A DNA stretch of 63,205 bases, counting the filler, from Olpidium bornovanus S191 (lineage: Eukaryota; Fungi; Olpidiomycota), in assembly GCA_017911155.1 (NCBI GenBank). It is 32 parts of 32 records of this genome, joined end to end, with 100 filler letters (N's around TTAATTAATTAA, not from the genome) between each part and the next. Parts side by side here need not be neighbours in the genome. Positions count along the whole stretch, not along the records: positions 29,524 to 32,629 come from JAEFCI010000853.1; 31 more parts are not named here. The stretch is one strand, 5' to 3'. The notes under the pieces were generated by a model, which saw only the letters and a list, made by a program, of their open reading frames with translations, was not told the DNA's origin and made no database searches. Below are positions 1 through 63,205 of the stretch, one piece after another (position 1 is the stretch's first letter; each line of letters begins with the position of its first letter). Made by a program: the position numbers and the translations under genes.

Positions 1-147
1 GCCGACGCTGCTCCCACCGGTACTTTTCCAGCCTCTCCTCGTGCCTGCGGTGCTCCGCCTGCCGCGCAGCTCGCCGCCGCTCCTCAACCTCCAGGTGCTC
101 CAGCTGGCGGGCCCTCGCATGGGTCGCCCTCGTTTCTCCCTCTTTTC

Positions 148-183
<36 letters not shown>

Positions 184-1147
184 GCGTTTCAGTCTTCATC
201 CGTGGCATGAGCTGTCCAGTTGTAGCGGCCCGAATCGCGTGGTTCGTTTGCGTTGCCCTCGTCGCTGTACCTGGCTTCGTCTTGGCGGTACAGTCCTTGT
301 TCGGCTTCCGGCGGGACTACCCCGTGATAGTCGTCGAAGCCCGCCAATCGGTTCAGTAGCACCAGTAGATCCCTTCGATGCTGGAGCACGGTCCACCTCG
401 CCACCGGCGTGAAATAAGTGCGGTATTGGAAGACGAGAAAGCTGTAGGCGGCGGCGTCGAGATCGAAAGTCCTCCGCCGTGCCGCCGTCAGTCCTCCGTG
501 GAAAGCTTCGTGCGCTGTCCCCATCAGAGTATTCCAACGCCCTCGCTCCCGCTCCTGTAAGCGAACGATCTGGTCTCTCTTGAATTCCGGCAGCTCCGTC
601 AGTGGCCGCCGTCGTCTCCTCCTGCCGCGACTTGGGTCGACGGTCGTTTGGCTGTCGAGCGCGTCGCCGGTCTCGTCGACGTCGATCCAGGACTCGCCGT
701 CGTGTCCGTTGGGAGCCCCGTCTCCGCTCTCTGGGCTCGCGTTTTCGCCGTTCGTCGCTGGGGCGACGACGGTTCGCCTCCCGTCGGAGCGGAACTCGTG
801 TTCGTTGTATCGCTTCGGCCGGCGGTCAGGCGATGCTGCTCGTTGCCATCACCCGTCGACGCCGCTTCCCGTGCCGTAGCCTCCTCGAGCTCTGCAAATG
901 ACTTTTTGGATGCCCGACAATTCGGGTCTCGCCTCCGCGGTTTCTCTCGCTTCCCGTTCGAAAGTGCTGGGCGCGGTGCACCCGAAACTGCTCGGCCCGA
1001 AAGCGGCATCGTGGTCGCGCGGTTTCCGCCGGTAACTCCGGGCGCGATCGGGCGGTCCTCTTCCTCCTCGACAGCTTCGGGCGCGTCGACATCGATCACG
1101 TCGGCTTCGGTCCCGGTAGCTGCACGGCGCACGGCTCCCGAGGACAT
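1..1147 (-). CDS. Hypothetical protein fragment, frame and exon structure unresolved
   Basis: Protein-like minus-strand reads (RDQIVRLQERERGRWNTLMGTAHEAF...; coiled-coil-like RQLEHLEVEERRRAARQAEHRRHEERLEK near 1-130). No family recognised. Confidence 0.25.
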
Positions 1148-1222
1148 CCCCGCATTTGAGTATGACGTGCTTCAGTCCTTTTACCCCAAAGTCCGCTACC
1201 TAAAAAAGGCGGGGGAGAAAAC

Positions 1223-1275
<53 letters not shown>

Positions 1276-1306
1276 CCCCCCACACCCCCCCCCCCCCCCC
1301 CCCCCC

Positions 1307-1406
1307 NNNNNNNNNNNNNNNNNNNNNNNNNNNNNNNNNNNNNNNNNNNNTTAATTAATTAANNNNNNNNNNNNNNNNNNNNNNNNNNNNNNNNNNNNNN
1401 NNNNNN
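1307..1406. other. Artificial contig spacer (first of 31 identical 100-nt spacers)
   Basis: 44 N + TTAATTAATTAA (stops in all six frames) + 44 N. The same block recurs with the 12-mer at 1351, 4700, 7266, 10009, 11550, 13000 ... 59456, 60964. Confidence 0.98.
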
Positions 1407-2585
1407 GCATGTACGCTCTGGGCTCCCGCCAGGTAACGGTCTTTGGCGTCTGGCCCGCAACCAGCCGCACCAGGGCCAGCATATCCGCTTCCGCGTCGGC
1501 CGGGTGGACCTTCTCCTCCTCGGCAAAGAAGTGGCTCATGAAGCTGACGAGAGACTTTCTGACGCCGCTCTGCTTTTTCTGCGGCACCTCGCCGAGGTGC
1601 TGAACGGCAGTGAAGACACCCGGAACGCCTTGGGCCATTATCGCCGAAAGAGCTCTCAATCCCGCCTCATCCACCTCCTCCTTGGCGCTGACGATGAACA
1701 TCACGAAGTCGGCCACCTTGACGGCGTCCAGCACGGCGGTGAGGTCTGCGTCGCGCGTCGCGGCGTCGCCGCCGAAAGTGGGGCGTAAAAACTGCAGGCG
1801 CTGTTTCAGGCTGTCTGTCGCGAGGGTAAAGTGGCACGAGGAAGCGGCCGCCGGCGCCTCCGCACCGCCGGACCGGAAAGCGCTCTCGATGATGGCCGAT
1901 GGCGAAACGTCTGGGCAGAGAGGCACGACCGCCTGACGGGGTTCCAGTAGTCGAGGACGCGGTCCATTTGGCAAGTGAAGTTTGGAACTCCAGCGTCAGG
2001 GAGATTGATCAAAAAGAGCGGAAAGCGCGACGGCCAGCGCGCCAAAATGCGGACTCCGCGTCCCGACTTCCCCCCTCCCCCCTTCTTTTTTTTGTTCCCC
2101 GCGGCAAAACGCACAATTATCTTCGGCGCCCCTCTCCTCCCGTCGAACACCCTGTTCGCCTTGACCAGCTCAAAACGCTTCTTCTTCTGCTCCAGCCGCG
2201 CTGCATTCCGCCTGTCGGCCTTCGTCGCCGCGTGTCGGACCTTGGCGGACTTGAGCGAAACCCGCTCGACTTTGCCTTGTTTGGCAGACAAGGGTACAGC
2301 GAAGGCGGAACAAGGGAGGGCGAAGGGGGAAGTGTGTCAGGGCGGACAAAAGTTTTTTATTTTTCCTTTTGTTTGTTTCTCCTCTGGCCAAAACCGCGGG
2401 CGCCGTCGGCGCTCCCCCTCCCGCACTCCCTGTTCTTCGCGAGCGCACTGACCCTTCGCCCTGTCCTTCAGCTCGGCCTTCGTGGCGTACCTGGACTTGA
2501 ACGGCTTGTTCTGCTGTTTCTGGGTGGGGCGGTGCGAGTGGTGCTGCTGCTGCTGCTGCTTCTTCTTCTTCTTCTCCGCCGCCAT
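1407..2585 (-). CDS. TSR1: Pre-rRNA-processing protein TSR1, 3'-partial. Exons 2453-2585, 2115-2275, 1407-1932
   Basis: HHSHRPTQKQQNKPFKSRYATKAELKDRAKG/KVE...RNAARL...FDGRRGAPKII/AVVPL...LDAVKVADFVMF follows the Tsr1 N-terminus. GT-AG junctions keep the frame. Confidence 0.93.
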
Positions 2586-2629
2586 GGCGCGCGACGGGGG
2601 TCGACGGGGAAAGGAGGGTCGACGGTCTT

Positions 2630-2697
<68 letters not shown>

Positions 2698-2729
2698 GCG
2701 GGCGGGGGCGCGCCCCCCGCCCCCCCCCC

Positions 2730-2774
<45 letters not shown>

Positions 2775-3189
2775 CCCCCTTCAACAAGGGCAAGACGCGG
2801 CAGTGCACACAGGCCCGACCCGAGCGCGCACCCGCGCCTTCCTCGCCGGGATCTCTCTCTCTCTCTCTCTCTCTCTCGCTTTCTCTCTCGCTCGCTCGCC
2901 CGCGCGCGTCGCCGTGACGCCCGCCGAACCGCGCCGCTTCGCCCCGGCCGCGCCGCCGGCGGAGCGCCGTCCGGTGCTGCCGCCGGGACGCCGGCTTGCC
3001 CGCGTGTTCCCGCCCCGCTCCCCTCCGGTAAGCCGTAGGAAAAAAAACAACAACAACGCGTTCCTTTCCCGCCCGGTTCGGCGCCCGCGCTCTTCTTCCG
3101 CGCGCTCGTGGGGCCCGTCGCCGGCCGAAGCCCCTCCCCTCCTCGTCCGCTGCTCGGCGCTGTTTTTTTTTTTTTTTTCCCTCTTCTCG

Positions 3190-4560
3190 CAATACGGCTC
3201 ACCGTCGTGCCGCGCTTGCGGGCTTCAGCCGCCGGCAGCAGGAGGGGACGGCGGCGGGACGCCGAGCAAAGTCCCGACACTGCGGCACCTCGCGGTGCAG
3301 GCGGCCGCGTTCTGGATCGGGTCCGTCGAGGACCTCTCCGCGCTGCCGTTTCGGCCGTTCGGTGCGTGGCTGCTCGGGGAGGTGACGAACCCGACGCACC
3401 GCGCCTCCCTGGAGTCGCTCCGGAGGTCGACCTACCTGACCCCGGAGGTCCTGGGCCGGTTCTTCCGCGCGTATTTCGCCGACCGCGGCGCAGGCGGGGC
3501 GGCCGCCGCCGCAGCGGACTGCTGCCCCCCGTCGTTTGGCGCGCTGTGGCTCCGCGGGGTGACGCTGACGCCGGCGCGCGTCCGGTGCCTGCGTTCGATC
3601 GCCGCGTTCATCACCCACCTGGACGTCGCCGGCGTCCGCGAGATCGACGACGCCGTCTGCGCGGCCGTCCTCGCGCACCTCGCCAGCGCGCGGACCCTCG
3701 TCCTGGCGAACACCGCGGTCACAAACCTCGGGCTGGCGCACATGGCGCGGGCGGCAGGCGGCGGCCGCGGCAGCCTCCGCGCCCTGGAATACCTGTGCCT
3801 GCGAGGCTGCAGGAGCGTCACGGACGCCGGCGTCGTCAGAAGCCTGCCGAAGCTGCCGAGGCTGACGGTCGTCGAGCTCACAGGGAGCGGCGCCAACGAG
3901 GAGGCGGCGGGGAGGATTCTGGAGCGGATCCACGGCTTCCGGAAGCTGGCGCCCGCGGAACCGTTTCTGGCGTCGAGCGCCGCGGAAACGGGCCCCGCAA
4001 CGCGCTGGTTCGACTCGCCGTTCTGCGACGCCGGCGACGACGCGGTCGCGGTCAATACTCCGGCCATGTGGGGCGACCGCGGCGAGAAGTGGTCCGGCAG
4101 CGGCCTCTGGCGCATGCTGATGGAAAGCGACGTCGGCCTGAATCCGACGCCCCTGGCGCGCTTGTGGGACGCCGGATCGACCTTTTGGCGCTCGCTGGAA
4201 GTCTCGTCTCGACTGTCCGCCGGACGTTCGTGCCGGAACCTGCCGGATCAGGATCCCCCTCTGATATATCATCGAGATCCGAACGTTCCTGCGCTCGAGC
4301 GGCGGCCCGCCGGTGCGGTTCTGCGGCCGCACGTCGAACGACTTGGAGGAAAAGAGCCGGGAGAACGCGCAAGCGCCGGAGCTGACGCAGCCGTTCTGCT
4401 GCGGAAGCGGCGGCGGGCGGCGGACGAGTCCCTGCTCGTGGAGGAAGCGCTGCGAATGTACCAGTCTGATTCACCATTGCTACGCAACGGACAGTCGCCG
4501 AATCCCTCGGTCCCAACACGCCGAAAATCGCTTTTCGGAGCGCTTCAGGAGCCAGGATAA
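3190..4560 (+). CDS. Leucine-rich-repeat (RNI/AMN1-like) protein, start uncertain, divergent from TSR1
   Basis: Long open frame with VPTLRHLA motif and LRR-like units (ITHLDVAGVREIDD, LVLANTAVTNLGL, LEYLCLRGCRSVTDAGV, LTVVELTGS). Stop at 4560. Confidence 0.65.
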   Translation, partial: QYGSPSCRACGLQPPAAGGDGGGTPSKVPTLRHLAVQAAAFWIGSVEDLSALPFRPFGAWLLGEVTNPTHRASLESLRRSTYLTPEVLGRFFRAYFADRGAGGAAAAAADCCPPSFGALWLRGVTLTPARVRCLRSIAAFITHLDVAGVREIDDAVCAAVLAHLASARTLVLANTAVTNLGLAHMARAAGGGRGSLRALEYLCLRGCRSVTDAGVVRSLPKLPRLTVVELTGSGANEEAAGRILERIHGFRKLAPAEPFLASSAAETGPATRWFDSPFCDAGDDAVAVNTPAMWGDRGEKWSGSGLWRMLMESDVGLNPTPLARLWDAGSTFWRSLEVSSRLSAGRSCRNLPDQDPPLIYHRDPNVPALERRPAGAVLRPHVERLGGKEPGERASAGADAAVLLRKRRRAADESLLVEEALRMYQSDSPLLRNGQSPNPSVPTRRKSLFGALQEPG

Positions 4561-4788
4561 GGAGATGATAGTACGTGTCCGATTGAGTGTGTCGTGCTTT
4601 TCTGAGGCCGCTCAGCACCGTCTCCAATCCTAGGCCTCCGGAGACAGGCCCCCCCNNNNNNNNNNNNNNNNNNNNNNNNNNNNNNNNNNNNNNNNNNNNT
4701 TAATTAATTAANNNNNNNNNNNNNNNNNNNNNNNNNNNNNNNNNNNNNNNNNNNNCCCCCCCCCCCCCAAACAAACAAAAAAAAAAAA

Positions 4789-4842
<54 letters not shown>

Positions 4843-4916
4843 CCTTCCCCCGCGCGTTCCCCGCCATCACCCCGCCCCCCTGCCGCGCTTCCCTTACCGG
4901 CGAGTCCGGAACGAAA

Positions 4917-6491
4917 ATGGCACCTCCCGCCGCCCAGGTTTCCAGGAAGGGGGCCAGCAACCTCGCGTCCGACCTGCGGGACGACGACGCTGCCGTGCAG
5001 ACCGCCCACCACAAGGCCCCGCTCACCGCACAGCGCCGAGTCCCCGCCGATTTGTCTGAGAAGATCCCCGACGCCGGTGGGTTGCTCCGCGCGGCAGCCG
5101 GATCCGGCGCCAGCGGCGAGCGACGCTTTGAGCTGGAACAGGCTCCCACCCTGCGCAATTCGACGAAGCTCATTCGAAAAAGAAAAAAAAAAAACCTTTT
5201 GCGGGACCCCTCCCCCGTTCTTTTTTTTTTTTCCCTTGTGTTTGACCCCGCGCCGCGGCAACCTGTCGACAAGGCGTCCCGCGGGCTGTCAACTGCCCCA
5301 GTATCGAACAACCGCACGGAACCCCGGAGTACGCGAAAGCTGCTTACGGCACGCCACTGCAGCAGCACATTGCGTTCTTCGGTAAAAAAAATTTTTTGCG
5401 CGCGCGTTTTCCCGGCTGTGCGGTGCTGCACTTGTGTTTCTCGTCTTTTTCCCTGTGACTTCGGCTAAGGCGCTCCGTGGCCTGATTCGAAACTGCAGAC
5501 CGCAACGAGGATGGTATCATCACGCCACTCGAGACGTATGACGGCCTCCGCAGGATAGGGTTTAACATCCTTCTCAGCATCTTTGGAGTCTTCATCATCC
5601 ACTTTGGACTTGCGTATATGTCTCAGGTCGGTGATGAAGTTTGGCGGCCTCCTTATTGCTCCTACAAAGCTTTTGTCCGTCTTTGTTTTTCCTTGTTTTT
5701 GCGTTTTCTTTCACCGGCCACATCTTTCGTTTCCTGTGGTGTATAAGCAGTTATTCGACCTCAATGCCTTCTTGCTTTCCTCACGTGTTTTGGTTTCATA
5801 TGAATTTCTTGGATACCGTACCGACTTGCAGCTGAACGTCAATTCTTGATAAACAGGACTCCTGGATTCCCGACCCATTTTTCAGGATCCTTGTGAAAAA
5901 CATTCACAAGGTCAGAAGGATTCCTTCATTTGGGGGGGTAGTTTGATGGCAGCTGATGAGCGCGTTTCGTGCTGATGACTGTTTACAGTGCAAGCACGGT
6001 TCGGACACGGCGGTTTACGACACGGAAGGGCGCTTTATTCCCCAGAAGATGGAAGAGATATTTAGCAAATATGACAAAGTGAGGGCTTGCGGTGAACCTT
6101 GCAGAATAGAACTGGAGGGATTCCCCATTTCTTATACAGCAACGGACTGCCCTCTAGGAGAATAAAGGGCATCTCACACTGAAGGATTTACTCGTCGTGA
6201 CCGAATCCAACCGGAACGCCCTTGACATCTTTGGCTGGATCGCTTCCAAGTTTGAGTGGGGAGCCCTGGTAAATTTGCCACGCGCTCAGCCAAACTACCC
6301 ACCTCCCGCGGCCTTCCGTTCGTTGTTTTCTGCCGCGCAGCTGACCCATCGACGAATTCTGTGCTCTCAAGTGGCTTCTCTGCCAGCGTGGCGGCAAAAT
6401 CAGTCGCGAAGATGTTCGCAGCTGCTACGACGGATCTCTGTTTTACCGTAGGGAGAGGGAACAAGCCGAGCGTCGGCGTGCACGGCGTTAG
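4917..6491 (+). CDS. Caleosin/peroxygenase, multi-exon (later exons 5499-5626, 5857-5910, 5989-6078, 6158-6268, 6372-6491), start uncertain
   Basis: Spliced product LQQHIAFF/DRNEDGIITPLETYDG...WIPDPFFRILVKNIHK/CKHGSDTAVYDTEGRFIPQKMEEIFSKY...FGWIASKFEWGAL...CYDGSLFY: EF-hand, both conserved His and the proline-knot region. Confidence 0.92.
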
Positions 6492-7368
6492 CGGAGCCTG
6501 AACTGAACTCCTGCCCCAATCGCAAAGTCGACATGTGCAGCAAGTGAAGCGTCCCAACCGTTTTTTTCGACGTAGGAAAACGAGACGGAACCTAGAACAG
6601 CAAGAAGCCAAAACAAAGAATCATAACCGCGGCTTGACTACCATTCATTGCTACGTGCCTCAAAGCCGGCTGTTTGGCCGCCGGCTTATCTTCCTTTCTT
6701 GTGCGACGCCTGACGTTGCAATCAGAAGAACTCCGGCTGAACGTAGTCCCAGTATGTTTAGGAATCCCGCGCACTGCTATACCTCGTTTTCGTCGCCTGG
6801 ATTCCCGCCTGCATTCCGACAAAAGCGTCCATCCCGCAGTTCTGCCGCCAGCCCGTGCGCGACGCGTACGAGAATTCAATGCCAAATAAGGACCGTCCTG
6901 CCGGGTTTGGTGATCCGGAACCGCACCCGGTCAGATTAAAAAGAGAACGGGTGTCCTCCGGATAAGACTTCCGTCCGTGGGAATGCCTATCGAAGACTTG
7001 TCACGAGCTTCAATGTGCCGAAGTTACGCATGGGCAACGGTTTCGGGGTAGATCACGTGGGACAAAAAAGCGTTGGAGTACATTATCTCCCACATCCTGC
7101 CATGGTTGTGCGTAAACCTGGCGGTTGCCAGCTGCCTTAAATGACGGACGCGAGTATTGTGACCGGGGACCGAGAGGGTAAAGAGAGCAGTGCGCGCGAG
7201 CAGAGATAAACCAGCACATCANNNNNNNNNNNNNNNNNNNNNNNNNNNNNNNNNNNNNNNNNNNNTTAATTAATTAANNNNNNNNNNNNNNNNNNNNNNN
7301 NNNNNNNNNNNNNNNNNNNNNGAAACAAAAAAGGGGGGGGGGGGGGGGGGCGCCGCCCCCCCCCCCCG

Positions 7369-7405
<37 letters not shown>

Positions 7406-7414
7406 CTCTCCCCG

Positions 7415-7760
7415 GTGATCGCAAACACCGGCCGCGGTCTAGTATACTTCCAATGCCACCAACGCGGGCATACAGCCCAGGACTACCCTAAAAATCGAGT
7501 GGATCAAGCCGCCGCGGCTGAAATGCCCAAGAATACGGTCGTGGATCAACTGGACCTCGAGCTTCGACCGTACCGCGCGCGACCTAAATGCGGATATCTG
7601 CGCCGCATTCTCTGATCTCGAGGTGGCCGAGATCCAAGCTGACGGGGACCCATCCAAATTGGGCCCAGCTCCGCTCCAATTCACTTTGCCCCGTGACCGT
7701 CAACGGCGATGACACCCAGGGCCACCTAGACTCCGTCTCGTCGTAAATGTTTGTAATCCC
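7415..7760 (+). mobile_element. Decayed LTR-retrotransposon (Ty3/Gypsy-like) gag zinc knuckle and protease remnant
   Basis: Degenerate CCHC (YFQCHQRGHTAQDYP), then PVTVNGDDTQGHLDSVSS* resembling the retroviral protease LDSG motif. Stops present. Confidence 0.55.
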
Positions 7761-7767
7761 GACAGCA

Positions 7768-8055
7768 GCAGCCCGCGGGAACTTTCACATCCAACCGCAT
7801 CATCGCTCAGTCCTGCTCGCGTATAACCAGATGGCAGCCATCACTGCAGCCCGCGGGAACTTTCACATCCAACCGCATCATCGCTCAGTCCTGCTCGCGT
7901 ATAACCAGATGGCAGCCATCACGGGGCCTGACGCGAGCGGTTATCCAATGTAAGGCCCGCTCTGCGGCAGTGAGGAACCTTCACATCCGACCGCATCACC
8001 GCCCAGTCCTGCTAGTGTTCAACCAGATGGCAGCCATCACCGCCCTGACGCGAGT
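7768..8055. repeat. 78-bp tandem repeat: two identical copies (7768-7922) plus a diverged third copy (about 7974-8055)
   Basis: GCAGCCCGCGGGAACTTTCACATCCAACCGCATC... starts at 7768 and 7846. The third copy keeps TTCACATCCGACCGCATCA...AACCAGATGGCAGCCATCAC. Confidence 0.93.
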
Positions 8056-9026
8056 AACTGTCCATTGTAATTGAGGCACTGTCGACATCACCGCCGGTGT
8101 TGGAGCGCTCTTGCTCTGGACAACGCGCGCTGCATTGATCCCGGGCAATTGGGTGCGCCCCTTGCACCAAATCCCCCCCCATCCACTTCCTTCTCACGGC
8201 ACGCGCAAACACATGAACACCACCGCCAGCGCCACCGCATCAATCACCGCGGGCAGACGCAAGACGCCTTGGCTGCCGGGCCGGGGGGCCCGGACGCTGT
8301 AGCCGCCCGGCGCCGAGGTCGTTCGTCGGTCAAGAAAAAGCTTGCCATATTCGTAGTGCCTTTTCTTCTTTCCCTTCCCGCTCTCCGGAAGAGAATTCAG
8401 CGTTGTTTTCTTCTCCCTTCCCGTCGCATTTTTTTTTTAGGTTTTTTTCTTCCCGTTTTTTGCGCGCGCGCGGGATCCGGCGCGAGGAGGGCGTTGCGAG
8501 GAAGGGTTTACCCCGAATTCTGTCCTGCTTCGTGTCTGGTAAGAGCGACGGTTTTTTTTTTTTTTTTTTTTTTCCCGCACTGGTATCGTGAATAGCCGGA
8601 TCCCGGCGGAAACGACTTTCTCCGGAGTGGTGGGTGAGGCTTTTGGGCGAAATGCAAGTAGAGGATACTACGGTAAACGAGGCAGTCCTCGCTAGCTCAA
8701 CTGCCTCTCGTACCTCGTATCCTCGGGCGCTGCTTCGCCTTCGGCTCGCAGCACCGACAGAGTGAGCGGGACAGAGAAAGAGAGAGAGAGGGAGAGAGGG
8801 AAAAACCGCGTCCATCGTCCCCCGCAAAACGGTCGCACCGTGGGGGAAGGATTTCAGGCCTGGTGGGGAGGAGGGGGGAAGCGGGGAAGCGGGGGGGAGG
8901 TTGGTAGATGTCCTGCGCACAAACGGACGGGGCTGGGGGCGCGCGCGGGGCGGCGGGATCGTGAGCGGAGTCGTTCCGAGTTGTAAGGATCACAAAAATC
9001 CCGGTGCACTTTCTTTCTTTCTTTCT

Positions 9027-9057
<31 letters not shown>

Positions 9058-10069
9058 CCGTTCGCGAATTGAACCGAATTTGGGTCCGGTTTTTGCGGGA
9101 AAGGGGGCGCGGTCGGTTCAATCGAATGGTGGGGATCTGCATTTAGGGGGTGCGCCGACGTCCGCTTTTCAAGAAACACCCCCACACACGCCGTTCCTCC
9201 TTGCCAATTGCTCTCTTCCCCCCCCATGCCATGCCGTTTTGTTCTGTGCATGCGCTCCAAAAAGAGAGAGAGAGAGAAAGAGACGACGCGCAATCCACAT
9301 CCGTCCCGGGCCCGCCTGCGCCGGGGGTGGGCGGGAAAAAAAATGGAAAACAGCAGCGGCGGGCATGGCAAGCAGCTGGATCCCGTTCCTGTGCGCGCAA
9401 TAAATGCGAGAATCCCCGCAAACATGTTGTTCCGCGACCCGTCGTTCGGACGGGCGCAAATACCCGTATGTACATAAATGGGGTGAGCGGGACGGGCTTT
9501 ATACCCGCCAGCAAATGGCCGGCGATGGGGGAAAGCTGTTGGGGAAAGGGGGGAGGATAGATGAAAATAAGGATAGATTGGGCGAAAGACTACAAATGTC
9601 CCGGGGCAATGATAGATGCGCATGTGGACTAGGTGGGCGAAAAAAAGATGGAATATTAAACATAATGACAAGCGGATTCGTAAAAACGAGACAGGGCCGC
9701 CCACGGGCAAATGGTGGGGGATGGGGAGGGTGCTTGGAAAGGGGGAGGGAAGGGGGGGGGGGGGGGGGGGGGAAAAGGGGGGGGGGGCGGGGGGGCAGGG
9801 GGGGGAAGGGGGGGGGGGGGGGGGGGGTGAGGCCCTAGGGGGTGGCGGCCGGCCACCAACCTCTCCGCGAACCAATGCGCTGACGACCGCAGTGTGCTTC
9901 CCCGGGGCCCGCTCCCTCTCTGCTTTTCACTTTCGCCCGCAGGTCGTGTGGCAGTGCATTAATCNNNNNNNNNNNNNNNNNNNNNNNNNNNNNNNNNNNN
10001 NNNNNNNNTTAATTAATTAANNNNNNNNNNNNNNNNNNNNNNNNNNNNNNNNNNNNNNNNNNNNAATAC

Positions 10070-10075
10070 AAAAAA
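10070..10075 (-). terminator. Pol III oligo-T terminator of tRNA-Lys
   Basis: T-run immediately 3' of the tRNA on the minus strand. Confidence 0.8.
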
Positions 10076-10148
10076 AGCCCAACGCGGGGGTCGAACCCGC
10101 AACCTTGAGATTAAGAGTCTCACGCTCTGCCGATTGAGCTAGCCGGGC
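10076..10148 (-). tRNA. tRNA-Lys (anticodon CTT), intronless, 73 nt
   Basis: GCCCGGCTAGCTCAATCGGCAGAGCGTGAGACTCTTAATCTCAAGGTTGCGGGTTCGACCCCCGCGTTGGGCT folds into a cloverleaf with A and B boxes. Confidence 0.97.
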
Positions 10149-11285
10149 GCGGGCGACAAACTCGATTCGCATTCTTTCGTTCATGTCCACCAACCTGCCC
10201 TCCCTGCAGCGCAAAGATCCCGTCCGCGGTCAGTTTCCGCCACGCGGCTCAAAGCGGTCCTCGCCTCCCGCGACGCCAAAGGTCCTCCACGCGCTTTTCG
10301 CCCTCGTCCCTCCACAAAAGCGCGCCGAGTCCGTCTACGCTGCTCGTCCTGACAGACGCCGCCCCCGTTGCCGATGCGGCGGGCGAAAGTCGCTGGCCCG
10401 GAGGGCCGTCCAAATCAGCTCGGCCTTTTCCCCGCTTCACTCGGCAGCCGGCTCGTTTATCAGTAGCGTCGAAACGACTGGTGAAAAAAATAATTCGCAC
10501 GCCCTTCCGAGCTCGTCCGAGGAAGGCAATGGATAAACGGGACTTCCGCTTTCGACCCGCTTGCGGCCGCACGGAACGTGCTCGGCAAAAAACGGGCGGA
10601 AAACGGTGGGGGAGCGGGCTTTTGCCGCAGCAGACGCGGCCCTTCTCTCCCTTCCCCCGGGCCCGCCCGAGTCCGCGCCTGGAGATGTCCGCTTGGTCTC
10701 TTCCGGACTCCCGGGGGAGGGCGCACCGACGCGGGCAGGTTCGTCTTCGCGCTTCAGATCTCGGCTGCGCTGGTCCCGCGCCCCATCGCGAGAGAGGCGG
10801 GATTACCGCGAGGCCTGGGCAGCTTTTGAAATTTGCGGCAGTCTGGTAACAAGAGAGAAGCAGAGGTAGGGGAGAGAGGGCAAACTCCCCCCTTCCCCAG
10901 AAAAAAAAGCCGGTTTTTCCCGCGGGGCGGCAGCTGCCCCGCCGGGTTTTCCAAGCGGGCGCATGGAGGCCGACGACGGCGGCGCCCAAGCTCGTTCGCC
11001 GAGATCGCGCTCGCCTTGTAGACGCCCGGGTCCTGCGGCGACGACCGGAGGCCCCGACGGCTCGGACGCGTCGCAGCCCCACGAGCGGACGGGGGCTGCA
11101 CGGCGATCGCGCGATTTCACATTCGCATATGCCCTGAAAACACACATGCATACGTACAACATGCGATAGATTAAGGACCAGGGGAGAGGGGAGGTGGTTG
11201 GAGAGCATGGTTACCCACCGACGGTCGGCTTCCCCCCCCCGCCCCTCCCCCCGCGACGCCCTGGGGGGACGTTCCCGGACAGAAA

Positions 11286-11287
<2 letters not shown>

Positions 11288-11322
<35 letters not shown>
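11288..11322. repeat. (AT)n microsatellite
   Basis: Uninterrupted AT dinucleotide run. Confidence 0.95.
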
Positions 11323-11327
<5 letters not shown>

Positions 11328-11605
11328 TTGTGACGGGGCATTTGACGCCCTGCAAAATCCGAGCGCGCGTCTGCGCGCGTTTTCCATGCGAACCCCGCCC
11401 GCGCAACGTCCGCTTCCCCCCGGCCCGCTCTGCGGATATTTGATCAGATTTAGGCTCCGGGGCGCCGCGCCACGCGTCAGGACGCCCGCTTCCTCGGCTC
11501 CGGCTNNNNNNNNNNNNNNNNNNNNNNNNNNNNNNNNNNNNNNNNNNNNTTAATTAATTAANNNNNNNNNNNNNNNNNNNNNNNNNNNNNNNNNNNNNNN
11601 NNNNN

Positions 11606-11683
11606 CACGGACGAGAAGTGGCGCAGGTACTGCTCGATCTCCTTCCTTGACCCGATGTTGTAAAGGAGCTTCACGATCGTGTC
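11606..11683 (-). CDS. ARG5,6: Single exon of acetylglutamate kinase/reductase precursor (ARG5,6), partial
   Basis: After a TAG acceptor the exon reads DTIVKLLYNIGSRKEIEQYLRHFSSV, matching the conserved start of the fungal Arg5,6 kinase domain. Not present in the supplied ORF track. Confidence 0.8.
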
Positions 11684-11749
11684 CTACGCGAAACCCGCCC
11701 CGCTTTTTCGCCCTGCCCACACCCCCCCTCGGTCGGAGGGGAAAACTCG

Positions 11750-11801
<52 letters not shown>

Positions 11802-11811
11802 AAAAAAGGGG

Positions 11812-11844
<33 letters not shown>

Positions 11845-11859
11845 AGCGGAAAAAAAAAA

Positions 11860-11919
11860 GAACAAAAAAAAGAACAAAAAAAAGAACAAAAAAAAGAACA
11901 AAAAAAAGAACAAAAAAAA
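11860..11919. repeat. Five copies of 12-mer GAACAAAAAAAA, within the likely ARG5,6 intron
   Basis: G positions at 11860, 11872, 11884, 11896, 11908. Confidence 0.9.
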
Positions 11920-12351
11920 ACAAGCGTTGTGGCGTCCGTTTCCGGTCTCGCCTGCGGGGCTCCTCCTTAACCCGACACCCCGCCGCGCCGCACCCCGACC
12001 CCCCCCCCCCCACCTGTTGAAACAAAGGGGGGGCGGCGCCCGCGTGGCTCCGGCGGAAATCCCCCGGTCCACCCCTTTCCTCCCTCTGTAAACTCGCAAC
12101 ACCTTTGAGGTACAAATAGGCCTGTATTCCGTAGAGATTCCACAACTCAGCGAACAGCTCAAAACAAAAGAAGTTCCCGGTCCTCCCTCTAAAAAAAGGC
12201 GCCGTCCTTGTCTTCCTGCCCTCGTCCTTGTTCGGCCACTGCCCGTGGAAGTAAAAAGTCCTTCCCCCCCCCCCCCCCCCCCCCCCCACGCGCACAACCC
12301 GCGCCCGGAGAGATCGCAAACGGTCACACACCCGCCCGCCCGGTTTTCCAA

Positions 12352-12849
12352 ATGGCTTTGCCGCAGCGCTTCCCGGCGCGCGGCTGGCAGCCCGGAGCGG
12401 CTCTGGATCCCGAGGGACCGTGGGACGACGACGAGGAGGAGGAGCCCGGCGGCCCTGCCGAGGCGGCGGCGGCGGCGGCGTCGTCCCCGCCGGCGTACGC
12501 CGACGTGCTCCCCACGTACGAGCAGGCTGTTTGCTGCGGGCGGCGGTGCCCCAGGAGACCGGGACTGCTGCCGCTGGTCGTCCGCGGGTCGACGCGGCCG
12601 AAGGTCATCTCTGCGCGGAGGCCGGCGTCGGGGCGGTGCGTCTACTCGGGCTCCATCCCCCACGTCGGCGGCGGTGTCGCCGGCGGCGGCAACTTCGACA
12701 CTTCTCTTCCGCCGGTCCCGACCGCGCAGGCGGCCGCGCCGCCGCTGCGGAACAGGCTGGCCGCCCTCGCTCACGCCGCCAGGGTCGTTTTTTGGGCCGG
12801 CCGGGAACCCGGCGGCGGACTCCAGCCCGGGGTCGTCTCCTCCCGGTAA
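12352..12849 (+). CDS. Hypothetical protein with two PY motifs (PPAY, LPTY)
   Basis: ORF MALPQRF...DDDEEEE...SSPPAYADVLPTYEQAV... Start uncertain. Confidence 0.45.
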   Translation: MALPQRFPARGWQPGAALDPEGPWDDDEEEEPGGPAEAAAAAASSPPAYADVLPTYEQAVCCGRRCPRRPGLLPLVVRGSTRPKVISARRPASGRCVYSGSIPHVGGGVAGGGNFDTSLPPVPTAQAAAPPLRNRLAALAHAARVVFWAGREPGGGLQPGVVSSR

Positions 12850-12924
12850 TTGAACCTTTCCCGCCAGGACTTTTTTTCGACGCTCGGTTTCCCCCTGTAA
12901 TTATGACGAATGCTGGGACGCCCC

Positions 12925-12955
<31 letters not shown>

Positions 12956-13713
12956 NNNNNNNNNNNNNNNNNNNNNNNNNNNNNNNNNNNNNNNNNNNNT
13001 TAATTAATTAANNNNNNNNNNNNNNNNNNNNNNNNNNNNNNNNNNNNNNNNNNNNATACGCATGACCATACCTCGAACTTTGTGCGGCTGGCCGGCGGGG
13101 CAAAAAAAAAAAAAAAAAAAAAAAAAAAACCCCCGCCGGCCGTTCCTTCCGGCGGTTCCCCGCCTCCCGCTGGCCCCCGCCTCTTCCTCCGGCTTCCCTT
13201 TCCTCCGCCGTCGCCCACGCCGACGCGGGAGGAGGACGTGTTCGAGTCGGCGGGACACTGGCCGCAGGGAACCTGCCCAGCGACCGAACCGACAGAAATC
13301 TCCCTGCGAAACCCGCCACGGCCTTCCGCGTCACTGGCGCTGAAAGCGGATCCCGACCGCGTTCACTGGCGGCCCGGCGGAAGGGAGGGTGCCCTGTGTG
13401 TTCGCGCGTTCGCTCCCGGAAGCGCGCTGGGAGCTTCGCGTCGGGGGGCCGGCGATTGGTCTGTACATATACTAGAACCGCCGTGCTCGACGCTGTTGCC
13501 CGCGATACGACGTTTTTCAAGCCGGACACCCGCGCTCGGCCGAAGCAGGCTTCGCTCGTCACGTACTTGGCCGTGTGCCGCGTCCGTCGCAAGCGTCGAA
13601 AGATCTGAGCAAAAGTCCTGCTGACCCTGACCTGCCTAATTCGCAACATCGCCTGAGCCCGACGATTGCGTCGAACGGCGCGCAAATCTGCCTGCCCGCG
13701 ACCGCAGAAGGTG

Positions 13714-14473
13714 ATGGAGGAACCGCAATGCAACGGCTGCCGTGCTATTATTCATGAAGGCAACGTCGTCGCCTTTGGGGAAGGCATCTGGCATCTCGAC
13801 TGGTGGGTTATGAACTCACCACTTACGAATTTTTTTTTTGAGGTAATCCGGTTCGCGGACCATAATTTTTTTTTGTGCGCGGAACAGTTTCCGATGCCAG
13901 AAATGCAACGCTACGGTGAAGTGCGATTCAAACTTGGTCTTGCTGTCGAACGGCACCCCTGTCTGCGAGAACTGCAGCTGCCGATGCGCGTTCTGCGGAA
14001 AAGATATAGCGGGCGAGGCTTTCATGACAGGTATTGGCTCGTAGCCCCCGCAACGAACCGGTTGTCGTCGTGACGGCTGAATGGTATTGCGCACCGAAGG
14101 CGAAGACTCGTACCATGCCGACTGTTTTAGATGTTATCGCTGCGGCCCCCGCATTGAAAACCACGTATTCGCAAAGAACCCGCAGGTCGGCGGCCGTAGC
14201 CACGCCTACGTGGAAGATTTTTTTTTTTGTTCGTCCAAGCACGGGAAACTGACTTGTGTTTTCCAGGGAATATGTTGCATTGCCTGCCACGAGGAACGGA
14301 AGGAGAGTCAGCGGCGTCGTAGAGACCCTCCGAACGACGAGGGGAAATGTGCCGAGAAGAAGCTTCCATGCCTTCCACCAGGAGCGCTGGACGACTGCAC
14401 CCTTCGTGCGGTATGGAGCGGGATGCGGATAATTGGAGGATGCGAGCTCGGCCTTTGGAACTCGGTGCGCTGA
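13714..14473 (+). CDS. RGA1: Tandem LIM-domain N-terminus of an RGA1/RGA2-like Rho GAP, multi-exon, probably 3'-partial
   Basis: Spliced CNGCRAII...WHLDW/FRCQKC...LVLLSNGTPVCENCSCRCAFCGKDI...YHADCFRCYRC...GICCIACHE gives two LIM domains in the Rga1 pattern. The GAP domain is not visible. Confidence 0.72.
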
Positions 14474-16191
14474 CGAATTGGTCAAANNNNNNNNNNNNNN
14501 NNNNNNNNNNNNNNNNNNNNNNNNNNNNNNTTAATTAATTAANNNNNNNNNNNNNNNNNNNNNNNNNNNNNNNNNNNNNNNNNNNNGAGCTCCACACGAG
14601 TCTGCAGGACCTCCGAGAGCATAGTTCTCTCCCATAAGGACGGACGGCGGCCACACGGCGGAGCGGAGCTCCAGGGAGACCCCCACCGCCTTTTTATGCT
14701 GGCCATGATTAAGCTCGCCCCATTCGCCTCCATTTTTTGTTTAGACTTTTCGGAGCCGAAAAGTGGGGGGGGTGTCACGGCGCGCCCGTTATGGTGGCGT
14801 CAAACCCCTCTCAGGCTGCGTCAATGTTTTGCATTGCGCACAAAAAATGGGATTTGCGACTCCATTTGTCTTGTTTTCCTTTGCATTTCCCAGACATATA
14901 CAGCACTTTCTTGCTCTTTCTGCGCCACATTACCTGCCTTACATTCCATTCTTCTTTTCCGTACTGCCTTCGATCCAAGAGGGCAAGTCATGAATAAACG
15001 GGGGGAGAGGGGGGTAATCGTCTCATAGTCACCTGTATAAGAAAATTCCCCACGAACGAAATAAACACACAACTCAAAAACCGTCCTTTACCGTGACTGA
15101 AGCTATCAAAATGCTTGCGCGAAAGACAATGCGACAGCAATCCGATCGTTCCTCTTGTTGCTGGCGAGCGCTTTTCCAGGCGTGCACTGTGGATTCTGAA
15201 ATGCCGCAGGGAAGCTTATTTCGGTCCGGCGGAAATCCCCACTCGCCCAGGTGACTGTGCTCCGGCGAACCATTTCCAGGGTTTCCGGAAATGCCATAAT
15301 CGGCTCCACATTAGCATTTCCGCTCTGCGCAGTAGGCAGATATCTTGCGATGCTTGCGCGAACAAAGAATTGCATCTGATGCAGATACACTCCGGCGGTG
15401 AGATCGCCATTGCAACCGCACGCCGTTACTGCTTTCGTTCATTGGAAGTAAATACCTTGACGGTGCAAATTCTCCGCTATCAAAAATGCAAAAATCACTT
15501 TGCGAATTCTCTCGCAACGAACTGTCCGACCTACGGAGTCAAGTTCTGGGTATAGTGCAAAATTATGCTTAAACGAAATTCGCCCTTTCCTGTTTGCGCG
15601 ACGACAGGTATTGAATGCAATGCCAAACGTCTTTTTATCCAGAATAATCTTCCTACAGACAGTCTGTAAGCTGGTCTTCGCCGACAGGGATGTTCACGAT
15701 CACAACGAAAAAACGCCCGCGCCATCGGAGGCGGAAGAGCCGAAGTCTTAGGGAGGGTGCCACTGAAGCTGATTCCCCGCGTGTATGATAACCCGAACAG
15801 GCGGATTATCATTCCACTCAACCGCGCCAGGGGATCGTTCGCTGATCGCGGATATCAAAGAACAGTGCGCCGGCAGGACGCAAGTCCTATGAATATGGTC
15901 GTGCGACCGTGTCTGCTAAACTCGGCAGGGGAGGGCGCTCCAGTTTTGAAACCCATACGTTGCGGTTTTGTCCTACACCTTCCCTTCGGCCGGTTCCTTG
16001 TCACCGTTTTCGTTGTGTCCGCGTCCTTCCGCTTCCATTTTGTCATGTTGAGGCTGGAACAGGCCACGCTTCCGGCGGGGCAAGACGATCTGCGACTGGC
16101 GTACACGTTCGACCACAATTTCGCCAACTCTGATTTTTCGACGTCATTTTTCCAACTTTCCAATATTCGAGCTTTCCGTTTTGTTCTTCCG

Positions 16192-16647
16192 TCATCGCCG
16201 GCCTCTGGTCGCCGACGCATGCCCGCCTTTCGTTCCGCCGCGATATCCTGCTAGGTAGACAGCAGCAAGGGAATGAGCCCGGCGAGAACCGTTCCGTTGA
16301 CGCTTGATCTTTGCAAGGACAGACTCGTGTGCTGCTTCACGTCCGAATACCATCTCCCCCACTACCCTCCCGCAGCTCGGCGCCCGCCCTCCTGCCCTCT
16401 CCCCTCCAATAAAAACCTACCGCCTCTTGGCGTCCCGCCCCTGCCCCCGGCGCCCGGCCCACCTCCCCGCGCGCCGCCGCGCCCGCGGGTGCTTTGCGCG
16501 CGCGCCCTTGCGACGTCCTCCTTGACCATGTCAATAACCTGAACAAAAGTTTGTCAGTGACGACTCCTGTTTGCGAAGGGCATATGCGCTCGAAAGCCGA
16601 CGGCACCTGCTCTGGGAGGCGCAGGTACTTGACCGAACTACCGCGGA
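16192..16647 (-). CDS. LSM4: U6 snRNA-associated Sm-like protein LSm4, 5'-partial. Exons 16607-16647, 16421-16538, 16192-16247
   Basis: RGSSVKYLRLPEQ/VIDMVKED followed by an RG-rich tail ending GYRGGTKGGHASATRGRR*. In-frame GT-AG junctions. Confidence 0.88.
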
Positions 16648-18145
16648 NNNNNNNNNNNNNNNNNNNNNNNNNNNNNNNNNNNNNNNNNNNNTTAATTAAT
16701 TAANNNNNNNNNNNNNNNNNNNNNNNNNNNNNNNNNNNNNNNNNNNNAAAAATTTGTCTATCAAAAATGATCTTTTTGCAAAATCAACCTCTTTTGACTG
16801 GTAGAGCCCGTTCCTCGCCCGCGAGGTCGCGGGCGCGGTTGCGGTGATTCCTCTCCCGCGCAGTCATGGTTCCCACACGGGGCTCCGCGTTCGCGCGGTT
16901 GCGCGCGGGGGCAGTCTCTTTTGTGGTTCGGGAGGCGTGGTTGGCGGTGGGGTACCGCGCGCGGCGTTGCTACTGGAGTGGGGCTATCCTATTGGTCGGG
17001 CCACGGTCCACGTGACCGTCCCGTCTCCGCCTCCGAGTCCTCCCGCCGCCGCGCCCTCCTTGGCGTCCTCCGTGGCGGCCCTGGGGCGGTCGGGGTCGTG
17101 GACTGTGCCACAGCACAGGAGACAGCTACGGGGAGGATAGTGCCGTGGATCAGGACCTCCTCAATCAGCGGCTACAGGACGTCACCGAGCCACAGCTGAG
17201 CACAAAACTGAAAGCTGGCAAAGCTGGCAGTCATTTGCGAAACGGGCGTACACAGGTATTTAGAACCAGACGTTCTGCTAGTATTCTTCTGAGAAGAGGT
17301 TGCTGACTTCCTTTCTTTGCACATATTGCAGGCACATCGCGCACATCTGATTGGCGCAAGCGGAATGCGGAAGGAGAGATGGCACAGCATGCCAAATCTT
17401 ACCAGCGGATTGACCAGGATGTTCCAACATCATACGCAAATGGCCTTGACGCACACCAAGCTGAAGACGCTGAAAGGAAGTTGCGTGCTGAAAAGAAGTT
17501 CAAGTCCCGTCGCCGCATCCGCCAGGACGATTAGGTAGCCCTCCGTGCAGTAACTAAGTCAAATTAATCAATTTATCAATATCTTTGTCAATATATCTTT
17601 TTTCATGGTATACTTGGGGGAAATTTGACGTTTCAAATTCGGTCCGCCGCCATACAAAATGATCGCTGGTCGCCGACTTCAACGTCTCTCTACTCCGTCA
17701 AAACTTCACCGATCTGAGATCTGTTTTATACAATCTCTCCAGGACAAACAGCTCTTCAATTCCTATAGAAAAGAATCCAGACGTCTCTCTTTTCTGGTGA
17801 GGAGTAGCGGTTGCCGTTCGGGTCCAAAAATGTTGAGTCTAAGCTTGGCGCACCATATGTCCGGATAACAAGGATTTTTGTGAATGTCGACCTCGGTATC
17901 CTGTTTTTGTGATCACAAAACCTCCGGGCCCGACCTGACCAGGGGCTATGTACTGCCGCCCCGCGCCCCCCCCTCCGCCCCTTCCCCCCTCCGGCCCGCN
18001 NNNNNNNNNNNNNNNNNNNNNNNNNNNNNNNNNNNNNNNNNNNTTAATTAATTAANNNNNNNNNNNNNNNNNNNNNNNNNNNNNNNNNNNNNNNNNNNNA
18101 ACCCCCCCCCCCCCCCCCCCCCCTCGCAGACACGAACGCCTAACC

Positions 18146-18443
18146 TTTATCGACGGAAGGGTCCGGGACGTGCGTCGCGTGTTTTTCGATGTGGAGAAGG
18201 CTTTTGCAGCCGACAACGGCGACCATGCTCCTCAGGACCTCCTCCCGCGGTTGTTTGCTGGCGGTTTCAGGAGGATGCGCGGCGGCGCGTGCCAGGTCCT
18301 GCTGGCTTTTGCTCAGGTCGGGGAACAGGAGCTTCAGGCCGTCGACGCCAAGCTCTTTGTAGACATCGGCTGGCGGGAGGGCATTCGGGGCATCTAGCTT
18401 ATTGGCGACGCTGCGCACGAACGTGGGGGAGGGCGAGGCCGTT

Positions 18444-18479
<36 letters not shown>

Positions 18480-19262
18480 GCGTCAGATCTCTTTTGTCGG
18501 CAGCTTTCGATATGACAAAATTTCACACGACGCCAGCAGGCGCAATCGACGCCGGACGATCTGCGCACATGATAAGGGGCTTGCCAAATAACCTCTGGTC
18601 ACCGTATATGTCGTGCAGAGCTTGCCTGGCCTCCGGGAGGCGAGTCCGGTTAGCTGCATCCACCATGTAGACGACGGCGTGCACCTGTCGGTCGAAATCA
18701 AATCTTTGCTCAGGCGTTCTGATTCTACCTCCAAAGTCTCCCTTTCAGCATCCCCCTTAGTCCTGTAAGGACGCTTACTTCGGCGATGTAGTTGACCCAG
18801 ATCCCGCGAATGCGTGAGTGCCCGCCCAAGTCGTACAGAGTCATCACTTCGCCGTTTGGTCCGTCGACGTTACAGCTCGTGAATCCCCAGGTGGTCTGCG
18901 TTTGCTCCGCAGGCGCTGCAGATCGACGTGCCCGAAATTTTTTTTTTAAACAGGGAATTCAAAGAATGCGCTCGCTGCCGCGCCGGGGCCCCGCCCCGAC
19001 TGGCGGTTCGCAACGCACCTCTGGTGACCCTCGAAATAAACGTGGTCTTTCCGGAATCGTCGATCCCGAGCACGGCGATTTTGAACTTGAAGGCCTCCGG
19101 GAAAACGGTTCGTTTGCTCTTTTGGCTTTTCACGGGTCGAAGGACCTTAGAAACGAAGCCCTTTTTTGCCGGCTTCGCTCCGCCCGCCGACTTCGCACCC
19201 GCCGGCGCCGCTGCGTCGCCGACCCTTTTTTCGGAACGGCGCTTCCCGCGGCACAAGGACAT
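18146..19262 (-). CDS. ARL13B: ARL13B-like ciliary ARF-family GTPase, 3'-partial
   Basis: GIDDSGKTT, TWGF, LYDLGGHSRIRGIWVNYIAE, VVYMVDAA, FGKPLIIVANKLD...PDPSVDK. DLGG without the catalytic Gln and the RIRGIW motif are ARL13 features. Confidence 0.8.
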
Positions 19263-20431
19263 GNNNNNNNNNNNNNNNNNNNNNNNNNNNNNNNNNNNNN
19301 NNNNNNNTTAATTAATTAANNNNNNNNNNNNNNNNNNNNNNNNNNNNNNNNNNNNNNNNNNNNCCCCCCCCCCCCCCCCCGCAAAACGACCTTGGCGCGT
19401 GGGGGGGGTGGGGGGGACATTACCTCTCGAAACGAAAGGCGATCCGCGACCCGCGTGATTATTTTTTTTTTTTTTGCTTCGTTTTGTTCCTGAAGAAGTG
19501 GTTAAACGACATCATGTGTGCGCAGATCTGTGCTGCTAATTATCACGGACGTGGGAAAGTGAGGGCGCCGGTTCCGCTGGGGAAAGCTCACACGTTGTTT
19601 GAAATAGAGATAGTCACTTGGTTGTTGAGGACTGCATTCGTTATGGTCATGGCCATGTTCACCGGTGTTGCGCATGTAGGGCGCGTTGCTCCCTGCGACC
19701 CCCCCCCCCCCGCTCCTGTAAAGTAAGAAAGCGGAGTGGCGGTCAGAGGCTGAGTGGAACGCAGTGGGGCAAAGAGAAAAACGGTGCTTGAAGAGCGTCG
19801 ATGCGTAGGCGAAGTTGAGTGGCATCGGCGCGGTTGTGGGGGATGGCCGGGGGCCACCGCACGGTTTGAGAGCGCAGTTGAGAGAGCGCGGGCGCGGGCG
19901 CGCGCGCGCCGCCGCCGCCGCCGCCGCCGCCGCCGGGCGAGAACGCCGTTTTGCGAGCATGCGCCGAGCGGGTCCGCGAGAGGAGTTGGGCCGCGAGGGT
20001 TTTGACGGGTCTAGAGGCTGATGGGCGCGCGGTTTTTTTTTTTTTTTTGGCTTTTGAGAATGTTTGAGACTGTCCCGTCGTCGCGCGGGGGGGGGGGGGA
20101 TTTGCGAGGAGTGCCGCCGGCGCGCGCGGCGAGGCCGGTTGAGAAAGACGACGGCGGCGGCGGCGGCCGGGAAGGCGACGGCGGGAGTTTGGGGTGATTG
20201 ACGCCGCGGAACGGTGCAGGCCGGGGACGACGGCGCGAGAGACACCGGGGGAAAGGTCTCGCCGACGTTGGCGCCGGGGTTGGTGGGGTGACCAGGGTGT
20301 TTGTGTGTGTGACCACGCGCGAGACGGCGCGAGCCTGTCGGGGAAATGACGGCGGCGCGAGGCGATGATAACACCGGCGCAAGGCCGCACAGACAATAAC
20401 GCGGCCTGTTCTCGAAGAAGAGGCACAGCCC

Positions 20432-20479
20432 CGAGAGAGAGATGGAGAGAGCGAGAGAGAGAGAGCGAGAAAGCAGAGG

Positions 20480-20537
<58 letters not shown>

Positions 20538-20555
20538 CAAAGAGAAGAGAGAGAG
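20432..20555. repeat. Imperfect (GA)n simple repeat
   Basis: Long, interrupted GA dinucleotide tract. Confidence 0.9.
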
Positions 20556-20699
20556 TTCCGCGCGTGCGCGTGCGCGGAATGTGCGCGTGCCCCCCTCTCC
20601 TCGACGGTCCGGAGATCGAGAAAAAGAACCGGACATCCGAGTCCCGCGGGCGCGCGCCGGTCTCTCTCTCCTTCCGCGCCTGCCCACCCCACCCCCCCG

Positions 20700-20826
20700 T
20701 TGGAGGGCGCGGTGGTCTGTCTGCGCCACGAAGTGCTTTCCCTCCAAATACGGGCGTCCAATCCGAAGCATTTTAACAAGGGCAAGGAGCTCCTGTTCGT
20801 ACGCGGAATAGTTTCGCTCTCGGTCG
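20700..20826 (-). mobile_element. Isolated Ty3/Gypsy RNase H-like fragment
   Basis: ERNYSAYEQELLALVKMLRIGRPYLEGKHFVAQTDHRAL is the Gypsy RNase H signature, stranded among simple repeats. Confidence 0.85.
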
Positions 20827-21168
20827 CCCGCCCCGAGGGCAAAAACCACCACCCCCACACACACACACACACAAAAAAAAAAGGGTGTTGGAAAAAAAAA
20901 AAAAAAAGGGGGTTGGAAAAAAAAAAAAAAAAACCGCGCAGTGCAGTCCCCGCCGTCCGCCGTCCGCCGTCCGTCCTCCGTCCTTGGTCCTCCATTGCGC
21001 ACTCGTCTTCCTTTATCTCCTTTGGTTCCCACGTCCGTTGTTCACAAGCGCCCCCCCCTCCCCGGCAANNNNNNNNNNNNNNNNNNNNNNNNNNNNNNNN
21101 NNNNNNNNNNNNTTAATTAATTAANNNNNNNNNNNNNNNNNNNNNNNNNNNNNNNNNNNNNNNNNNNN

Positions 21169-22472
21169 AGCGCGGCCGCCACCGTGGTGATTAGAATGTC
21201 AACCGGCTTCGACAAAATCTGGCGGATGGTCCGCGGCGCCGTGTCGGACACGATTCCGCGGACGGTGAAGTCGACGACGCGCGACATGTCCTTAGCCGTC
21301 TCGAGTACCTGCAGCACCAGCTCCCGAGTCGGCACGACGATGATGGCTCGCGGCCTTTTGGGCCTCCGGAGGACTGGCGGCGGCCGCAGCGCCGCTAACA
21401 CGTTCGCGACAGTCGCAGATGCGCCCAGAGGCGAGGCGGCGACGGGCCCACCCGTTCGCAAGGCGACCGCAACTTGCGGGTCGCTGGCCGACTTCTTCGC
21501 AGCCTCCTCCTCCGCCTTCAGCTTCTGTATGACTGGCACCAGGTACGCGAGGGTCTTTCCGGTGCCTGTTTCCGCCGCAAGCACGATGTGCCGGTTGTCT
21601 CCCAAGATGGCGGGAATCGCGAGCGCCTGGACCGGAGTCGGCTTCAGCACGACAGAGGAAGCCGCCTTTTCCGCCAGCCCCTTTTTGTCCGCTTCGCTGA
21701 CGACCGCGTTCCGGTTTTTGTTCAATAGAATTGCGTACCGCGCCGCAACGTACACCTCCTGCGTCAGGCCCATGGCCTCCAACCGCGCTTTCGCTATCAT
21801 CTCTGTTTTCTCCTCCTTAGCGGGGTCCTCCTTCGTTGCCCTCATGACAAACACGCCCTGGCGCGCCTTGTGGGCTTCTTTGCCCTTCACCTTCACGACC
21901 ACTGGCACGCCCTGCGCAAGGGGATTATCCGAAAGTTCGCACTGCCTGTACTTGATTTTGGAGAACCGTTCGAAGTACGGGGGCGGGTTGACAACACGGA
22001 TCCTCGACACCAGCTTATAGTTCCGCAGCACCGACTTCCCGGGCTCGTTATCCTGGTTGAGCATAATGCGCAACTCCTCCGGGAGCGGCTTCTGCCAGGC
22101 CTGGTACACCAGTTTTTTCTGCAGCTTCGCCGAAACCCTACTCGAAACCCGCCTCCTCAGGGCTGACGCGACAACGGTCGTGGCGAACCCGCGACGGGCG
22201 AGCCGCAGCGCCGGCAGGAGTGACCCAGGGACAGACGGGGTGGCGACGCCGGAGGGTCCCGTTTTCAACGGCCGCTTCCAGCCCGGTGTCCGCCGCGGCC
22301 GCAACCTGGCGTCGCGCGGCGCAGCGGGCGCCGCCGGGCCGGAGCCGCGGCGGGCGCAGAGGAAAAAGAGCCGGCGCCGGCCGAGGTGCGCCGTGACCGG
22401 AGCCGGGGCGGACACGGCTGCGGCGGCGGTTGCGGCGGCAAGGGCGCTGCAGAGAGCGCTCCGGCGCGCCAT
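21169..22472 (-). CDS. MRH4: Mitochondrial DEAD-box RNA helicase (MRH4/DDX28-like), 3'-partial
   Basis: Arg/Ala-rich presequence-like N-terminus, Q motif PTPVQALAIP, motif I AETGTGKT, motif Ia PTREL. Confidence 0.7.
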
Positions 22473-22717
22473 GGCGCAGAGAACCGTTCACCCGGATATG
22501 GGAAACGAAAAAAAGGAGGAGGGGGGGCGGCGGGCGAGCGCGGCCTTGTCGCGGTTGTCCTCCGCGTTTGCGCCGGGGGGGTGGGGGGAAGGGCCGCCGG
22601 CGGAGCGGAGCCGGCAGCTTTTGGAGCGGGCGGGCGGGCAAGCGGAGGGCCATAATTTTATCTTGTTGCGTTTTTTTTTTTGTATTTTTTTTTTTATTTT
22701 CCGGGCCGGCTAACCCT

Positions 22718-22769
<52 letters not shown>

Positions 22770-23379
22770 CGCGGGGCGGGGGGGGGGCGGGNNNNNNNNN
22801 NNNNNNNNNNNNNNNNNNNNNNNNNNNNNNNNNNNTTAATTAATTAANNNNNNNNNNNNNNNNNNNNNNNNNNNNNNNNNNNNNNNNNNNNAAATTCTCT
22901 CTTAGGGGGCGGAATCTTATGGCGAAAAGGAGGCAGTTTTTCCGCACCATAACAAAGCAACGGCGCCTCAAAGGCTATCCCAGAACCAAAAATATTCCAA
23001 GAAAACGGCAGGTTCAACTTCGCAAGGACTGAAGGTAATCTTTGGACGCAATTGTCTAGGAGACTGACATGGGAGATGGGCACGCATCAGCCTTCTCCGC
23101 GTTCAGCCTCGAACACCCTATGCCTGCAGTTTCTCGAGCAGCTCCCTGTTTTCCGCGAGATCTACATGTCCCTCAAAGCAAAATCTTGCGTCCCGGTCTC
23201 CTCAAGTCGATATTTGCGGAGATCACAAATCAGGCCCGCCGCTGAACGTTAATAAATTGGTATCGAGACTACGTGGATTTATTGGCTGAACAACCCATCA
23301 GCAACCGGGGGAGGAGGAGGAAGGAGAGGGCAGGGGGTTATCGGGCGTTTCAGGCACGTTCTTCGCCCGTCATCCGATG

Positions 23380-24000
23380 TCAGTCTCGTCCCACGCCCGC
23401 CGGGCCGTCGTTCTCCTCGCCGAGGTCTTCCATCTGACTCGCCCGCCTGTCGTCCACCTTCGCATCGGACAGCCAGTCCGGCGGCTCGTCGTACCCGAAC
23501 CCGCGCTCGACCGGCGGCAGCGCGTCTATTGCCGGGGACTGTTGCCTGATCGAAAGAGCGTCCGCGGAGAGCTGGTACACGCACGGCGCGACGTGCTGGA
23601 GATGCCGCGCTTCGAAGCGGATCATCATGTTGTAATAGAGGATCCAGAAGTTCATGATGAATGCTGGCCCGAGAAGAGTTTCGGGGCGGACCAGGGAGGG
23701 GGTGCGAATATCGAGCGATATTGAGGAACGGACGTAGCCGGATGTGACGCCGAGTGCGCCGCGGGTGGTCTTGAAATCCCCTCACGCTCACCCCGCGATC
23801 CGGCCAGCAGCGCCATCATCCTGAAGGACATCTTAATGTCAAGGTAGTCCGCGACTCCCAACTCGCAAGCGATGCGCGCGAGAGTCTCGAGTTCTGCGAG
23901 GTCGAACCGGCGCCTCTCCTTCGTGCGGAGCGCGGGGAGCTCAAGCATCCTTTTTGTAACGGGAAGTATTTCGCTTTTTTTCTTTCCCGTGTAACGCCGC
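23380..24000 (-). CDS. Hypothetical protein, last two exons (5'-partial)
   Basis: In-frame splice GTGAGC...CCAG joins ...RIACELGVADYLDIKMSFRMMALLAGSR to AFIMNFWILYYNMMIRFEARHL...GVGRD*. Family not recognised. Confidence 0.45.
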
Positions 24001-24339
24001 AAACGAAGGCAAGAAGCGGGGGACTTCCGGACCTTGCTCTCTGTTTCACAAGCGGGTGCGAAAGTACCGGACAGCGCCCCTGAGGAGGGAGTCGGGGATT
24101 CTGTCGAAACGATTTTGCGGCAAGGGGGCGGGGGGGGGGCGGGGGCAGGCGGGGGGGGGGTATGGTTGGCGGGGGGTCCCACGGGGGGCGCTGGGGGGGG
24201 GAGGGGGCAAGGGGGGGGCCCTTCGGTTGGGGGGCTTGGNNNNNNNNNNNNNNNNNNNNNNNNNNNNNNNNNNNNNNNNNNNNTTAATTAATTAANNNNN
24301 NNNNNNNNNNNNNNNNNNNNNNNNNNNNNNNNNNNNNNN

Positions 24340-25512
24340 CATGCGAGATTAGGGCGCAACCGTCCTGGGGCTTGGAGAGCGGGGACACCGACGCGGGCTT
24401 TACGCCTTCGCAATCGGTCGTTCTACAGCGAGGCTCGGTCGACTCCTCCGTGTGGTCGGATGGAGCTTCCGCGTCCGCGAAAATCGATTTCGTGCGTTCT
24501 GTCGCGGACGGCAGCGTTGCCAATTGGGCGCCCAAAGAGAGTAGAATGAGTGGCACGGATGCATTGCCGCACTGGTCAATGGCGGCAGTTAGAGAGGGCC
24601 TCAGCGGAGCGTCCGGCCCAAACATTAAGTTGCGTAACGGGGGGACAAGGCCGACAAACAGGGCAACAAGGGTTGTCAAGATGGGAGCCGTCATCATCGC
24701 CTTAAAAAACCCCTGAACAAAGTTCTTGAATGACTTGCCGACACGAAGGAGTGCGAGCAGGCAACACCTCGCAAGGTTTGGCTTCAATTGAACGGGACCG
24801 CCAGGGCACCGACACCGAGCAAGGGAATTCGCCAGGAGAGGAGTTTCCGGAGAGCACGGGCCATTATCGTCTGCTATAACGCCGACAGAAGATTCAGCCT
24901 CGGCCGCCTCTTCAGATGGCCAGTCATTTCCACCGCCCGACGAAGCTTCGGGGGCGGTCCGTCGACAAATTCCGCATAGCGCGGTCAGCGCGCTGGGTTC
25001 CGGTGAAGACCTTTGGATTCGGTTGACGCGACCTTGAGATTCAGATCCATCACCCTTTCCAATGAGCTCAAAGCCGTAACTCCAGCGGACGAAGTTTCCG
25101 GCGAGCCCAAAGAACATGATGTACGTCATTCCCCTACGTATATTAGCGGTAGGGTAGCGTTATCAACGACGGTAATATATCACAATGGATTAGAACTTCG
25201 AATTTCACCGCTTTGCCACTCGCCTGGCAACGACGTTGTCCACGGTGTCGTTCTCGCCCCAAAAGAGCACGCTTACACTCTTCGACAAACTTATACTTTG
25301 CATAAGTGCAATGGGCAGACTGTTGGAATTGGAGAACATCATGCTGACAATAGCAAGACGCCGCTGAGGCTCACTGAGCCTGAACAGGGTGGAGCCGATG
25401 ACGGCCATGAGCCAGCTGAGTGAACAGAATATCAAAAACGCAAGCGGCACCGGCCAGAGTTGCAGGAATTTCTCGGCAGTAACGGTGGCGGCAATCTTCA
25501 CAAATAGCAGGC
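24340..25512 (-). CDS. Auxin efflux carrier (AEC/PILS-like, Mem_trans) transporter, partial
   Basis: LLFVKIAATVT, MFSNSNSLPIALMQSI, NFVRWSYG, FVGLVPPLRNLMF, GNASVPLILLSLGAQL are AEC-family transmembrane motifs. Confidence 0.88.
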
Positions 25513-26174
25513 CTGCCGAAGTCCGTGGCGTGTGAGCGATGTTAATATCATGCGAGCGCAAAAGATGAGGTACTAGGAGACGCACATGGCGTAAACAGAA
25601 ACATGTTTGCTTTGGCCTTTAGAGTCGCGTAAAACGGCGGTCGCACCGTCAGGGAACCACGGATTAGTTTAGTGACCTGTTTCTCTCGTTCAGGCTGGTC
25701 GAACAAAACTCCTTCGTCCCTACCATTGCCCTTTGGACCTGCTGCGTAAAGACGCCATGGCGCGCTAGCAGCGCACCCGCGACACAAACGAGGGCGACTT
25801 CCGCGCTGGCCTACACGCACGAAAACAAAAGAAAGAGGTTGGTTTTTGGGTCAGGGCGCAGATACCTATTCCCGGCAGCAAGGCGCGGCGCTAATGAGCT
25901 CCGTCAGGCAGCCAGGCAAACGTTCCGCACCTGGGTGGCTGCTAACGCGAGATCGGCCAAGCGCATTGCTGCTATTACCCACCACACCGGCTGGGGCGGG
26001 GAGTGTATGTCAGGGCTGGTTTTCGTCCGGAGCCGCGCACTGGGGACGCCGCGTGCGCAGACACGCAGCCCATGNNNNNNNNNNNNNNNNNNNNNNNNNN
26101 NNNNNNNNNNNNNNNNNNTTAATTAATTAANNNNNNNNNNNNNNNNNNNNNNNNNNNNNNNNNNNNNNNNNNNN

Positions 26175-27419
26175 CATGCGGATGCCGGCGGCCTCGCGCT
26201 CGCCGCGGGGGTCGGGGATGTTCCTGTTGACGAGCGCGGCGCGGTTCTCGGGGAGCCCGCAGCGGCGGCGGGCCTCCTCCCTGAGCCAGGCCTGGTGCTC
26301 GCCGATCTGCTTCTGGAGGATCTCGGCTTCGCGAAGGATGCGGCGGTGGGCGTCGAAGTGGTGGTCGCGATCGAGGTCGCACTCGTCGCGGTCGCGGTCG
26401 CGGTCGTGCTGGCGCTGGTGCTGGTGCTGGTGCTGGTGGAGCTGGTGAGCGGCCCGCTGCTGGTAATCCCCGGCGGCGGGGCCGGCGGGGTGATGATTGG
26501 CGGCGTGCGTCGGTTCCATAGAGCAGCCCGAGTCCCTGCGGCCGGACTGGCCCGCGGGACCGGGCTCGGGAGACACGACGGCGCCGCAGGCGACGAGGGC
26601 CTCGGCGAATGCGTCGCGCTCGAGCTGGAAAGCCCTGAGGTCGTCGTCGACCAAGGCCTTGAATGCGCCGAACATCTCCTCCGGCACGCGGAGGTCGGTC
26701 CCCAGGGCGTCCAGGGCCCTCCTCTTGAGCGCGAGCACGCGCCCGAGGGGGATCCCCGTGAAGTTGGTGTAACTCATCGGGGAGAAGTTGTTGTCGTTCA
26801 TCCACATGTCGGCGAGGAGGACGACGATTGTCGCCAGCTCGACGTCGGCGACGTCGGTCCAGCCGCGGTGGGTGTGGGTCACGGCGACCTTGAGCCGAAA
26901 GAGGTACGTGAGGGCCACGAGGCCGGCGGCCGGAGAGACCTGGAAGACGGGGAAGAGAGTCCTGCAGAGCTGGCGGATCTGGGGCTGGACGGTGAAGTAC
27001 CCGGCGTTGGCGCCGTGCGCCGCCGCGGACAGGACGGCGTCCGCCCTGGTCTTTACGTGCCAGATGACGACGAACATGACCGCCCAGACGTCGCACAGCT
27101 CGCCCTTGTTCTCCGCCGTCACGGGGACCCCCGTCGGGTTCGGGTAGGTGACGATGGGCGAGCGCGAGCGCGGGCGGCGGGCGGCGGCGGCGGCTTGGGC
27201 AGCGGCGGCGGCGGCCGCCCGGCGGCCGGGCTTGCGGGTGCGGGCCCTGCCGCGGACCGGCTCGTCGGAGTCCTCGACGAGCTCGCCGCGGGAACCGCGG
27301 TCGACATTCCGGGGGGCGACGTGGTGATGGGCGGAAGCGGAAGGATCATACCCCCTGGCCACAATGGGCCCGTCCAGAGGCTCCCCGTCGAAATCGGGGT
27401 CCCAGTTGGCGCTCCGCAT
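26175..27419 (-). CDS. PHO80/PCL-type cyclin-box protein, atypical, 3'-partial
   Basis: LVALTYLFRLK...IVVLLADMWMNDNNFSPMSYTNFTGIPLGRVLALKRRALDALGTDLRV follows the PCL cyclin-box spacing. Low-complexity Gln/His-rich tail. Confidence 0.7.
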
Positions 27420-27955
27420 TTCGGGGGGGGGGGGGGGGGGGAACGCAGGAGATGCGATCCCGATATGCGATGCGGGAGAGAGGGGGATGGAGAGGGGGGA
27501 GGGGGGCCGGGGAACACTCTCACCAAATCCCCGCCTCACGAACCGCCGGACGATTGTTTTTTTCTTTTTTTTTCTTTTTTTTCTGTTACCCCGCCGCCGC
27601 GGCCTTTGTCTTCCTTTTTCCTTTTGCCTTCCGTAGCCGCCGCCGAGGGAGCGGGGTTCTGCCGGGTGGAGATTGCGTACTTTCTTTTTCGGCTCCCTGC
27701 GGGGCGGAACGGGGGGAGAAAGAAAGAGGGCGGGAGGGAAAAGGAAGAGCGGCCGAGGAAGAAGAAAAAATAAAAAAAGAAAAAGGACGGGCGGGGCGGG
27801 GGGTGGTGGGGGCGTGGGGTGGGGGGGGGGGGGGGGGGGGAGTGCGGGGGGGGGGNNNNNNNNNNNNNNNNNNNNNNNNNNNNNNNNNNNNNNNNNNNNT
27901 TAATTAATTAANNNNNNNNNNNNNNNNNNNNNNNNNNNNNNNNNNNNNNNNNNNN

Positions 27956-27999
<44 letters not shown>

Positions 28000-28009
28000 C
28001 GAAACCGCT

Positions 28010-28736
28010 ATGATCTCGGCGTCGTGGCAGGCTTCCCTCGCCCTTGCGGTCTTTGCCGCCGCGCCAGTCCTGGCCCAGTTCTCCCTGGCCACCGTACCCA
28101 ACCCCGCCTCCGACGCGCCCGCGAGTGACGTCGCCACCGAAGTCCAGCAGTCCGTGGTGCGTTTTTTTTTCCAATAAAGATGAAAAAAAAAATTACCCCG
28201 GGCGTCGCGAAACGCGTGGATCGCGCAGAGGGGGGAATTTTGCCGTAGTCGCCTTACCCGGTTACCAACCGCTTTCCTCGTCGGGTATTGTTTACGTTCC
28301 CGAAACCGAACAGCCGTCCGACATCGGAGCAGGGATCCCCGTCGCCACCACCGCCGCCACGAACTTGGTGTCCGCGCCGACGAGCGCCTCGGGCGACGCG
28401 CCGCTGCCCATCTATCCCGTCGCGCCAACATCCGTTCCTGGTGCGGCCACGCCGACGGCCGCGGCCCCGATCCCCGCGCCCGCCGGCGCGCAAAGCCCCG
28501 GCGGGAGCAGCTCCGCAGGTCCTGTAACCGGACCCTTGTCTCGGCCCACCTCCATGTCCCAGTCCTCCGCCTCCAGCAGCGCCGTCCCCGGCAGCGTGGC
28601 CCGCTTCAACTCCTCCTCACCCTCGCCGTCTGCGAACGGGACTGCTCTCTCCAGCGTCGCCGCCGCCCTCGGCCGCGGGGAGCTTGCCGTTGCCGTCCTC
28701 GCCATTGCCTCCGCCGTGTTCGCCGCTCACGCCTGA
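28010..28736 (+). CDS. Secreted GPI-anchored Ala/Pro/Ser/Thr-rich surface protein, 189 aa if intron 28157-28313 is removed
   Basis: Signal peptide MISASWQASLALAVFAAAPVLA; phase-0 GTGCGT...AACAG intron; low-complexity body; hydrophobic C-terminal tail ELAVAVLAIASAVFAAHA*. Confidence 0.75.
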
Positions 28737-29523
28737 CCCCCTTCCCCCCAGCTTCCATCGGTGCGCAGGTGACTGTCGCCCAGATGCGCCGCGGGTCGAC
28801 AAAAGCTTTCCCCGGCTGACCCCCATCACTCAAATCCCGCATTTACACATCCCGCCTGCCCACGCCGATCCACCATGTGTACGGGCGGCCCGGCTGAAAT
28901 CGGTACCTTTTTTTTGTTTCTGCATTGCTTTGTATACTGCAGTCCTTTGGCAGTGTGTAGAGCACAAACGCGGCCGCCATTTCTTTAGCGCACCGCAAAA
29001 TGGCGAATAGCCGGGCGCGAGCTCCGGTTGCAAAACAGTCAATTATAAGAGCGCGTTTTGTTCGACCACGGGTCGTTGTGCCAGACATATGCGGAGTTCG
29101 CGTGTCCGCCTCGATGTTCCCAAGTCGCGTCTGGTCGAAAAGTGGCACTTGCTCGTGTCGAGCCCCGCGGAACCCGGAATGCGGACAATCAAACAACACA
29201 ACAGGAACGTGCCTTTGGATTCTGAGCGGCAGACGCCTTTTATGCAGCACCCAGATAACGACAAACCGGAAAATCATTTGCGGCTGATATGCAATAAAAG
29301 GGCATGTGGGTTGTTGAATAATCTGACACCTGACTTGGCCACTACGCGCGAGTCCTTCGCGGATTTTTTTCGAGGTCCCTCAAATCCGGGTTTCGGCCCA
29401 ACAGCATCTGGCTCAAGATCACCNNNNNNNNNNNNNNNNNNNNNNNNNNNNNNNNNNNNNNNNNNNNTTAATTAATTAANNNNNNNNNNNNNNNNNNNNN
29501 NNNNNNNNNNNNNNNNNNNNNNN

Positions 29524-32382
29524 CACGCCCTCGATTGTGGGCTCGTTGAAAAGCGTCGCGACCCCGATTTCCACGCCGTAATGCGCCTGCAGCTGGGCTA
29601 TCACTTGCACCGCCGAGAGCGAATCCAGCGCGTACGTCTCCATGACGTTGGCCGTCACGTCCGGCTCACCTTCGGGGACGACCCCGGGGCGGGCGACGCC
29701 GCGCAAGAATTCCGCGACGCAGGCCTGAATGTCCTTCTGGCCGGGAATGCGCGCGGCCGGGAGGTGTCCGGCCGGTCGGATCGTCGTCGTCGTCGCCGTC
29801 GTCGTCGTCGCCGTCGCCGTCGCCGCCGAGCGGCCGACGAGCTTGCGGCTTTCAGCCTCCGCCGCCGCCTTTTCGACCTCCTGTTTGCGGCCCGCCCCCT
29901 GGTCGTCGTACAGGACGGCGGCGCCGAACTCGCCGCCGCCGAGCATCGCGGCGGCTTTCGACCTCTGGACCTTGCCGCTCGTGGTTTTCGGGAGGGCCCT
30001 GGCCGCCAAGAAAACTAGTCTCTCCGGCAAGATGCCGTGGGTTGCGGCGACTGCGCACGCAACCTCTTCCCTGATGGCGCCGTAGTGTTCGGGTCTCGCC
30101 GACGCCCGCAGCTCGCACAGCAGCGTGAGCTTCTCGGCGGGCTCCTCCGCCGCGGAGCCGGAGCAGCCGCCGGCGTTCGCGGGAGCGGCTATGACGCATC
30201 CCGGCCGGATGTGCGGGCTGGCCTCCTGGGCGGTTATCTCGATGTCGTGCGGGTAGTGGTTCTTGCCGTTGATGATTATCAGATCCTTTTGCTGTTTGCG
30301 GCGTAGAGTGGGCGGTTTTTGTGTGGGGCGGGGAAAGAGGGGGAGTGGGGGGGGCCACGAGAGTTGGCAGGGGTCGTGGGGGGTGGGTGGGGGGGTGGGG
30401 TACGAGGGTTGGGGGGGCGCGACGCGTCAAATTAAAACGCGTTTTCCCTATTTCCTCCCCGGGTTGGTGGGGGAAACAAAAAACAAACAAACAACCCCCA
30501 CGCATTCCGCAAATTTTGTTTTTCTCCGGCGAATTTCGGAGCGAGAGGGAGAGGGCGGGGCGTTACGAAAGGATACCCCGGACTCACCCGTCCCGCGATG
30601 TACACCTCTCCGTCGTAGTAAAAGCCGAGATCGCCGGTCCTCAGGAACGTTGTCCTCTCCGGCTCCTTCGCGGTCCAGAAGCAGCCGTCCTGGCCGGTGC
30701 CGGCCAGTGTGGCGCGGAAGGTGCTCTCGTTCTCCTCGTCCCGGGCCCAGTACCCACTGCCGACGCTGGGGCTGGACAGCCAGATTTCCCCGACCGTGAG
30801 GTGCGGCCGGAGGTTCCTCGTCTCGGGGTCGACTATGCGGACCTCGACGTTCTGCTCGGCGTTGGGGTACCCGGTGCCGAGGATCAGGCCCTTGGGGTCG
30901 GGCCCGGCGAGCTCCGGGCCCGTCACGCTCTCCTCGGGGTACGGCGCCAGCCTCCTGACCACCCTCACCCGGCCGCCGCGCCGGAGCTCCGCCTCGTCCA
31001 CGAGAACGCAGCTCGGGAACCCGCGGTGCCGCGTGGTGAAGCCGAACCCGAACGCGCACGTCTCCGCGAGCCCGTACAGGTTCCGGAACGCCCCCGGGTC
31101 GAACCCGGCCCCCGCCGTGAGCCGGCAGAACCGCTCGATGGTCGCCCGCCGGACGGGCTCGGCCCCCGCGAACGCCCCCTCCAGGTGCGAGAGGTCCAGC
31201 CCGGCCAGGTCCGACGGCCGCAGCCTCCGCCCGCAGAGCTCGTACGCGAAGTTCGGCGCGGCCGTGTACGTCGCCTTGTACCGTGACATCTTCGCGGTCG
31301 GGCAGTGAGGGCGCGAACGAAAAAAAAAAGAAGAAAAAAAAAAAAAAAAAAAAGGAAAGCCGGATTGCCGGTTTCGAGTCAGGCCGCCCGCTGACACCCC
31401 GTCTTTTTTCTTAAAAAGAAACGCGTTTTTTGTTTCGCAGCAACCCCCCCCCCCCTCCCCCTCCCCCGGCTTTCTTACCGCCTGCAACCATACGATCGGC
31501 TTTTGAAGGAACGTCAAGGGGCTGAACACCGCGGCGCTCGCGTTCGCGCGGATGACGTTCAGGAACCCGCCGACGAGGCCCAGGTCGTGGAACTGCGGCA
31601 CCCAGAACACGATTGTTTTGTCGGGAGGGAGGTCGCATTCCGCGTTCAGCGCCGCCACGTTCTTGAGAAGCTGGCCGTGGCCGAGCGCGACGCCCTGCGA
31701 ATTTTAGAAAAAGGGGGAGGACACGAGGCGTGTCAGGCGCTTTTTTTTTTTTTTTTTTTCGTTTTTTTTTTTTTTTTAACGAAACGAGCCCCCCCCCCCC
31801 CAAAAAAAATTCCTCGCCCCGCCCCCCACCCCCCCCCCCTCCCCCCTCTCCCCGTTTCCTGCTCGCCTTGGGGTCGCCCGTGCTGCCGCTGGAATACTGG
31901 ATGAACGCGAGGTCGTCCGGGTCGATGTCGCGGCCGCAGCCCTCCGGGGCCGCGGGACTGCCGTTGCCGACGACGGACTCGCAGGCGACCCACCGCAGGT
32001 TTTCCGGCCACCCGACGCTCCCGCCGCCGGTCAGCCTGGCCGCGGCGCCCCTGAGCGTCGTCGCCACGACGTAGTCGCGCTCGCACAGGACGACCCGGGC
32101 CCCGGTGTCCGCGGCGATCCGCGCGAACCGCCGCACGTCCCGCGCCAGCGTCCGCGGGTCCGGCGGCGCCAGCGGCACCGCGACGCAGCCCGCCGCCAGC
32201 ACCCCGAACATCGCCGGCAGGAACGAGATGCCCGGCCCGAAGCACAGCAGCACGCGCTCCCCCGCCCGCGACCCGGCGACCTCGCGGAGGTAGCGCGCCA
32301 CGCGCCGCGCCCGCACGTCCATCTCGCCGTACGTCAGCTTCGACACCTCTTTCAAGTTGCCGTTCAACCAGGTAAAAGCGAC
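29524..32382 (-). CDS. Fatty acyl-AMP ligase (FAAL) fused to an acyl carrier/PP-binding domain, truncated by contig ends. Exons 31867-32382, 31479-31694, 30588-31289, 29524-30291
   Basis: YSSGSTGDPK/GV, WVPQFHDLGLVGG, APNFAYELC, AEPV, YGLAET, GEIWLSSPSVGSGYW, LRTGDLGF, GR/QKDLIIINGKNHYPHDIE, PKTTSGKVQR, then ALDSLSAVQVIAQLQAHYGVEI...LFNEPTI (carrier Ser codon 29620-29622). Confidence 0.9.
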
Positions 32383-32556
32383 CTTTTTATTTTGTTTTGT
32401 TTTGTTTTGTTTTGCCCCGGCGCCCGGGAAAAATGAGAAAAAAGGGAGGAAAACAAAAAAAAAATCGAAAAAAATAAAGCGAAAAACGGGAGGTTAGAGA
32501 AAGGATAAGAAAAAAAAACAAACAAAAACTAAAACGCGACAACCCCCCCCCCCCCC

Positions 32557-32616
<60 letters not shown>

Positions 32617-33177
32617 CCCCCCCCGCGCGNNNNNNNNNNNNNNNNNNNNNNNNNNNNNNNNNNNNNNNNNNNNTTAATTAATTAANNNNNNNNNNNNNNN
32701 NNNNNNNNNNNNNNNNNNNNNNNNNNNNNCATGCCGGTGGAGCCCCTGATCCTGCAGGAGACAGAGGCTTACGTGTACTCCTCGGCCCTCCGGAGTGGGG
32801 TACCCTGTAGTTTACCCTTGATACTGATACTCTTGCAGTGGTCGTTATAAAAAAGGAGCCGCAAAGTTCGGTGGGGGTAGGCAGCAGATGCAAAACTATT
32901 ATGCCACCAGTTCTACTGCTCTTTTGCACAGATCGCGAATGGCATAATTGCCGACGCCCGCCATTTTCTTGGCCAATCTAACCGGGCGCAGTCCATCTGC
33001 ACTTCCCTCCTGCGTTTCTGCAATGGGTTGGGGGCGGTGTTTGTTCCGTCCGCCTCGATTATCCTTCGCGAGCTGTGGGAGAATTTTACTCGCTCGGAGG
33101 GAAGACGGCGGGGGAAAAAGGGGAGACTTCGCGCTCGCCAAACCCCCCCGCCCCCCCCCCCTCGCCGTTTCCAACCA

Positions 33178-34192
33178 ATGGCGCGGGAGGAGGGGGATGA
33201 CGAGCAGGAGGAGGAACGGCGCCGGGAGGGCGCACCGTCTTTTGAGGCGGTGCTGCCGGCTGCATCTCTGAGGGCGTTTGCCCGCGTTCTGCAGTTCCTT
33301 GGGCGGATCGGCGAGGACCTGTTCCTCGAGGTGGACAGGTCCAAGGTGCTCTTGTCCACGATCAACGCGTCGCGGTCGGCCTTTGCCATAGCCACGTTCA
33401 AGGCGCGTGTCTTCCAGCAAATCGCCGTCAGAGGCCCGCCGACCGCCGTGGTGCGGTGCAAGATCTTCCTCAAGGTTCGGCCGAGCGGTTTTTGGCGCAT
33501 GTCGTTGGGGTGGCGGTGTCGGAGCTGCAGGGGGGCCCGCGCCGCACTCGCTCGTCCGCGAACTCGGCGCCGGCTCCGCTTTCCGCCGCAGTCTAAAGCG
33601 ACTCCGGCCTCCGCAAGGCGTTTGCCGTCGTCTTCAAGACGAAGCCCGGCCTGGACAACGTCGAGCGCTGTGTGTTGAGCTGCGCAGCTGAACCATCGGG
33701 TGTCGGCACGTTCGTTCGCATCAAATTACACTGCAAGCACGGTAAGGTGCCGCCGAGCAAAATCGAGTACAACGGGAACCGTCGCCGCTGAAAAGCCGCG
33801 TCTCACATACTTTTAGGAATCGTCAAAACCTTCAAAGTCATTTATGAGTCATGCGACCCTGTCCACGCTGTCTACGACCGGCAACACTGTTCTCACACGT
33901 GGCAGGCTTCGCATCGCGCAGTCGCCGAATGGTTGCAACACTTCCTGTCGCGCCAGGACGAGGTTTCCATGGCGTGTGGCTCGAACCACGTCAAGTTCAG
34001 GACGTCCTGCGGGTTTGGAGCAGCCAGTTCCCATGGTAGGTTCCTTGCACGTCCGACCGTGGCCGCGCGGAAGGTGGAGCGCGTAACCTGCTCGTACCAA
34101 ATACCACTGGAAACAGATGAGCTGAAGCGCGTGCTGCAGACTGAGGTGTCGCTTAACGCAGACGACTTCGACGTGTTCCAAATACCCCATGG
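33178..34192 (+). CDS. RAD9: 9-1-1 checkpoint clamp subunit Rad9 (Rad9A/Ddc1 family), 3'-partial
   Basis: FARVLQFLGRIGEDLFLE...TINASRSAF...RCKIFLK/AFAVVFK...VERC...LHCKHG/IVKTFKVIYE...TEVSLNADDF matches the Rad9 family. Confidence 0.9.
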
Positions 34193-34292
34193 NNNNNNNN
34201 NNNNNNNNNNNNNNNNNNNNNNNNNNNNNNNNNNNNTTAATTAATTAANNNNNNNNNNNNNNNNNNNNNNNNNNNNNNNNNNNNNNNNNNNN

Positions 34293-34997
34293 ATCCGCAG
34301 CGGCGATCCGCACCATCATTTCCATAGCCACGGGCAACATTTGGATTCTCCGCCAACGGGACGTGGTCTTGGCCTATCTAAATGGAGAGCTGACGGACGT
34401 CAAGATATACATGGAGCAGCCAGAGGAGTTCTCCAACAGCTCCGGGTCAGTCTGTCGCTTAAAGCGAGCCCTCTACAATTTTTAAAGCAGAGTGGCCGAG
34501 TGTGGAATCAACGGCTACACGAAAAGCTAATGGCTCTCTGGTTGGTACAATCCCTGTCGGAACCATGCGTCTATACCCTTTGGGAAAGAACAACAATGCA
34601 GCTCGTAATAGCTAAAGCAGAGTGGCCGAGTGTGGAATCAACGGCTACACGAAAAGCTAATGGCACTCTGGTTGGTACAATCCCTGTCGGAACCATGCGT
34701 CTATACCCTTTGGGAAAGAACAACAATGCAGCTCGTAATAGCTGTTCTACATTGACGGTCTACCACTCACTGGACCAAAACCGCCAAGGGGCAACAGGGC
34801 GAAAGGAAAAAGTCAGTGTTTCGGGTGGACATGGGCAATGGCGCGCCCAGTGAGGCGGGGTGTAGAATAAAGGAGGGGGGGAGCTGAGCTGTAGACGCAC
34901 TGTACGCACCGGCCCGCGTTACCCCTGCATAGATTCCTTAGTCGCCGCCATATAAAATAGGGCCAGAGGAAACTAGTAAACAAACGCCCCGATTACA
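34293..34997 (+). mobile_element. Decayed Ty1/Copia RT fragment followed by a putative PPT and 3' LTR (34861-34997)
   Basis: QRDVVLAYLNGEL...IYMEQPE...VCRLKRALY, frameshift, LKQSGRVWN...SEPCVY. GAGGCGGGG directly precedes TGTAG...TTACA, which contains a TATAAAA. Confidence 0.8.
34483..34742. repeat. 130-bp direct tandem duplication within the Copia RT
   Basis: TAAAGCAGAGTGGCCGAGTG... starts at 34483 and 34613. One mismatch seen (34535 T vs 34665 A). Confidence 0.95.
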
Positions 34998-37112
34998 GTT
35001 CTCCTTTCCTTCCCGTTCTTTCGAGCTCGCGGTATACGCTGCGTCTTTTCGCCCTTTTCTTCGGCTCCGCTCCAACTTTGCCCCCCGCCGCCCCCTCCCT
35101 TGACGGACGCGACACCCCCCTCGCGCTTGTTCCACCGGACACGGGAGAGATTATAGGCCCGTGTCCTCCGTAAAAAAACGACGTCACCGGCGGTGAAAAC
35201 TTTTTGCTCGCAAACGCCGACGCAACGACGAACAACACCCGCGCGCGCGCGCGCGCGCGCGCCCAAACGCACGCTCCCGCTCGCACGCGCGAAAAACGCG
35301 AAAAAAAAAAGGCCGGCTTGGAAGCCAAAAAAAGCCAGAAGGGACCGCCCCCCCGCGCCGGTCCGCGGCGGGCGGGCGAAATCTGGACGCGACGCGCGGG
35401 AAAGGCCGGGTATTACCCGTTTGACGACGGCCCCACTCCCCACGCCCACACCCGCCCGCCCGCCCGCCCGCCCCCGGCCCCCGTTTCCGGGGCGCAGAGG
35501 CGTGCGTGATTTGAAGATCTGGCAGGTTTGAAACAGGACGGGGGGGATTTTTTTTTTTTTTTTTTTTTTTTCGCGCGGGGCGTGCCGGAGGTGTCCGAAG
35601 CCCCCCGCAAGAGAGCGTCGAACAGTCCAGGAGGGAAGGAGGGACGGGGGTTTGCGGAAAACGTCGTTTTCCCCCCGCCCTCTTTTTTCTCCTCTCCACC
35701 CCTTTTCACCCCCTTCTCCGCACACCCCCCCGGGAAGGCGAGGGAGGCGGGGGTCGGGCGGGCGGTGTTTATTTTTCCCCTTTCTCCCTCTCTCTCTCGC
35801 GCCATCCCCCCCCCCCCCCCCCCCAAAAAAAAAAAAAACCCCCCCCCCCCCCCACCCCGCAAANNNNNNNNNNNNNNNNNNNNNNNNNNNNNNNNNNNNN
35901 NNNNNNNTTAATTAATTAANNNNNNNNNNNNNNNNNNNNNNNNNNNNNNNNNNNNNNNNNNNNCCATGGTGAACGAAACCCCGCGCCCTACATTCCCCGC
36001 GCGCAAGCAGCCCGGGGGGCTGCGGTGACCCGCAGGGAAGACCAAACTCCCCGACGAGGGGCCAAAAGTTTTTCCCCGTTTGGCGCTGCACCCGGCCGCT
36101 GCCGCTGAGGATGCCAGCAGGACCGAAAAATCGCAGAACGTGTGACGCAGCCGATTTTTTTTTAACCGGTCATTGCGGCACAAAGGCGTGCGCGGAGAAG
36201 GCTGGGGAGGGGGGGAGGCGGGGGGGAAGAGAGGAGGCAGCGCTCGTATCTGGACGGACGAACAACCTGCGCAGGTGCGCTGAGAACACCTCAAAGCCGC
36301 GCCTGCTCCGGCGCGTTTGGCCGCCTCCCCTCCCTCGCGGGCACCGATGGAGAACCGCCGCTTCACTGAAAATACGAGCATCTGGCGTCATTCGGCGCAG
36401 CCCCTCGTCACACCAGGGAAAGACAGATCCATTCATCTTGCTGTGGTCATCGTGGGTTTTAGCAAAATTCTTCAAACACGGAAAGTCGTCGTCGCGGGTA
36501 GGCCGTGAAGGGAGGGGGTGGGGTGCGTGGCGGGGAGCTCGGCAGGGGTCAGGTGGAACAGGCGGGACATGACGACGTCGTCTGGCGAGTTAGTGCGCGG
36601 AGGGTGCAGCAAGAGTTTGGCGGACGGAGTGTGCCCCGAAGCTGCGCGGAGAGGGGGGGACCTGCCGGCCGGTCGGCTCGGCTGCGGGGTAGGCGAAGAC
36701 GACTTCGCGTAGATCCCAGGGGGGGCGAGAACTTTCCTGCAATGCTGATAAGCAATGCTGACGGAGCCGCCGTAGTGAGCGCGTGAGAAGAAGAGCGAAA
36801 GAGAACTGTATTCGGCGCATTGCGCTGCTGTCTCTCCCAGGCTTAGTTTACAGGGCGGGTGGCTAGCTAGCTAGGCTTACAGACTCTGCAAAGGGGTAGT
36901 GACTGAGGCTCAGGTGCGTCCGCGGCCCAGAGCCTCTCTCACCTCCACCACCAACCACCCTTTTCCGTTTTCCCCCATTTCTCCCCTTTTCTCCCCTTTT
37001 CTCCCCCGCCCCCCCCCCCCTTCCCCCCCCCCCCCCGCCCCGCCCCCCCCCCCCTAAACCCCCGACACAACCCCAACTGCCAAACTTCGCACCCGCCGAA
37101 GAGAAAAAAAAA

Positions 37113-37180
37113 ATGGCCGAGAAGAAGCACCTTTCCATTGTCATATGCGGTCACGTCGACTCGGGGAAGTCCACCACCAC
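37113..37180 (+). CDS. EFL: Elongation factor-like protein (EFL), N-terminal 22 codons only
   Basis: MAEKKHLSIVICGHVDSGKSTT: the HLSIVICGHVD form is EFL-type, versus HINVVVIGHVD in canonical fungal EF-1alpha. Confidence 0.75.
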
Positions 37181-37514
37181 NNNNNNNNNNNNNNNNNNNN
37201 NNNNNNNNNNNNNNNNNNNNNNNNTTAATTAATTAANNNNNNNNNNNNNNNNNNNNNNNNNNNNNNNNNNNNNNNNNNNNACGAGAAAGAGGTCGTGCGG
37301 CGGCCGGAAAACGACTCTCCCGGCGCCCCGCGGTGGCGGCTTTGCGAATCGGACAAGGCTTCTTTGTTTTTTCATTTTGGTTTTTTTTTGTTTTTTCATG
37401 TGTTCCCCGTGACAGCCGGGTCCGACAAAGAGAGATGGAGAGAAAAAGCGAGTGCGGGAGATCGAGAAAGAAAGAGAGAGAGAGGGAGACGAGCCCGCTG
37501 AAACCCCGCCTTTT

Positions 37515-38280
37515 TCAGTCCCGGGTTTGGTTCTCGGAATACCACCGTGCCACGTAATCATCCCCCTCTTTTTGGAGGACGCCGATCCGGTGGTACAGCG
37601 TGCGCGCGCGGACGTAGGGGTCGAGCTTCCACCACGCCCTCCGCAAAGCCGCCGCGGCCAGGTCCCGCGCGCGGTCCAGGTCGTCGTCCGGCGCTGGCCA
37701 GCCCTCGTCCTCCTCGTCGAGGTCTCTGGCCGACAAGCACGGTGAGCCCGCCGCGCGGGCCGAGTCGCACCACGCGCGCGTGGCCCGCTCGAACCGCCGC
37801 GCCGCCAGCAGGTGCTTCCGCTCCGCCGCCGTCCGCTCCTCCGCTGTCGCCTCTGGGTCCGGGTTCTCGCCTGCCGGCGGCGGCACGTACGTGTACTCGT
37901 ACCTGTCCTGCGCGTGCGACTCCGCGTTCGGACCGCCGCCGCCGCCGCCGCCGGGCGGGCCCTGCTGCTCGACCCTGCCCGTGGAGGCCGTCGCCGGCGG
38001 CAACGGCGGCGGCTTCTTCTCCCCGCCTTTCTCAGCCGTCCAGAAAACCGGCAGGATGTTCGTCGCGGGCAAATAATTTGCCAGGTCGTCGACGTTCTTG
38101 ACGAAATAGATTTTCGACGCCACCACCGGGTCGAGCAGCGGCGCAATGAATTTCCACACACTGGAGAAGAGCCACGGTGCGTTGTAGATGAGGAGCATGC
38201 CGAGACTCTCTGGGTAGTACGCCTCGAAGCACTGGATAAGAAACTTGGTGTACGGGAAGTCCATGTTGGGCAAGCTAAAG
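37515..38280 (-). CDS. CSR1: CRAL-TRIO (Sec14-like) phosphatidylinositol transfer protein CSR1/SFH2, last exon
   Basis: FSLPNMDFPYTKFLIQCFEAYYPESLG...APWLFSSVWKFIAPLLDPVVASKIYF...KLDPYVRARTLYHRIG. Confidence 0.88.
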
Positions 38281-38493
38281 CTGCGAAGCACGTAGGGCGG
38301 GTTGATCCCTCAACGCTCCCGTTTACGCAAGCGCGGACAGTCCGGTCTCGTGCGGTATCAAATCTGCCCGCGTCCTACCGTANNNNNNNNNNNNNNNNNN
38401 NNNNNNNNNNNNNNNNNNNNNNNNNNTTAATTAATTAANNNNNNNNNNNNNNNNNNNNNNNNNNNNNNNNNNNNNNNNNNNNCATGACGGCAA

Positions 38494-39400
38494 TTGCCTC
38501 CTTTTTGGCAGGTTGAGGCCTACGAACCGCAATTTGATGTGGAAGACGGCGCGCGCCCCTCCAAGCCCGAGAGTCCCTCAAAACCCGCCGACTCTGAGAA
38601 TGAACGGACCATCCGGGCTGGTGCGTGTGGTCCTAAGCAACCGCACCCGTTCTCGAAGGTGTTTCTCAAGCGCGAAAGGAAACTCGCTGGCGCGCAAGGA
38701 CTGTCGGGGTCCGTCGGTACAGTTGAATTTGTGGGCGCGCTTGGCGCCGGCGACAGCGCAATTGGCGAGCTGCCGGATACAAAAACTGGAACGGACAAAT
38801 CAAAAAGGTCTGATGAGCTGCGGCCGGACAGCCCGGCCATGCAGGAGATCCGTGAAGGTGAGACTCAGAGTAGACCCGTTGAGTGTCAAAAAGGCTCTGA
38901 ACATCATTGTCCGCTGGTTTGGGCACGGCTGTCAGTCACGTACAACCTCCAGAGATGGATGGACGAAATCACTGGGAACATCGCCGCCAGTACAGCCGAT
39001 CCAGAGGCTGGGGGAAACGTGACAAGGGAAAGCGACGAGGTGGACATCGATGCCCTCCTTTCATCGCTCCGACCCGCGACATTGTCAGTCAACAATCCCG
39101 AACAGCAGCAAGCGCCCACCACTTTTTCAAGAGATCAAAAACCTGCGAACGTCGGTCCGGCTCCAACGCGAGTTCGTGGTCAACAGCAGCTGCGTGCGCG
39201 CTGGAATGCCGCAGTTGGAAACGGAAAATTCGAAGGGGTCTTTTGCGATCAAAATCTCCGCGTCGAAAACAGCAGTTTTACTTATCGCCCGCACCGGCCG
39301 AAACGGAAAGTCCAGTACGGCGCATGGTATATCCCGGCGAAAATGTGGCATGTAGAGAAGGAGAGGAAAAGCACAACGGTGAGATTCAAGTGGGGCGTAT
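38494..39400 (+). CDS. Hypothetical protein fragment with a FAM47-like YGAWY motif
   Basis: Long open frame containing YRPHRPKRKVQYGAWYIPAKMW. The family assignment rests on this one motif. Confidence 0.45.
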
Positions 39401-39733
39401 GTCCGAAACCGCCCCGCTTTTCAGACCCTGCTGACAAACGGACGAATGGACGCCCGGCGGGAAATCATTCCTGGTCGCGAACTCCGGGCAGGATGCGGCG
39501 ACAACGAAAGCAGGCCATGACAAAATTAGCGCCTCGGAGTACCTGGAGCGTCTCCTCCAATCACGCGCGGCAATGCAAACCGGGCAAGGTGCTGCCGTGT
39601 CGGGGCCAGACAAAGAGAAGACGGCAGTTTCGCANNNNNNNNNNNNNNNNNNNNNNNNNNNNNNNNNNNNNNNNNNNNTTAATTAATTAANNNNNNNNNN
39701 NNNNNNNNNNNNNNNNNNNNNNNNNNNNNNNNN

Positions 39734-41309
39734 NAATTCTCCGCACTTTCAGCTCTGGACGGTCTGGATCATTACCTTATCAGCGAGTATATTTACGCCA
39801 CACTCACTTTCGAGCCCGTTCCGCGGGTTGAAATGATACCCTATCTTTACATGCTGTCCTTGTGTGAAGGCATCGTGCCCCGGCGGGATCAGCTGAACGA
39901 TCTTTGCAGGATATGGCACGACGACATTCGAAGGATTTTGCGCGAACTAGCGTTTTGGGGTCGACGCGCCGCCCGTGACGGCCTCGAAGACGGCAGTGCA
40001 ACAAGAGAAGGCGATCCGCCGAGAAAGGTTATTGGACCCGACCGAAGTATTGGGGCCGGACTTCCCCCCTTGTCAAACATCTTGCTTGGCTCCCCGGAGT
40101 ACGCCTTGGGTGTGGTCGATCGATGGCCCGCGAGCTACTGTATCGAACTCCCAGCCACTCTAGACATCGCGCCTACCGATCTGTTAGGTGACTGGGCCGA
40201 TTCTCTACCTCAACCGTTGAGATGTTCACAGCCGGTGCCCACGACTACGTCCGACAGTCCAGACAGAGTAGAGCTGATACCACAGCCAACGTTGGCAGCC
40301 CTGCCTGGTTTGGCTCCGGGCATCTCCTGCCGGCTCGAAACGGATCCGTGTTTCGCTTCTGTAAAGTTGAATCCGGGCGGCGCAGCCAGTGTGGTTGCGG
40401 CAACCCGGATTTTTACGGCCTCCAACCATCCTGACACTTTACTTGGTTTCATTGATGCTTACGTGGAGCTTATCAGCTTCACGGATGCCTACGTGGGAGT
40501 CAAACAATGGCGCAAGGAACAGGTGCTCGTGACGTTTCCATATAGTGCGGATGCGCGCGTGTGCTGGTTGATTTGTAATAACGGGGCATTTTCCCATTCA
40601 GATACACGGCATGGATTCGTACGAGGCGGGCGTGTCCGACCGGTCCTCGCGGCCGAAAACGCTGCATAAGCAGTCGCTCCCCGGGACGATGGCGAGGCGA
40701 TCGGGGGCACCAGACCACTCCGATGTAGATGTTCAAATCACGTGGCTGCTTAGCTTGGGCGCGAGGAGACAGCTAGATCGTCATGCGGGACCCAATCCGC
40801 CACTGGAGGGCCCTAGTGTTGATGTGGTCGCAGGAAACATCGCCGACGCTATCGCGCGAAAGGACTCGAAAGCTTCGCGGACGGAGGCAGCCAGGGAGGC
40901 CGCGTGGTTTACCCTGCAGGAATTAGGAGTTGCGCGATGTACTGGATTGCGAGGCGGGGCGGAAGCTACCAGGTGCGATAAGGGGAGAACCCGCCTTATA
41001 TTTCCGCTGCGCAACGCCGGTTGATCCCATCGTCCTCACCATACCGTATGTCCTAACGGCGGTGGTGGATCGGCGCGTCCTTTCCCGGCGTCCATTCCCC
41101 ACGCGGGGTTTTCGCGCGGCAACAGTCGAAACCCGGCGGTGGTCAAGGTTTTGGGGCCACTCCTCGCCACAGCGTCTGCGATGCGCACCGGGGTGGATTT
41201 CTATCCACAGATGGTGTACTACGCCGGCCTCATCGCGCGGATCGACCGGCGGATGGCCGACGAGCTTACCGGGGACATGTCGAGACGTCGCCGGAACGGA
41301 AGAATGTGA
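39734..41309 (+). CDS. ELG1: ELG1/ATAD5-like RFC clamp unloader, internal/C-terminal fragment
   Basis: LTFEPVPRVEMIPYLYMLSLCEGIVP...LCRIWHDDIRRILRELAFW matches the Elg1/ATAD5 post-AAA helices. Downstream exon boundaries uncertain. Confidence 0.6.
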
Positions 41310-41726
41310 GCTCGGGCCGTCGCCCTGGATTCCGACGCGCGCAGTGCATCCGCTCGTGGGAAATAACAACGCTCCGGCTCCACTGCCACCTAACACGGTA
41401 CTCTATTCCCGCGGAAAAGGCCTCCCGTTTTGCGCCATTTCCTTGAAGACTTGCAGGACTTCGAGCAAGCTGATGCTTCCCTCCGTTTTGCCGCGCACAT
41501 CCCTGGTGCAAATTCGAGATTATTCCAGAACCTTTAGGGCTCCGGCTCATGNNNNNNNNNNNNNNNNNNNNNNNNNNNNNNNNNNNNNNNNNNNNTTAAT
41601 TAATTAANNNNNNNNNNNNNNNNNNNNNNNNNNNNNNNNNNNNNNNNNNNNAAAAAAAAAAAAAAAAGAAAAAAAAGCCAACCAACCAGAGATTAAAAGA
41701 GAAGAGAAAACTCTCAGCGCCGAGCG

Positions 41727-42691
41727 AAACAGGTTGTGAGCCCAGTAGGGCTGCCCTGCCTGTGAGAACGTCAGCCTCCCTCCATCGTCGCGCGCATCCT
41801 TCAAGGGAGGAGCGGCCCCTTGGCACCCGTGCAGCCCAGTGCGGGGCTTCTGCGGCAACAGCGGCCCGGGCTTGCTGCACAGCGTCACGGAAACCACGGA
41901 AACCCCGTCGTCGCACGTCATCACGTTAAGAGAGAAGCTGCGGGAAAGTAGCCCGAGTCGCGGCGAAGGAGGGAGGGCCGACCGAGAGGGTGGATACGGC
42001 GGGACGCCTCCAAAACTACGGAAGGGAACTTCGAAAAAAAGATGTCAAGTCAAAGCCCAGAGCGTACAGAGCGCGCGGAACTACCACGCGCCGCCCGTAG
42101 AGGACCACCTGGTGGAGAAAGCAGTGCCACAAAAAACTGGCCCATGTGCTGCGGGGAAGACAGTTGAAAAGTCCCTCCAAGCTTCGCACAAGTGCTCACA
42201 ACTGGAAGGACAGGACGCGCTTGGGGCAGCAGAACAAGCGCTGGGAACAGCGAGCTCTGCGGGGCGTTATGGATGAACTTCGGAGCACGGGTGCTGCAAC
42301 CAGGGTTCAAGCGTACCAACTGAGGGATAATTCCCAAGAGGCGGCGCCCGTTTCGAAGCCAAAACCGAGGGCACTGATGACGAAGGCCAAGGGCGATGGA
42401 AAGAAATTCAAGGAAGGAAGGCAACAAAATAAAAAATGATCACAAACAAAAAAGAAGCCCCGAGACATGCCAAGGGTGGATTGTTTTGGACGTCACCAAA
42501 AGGGCCATTACAAGAGAGATTGACCAAACGAGTCAACTGAGAACGTAAACACAACCAAGATTCCAGAAACAAAGAAGAAATTAGCTGACGCAAACCGATT
42601 ACACCTGTACTCCGTAAAGGCGCTGAACGCGCAGCGGGGAGATGCTAGGCTAGATGGGTGGATTCTTGATTCAGGAGCATCATAACACATG
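41727..42691 (+). mobile_element. Decayed Copia 5' region: LTR end, PBS, gag knuckle, protease start
   Basis: AAACA + GGTTGTGAGCCC (41732-41743); degenerate CFGRHQKGHYKRD*; WILDSGAS*HM at the contig end. Confidence 0.8.
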
Positions 42692-42791
42692 NNNNNNNNN
42701 NNNNNNNNNNNNNNNNNNNNNNNNNNNNNNNNNNNTTAATTAATTAANNNNNNNNNNNNNNNNNNNNNNNNNNNNNNNNNNNNNNNNNNNN

Positions 42792-44264
<1,473 letters not shown>

Positions 44265-44774
44265 GACATCAGTAGATGCGGCGTGCTTGCAGGACGAGCC
44301 GCGAGCCCCACAGCCCTCAGCCGCGACGCCGGAATAACCCGGGCAGAACAGACAACCACGCGGCCACCAGGGACACTGCGTCATTTGGCCACGGCGGCGG
44401 AGCGCGTGCGCCGCGCAACTTCAGAGAATAGCGAAGGGGGAATCGCCGTCAGCGCCTGTACACCTACACCAGAAGTGGCGCCACACATCACCGCCCTCCC
44501 AGAGGACGCCAGCGCCAGCGCAGGCGCGGCGTTTCCGCTGGGCATTCCAACGTGACCGATGGCCGTTAACCTCAGCATGAAGCAGGAATCCAAGTTCCCA
44601 AATGTAGCGTGCCAAAAGCGTTTTTCTGGCTTTATTCCCAGAAGCTCGCCGCGGGTCGTTCTGAGCGTTGGCGCTCGCAGCGGCGGCCCGTGCGCGGCTA
44701 GAAGGTTGAGAGGAGTTGAGGCGTTTCGCGTTCGACCGCCGCCCCGCACGGCCGAACCGCGCGCTCGTGGTTCG

Positions 44775-44836
44775 CACGTGACCAGGGTCCGCCCGCTCCC
44801 CGCACGCAGAAAAGTTTAACGCCGGCGGTCACGTGA
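44775..44836. promoter_or_regulatory. Two GTCACGTG-type E-boxes about 0.5 kb upstream of SSC1
   Basis: CACGTGAC at 44775 and GTCACGTGA at 44828. Function is inferred only. Confidence 0.3.
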
Positions 44837-45029
44837 TGAGTAAATTCGCCCGTTGCTTTGGACGGCGCTTGCGCAGCAGCCCCGCGGTCCCATCGCAAAC
44901 GCAAAGCACCCAAAATAAAGAGAACTGGGTCGGCGCCCTGTCTTCACCCCCTCCGTTGGCTTCTCTCGGTGCCTTTTGCTCGTACCTTGCTCGCACCAGG
45001 AAGACACACCTGGAACACGTTTCAGGACA

Positions 45030-45310
45030 TAAAGGATTCGTGCGCGTGAGCTCCTGCCGAGGTCCAAAACTCAACATCTGCGACGTGTTGCAGGTGCTTG
45101 TAAAGGCTGGGGACGTGTACGAGTAACATGCCGAACCCCTCACCGTCTGTGCGGGCCCATTTACTGACTTGTGTGGCCGGTGACGGCGGACGGGGTTTGG
45201 CTCCGTTGACATGGAACCACTGCCCATTTTTGAGGAGGTATCTCCTCATGTCCTGCTTCCATGTGCGCCAGTTTCCCTCGTCCAAGCGTGAGACGTACCG
45301 CGTACCGCGG
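45030..45310 (-). mobile_element. Copia gag N-terminal remnant
   Basis: SRLDEGNWRTWKQDMRRYLLKNGQWFHVNGAKPRP resembles the conserved Copia gag start (L..xNY..WK..M...L....LW..V.G). Confidence 0.65.
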
Positions 45311-46269
45311 TGGTCGTCGACTGCTCTGTCTCTCATGTGCAGTTGCTATCGACGAGACGCGCGGTATGGAACGAAAAACTATTCTTCCCGGAGGGGAAGA
45401 GAAAGGAATGAACAGAAGTACCAAGACTTCGAGGCCCTGTGCCCGCCCGCCTACTACTTCAAAGACCAAACTCGCCTACGCCTTAGCAGTCGGAACAGTT
45501 TCTTCTCTTTCTTTCTCTAAGTGCACGAATCGCAACGACCAGAGTGAGGGATGGGCGATGCCTATTTTTCTAGGGGACCCGCGCGGGGTCCAGAAAAAAC
45601 GCGTCTGTCACGCTACAGGAAGGGGTGGGGGGGGGGGATCAGTTAGCGTGTGCAGCGCCCGAGTTATCAAGAGTGAAGGCCGGATTATCGTCCGGCAACT
45701 TCTCGCTCCAGTGGGCGTTCGCCGTTTTTTTTCCCTCCACAGCGGAAGGAAAAAGGTTTGTGAACGGCTCGACTGTTTTCCATCGACTGAACGGCTGTTT
45801 TCCACCGAGGTCGTGGATGCTACTCTCGTCGGCGCACAAAAAAAACAACACTTTCCGGTAGGTCCGCTTCCTTTTCAAGGTGACGGAAGAACAATCTTCA
45901 CGAAGTGTTCTCGTGTCTTGGTTGCTCCTCGGCTCGGCGGCGACAGGCTTGCCCCGCGGCAACTCCTCTCCTGCGCGGGTTTCTCTCCCGCGCAACACCG
46001 GCTCCTCTTTTTGCGGGGCGGCGACGACGAACAGCTCGGCTGCGCGACTCCTGCGCGCGTTCTTTTCCTCCTGCGCGGCGCGTTCGCCGACGCAGGCCGC
46101 GAGCCCTTCCTTCCGCTCTCTAACGCGGCGCCGACGCATGGCGCAGCGGGTCGGCGAGTCTGTCCTTCTGCTCACCGTTTTCCTACGCGGCGCCGACGCA
46201 CGGCGCGGCGTGCGGGCGAGTGCTTGCTTCTCGCCTCCTACGCGATGCCGACGAGTTCCGCTCACTGCA

Positions 46270-46620
46270 GCCAATGCGGAGAAGACTGTCGTTGTAGCCC
46301 GGCAAGGCCTTTTCAGATAACCTTGCATGCTGTTTGGCCTCCCCAGGGCCCCGCCAACGTTGCAGCCTAAGATGGACGCAGTCCTCGCCGGCCTCAAACG
46401 GCAATGCTGCCTGGTCTATCTGGACAAATGTCGTTGTATTTTCCTATATGTTTGACCAACACCTCGCAGACTTGCGCCTCGTTTTCAACCATCTTTTTGA
46501 AGCGGGACAGAATCACAGACTTTTAAAGTGGGTGTCATTCCCTTGTCGTCCTTTGATCATCTGGGAGCGGTGGATTTGGGTCCACCGCGTTTGTTGTTCT
46601 CGACAAAGTTGGTTGCGGAT
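46270..46620 (+). mobile_element. Frameshifted Ty3/Gypsy reverse-transcriptase remnant
   Basis: Across frames: KTVVVARQGLFR*PCMLFGL, PTLQPKMDAVLAGLKRQCCLVYLD, VVVFSYMFDQHLADLRLVFNHLFEAG. Confidence 0.8.
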
Positions 46621-47121
46621 TTCTTGGGCCACTTGAGATTCTGAGTCAGAGTATTCGTTTTCCAGTGCACTTGGTTAGGCACATAGCTGCGGAAGCGGAG
46701 CCGGAAGCGTAGGAGCAGGAGCGGGGAGCAGGAGCGGGGAGCAGGAGCGGGGAGCGGGAGTGGGGAGCGAAGGGCGGAGCTGGAAGGGAAAGCGATTGTT
46801 TTCCTGTTGTGTTTGAGTGAGGGCGAAGCGCGGATTCACCTGTGGGCGCAATCGGAGTTTTTATACCTTCCCCCCACCCCGGGGGAAGCCGTCCAGCCCA
46901 TCGGGGCGGGCGCTTCAATGGGTGAATTGAAGCGAAGTTGTTATGGACGCCACAGAGAGCGCATTGGAATAAGGTTGGTACGGTTTGGTGGAATAAAGTT
47001 GGTTCGAAGCTTAGTGCGAATTTGTTGTTCGCCACTGGAAACGGTCGTCGAAAGCGCTTGACATCCTGAACCTTAACGCGCAGCTGCCAATGCGCATCTC
47101 GAAAGGTAACCATGTCCCCGG

Positions 47122-47663
47122 TAGTGTTGGGTCCGAGTTGCCCCAACTCGAATCAACTCGCTCGATTCGATTGTTTGAACCATGCTCGAGTTGGGATTTT
47201 TAACTTGATGCCCGAAGTGAACTCGACTCGAAACAACTCAGGCACCACCTTGTGCCAGACTTGGCTGACTCGAGCCCGATTCGGCCTAGCCCGAGTCAAT
47301 TCGAAAACAAACGCCACTGCTCGGCCCCCCGCTTCTTTTTTTTTTTTTTTTTCCAAATGCTGCTATCTTTCCAAACGTCGCTTCTTTTCCAAACGCCGCT
47401 TTCTCTGAAAGGCCATCTGCTTTTTTTAAATCAAAAAAAAATTGCTGGGTAACTCAAACACGACGCGTTTAAGTCTCGAACACGAACTCGAACTTGACTC
47501 GACTCAATATGCTGGGGCGCCAATTTTCCAAACGAGCGGCAACTCCAGTCGTGTTATTTGAACTCGAGTTGAGCATCGAGTCGACTCAAGTTGGTTTTCT
47601 CAACTCGCCGACTCGTTCGAGTTGGGCCTCCAACTCGCTCGACTCGACTCAGACTCAATAATA
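47122..47663. mobile_element. Non-autonomous hAT-type DNA transposon (MITE), 542 bp, with 8-bp TSD
   Basis: GTCCCCGG flanks both ends (47114-47121, 47664-47671). Imperfect 19-bp TIRs match 14/19. Subterminal AACTCG/CGAGTT repeats; no ORF. Confidence 0.85.
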
Positions 47664-47934
47664 GTCCCCGGTCTTTAAAATGTTGACAACGGTGAATGTG
47701 GTGGGGCCCGCTCCGCGAGACNNNNNNNNNNNNNNNNNNNNNNNNNNNNNNNNNNNNNNNNNNNNTTAATTAATTAANNNNNNNNNNNNNNNNNNNNNNN
47801 NNNNNNNNNNNNNNNNNNNNNATTTTTATTATTAAAAGAATTTTTTATGGTCCGGAATGACGTCAAGCGCGCAAGAATCAGAACCATTGTTGGGCGAACC
47901 GACTCCACGGAGCAGAACATCCCTACTTACACGA

Positions 47935-48935
47935 TTGCATGCTCATAGCCATCCACCATCCCTGGTGTGCGTTTAGCATCGAGGTGCCCAGGAGCACCCC
48001 TATGGCGGTGTTGAGAGCGTCGCAGCCTAATTTCCCCGCGCAAGCCGTCAATCCGAAGTTTCGGGCGTTCAGGCCATCACGGCCGCTCCATGGGCCGGCG
48101 TCTGTCCGTTCAAAGAAACAAAACTTGGACACCCCACCGTGGTCGAAGAGCTCGCCCAGCGGCCCTCCAGAGTTCGTGCGCCGCGCCTGCTTGCCATCCA
48201 CGGCATCCAGGCTCTGGTAGGCGAACAGTCCGAGCCCGAAAGTCAGGTAGACCCAGTTTGGGCACGGCTGCTCGAGATCCGGCGAGTAGTACAGCAGTGT
48301 CAGCAGGTTGACGACGCAGATCCCGAAGCCGATAAAAGTTATGAGATTCGGCCTGCGATACAAAAGCGCCTTTAGGAACGAGCGGTTGAGGCGACATGTG
48401 TTGAAGCTTAAAGGCGCCGGTGGGCAATCGGCGTCGCGGACCGGCCAGCCGTGGTGGGGAAGCGGGGGGGGCGCGGGGTGTGGAAATTGGGCTGCTCGCC
48501 GCGCCTCCTCCCTCCCACTCCTTCCCTCTTCCTGGATACGTACGCCATCCAAAGCGGGAGCTGCTCGACGAGCCAACACCAGTAGTGGTTGAGGACATAT
48601 CGGCTGAGCAACGACTTGTCGATCCCGCTGCGGCGAGTACGGCGATTTGAGCAGGTCAGCGACTGAGGCGCGAAGACGGCGCAAACAAAAACAAAAAAAA
48701 AGCGGAAGCGAACCGGCCGCGAAAGCGAAACGATCTTCGCGCGCTAGGAAGCAACACGGTTTTTTTGCTCGCAGCGGTGCCCGCGCGCGTCAGGCGCGTG
48801 ACTGTGCGCCAATCCGTCAGGCGCGGGCGTCGCCGTCCCGCACACGCGGCCGTTCGCTCGGTCGACGCACCTGTACTTGTACTTGGAGAGGTTCGGCCGG
48901 TACTCGGGCTTGATGTACCTGTACCGGGGCACCAT
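47935..48935 (-). CDS. EPT1: Choline/ethanolamine phosphotransferase (EPT1/CPT1 family), 3'-partial
   Basis: [64 protein letters not shown] carry the CDP-alcohol phosphotransferase motif. Confidence 0.92.
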
Positions 48936-49299
48936 GTCACGAAGAAGTTTGTGGGGCGGGAAAAAGCTCTAGAGGGCGGGCGTCAGAGAGAGGAAGGCAG
49001 AAAAAAACGAAAAAAAAAAAATAATTGAAAAAGAAAATACGGGCCGCGGGCGCGCGGGGGAGAGAGGTGGAACAGGAGCGGAAAATCACGCCGCCGCCCT
49101 TTTTTTCTCCCCGCAGGAAAATGTCTCCCAGAACGCTTGGCCCGCGGAGGATCCCGTCCGTCCGTCCGTGCAGACCACCAGCGCCCAACGCCAGCGAAGC
49201 CGCCTTGTCCTCCCCTCTCCTCCTCCTCCCTTCCCGCCCCCCCCCCGCCCGGCGCCGCCTCGCCGTCCCAGCATTCGCCCCAACTGCGAGCAAATTTTC

Positions 49300-49700
49300 C
49301 TCTCCAGGCCTTGTCGCCTTTGTCGACAGCAATTGGGCCGGGTGTCGCACAACATCCAAGTCACGAAGCGGCTACGTTGTTTTCTTCCGAGGCATTAAAT
49401 TATCATCCTTTGGAAGTCTGTCAAGCAGACTGACGTCGCCCTCTCCTCCACCGAGGCTAAGTACATCGCAGCGTCAGCGGCAACTGAGGACCTAATTTGG
49501 CTACGACAACTTACCCGCAAAATTGTGGGATATGAACCGGATGCCAAGCTCATCCCGACCATACTCTTCGTTGACAATAATGGAGCCATAGAGCTAGCTA
49601 AGTTGAATATTCATAACCAGCGCACTCGGCATATTAACGTCCGCTACCATTTTGTTCGTGACGACGTTGAACAGGGCGAGATCGCCGTCCCACCCGCGTC
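49300..49700 (+). mobile_element. Copia RNase H remnant, frameshifted
   Basis: AFVDSNWAGCRTTSKSRSGYVVFF...KQTDVALSSTEAKYIAAS...DNNGAIELAK...RTRHINVRYHFVRD. Confidence 0.9.
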
Positions 49701-50338
49701 CCCACCGACCATCAGACCCCTCCCCCATCCTTACAAACTCCGGTACCGCTGACGGCATGNNNNNNNNNNNNNNNNNNNNNNNNNNNNNNNNNNNNNNNNN
49801 NNNTTAATTAATTAANNNNNNNNNNNNNNNNNNNNNNNNNNNNNNNNNNNNNNNNNNNNCATGCAACAAGATATGCCAATGTTCGACGTGCCGGGCACGC
49901 GTGTTGGCGCAACGGCGGTAAGCGAAACGTGTCGAACTGCCATACCGACACCGTGCGGGATGCGGGATGCCAAAACCTCCGCGCAGCCGGCGCGCGCTTG
50001 AAAACTTCTGCCGCCGCAAAAGCCGCCACCGAGGTAAAAAAAAAAAAAAAAAAATCACTGCTGCCAAATCAACCTCTGGCCACGCCGCCCGGCCGCCGAC
50101 CGGGTATTTCGGTTCTCAGCAGCCGCGCGCGTAGAGGCGTGCTGTCCGCCTCCGGGCCGAAGCCTCCGACTTTACCTTTGCGGCTTCGACGGTGGGGAGC
50201 AAATGCCGCTGCAGTCGCAAAATACAACATCTTCGGGGCAGAAAGGCCGCTGCCGACCTCGGCCGCCTTTCTCAATCTCGACAGAAATTGTCGCCGCCAA
50301 CGCGCCGGCAGCCAACCAGCGCCCCCCTGGGAACAACG

Positions 50339-50402
50339 CCCCACCGAGTGCCACGACCACCGTCGACTGATGAAGTCACGGTGGTCGTGGCACTCGGTGG
50401 GG
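50339..50402. repeat. Perfect 25-bp inverted repeat with 14-nt spacer (long hairpin)
   Basis: CCCCACCGAGTGCCACGACCACCGT (50339-50363) is the exact reverse complement of 50378-50402. Confidence 0.95.
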
Positions 50403-50857
50403 GATTGATCAACGTCCCCCGCGCGCACAAACGAAGGATCCTCTGTCCGAACTTCCGGTCGGCCTTAATTTTGGCACGCGTCCCCAGGACGACATGTCGC
50501 AAAACGGACTCGGGATAAAACTCAAAACTGCCGGCAGAGAAAAAAACTCGCTCCTTCCGTTGTCCGATTTGATTGACCAATCTCTTCCCGAATGGCGTCT
50601 CTTTCCACACTCTCCCCTCGCTCTAGTTTTTTTTTTTCTCTCTCTCTCGCTCTCGTTGCTCCGTCCATTTGCGCGACTGATTGCCGGGAATCCGCCGCGT
50701 GGTGGTGGGGGAGGTGGTGTTCCCGGGACGCGGAGGGGTGCTCTCGAACAGCCAGCCGAGGTACAAAATCTCGGGGGCATCTCTCCGTCTCTGGCCGGGG
50801 CCTGGCTGGGGAAGGGGAGCCAGCGCGTGGGCGGGGGGGGGGGGGGGGAAAGAAGGG

Positions 50858-50894
<37 letters not shown>

Positions 50895-52426
50895 CGCTCC
50901 GGCTCCGTGATTTGACCNNNNNNNNNNNNNNNNNNNNNNNNNNNNNNNNNNNNNNNNNNNNTTAATTAATTAANNNNNNNNNNNNNNNNNNNNNNNNNNN
51001 NNNNNNNNNNNNNNNNNCATGCCAACCCGGCGATTTGTCCGGCGGCAAGCCTTGCTTACAAGGTTGTCGGCCGTTTGACTTTGCCGGCTTGCTTTCGAGT
51101 CTGCGTCGCGGGAGCCGAAGGGAGGCGCCGGCGGCGCCGTGCGAGCGCGAATTTATGTTTCCACGCATCACAAAGCACGCTTCGATATGTACTGGTTTGT
51201 TGACTGCTTCTTAACCGACGGAGGTCGGCTGCCGCGGTCCCTCTTCCGGCAGATGCCAGTGGGGGGGGCGGCGGGACGGAAGGGAACGTGGTTGAGGCGG
51301 AGGAAGGCAGGAGCTTTTGATGCGCATTCTTGACTTGACGGGCCGCCGTATCCGCCCGTGCGAGGTCATCGACAAAAGGCCGGAGCTCAATCGGCCGGAC
51401 CCTTCGCGCGTACCACATGATTTTGCTCCCCTCCGCTCCCCCCGTCGCAACGCCGCAGCGGCAATTCCAGAAAGACGTCTGTTCACCGAAATCCGCACGC
51501 TGGTCGTCATGATTGCATTATCCGGACGCTTCGGCTTTCGCCCTGGCGCCGCCCCGTCGGCCGGCCCAGTCAAGCCGGCCCGGAAAGCACCAGGTGGATG
51601 TCGCTCCTGAGCTGCTCCCGCAACAAGCAGCGGAGGTCGGACAAAATCGCAGATCTGCCTGCGGTAATGGCGCGCACGGTGTCGATATCAACCAAAAACA
51701 ATTCACAGCGGCATAAACCTCAGCCGGCAGTTCTAAATTCGGGGGGGGGGGGGGGCCAGAATAGTGTGCTGGTTCCGATGTCATTGCGAAACAAAAGCCC
51801 GATTGTGAGCGGACCAAAGGCGCTGACAATGCTGAGCTAGGAAGATTGGCCTGCGGGGGTGGGGGTGGTGGGGGGAGGGGGAGAAACGCAAATCAAGCGA
51901 CTTGAGCATCCCTGAATCTCCTGCGAACACGTGACGAAACGGGCCGCCCTTCCCACAATACAAGCCCTCATAAACGGCTAGGTCCATTGTTCCTTGAGGC
52001 GCAGTGGCTGATCTAAATTAGCGTCCATGTCACCGGAAAACAGACCGCCGAACGTGGGCAAAGAAACATGTAAAGCCAATCACAAAATACTCGTACCACG
52101 CCGCAACTTTTGATAACTGACTTACGCGTACCAACGTACGCAAGTACGAAGCATGCGCGACATACGTGTACGAACGTGCCGTGGCCTTTACGGCACAGGT
52201 TTTGCCATGGCTGACCGCGGCACTGAAGCCAAATGACGAAAGCTGCCAAATATGACAAGGCCTCGAACTAAGCCTTGACCTGGTTGGAGGAGATCTGCAG
52301 CGCAGCCTCGACGTGCTTGGGACGGANNNNNNNNNNNNNNNNNNNNNNNNNNNNNNNNNNNNNNNNNNNNTTAATTAATTAANNNNNNNNNNNNNNNNNN
52401 NNNNNNNNNNNNNNNNNNNNNNNNNN

Positions 52427-53035
52427 CATGCCTGGAACCTACTGCGTTCCCAATAAAAACGGCGATGGCACGACCGGAGGCGTCCTAGAGGATCACCTCC
52501 CGTTCGTCGAACGCGCGGGCCGGGACGCAGATCAAGATGCATCGCTTCGATCGAGGCGGGAAGTTTTTGGGAGATAGCTGCAGGGGTGAACTCGGTCAGT
52601 CGCCAAGGGATACGCCTGCGAGACGACGGTCCGCTAAACGCCGCAACAGAACCGCATTACGGGACGCGTCAATCGAACCGCCGCCGACCGCGTCCGGGCC
52701 GCCATCATCGCCGCACATCTCCCAACGAAAATATGGGTCGATGTCTGGCGCGCCGCCATCTACCTCTACAACCGATCACCTCATCAGGCGCACGGCTGCA
52801 CGGTTTATCATCTCGTCCTGCACGGCAAGGCCACCGTTGACCTCGACCATCTCCGCGTCATCGGCAGCGTCACGTTTGTCCATATCCCAAAAGGTCAACG
52901 TGACTGCAAACCTGGCCCCGGCTGCTAAAAATCTCATTACGATTGCGCACTCCCGGAGTGGCAAGGCATGCCGGCTCTGGAACCCGAATGCCGACTCCAC
53001 TGTTAAGCGGTATACAGTGTCCATCGATGAGCATC
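52427..53035 (+). mobile_element. Decayed Copia integrase core and C-terminus
   Basis: Across frames: IKMHRFDRGGKF, TPQQNRITGRVNRT, LPTKIWVDV..AAIYLYNRSP, LDHLRVIGSVTFVHIPK, KACRLWNP...TVSIDE. Confidence 0.85.
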
Positions 53036-54084
53036 TAAAAATACTCGCCCATGAGCATGACAAACTTGACGCAAATCCGCCGCAGGCGCACAAGGTCAGC
53101 TTGGTCAAGGAAGGTGACTCCACCGTCAGGATCAAACCAGACGCCAACTCCATTGTGCGTTGCGCTGGCGATAGAGAAGAAGCGCTCGGAAATCCCTGGG
53201 ATGCAGAGGGTGTCCTTGAGACTCATCGTGCCAAGCAAATGGGAGAGGTCGACAGTGCCTTGGGCTATGACGTCTAGTTGAGAGTCGTCGGCGATGCGAA
53301 GCTTAACGTTCCGCCTGTCCGGTCGATGGTGCTCAGCAACAACGGCTTCGTTCCCAATGATGTGGTGCGAGGTGCCTGAGTCCAAGAGCATGCGCTCTTG
53401 AGTCGAAGTCGCCTGTGAGGCGCGGGGGCCGGCGGTCACTGTCCACGTGGCTGCTACTGAGCCTCGATTGGCGATAACTTCCCCCCTGTGAGCCATCATA
53501 GCACGGTGCACGGGCTCTTGCGCTGCAGCTGCGTGTGGTTGACTTGAGGTACGGCATCCTTGGCTCAGCTGTTGCTGTTGGCGTTGCAGTGCGAGCGTCG
53601 GACAGTCCCTGTAATAGTGGTTTTGACCCGGGCAGTGTTTGCATGCAGGTAGCCGGCGCTGACGATGGCGGCCTGCGGCTCCGAGAGTTGCTGCTTCGAC
53701 CTGGAGCGTGTTCCTTTTAAAGGTCTCGGCGAGAAGTGACGGCACGAGTTGGCCGCCAGGCCGCGCTGCGGCTGCACCTTTTCTCTTCATGACTTTGCTC
53801 TTGTCCGTCGCGTGCATGTACGCAAGTCCTCTCCTGTGGCGTCGACGGCGGCTGCAGCTGCGGCGGAGACGGCGGTGCGCGGCGGGGCGCGGCGGTGCGC
53901 GGCGATGGCGGCGGCGGCGCGCGGCGGTGCGCGGCGATGGCGGCGGCGGTTGCGCGGCGGAGGGCGAAGGCAACGGCGAAGCGGCGAAGCGGCGAAGCGA
54001 AGCTCGGGGCCGAAGGCGATGGCAAGCTCGGCCCGAAGGTGATGGCGAGCTTGGGGCCGTCAGAGTCCCTTTGGGCTCATAACC
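53035..54084 (-). mobile_element. Copia PBS, leader, gag zinc knuckle and protease
   Basis: PBS GGTTATGAGCCC (54073-54084); exact CX2CX4HX4C CKHCPGQNHYYRDC (53602-53643); LLDSGTSHH protease motif. Confidence 0.88.
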
Positions 54085-54265
54085 TGTTGAAGGTTTGTTT
54101 GAAAGTGCGGACCGGGGGGGGTCCCCTTCTGCCCGCTCCCGGTGGTCTTTATTCATGGGTCACGTGATCTATATAATTCCCGGCGGGACGGCCCTTCGGC
54201 AGAAAAATCTGTTCTGTGCAGTTGGGCGGACGTTTAGTGAAGCATGTGAGCTTGTAGAACATACA
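54085..54265 (-). repeat. Putative 181-bp LTR bounded by PPT and PBS
   Basis: On the minus strand GAAGAGGAGAA (54266-54276) precedes TGTAT...; the segment ends CAACA directly before the PBS and contains a TATATA. Confidence 0.6.
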
Positions 54266-55412
54266 TTCTCCTCTTCGTCTGTGTTTGAGTTGCTTGTAAG
54301 TGTCTCCAATTCCGGTTGGGCTTGTGCACTTGGTGCCGGTTCATTTTGAACTGTTGTGGTGGCAGCCTGTGTGTTTTGATTTTGGAGAAGGAAGTTCTCA
54401 AACAACAACGTCAGTCTGTCAAGGCGCTGCTTGGCAGCATGCCGAGCGCTTTTTTCTTCTTCCTGGGCAGTCAGAAGCAGGTTGGCTCGGTCTTAAAGTG
54501 TGCTGTTCACTTGACCGGTGTATTTCTTTTCTTCCATGATTTGCTATCCCGATTGTTCTCCCAGTTTGGCCTCTTTTTGAGACCGTCTCCCAACAAACGT
54601 CGCAGCGCGCAACAGCTGCGGCGGCTTCCGGATGCGTGTCACCGCGCGCAGCCACTTCGGCGAAAAGCTGGGGTGTCAATGGAGCACTTACCTTGTACTC
54701 TCCCTCTTGTTTCTCTGTTCGCTCAGGAGGGTGACGTCCCGCGTCTTTTCTTGACACTAGTCTTTCGCTTTTACGATTGCCCATGGTGAAGACAGATATA
54801 GGGTGGTTGCGCTTCTGCGTAAAAAGAAGCGAGCGGCTTCGCAGATGACGGTCCGGTGGGTCGCTGACGGCGGGTCTCGGGCGGGAGTGAGCCACGCAGA
54901 CTGTGTGGCGTCGGGTTGCGCGCGTTCGCGGATGGCGGTTTGCGCGCGCAGCGGCGGGGGCGGCGGCGACCGCGCGAGAGCGAGCGCGGCGCAGACGGCG
55001 GGTTCCGGCGCTCGCGCAAAAAAGGAGCTCGAAGATGGCGGCGCCGCGCGCGAAAAGGGAGCTCGAAAATGGGAAGCTCGGAGATGGCGGCGTCGCGGGC
55101 GCGCAGCGGCGGCGAAGCGCGTGGCGCGGCGGCGACGGCGAAGGTGGGGCGCAGCCGCGGCGGAAGGCTTCCGGGATGAGCGCGGCGAGGGCGAGCGCGG
55201 CGAGGGCGAGCGCGGCGAGGGCGGGCGCGGCGAGGGCGGGTGCGGCGAGGGCGAGCGCGGCGAGGGCGAGCGCGGCGAGCGAGGGCGGACGGGAGGGTCA
55301 GGGTAGCCGCGTTGGGCTCATAACCTGTTGTTTCGGCTTTTGTTTTGTGAAGAGCGGCGTTGTTTTATTTTACTACGCAGTGCACTGTGCTTTTTGTGGG
55401 GCTATCTCAACA
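54266..55412 (-). mobile_element. Putative non-autonomous LTR element: short LTR (55326-55412), PBS (55314-55325), about 1 kb internal region without recognisable pol
   Basis: Second exact copy of TTGGGCTCATAACCTGTTG at 55312-55330; TGTTG...CAACA 87-bp segment; GC-rich repetitive leader. Confidence 0.5.
55178..55280. repeat. 15-bp tandem repeat GAGCGCGGCGAGGGC, about 7 copies
   Basis: Units start at 55178, 55193, 55208, 55223, 55238, 55253, 55268. Confidence 0.9.
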
Positions 55413-56176
55413 GAGATGTTGTACTAGTGCATAGTCATTTCCATTTGACACGGCGTTATTAAAAAGGATGATATGGTACGACTGCTTCATTTTTCCATTC
55501 ACTTCTCCGCTTGCACAGGAAATGTTTGTCTGCACATCAGGGAATTTATCCATGATGACCTTTTTACGCTTTTCAAGAGGGTCTTCGCCGCCCATACGTT
55601 CAATATCAAAGACGACACGAAGCTTTGGGAGCATTGGTGTCATCTGCATCATGTCGTTAGATGTGCCTGTTGGCGAGTTCATCGGGCGTAACACAGCCAT
55701 ACTTGCAACACAGTTGTTCTCCATTTTGACGATGTGTATAAGTTGCTGTCTGAGCTACAACAACATTATCGTCGGGGCAGGCAGCATGTAGTGAACCGTC
55801 GTTGATCCTCTATATCAACCCCCACCCGGCTCTCTCTCTCTCTCTCTCTCCCTCTGTCTCGCGGTCTCTCTTCTTAATACACACAACAACCTCGACGTTC
55901 CTCTACAGAGTGGGGAATCCGAGAAAGAACCATCCTTTGCCCGCCTTCGCTCTACCGCCCTCCGCCGCCGCCGCGCGCCCGCCGGCCTCGCCACCAGGCC
56001 GCCCTCCGCTGCGCCGCGCCATCCGGCAGCTTCCGCCTTGCCGTCACGCCCCCGCTAANNNNNNNNNNNNNNNNNNNNNNNNNNNNNNNNNNNNNNNNNN
56101 NNTTAATTAATTAANNNNNNNNNNNNNNNNNNNNNNNNNNNNNNNNNNNNNNNNNNNNAAAAAAAAACAAAAAGAG

Positions 56177-56216
<40 letters not shown>

Positions 56217-56233
56217 GGCGACGGCGGGAAATA

Positions 56234-58779
56234 ATGTGTTCGCGCCTGCCGTCTCTCGCCGCCGCCCTCACGGCCGCCACGCCGGCCGCCGCGCCGCTGT
56301 GGGTCCCCCACGCGGCGCCGCTGGCAAGGCCGGCCGTCGAGCTGGCGCCGCCGCTGCTGACGGCGCTCGGCTTTGCACAGCAGGTGCGCGGGAGGAAGCC
56401 CGGCGGTGAGAAGGACGACGACAAGGCCCACAGGGGCCTCCCGGAAGCGTCGCGGCGGCGTGCAGACCCACCCCTCACACCTACCCCCTTCCCTTTCCCA
56501 TTATTCCTCTTCCCCGGCCCTCCCCCCTGCTCCTCCACCTGTTCCGAGCGGCTGCCGTTTTAGACCGCCCCTCAAGCACCTGAGGACGCGGTTTTTTTTT
56601 TTTTCTTTTTTTTTTTTTTTGCGATTCGCCGCCGAGCGTTTGGTGGCGCGTTCCCGTCCGGTGGCAGAACTCGCGCTGATCGCGTTTCGTGTACGGGCGC
56701 CGTCTCATTCCAGCGACGCGGTCAAGGCAAGCCCCGATTCCGCCGGGCCTGGGGAAGGCCGGGGGCTCAGAGTGGGCTTATGTGATACATAGAGGAGGGG
56801 TGAGTGCCGGTGCTTGGTTCGTAGCGGCCTATTTACCTGACGATCAACGCGCCCTCCGGCTGCTGCGCGAGCTGACTTCCGTGCGCCGGCGTGCAGGTCC
56901 AAGCGGCAAAAGCTCTGCTGCCGCCACCGGTGACACTCTTCAAGACGCCGCTGGGTGACTACAAAGCTGTGAGCCACACGCGCAGGCTGTCTTGCCGAAA
57001 CAGGCCTGTGCAAAGCCGTCTGACCGGAGACCTGGCCGTTTTCTCGCCGGCTTCACCAGGACTCGACCCCACCGGGCGCGCTCGTGACTTACAGCGACGA
57101 ACACCTGTCCATTTTCGGCGCCAACTATCCCGTGAAGCTGGCGGAGGACGCCAAGTATTTCGAAAAGCCGTTTCTGTTGTACAGGGACTTTCACGACCAG
57201 CTCCTGAAGCGACTAAAGGCGATAGCAGACGTTGAAAACAACCCGGAACGGATAGTCCTCAGTATGTGACGAAATCGTTCGACTGCGTTTGCGCTAGCTA
57301 AAGTCCCAGGACCATCCTCAATCGAAACGGGGAACTCACGTACCCCGAAGTTGGTAACAGGGGCGTCGGTAAGAGCGCAACTCTGATGAACGCCGTCAGC
57401 TATTGCATGCAGAAGCAGTGGTTCGTCTTTTATGTGCCAAATAGTAGGTGCTGACGTTGGGTGCTTGAGGGGCGCGCAGCGGAAATATCAGCCGGTTTTG
57501 CTTATAGTGCGGGTCAATGTTGTGCCAGCCGAGCCATTCAGAAACGGGTCGGAGCCCCTGTCGCATTCTGCGGAGGAGGGCATGTTCGACCAAGCGCGTC
57601 TGGCTGGCAAAGTTTTGACCAGCCAGCTGCCGTACAACAAACTTGTTGTATCGAAGGTACAGACTGTTCATGTTTTGGATTCAATCGGCACCTGTAGCCT
57701 CTCGAAAACCGAGAATTGCGAAACAGCGTTTACGACAACGTTTCCTTTCTCATGTGCTTTGACGGTCGCCAACGCTAGATTAAGACAAAGGAAGCGCACC
57801 AGATAGACAACTCAACAACGCTACCGGCCGGCTCGCCGTTAATGACGCTGTTCGACATGGCGGCGTCGGCGGTATCGTCCTTGATGCTCGGCGCGTACTC
57901 CGCATTCATGCGGGAAATGGAACTCATGGAGTGGGTGTCTCTCTCGTTTGCGCCATATTGCGTGATAGAATCACGTCTCTTCGGCTTGTTTTCCCGCGCT
58001 GACGTACGCCGCTGCGGCGCGATCAATGTAGCGTACCCGTCCTCATGGCCGTCGACGGAATAAACAATTTCTACAGCGGATCGGACTACAACGACACAGA
58101 AGGCAAGCAGATCATGGCGTTTAATTTCACGACGGTCAAACGGATCAACGAGTTCTTGGAGGGCAAGCGGAATCTGGTGCGTCCGTGCATCGACGACGGC
58201 GGCGGCGCGAATCCGCCGACGCGAATCCGCCGACGCTATAATGGCCGGTTGCTGGGCTGCGTGTCGCAAAACGCAATTGTGTAACGGGGAAACCTCACGT
58301 TTCTTGATTGGCTTAGAAACACGGCGCCATGCTTTCGGCCTACTCGTTCTCCACACGCAACAGCGACTCGGAGATTCTGAACACGGCGATGAACATATAC
58401 CAGAAGCCTAAATCGCGCATCCCACTTTATGAGTTCGTGAAGGGCCCCCCACCCGTCGAGCGCACCACCAAACTGGTGCCTTTAGAGGTGCCGCCCTTCA
58501 CTTGGACGGAGACGCGGACGATGCTGCAACACTACAACGAAATCAAGGTTCTTTTCACCTCTGGTAAGTCTTATTGATGACTTTAGTTTTTTGGATTCCG
58601 CGCGTTGAGGGTGATCGCGTTTGGTGCCGTATCATTGCTGACACGTCGGCTCTATTTCCCTTTTGGATGCTTCGCCGAACGTTGCAGGCCTGGACGAGCA
58701 GAAAGTGTGGCTCTACCAATCCACAGCCTGCGGCAATCCCAGGGAGCTATTCCAGACCTGCGTAATGCCTTTGTTCTAG
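56234..58779 (+). CDS. RSM23: Mitochondrial small ribosomal subunit protein S29 (DAP3/RSM23), multi-exon, near complete
   Basis: Presequence-like start; GNRGVGKSATLMNAVSYCMQKQWFVFYVPN; LMAVDGINNFY; LEVPPFTWTETRTMLQHY; YQSTACGNPRELF...*. Confidence 0.82.
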
Positions 58780-59320
58780 ATTGTTTTGAAAGCATATATC
58801 GGGGGAAAAGCTAATTCATTTACTGGATGGGGACGCGTAAAAAACGGTCGGCTAGGTCACGTACTATGCGGGAGGCAGGTTAATTGTGTGCGCACGCGTC
58901 GCACACCAGCATTCGCGTGTCCAGCTGCCACATTGGACTGCTTTCTGCACTGCATGCTAAAGTTTCGGGGGACTGACCCCCGACATCCCGGCGGCAGCAT
59001 ATCGGACTTGCCTTACCCCGTGATTTCAAAGTCCCCGATTCTCCTGAAATGTCGACTTTACTGCAGCCCGAAAGAGGCGGGCGGGAGATGCGCTGATTCC
59101 TGCTGGTATTTGCTCGTTGCAGACGCGAGATGCCCAATCCGCGCTTTGTCGCGTCCCCACCGCGCCACACCCGCTGAAGTGGGATTCGCTGCGCACCAGT
59201 GGTGCTCCCTACCCCTTTTCCCAAACGTAATGCGGTTCGGACTCAACTGGTCCCGTTCCGCCGCTTTATATACACGCTCGTTTTTTGGCGTCCGGCCTCC
59301 CGCCGCGCTCCCGGGGCTAC

Positions 59321-59363
<43 letters not shown>

Positions 59364-59511
59364 CGGTGTGTGCGCGCGCGCGCGGTCCCCCGCCGTCTCG
59401 CCACTCTTCCTNNNNNNNNNNNNNNNNNNNNNNNNNNNNNNNNNNNNNNNNNNNNTTAATTAATTAANNNNNNNNNNNNNNNNNNNNNNNNNNNNNNNNN
59501 NNNNNNNNNNN

Positions 59512-60528
59512 CATGGTCGCGATCGCCGGCTTCGAGGTCTACCGCGGCGTCGAGGACGCCGTCGACAAGGCCGGCCAGCCGGCCGTCAGCCTCCGTCAGG
59601 CGCTGCTCGACAACGGCTCCTTCACCAACATTGTCATCTCCCTCGGGAGCACATACGGGATCTACCTCGTCGCCAGCGTAATCTCTCTCGACCCCTGGCA
59701 CATGCTCACCAGCTTTTTGCAATACGTGTTTTTTTTGCCGAGCTTCGTCAACATTCTCATGGTCTACGCGTTTTGCAACATACACGACGTTTCTTGGTAA
59801 AAGAGAAAAAAACGCGCAGAAGGGGCAATTTTTTTTTGTTGTTTTTGGTTTTTGGTGCGTTCGCCCTTGCCCGAGCTGACCAACCGCCGTCGAGACCAGG
59901 GGAACGAAGGGTGACAATGCCACGGCGGCGGACCTGGGCGCCGCGGTCGCCAAAAAGGACCAGCAGGGCGACAACTTGGTGGTCGAACTGGAACTTCCAG
60001 ACGAGGCCGAGGATCTGAACCAGTACTACGATCGCATCGTCAACCAGGAGCTGAAGAACAGGCCGCAGGCGCAGCACAAGTCACGGGACGCGACGACGAA
60101 GAAGGAGGATTATTACAAAGTAAGTCCCGTCAAGCCCGAGGGCCGCTTTTCGCGGGGCAACTCGTCCCAAAAACCAATAAAAACATCGCCACACCAAAAG
60201 CCCGCTTTTGGTCGGGCTCCCCGCAAACGGCGGGAAAGGGGGGGGGGATCGTCTGCAGGTTTTCAACAAAAGAACGCTGAACAACATTTTTTTTCTGCCC
60301 TGCCGCTTTCTGCTCTGCGCAAAGAACTTCCGGACCAAGCTCATCCTATCCTGGATGATAACCAACACCATCCTCGTCCTGGTTCTTACCCATAGCGGCG
60401 ACCCGCAAAAGACTTCGGCGACGGCGCTCGCATACCTGTCTTTCATTTTCTGGACGGTCACCGCGCTCTCCCTTTTCCGGTTCCTGGGATGCGTGATGTA
60501 CCTTTTCTCTTATTTCGTTTTTGGCTGA
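59512..60528 (+). CDS. CHS: Chitin synthase (division 1, class I-III type), C-terminal exons
   Basis: [40 protein letters not shown]...[15 protein letters not shown]...FRFLGCVMY. Confidence 0.93.
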
Positions 60529-60803
60529 ACGACAAAAAAAAAAAAAAAAAAAAAAAAACGCGCGAAAGTGGCAGATCGTCCGGCGCAATGGTTTTTTTTT
60601 TCTTTTTTCGCGGGAGCAAGTTGTGCCCAATTCTGCCGTTTCCCTCTCCCGACCGCCGTTACACTACAACCCACCTTTTATTCGCACAATTTTTCGACCG
60701 TTTTCGGGAAAAAAATACTGCCCGCCCATTTGTGAGCGGCTTTTTTTTTTGTTGTTTGCGCATTCTCCGAGAACAAAATTTGCCGACAAAAAAAGGGTTT
60801 TCG

Positions 60804-60842
<39 letters not shown>

Positions 60843-60880
60843 GGGGGGGGGCCGGGGGGGGGGGGGGTTTTTTTTGGGGG

Positions 60881-60911
<31 letters not shown>

Positions 60912-61330
60912 CGCACAAANNNNNNNNNNNNNNNNNNNNNNNNNNNNNNNNNNNNNNNNNNNNTTAATTAATTAANNNNNNNNNNNNNNNNNNNNNNNNN
61001 NNNNNNNNNNNNNNNNNNNCATGGAACGGCTGCTTCGGGCTGCCGGCGGCCAATGCGTCAAGCACGTGTGTTCAGCATCGCGTAGCTACCTCGGAGCGAC
61101 GTCGGAGGCTGTGGAAACACCAGTAAGTCTTCGACGCACCAGTCGGCCTGGCAGCCAGGGCCCGGCTGCGGGAATTTCGTTGTCGGGGACTTGGCTGTTT
61201 CGCTTACAGTCGACGTGCTGGAAAGAGAATTCACGGTCGGAGTGGATTGCGGTACCTGGAATTTTTTTTTATCAGGAAGTTGGAGAGTTGAGCCGTTTGG
61301 ATTTTGTGAGCACTTCCGACAACATTTCAC

Positions 61331-62712
61331 TCAAACTCCGCACGCTAGCCCCCCCCGCGCCGCCGCCACCTCTCCCTTTTCCCCCACCTTCCCCACGACT
61401 GCCACCTCGTGAGAGCCGCAAGAAGTACAAAAACCGACTGGAGCAGGAGTATCCTGCCCGGCCGAGAGGCGGCTGGTTTTCTTGCCGTCTTCCGGCAGAT
61501 CCAGCAGCGCGTAGTCGTCCTCGCTGATTTCGCACTCATCGACGTCGTCGCAGTTGGCGGGCTTCCAATCCACCTTGTACTCCGCAGCGATAGTCTCGAG
61601 GTATTTTTCGACGAGGCTGAGCTCCGGTGTCTCGACCTTCAGCTTGTTGATTACCTGAGATCACGTGGGCCAAGCTAAGGTGAGGAAGGGAGGAAGACGC
61701 GTTCGCGTGCTCTGCGCGCATCGCTCCGGATCTTCGGGAGAGACGAGGAGAAGCGTCGCGGAGAACAACACGCGGAGGCGGCGTTGTCGGAAGGAGGCGG
61801 CGGCGCACCCTCGGGTTGACCAGGTTGTGCCGGTTTTCCATCGCCGCGACGGCAAAGTCCCGCCCGAACTTAAGGATGAGCTGGTCGCGGACCTGCACGC
61901 GGAAAGGATCGACGAGGCCGGATGTAGGTATCGGCGAGCGTTCCGAAAACTGGCTGTCATTTTTTGGCTGCCGTCTCTCGCGAAAGCACGCGCTGTATTT
62001 TTTTTTCCCGCTCACCAACTGGAGCTCTTTGACCTCCGACCTGGGGGCCGCGTAGATGATGGTGTTCACGGCCTCTGATATGGCCTGGTCGCACTGCCTG
62101 AGAGGACGAGATCCGTCGTCAACCAGCCATGTTTTGGCCCTACTACCTGTTGGAGGCGAGCGAAGAGACGCGGCAGAGAACAGCGAGTATTCCGGCCGTA
62201 CTTCATCTGCTCCAGCAATCCAAAGCGTGCGAGCAGAAGCTCGCAGTATAGCTCGAGGATTTCCATGGCTTCGGAGTTCAGGTCCTCCCTGATGACATGT
62301 TCGACCTGAGACGCCGGGCAGAGGGGGTAGGGGAGGGGCCGGGCGAGGAGGCCTCAGCGCAAGGCGCAGGCGACGGCCGCTTGTGTCAAAAAGAGACCAT
62401 TTTTTCTTCAAACCCTGATTCTCGCGCTCTCCTCCTTCTTCTTTGCCAAGAGCTCTGCCAGCTCCCGGGCAGCCTGCTTGTTCAGAGAGGCCTTCTTTGC
62501 CTGCAGAAGCTTCAGGCGGCCGACGGCCAGTTTGAGTTGGACCTGGTTTTTCATGTCGGGACGAGGAAGCGGGGAAGGTTGTGAGCCGGGGGCGTTTTGC
62601 GGCGCGGCGGAAGACAGAAGACGGGGGAACAGGCAAGCGCGGCGGAAGACGGAAGACGGGGGAACAGGCAAGCGCGGCGAATTACCTTGCACTTGGTCGG
62701 GTTGAAAGACAT
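61331..62712 (-). CDS. IST1: ESCRT-III-associated IST1, multi-exon, 3' end uncertain
   Basis: MSFNPTKCK/VQLKLAVGRLKLLQAKK...ESARIR/VEHVIRED...EILELYCELLLARFGLL...EAVNTIIYAAPRSEVKEL...LVEKYLETIA. Confidence 0.93.
62602..62679. repeat. 35-bp tandem duplication in IST1 intron 1
   Basis: GCGCGGCGGAAGAC(A/G)GAAGACGGGGGAACAGGCAA at 62602 and 62637, with a partial third start at 62672. Confidence 0.9.
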
Positions 62713-63100
62713 GGTCCTTTTTTTTTTTCTTTTTGGCCTCTCTCTCTCTCTCTTGCTCTCTTATCGTTCTCCTTTGCTTGTTTTTCTCCGAGCGCGGCGG
62801 CGGCGAACGCGGCGGGCAAGTTCGGCTCTGCGGGGCGGGGCGGGGCGGGGCGCGGGGGGGGGAAGGGGACGGGAAGGGGGGAGTTGGTGTGAGGGGAGAA
62901 AGGGAAGGAAAGGAAGGAGAGGAGAGACGAGAGGAGAGGAGAGGAAGAGGAGAGAGGAGGGAAGGGGGGGGGAAGAAAGGCCGGAAAATGGAAGAAAAAA
63001 AGAAAAAAAAAATTTATGAAAAGGGGGAAATAAATAAAGAAATGAATAAGCAATCAACGTAAAAATAATTCCCTCTGCTTTTGTTTTATTTTTTTTTCTT

Positions 63101-63131
<31 letters not shown>

Positions 63132-63205
63132 CCCCCCCCGCCCCCCCCCCCCCCCCCCCCCCCCCTCCCCCCTCCCCCCCCCCCCCCCCCCCCCCCCAGG
63201 GCGCG

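Follow-up and report, generated by a model that had tools for sequence, protein, structure and literature searches.

The window, a stretch of 63,205 nucleotides assembled from the Olpidium bornovanus S191 genome (GCA_017911155.1), harbors a locus in which a FAAL-type adenylation domain is followed in cis by a carrier domain (ACP), which raises the question of what kind of enzyme such a pair belongs to in a fungus and where it came from. A sequence-only reading had regarded it as the N-terminal starter of an undescribed assembly line for lipids or secondary metabolites. The analysis reported here indicates that the locus is probably the central part (FAAL and first carrier domain) of a nuclear O. 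bornovanus gene that contains introns and is expressed, and that is orthologous to an uncharacterised enzyme of ~1,630 aa that occurs in the sampled arbuscular mycorrhizal (AM) genera with the domain order PAI-like FAD flavoprotein, FAAL, ACP, ACP and thioesterase (TE).

Gene structure and expression

The locus occupies most of a 3.1-kb contig (JAEFCI010000853.1, positions 29524-32629 of the window), for which the partial protein KAG5463290.1 has been annotated in the O. bornovanus MAG. Four exons on the minus strand between 29524 and 32382 encode a FAAL-type adenylation domain in full, followed by a Thr/Ala linker and by a carrier domain that retains its DSL serine, and the spliced product of this piece comprises 734 aa (Table 1). 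Each of introns 1-3 is removed in the spliced RNA contigs of runs X1 and X2, while the upstream exon is present in those of all four runs (X1-X4). The gene is spliced and expressed, in line with the fungal nuclear gene that had been proposed, and the three RNA-confirmed introns lead to the rejection of bacterial contamination. At intron 1, where the GenBank gene model mis-splices, the RNA contigs of X1 and X2 join 31693 to 31866 with an ambiguity of 3 nt.

Position 32382, given earlier as the start of the coding region, was recognized as a true exon start: the acceptor AG adjoins it, and the RNA contigs X1-X4 match the genome up to 32385 and then run into unrelated exon sequence encoding ...MHRAAMRYPQK, the last 3 nt being ambiguous between exon and intron. 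At the other edge of the piece (29524) the frame is open, as had been claimed. Exon GC amounts to 65-74% compared to 51-60% in the introns, and the GC3 of 0.92 sets the gene apart from the AT-rich genes of AM fungi. ORFs of 100-320 aa on the plus strand were dismissed as antisense artefacts of high GC. In the raw-read RNA runs X21 and X24 only poly-G/C reads aligned, which gave no usable coverage of the locus. The Logan RNA contigs break at the (ACG)n repeat at 29776-29833.

Table 1. Features of the Olpidium bornovanus locus. Nucleotide positions refer to the window and residues to the 734-aa spliced product.
Feature	Position	Strand	Description and evidence
Upstream intron, 3' part	32383..32629	-	Low-complexity (poly-T, CAAAA repeats, ~90-nt G run); cut by piece edge; acceptor AG 32384-32383
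Exon A	31867..32382	-	FAAL N-terminal subdomain, VAFTW... to ...YSSGSTGDPK (A3/P-loop first half); Pfam AMP-binding E 3.5e-25; RNA contigs
Intron 1	31695..31866	-	172 nt, GC-AG, phase 0; boundaries GCGAGC...CGCAG; splits P-loop motif
Exon B	31479..31694	-	GVALGH...FWVPQFHDLGL...SPLTFLQKPIVWLQA; includes FAAL-specific helix region; PDB matches FAAL structures only; best NCBIfam matches FAAL models
Intron 2	31290..31478	-	189 nt, GT-AG, phase 0; joint 31289 to 31479 in X1 and X2 contigs
Exon C	30588..31289	-	APNFAYELC, YGLAET, FAAL-specific insertion region, GEIWLSSPSV, LRTGDLGF, ...YIAGR; PRK05850 2.8e-37, FadD32 2.1e-36; PDB FAALs 1e-27 to 1e-21
FAAL-specific insertion segment (approximate)	30855..31049	-	Exon C residues ~81-145, FGFTTRH...VLVDEAELRRGGRVRVV...GTGYPNAE
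Intron 3	30292..30587	-	296 nt, GT-AG, phase 0, between ...AGR and QKDLII...; joint 30291 to 30588 in RNA contigs
Exon D, first part	29941..30291	-	FAAL C-terminal subdomain (QKDLIIINGKNHYPHDIE ... LPKTTSGKVQR); Pfam AMP-dom_DIP2-like residues 3-115; FadD32/FAAL models 1e-20
Inter-domain linker	29677..29940	-	Thr/Ala run from imperfect (ACG)n repeat 29776-29833; translation
Carrier (ACP/PP-binding) domain	29524..29676	-	Pfam PP-binding 6.1e-09, profile positions 14-62 of 67; cut by piece edge
YSSGSTGDPKGV	residues 163-174	-	P-loop; split by intron 1
WVPQFHDLGLVGG	residues 203-215	-	Translation
APNFAYELC	residues 255-263	-	Translation
YGLAET	residues 316-321	-	Translation
GEIWLSSPSV	residues 411-420	-	Translation
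AGRQKDLII	residues 476-484	-	Translation
NHYPHDIE	residues 489-496	-	Translation
PKTTSGKVQR	residues 579-588	-	Translation
LDSLSAVQ	residues 700-707	-	Translation

Identity of the adenylation domain

All motifs quoted in the sequence-only reading were recovered from the minus strand in the spliced product, and the ANL core motifs SSGSTGxPKG, YGLAE, TGD, GRxKD and PKTxSGK were all found (residues 163-174, 316-321, 460-467, 476-484 and 579-588, respectively). Pfam reports AMP-binding on exons 1-3, and AMP-dom_DIP2-like together with PP-binding on exon 4. The carrier domain thus follows the Thr/Ala linker in frame, as had been described, with the serine of LDSL that would serve phosphopantetheine attachment encoded at 29620-29622; it aligns with the first carrier domain (ACP1) of the Rhizophagus irregularis protein P0295, whose own serine is likewise part of a DSL motif.

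A rival reading is an ordinary CoA-dependent long-chain acyl-CoA synthetase with a carrier domain fused to it by chance, and two observations could be read that way: the Gigaspora ortholog is named "putative fatty acid CoA ligase" in GenBank, and the NCBIfam model PRK07768, named long-chain-fatty-acid--CoA ligase, aligns over its full length on exon C with 97 bits. This score is nevertheless lower than those of the FAAL models PRK05850 (128 bits), FadD32 (125 bits) and PRK12476, which range from 122 to 128 bits on the same exon, whereas genuine long-chain acyl-CoA ligase (FACL) models reach at most 33 bits and cover only the part behind the insertion. The FAAL-like insertion that had been claimed is borne out at the sequence level by the same alignments: FAAL models run unbroken over exon C residues 2-234 while FACL models set in only from ~146, and Pfam AMP-binding takes 180 residues for 132 profile positions across this region. 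The strong sequence matches in the PDB are all FAAL or FadD32/FadD28/FadD23 structures. In exon B, FWVPQFHDLGL and SPLTFLQKP pair in the alignments with the equivalent segments of FadD28 and of the FAALs from Legionella and cyanobacteria. The SP-x-x-FLQ-x-P helix region also appears to be of the FAAL type. [quoted passage not shown] Finally, the fused ACP is the acceptor expected for a FAAL. On profile, insertion and structure matches the acyl-CoA synthetase reading was therefore rejected as highly improbable, and these comparisons place the adenylation domain in the FAAL branch of the ANL superfamily, with a carrier domain in cis, in agreement with the bacterial-type FAAL-ACP fusion that had been recognized from the motifs.

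Orthologs in Glomeromycotina

The spliced Olpidium FAAL is 45-46% identical over 592 aa (~525 bits) to proteins of Rhizophagus, Gigaspora, Acaulospora and other Glomeromycotina, compared to 38-40% identity and ~370 bits for the best bacterial matches. In trees comprising 11-13 Glomeromycotina sequences, Olpidium was placed as sister to all of them (SH-aLRT 100 in a quick tree, UFBoot/SH-aLRT 100/99 in a careful one), a grouping that holds despite opposite amino-acid composition. The proteins are collinear from FAAL through the linker to ACP1: a single BLASTP alignment joins Olpidium residues 4-726 to residues 485-1158 of P0295 at 41% identity, ACP1 included, and exon A is collinear with P0295 from residue 485. 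A phase-0 intron between GR and QKD occupies the identical position in Olpidium (intron 3) and R. irregularis (L008, ...ITGR followed by QKDVII). It is the only one of the three introns of the Olpidium piece that is shared, the others being lineage-specific; relative to the Glomeromycotina genes, the FAAL of Olpidium is split by two further introns, with a fourth one a short way upstream, while the Rhizophagus ortholog carries two in its flavoprotein part of which Olpidium gave no sign.

Members of the family were found in Gigaspora, Dentiscutata, Cetraspora, Acaulospora, Diversispora, Rhizophagus, Funneliformis, Ambispora, Entrophospora and Glomus. The match of the N-terminal domain to PDB 2b9w spans the whole domain (E 1e-37), and the thioesterase is of the PKS/NRPS/FAS type. 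According to Pfam, the members of the sister clade have one FAAL and are devoid of DMAP1, KS or C domains. Where PAI has residue 88, which we take to be its carboxylate-binding Arg, the Gigaspora homolog has Cys, and therefore the flavoprotein need not isomerise free fatty acids. The structure 2B9W is that of PAI (PMC13003489).

The Glomeromycotina family is known solely from genome mining, where such genes have been listed as "FAAL-containing NRPS-like" (PMC8070225, PMC7732545); examples are KAF0481106.1 of Gigaspora margarita and EXX53363.1 / XP_025172458.1 of R. irregularis. In these papers the first domain is named acyl-CoA ligase, and term searches of them returned no mention of a PAI-like domain. 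Among the Mucoromycota surveyed, one of them reports this FAAL gene only in Glomeromycotina and leaves it unexplained (PMC8070225). The gene is not a lone oddity, as its family is present in all AM genera sampled and has been noted in silico, while judging from these texts (PMC8070225; PMC7732545) it seems never to have been characterised. No orthology to a characterised fungal enzyme emerged, since the orthologs are themselves uncharacterised. The member in Olpidium, its intron in common with Rhizophagus and the assignment of the N-terminal domain as PAI-like seem not to have been reported before.

Transcript flanks and full-length architecture

The flavoprotein, the second ACP and the thioesterase predicted for the Olpidium gene would fall beyond the ends of the 3.1-kb contig, and its architecture was read from the orthologs. 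The transcript is contained in RNA contigs of ~3.4 kb and ~1.8 kb (runs X1-X4). They extend 1491-1601 nt 5' of the piece, compared to ~1428 coding nt predicted from P0295, and up to 1571 nt 3' of it, compared to ~1428-1431 nt predicted. The lengths of both flanks are those predicted by a flavoprotein on the 5' side and by ACP2 and TE on the 3' side. The upstream exon, of which ~10 codons were read, encodes MHRAAMRYPQK-VAFTW and matches LAAKRYPDK-VAFTW of P0295. A JGI metagenome scan with the annotated Olpidium protein retrieved only relatives of ~32% identity and no contig with the flanking domains, and when proteins were searched with the N-terminal domain from Gigaspora, no fragment from Olpidium was recovered.

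These data bear on the proposal of an N-terminal loading module, in which the FAAL-ACP pair would start a PKS, NRPS or hybrid line with extension modules beyond the contig end. Many bacterial relatives found in the searches are indeed organised in this way (FAAL-ACP-KS..., FAAL-ACP-C... or FAAL-ACP-AONS), and the open frame at the piece edge would suit it. However, because ~1.5 kb of transcript precede the piece and the reading frame of the upstream exon continues into the FAAL, the FAAL is not N-terminal; the ~1.57 kb of downstream transcript would not accommodate a KS-AT or C-A module together with a release domain, with the proviso that the contig may be incomplete; and in the strongly supported sister clade every member terminates in ACP-TE, without a KS or C domain. 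The loading-module proposal is thus very unlikely. What stands of the earlier view is that the locus is part of a larger enzyme, as the transcripts continue on both sides. In the orthologs a PAI-like flavoprotein of ~450 aa precedes FAAL-ACP1, and ACP2 and a thioesterase follow it; a continuation into PKS, NRPS or reductase domains is therefore unlikely, and we would expect none of the PKS or NRPS type in the Olpidium gene.

Species assignment

The O. bornovanus genome is a MAG that was binned by oligonucleotide composition from a mixed sample of non-axenic zoospores (PMC7865070), and the species assignment of a contig of just 3.1 kb is therefore not certain. The gene might belong to another GC-rich eukaryote of the zoospore preparation, and in favour of this, parts of its sequence also occur in metagenome runs from soil and roots and in runs labelled with other organisms. 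On the other hand, eight RNA runs from two studies with one organism label contain 64-72% of the contig words, which equals the exonic share; the close relatives are solely fungal; the branch is sister to Glomeromycotina, as expected for Olpidium; and an intron is held in common with Rhizophagus. Mis-binning is accordingly considered unlikely.

Bacterial relatives and origin

Outside the fungi, the nearest branch to the fungal FAALs is that of the bacterial protein P0302, for which the sister placement is moderately supported (94/61). It is encoded in a dense, operon-like bacterial locus without introns on a metagenome scaffold of 1.37 Mb, and consists of a P450-like N-terminal region followed by FAD, FAAL, ACP and TE domains; a relative with 63% identity (L009) is present in a Pseudomonadota MAG. 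Proteins of this type share the order flavoprotein, FAAL, ACP and TE with the fungal family, from which they differ by the additional P450-like region, by one ACP instead of two and by the lack of introns. P0302 shares 35% identity with the Gigaspora N-terminus in the FAD domain (E 8e-83), and ~36% with Olpidium in the FAAL.

Bacterial flavoprotein-FAAL-ACP-TE genes as the next relatives suggest an old transfer of the whole cassette, and most likely, as far as domain order and trees can tell, this cassette passed from bacteria into an ancestral fungus and acquired its introns afterwards. The horizontal origin with later intron gain that had been envisaged fits both the trees and the bacterial genes of the same architecture.

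Within the fungi, the gene may have descended vertically, or it may have been passed inside plant roots from an early AM fungus to Olpidium or its ancestor, or in the reverse direction. The patchy phyletic pattern (Glomeromycotina and Olpidium yielded the only fungal matches in protein searches) and the obligate life of both lineages in living root cells speak for such a secondary transfer, and a shared intron is also expected from it. Olpidium nevertheless does not nest in the Glomeromycotina crown but branches off outside all of it, and its branch is long (0.64). As only one of three introns is shared and the codon usage is fully adapted (GC3 0.92), any transfer between these fungi would be ancient. 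We regard such a transfer as the less probable history, although one with an appreciable chance; it bears on the history only and not on the identity of the gene.

Proposed mechanism and biological meaning

For the family as a whole we infer the substrate, the chemistry of the flavoprotein and the acceptor of the TE. The FAAL domain would adenylate a long-chain fatty acid, whose acyl group would go directly to the phosphopantetheine arm of the enzyme's own ACP, bypassing CoA. The PAI-like flavoprotein may remodel the chain by isomerisation, desaturation or oxidation, either before activation or on the ACP, and the C-terminal type-I thioesterase may release the product or hand it to an acceptor. 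The homology of the N-terminal domain to the fatty-acid double-bond isomerase of P. acnes offers the first concrete, testable chemical hypothesis for the family.

AM fungi have no long-chain fatty acid synthesis of their own and are sustained by plant lipids. Olpidium belongs to a zoosporic lineage regarded as the sister group of all non-flagellated fungi; it, too, is an obligate endobiont of roots, and a parasitic one. An expressed Olpidium ortholog with a shared intron therefore indicates that the gene is old rather than a recent mycorrhizal acquisition, and that its retention is tied to two independent life styles in root cells. As a speculative scenario, which taken as a whole is doubtful, the bacterial flavoprotein-FAAL-ACP-TE cassette would have been captured before the Olpidium/Glomeromycotina split (or exchanged very early) and kept only in these two root-cell lineages, where it would convert free fatty acids supplied by the host, without CoA, into a lipid with remodelled double bonds (conjugated or oxidised) that acts in the plant-fungus interaction or in the handling of host lipids. 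The Olpidium gene is a member of a known enzyme class with a putative function; as an ortholog of very different composition it adds a second sequence that can be expressed and assayed.

Comparison with other FAAL systems

Characterised bacterial FAALs and didomains include FadD32, FadD28, the Legionella and E. coli FAALs, HapA, NocH, AmbG, the olefin synthase loading didomain and JamA/JamB/JamC. Profile and PDB sequence matches place the Olpidium domain in the same fold family, for which the evidence from sequence is unambiguous, and the logic of these enzymes is that an acyl-AMP is formed and the acyl group passed to a carrier domain (PMC8460268, PMC11837247). JamABC provides a precedent for the modification of a fatty acyl chain while on the ACP (PMC11837247). 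Identity to the characterised bacterial FAALs is ~35-40%, and the Olpidium gene differs from them in being eukaryotic and interrupted by introns; they feed PKS or NRPS modules, whereas the relatives of the Olpidium gene end in a thioesterase without an extension module.

DIP2/CPS1 proteins likewise represent FAAL-like adenylation in fungi, and the C-terminal subdomain of the Olpidium FAAL matches a Pfam model named after DIP2. DIP2 consists of a DMAP1-binding domain and two tandem FAAL-like domains without ACP (PMC8460268, PMC9342972), while Olpidium has a single FAAL with an ACP in cis and groups with bacterial-type FAALs. Membership in DIP2 was rejected because of this ACP, which directly follows the FAAL, and of the differing architecture, the nearest relatives having one FAAL and no DMAP1 domain.

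In plants, uncharacterised fusions of HemY, FAAL and a catalase or amino-acid oxidase have been reported (PMC8460268). By description, these also combine a flavin domain of the amine-oxidase fold, N-terminal to a bacterial-type FAAL, in a eukaryote and independently of PKS/NRPS; their C-terminal partner is a catalase or oxidase, compared to ACP-TE in the fungal family.

Gene structure and expression

The piece at 29524-32629 has a very high GC content and carries its long sense open reading frame fragments on the minus strand. Four exons (see table) join into a single frame of 734 codons with a GC3 of 0.92, open up to the piece end at 29524. The exons have a GC content of 65-74%, compared to 51-60% in the introns, where homopolymer runs are abundant. 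In Logan contigs from RNA runs of one organism label, 64-72% of the sampled words were present, which approximates the exonic share, and the RNA contigs placed on the piece skipped exactly three segments. The first visible exon starts directly after an AG acceptor, according to a second placement of RNA contigs, and an upstream exon ending in ...MHRAAMRYPQK was joined to the transcript in four runs. The transcript is therefore a spliced eukaryotic mRNA, which rules out bacterial contamination.

Features of the Olpidium bornovanus gene and of a related bacterial locus
Feature	Position	Strand	Description
Exon 1	32382-31867	minus	joined into one frame with exons 2-4
Exon 2	31694-31479	minus	joined into one frame
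Exon 3	31289-30588	minus	joined into one frame
Exon 4	30291-29524	minus	joined into one frame
Intron 1	31695-31866	minus	172-nt skipped segment; GC-AG the sole splice-like reading
Intron 2	31290-31478	minus	GT-AG, absent from RNA contigs
Intron 3	30292-30587	minus	GT-AG, absent from RNA contigs
Bacterial locus	L006:6897-15046		SDR gene, P450-like-FAD-FAAL-ACP-TE gene, stand-alone PAI-like FAD gene; flanking AraC-type regulators

In the deposited GenBank model, a partial protein of the Olpidium bornovanus MAG (KAG5463290.1), intron 1 is wrongly spliced, giving ...FIQGEGGGGVALGH... and losing the YSSGSTGDPK P-loop, a motif restored by the GC-AG intron that the RNA contigs support.

RNA contigs run beyond the first visible exon by 1491-1601 nt on the 5′ side, and beyond the piece edge by up to 1571 nt on the 3′ side, so the mRNA is at least ~5.3 kb long. 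The upstream extension contradicts the sequence-only reading, in which this region was the N-terminal starter of a larger enzyme.

Every Logan RNA contig ends at an imperfect (ACG)n repeat (29776-29833), the coding sequence of the Thr/Ala linker, and for this reason no single contig covers both catalytic and carrier domains. In run X2, C>T differences at 29971 and 29989 (G>A in the gene) were both synonymous (Lys and Pro codons) and probably represent variation between strains that is under purifying selection. The piece closes, at 32540-32629, in about 90 consecutive G on the minus strand (C on the plus strand), which may be a contig-end sequencing or assembly artefact, or true low complexity of an intron; raw RNA reads of run X21 touching the intronic G-runs have loose poly-G or poly-C ends. 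Finally, 5-18% of the words of the stretch were also present in one soil metagenome, two root metatranscriptomes and runs labelled as three other organisms, possibly reflecting related Olpidium species or conserved segments.

Domain identity

The motifs listed in the sequence-only reading were all found in the spliced product, including the P-loop YSSGSTGDPKGV, which is interrupted by intron 1, and the carrier LDSL, with its serine codon at 29620-29622. Pfam assigned an AMP-binding domain to exons 1-3, and a FAAL/DIP2-type C-terminal subdomain plus a PP-binding domain to exon 4. [quoted passage not shown] Among solved structures, the strong sequence matches were all FAALs (Legionella, cyanobacterial, FadD32, FadD28, FadD23 and E. 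coli), and the segment that aligns with the “FAAL-specific helix” of Patil et al. (PMC8460268) reads SPLTFLQKP. The profile and structure-sequence matches bear out the predicted FAAL with an in-cis carrier domain (ACP).

Relatives in mycorrhizal fungi

An exhaustive HMMER search with exon 3 returned the window’s own protein, followed mainly by bacterial multidomain FAAL proteins, and also a 1,626-aa Dentiscutata/Gigaspora protein. With the annotated protein as query, the top match of a word-indexed search was a Glomus cerebriforme FAAL-ACP-thioesterase protein (433 bits), and the second a Rhizophagus-type fragment. Neither of these two large protein searches identified fungal groups beyond Glomeromycotina and Olpidium. 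The correctly spliced FAAL scored ~500-529 bits against all Glomeromycotina proteins (45-46% identity over 592 residues) and ~370 bits against the best bacterial proteins (38-40% identity). In maximum-likelihood trees the Olpidium sequence was sister to all Glomeromycotina, with a support of 100 in a quick tree of 151 taxa and of 100/99 in a careful tree of 60 taxa, and branching within the mycorrhizal clade approximated taxonomy. Composition cannot account for this grouping, since an extremely high GC content in Olpidium stands against AT-rich genes in the mycorrhizal fungi.

The mycorrhizal proteins (~1,610-1,670 aa) comprise an N-terminal FAD domain, a FAAL, two PP-binding domains and a thioesterase (TE) of the PKS/NRPS/FAS type, and are found in Gigaspora, Dentiscutata, Cetraspora, Acaulospora, Diversispora, Rhizophagus, Funneliformis, Ambispora, Entrophospora and Glomus. 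The first 450 residues of the Gigaspora protein align along the full length of PDB 2b9w (E 1e-37), which is the fatty-acid double-bond isomerase PAI of P. acnes.

The Olpidium fragment is collinear with residues 485-1158 of the Rhizophagus irregularis protein, first ACP included, and the 11 readable residues of the upstream exon agree with this ortholog (AA-RYP-K-VAFTW). From the same protein, ~1,428 nt of coding sequence would be expected to flank the visible part on each side; with 1,491-1,601 nt on one side and at least 1,571 nt on the other, the RNA contigs slightly exceed this, which leaves short UTRs. Intron 3 is in phase 0 between ...GR and QKD..., and on genomic locus L008 the Rhizophagus gene has an intron at exactly this position; its other two introns fall in the region coding for the flavoprotein, and the remaining Olpidium introns have no Rhizophagus counterpart. 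Considering three Olpidium introns, one Rhizophagus intron and ~1,770 aligned nucleotides, we estimate the chance of an exact coincidence at a few in a thousand, a figure that ignores splice-site preferences. Collinearity, upstream residues, flank lengths and the common intron make orthology to the mycorrhizal family well supported, and probably place a flavoprotein, a second ACP and a thioesterase in the parts of the gene beyond the contig. Judging from the orthologs, the PKS or NRPS continuation earlier envisaged is unlikely.

The Olpidium gene thus joins a known but uncharacterised family. Koczyk et al. (PMC8070225) reported bacterial-like, FAAL-containing “NRPS-like” clusters in Glomeromycotina only among Mucoromycota, and Venice et al. 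(PMC7732545) mention the Gigaspora gene, with its first domain as “acyl-CoA ligase”. FAALs have been recorded in some fungi (PMC12820801), and HemY-FAAL fusions in plants (PMC8460268). Our literature search found no paper on what these enzymes do, on their PAI-like domain, on an Olpidium ortholog or on the shared intron. The chief value of the gene is evolutionary and ecological, being common to two lineages of obligate root biotrophs.

Bacterial relatives and probable origin

The fungal clade is nested in a strongly supported FAAL group (100/99), in which fusion to a FAD domain of this type is frequent, in the orders FAAL-ACP-FAD, FAAL-FAD-ACP-acyltransferase and P450-like-FAD-FAAL-ACP-TE. 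The first two orders, the acyltransferase being PlsC-type, were observed among the proteins P0304/P0305 and P0306/P0322, which carry the same amine-oxidase-fold FAD domain. As these differently ordered fusions and the fungal genes belong to a single FAAL superclade, the FAAL-flavoprotein partnership is recurrent.

The nearest non-fungal branch, with a support of only 94/61, is P0302, a bacterial P450-like-FAD-FAAL-ACP-TE protein from a metagenome scaffold. It shares 35% identity (E 8e-83) with the fungal protein in the FAD domain, and a Pseudomonadota MAG holds a relative with 63% identity. The dense bacterial locus that encodes it also holds AraC regulators and a further PAI-like gene, this one stand-alone; the locus looks like a small fatty-acid-modifying operon.

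The simplest history would be that a fungal ancestor received the complete flavoprotein-FAAL-ACP-TE cassette from bacteria in a single event, after which introns were gained and, among the mycorrhizal proteins, the ACP was duplicated. The co-occurrence in Olpidium and Glomeromycotina could then reflect vertical descent with several losses, or an ancient fungus-to-fungus transfer, both being inhabitants of root cells. Olpidium lies on a long branch outside the mycorrhizal crown, so that by either route the event is old.

Proposed mechanism

FAALs adenylate a fatty acid and pass the acyl group to the phosphopantetheine thiol of an ACP, not to CoA (PMC8460268, PMC11837247). The Olpidium piece carries a FAAL-type adenylation domain followed by its own carrier domain, which would accordingly receive the acyl group instead of CoA. 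The PAI-like flavoprotein expected from the orthologs may remodel the double bonds of the chain, or oxidise it, acting either on the free acid ahead of its activation, in the way of PAI, or on the ACP-bound chain, as with the JamABC desaturase. The thioesterase, likewise expected from the orthologs, would hydrolyse the product off or pass it to an acceptor. The family thereby gains a testable chemical hypothesis.

In the Gigaspora homolog P0159, at about residues 90-95, the position aligned with residue 88 of 2b9w is a Cys. Residue 88 of PAI is presumably the Arg to which the substrate carboxylate binds, in which case free fatty acids may not be bound by the fungal flavoprotein as they are by PAI.
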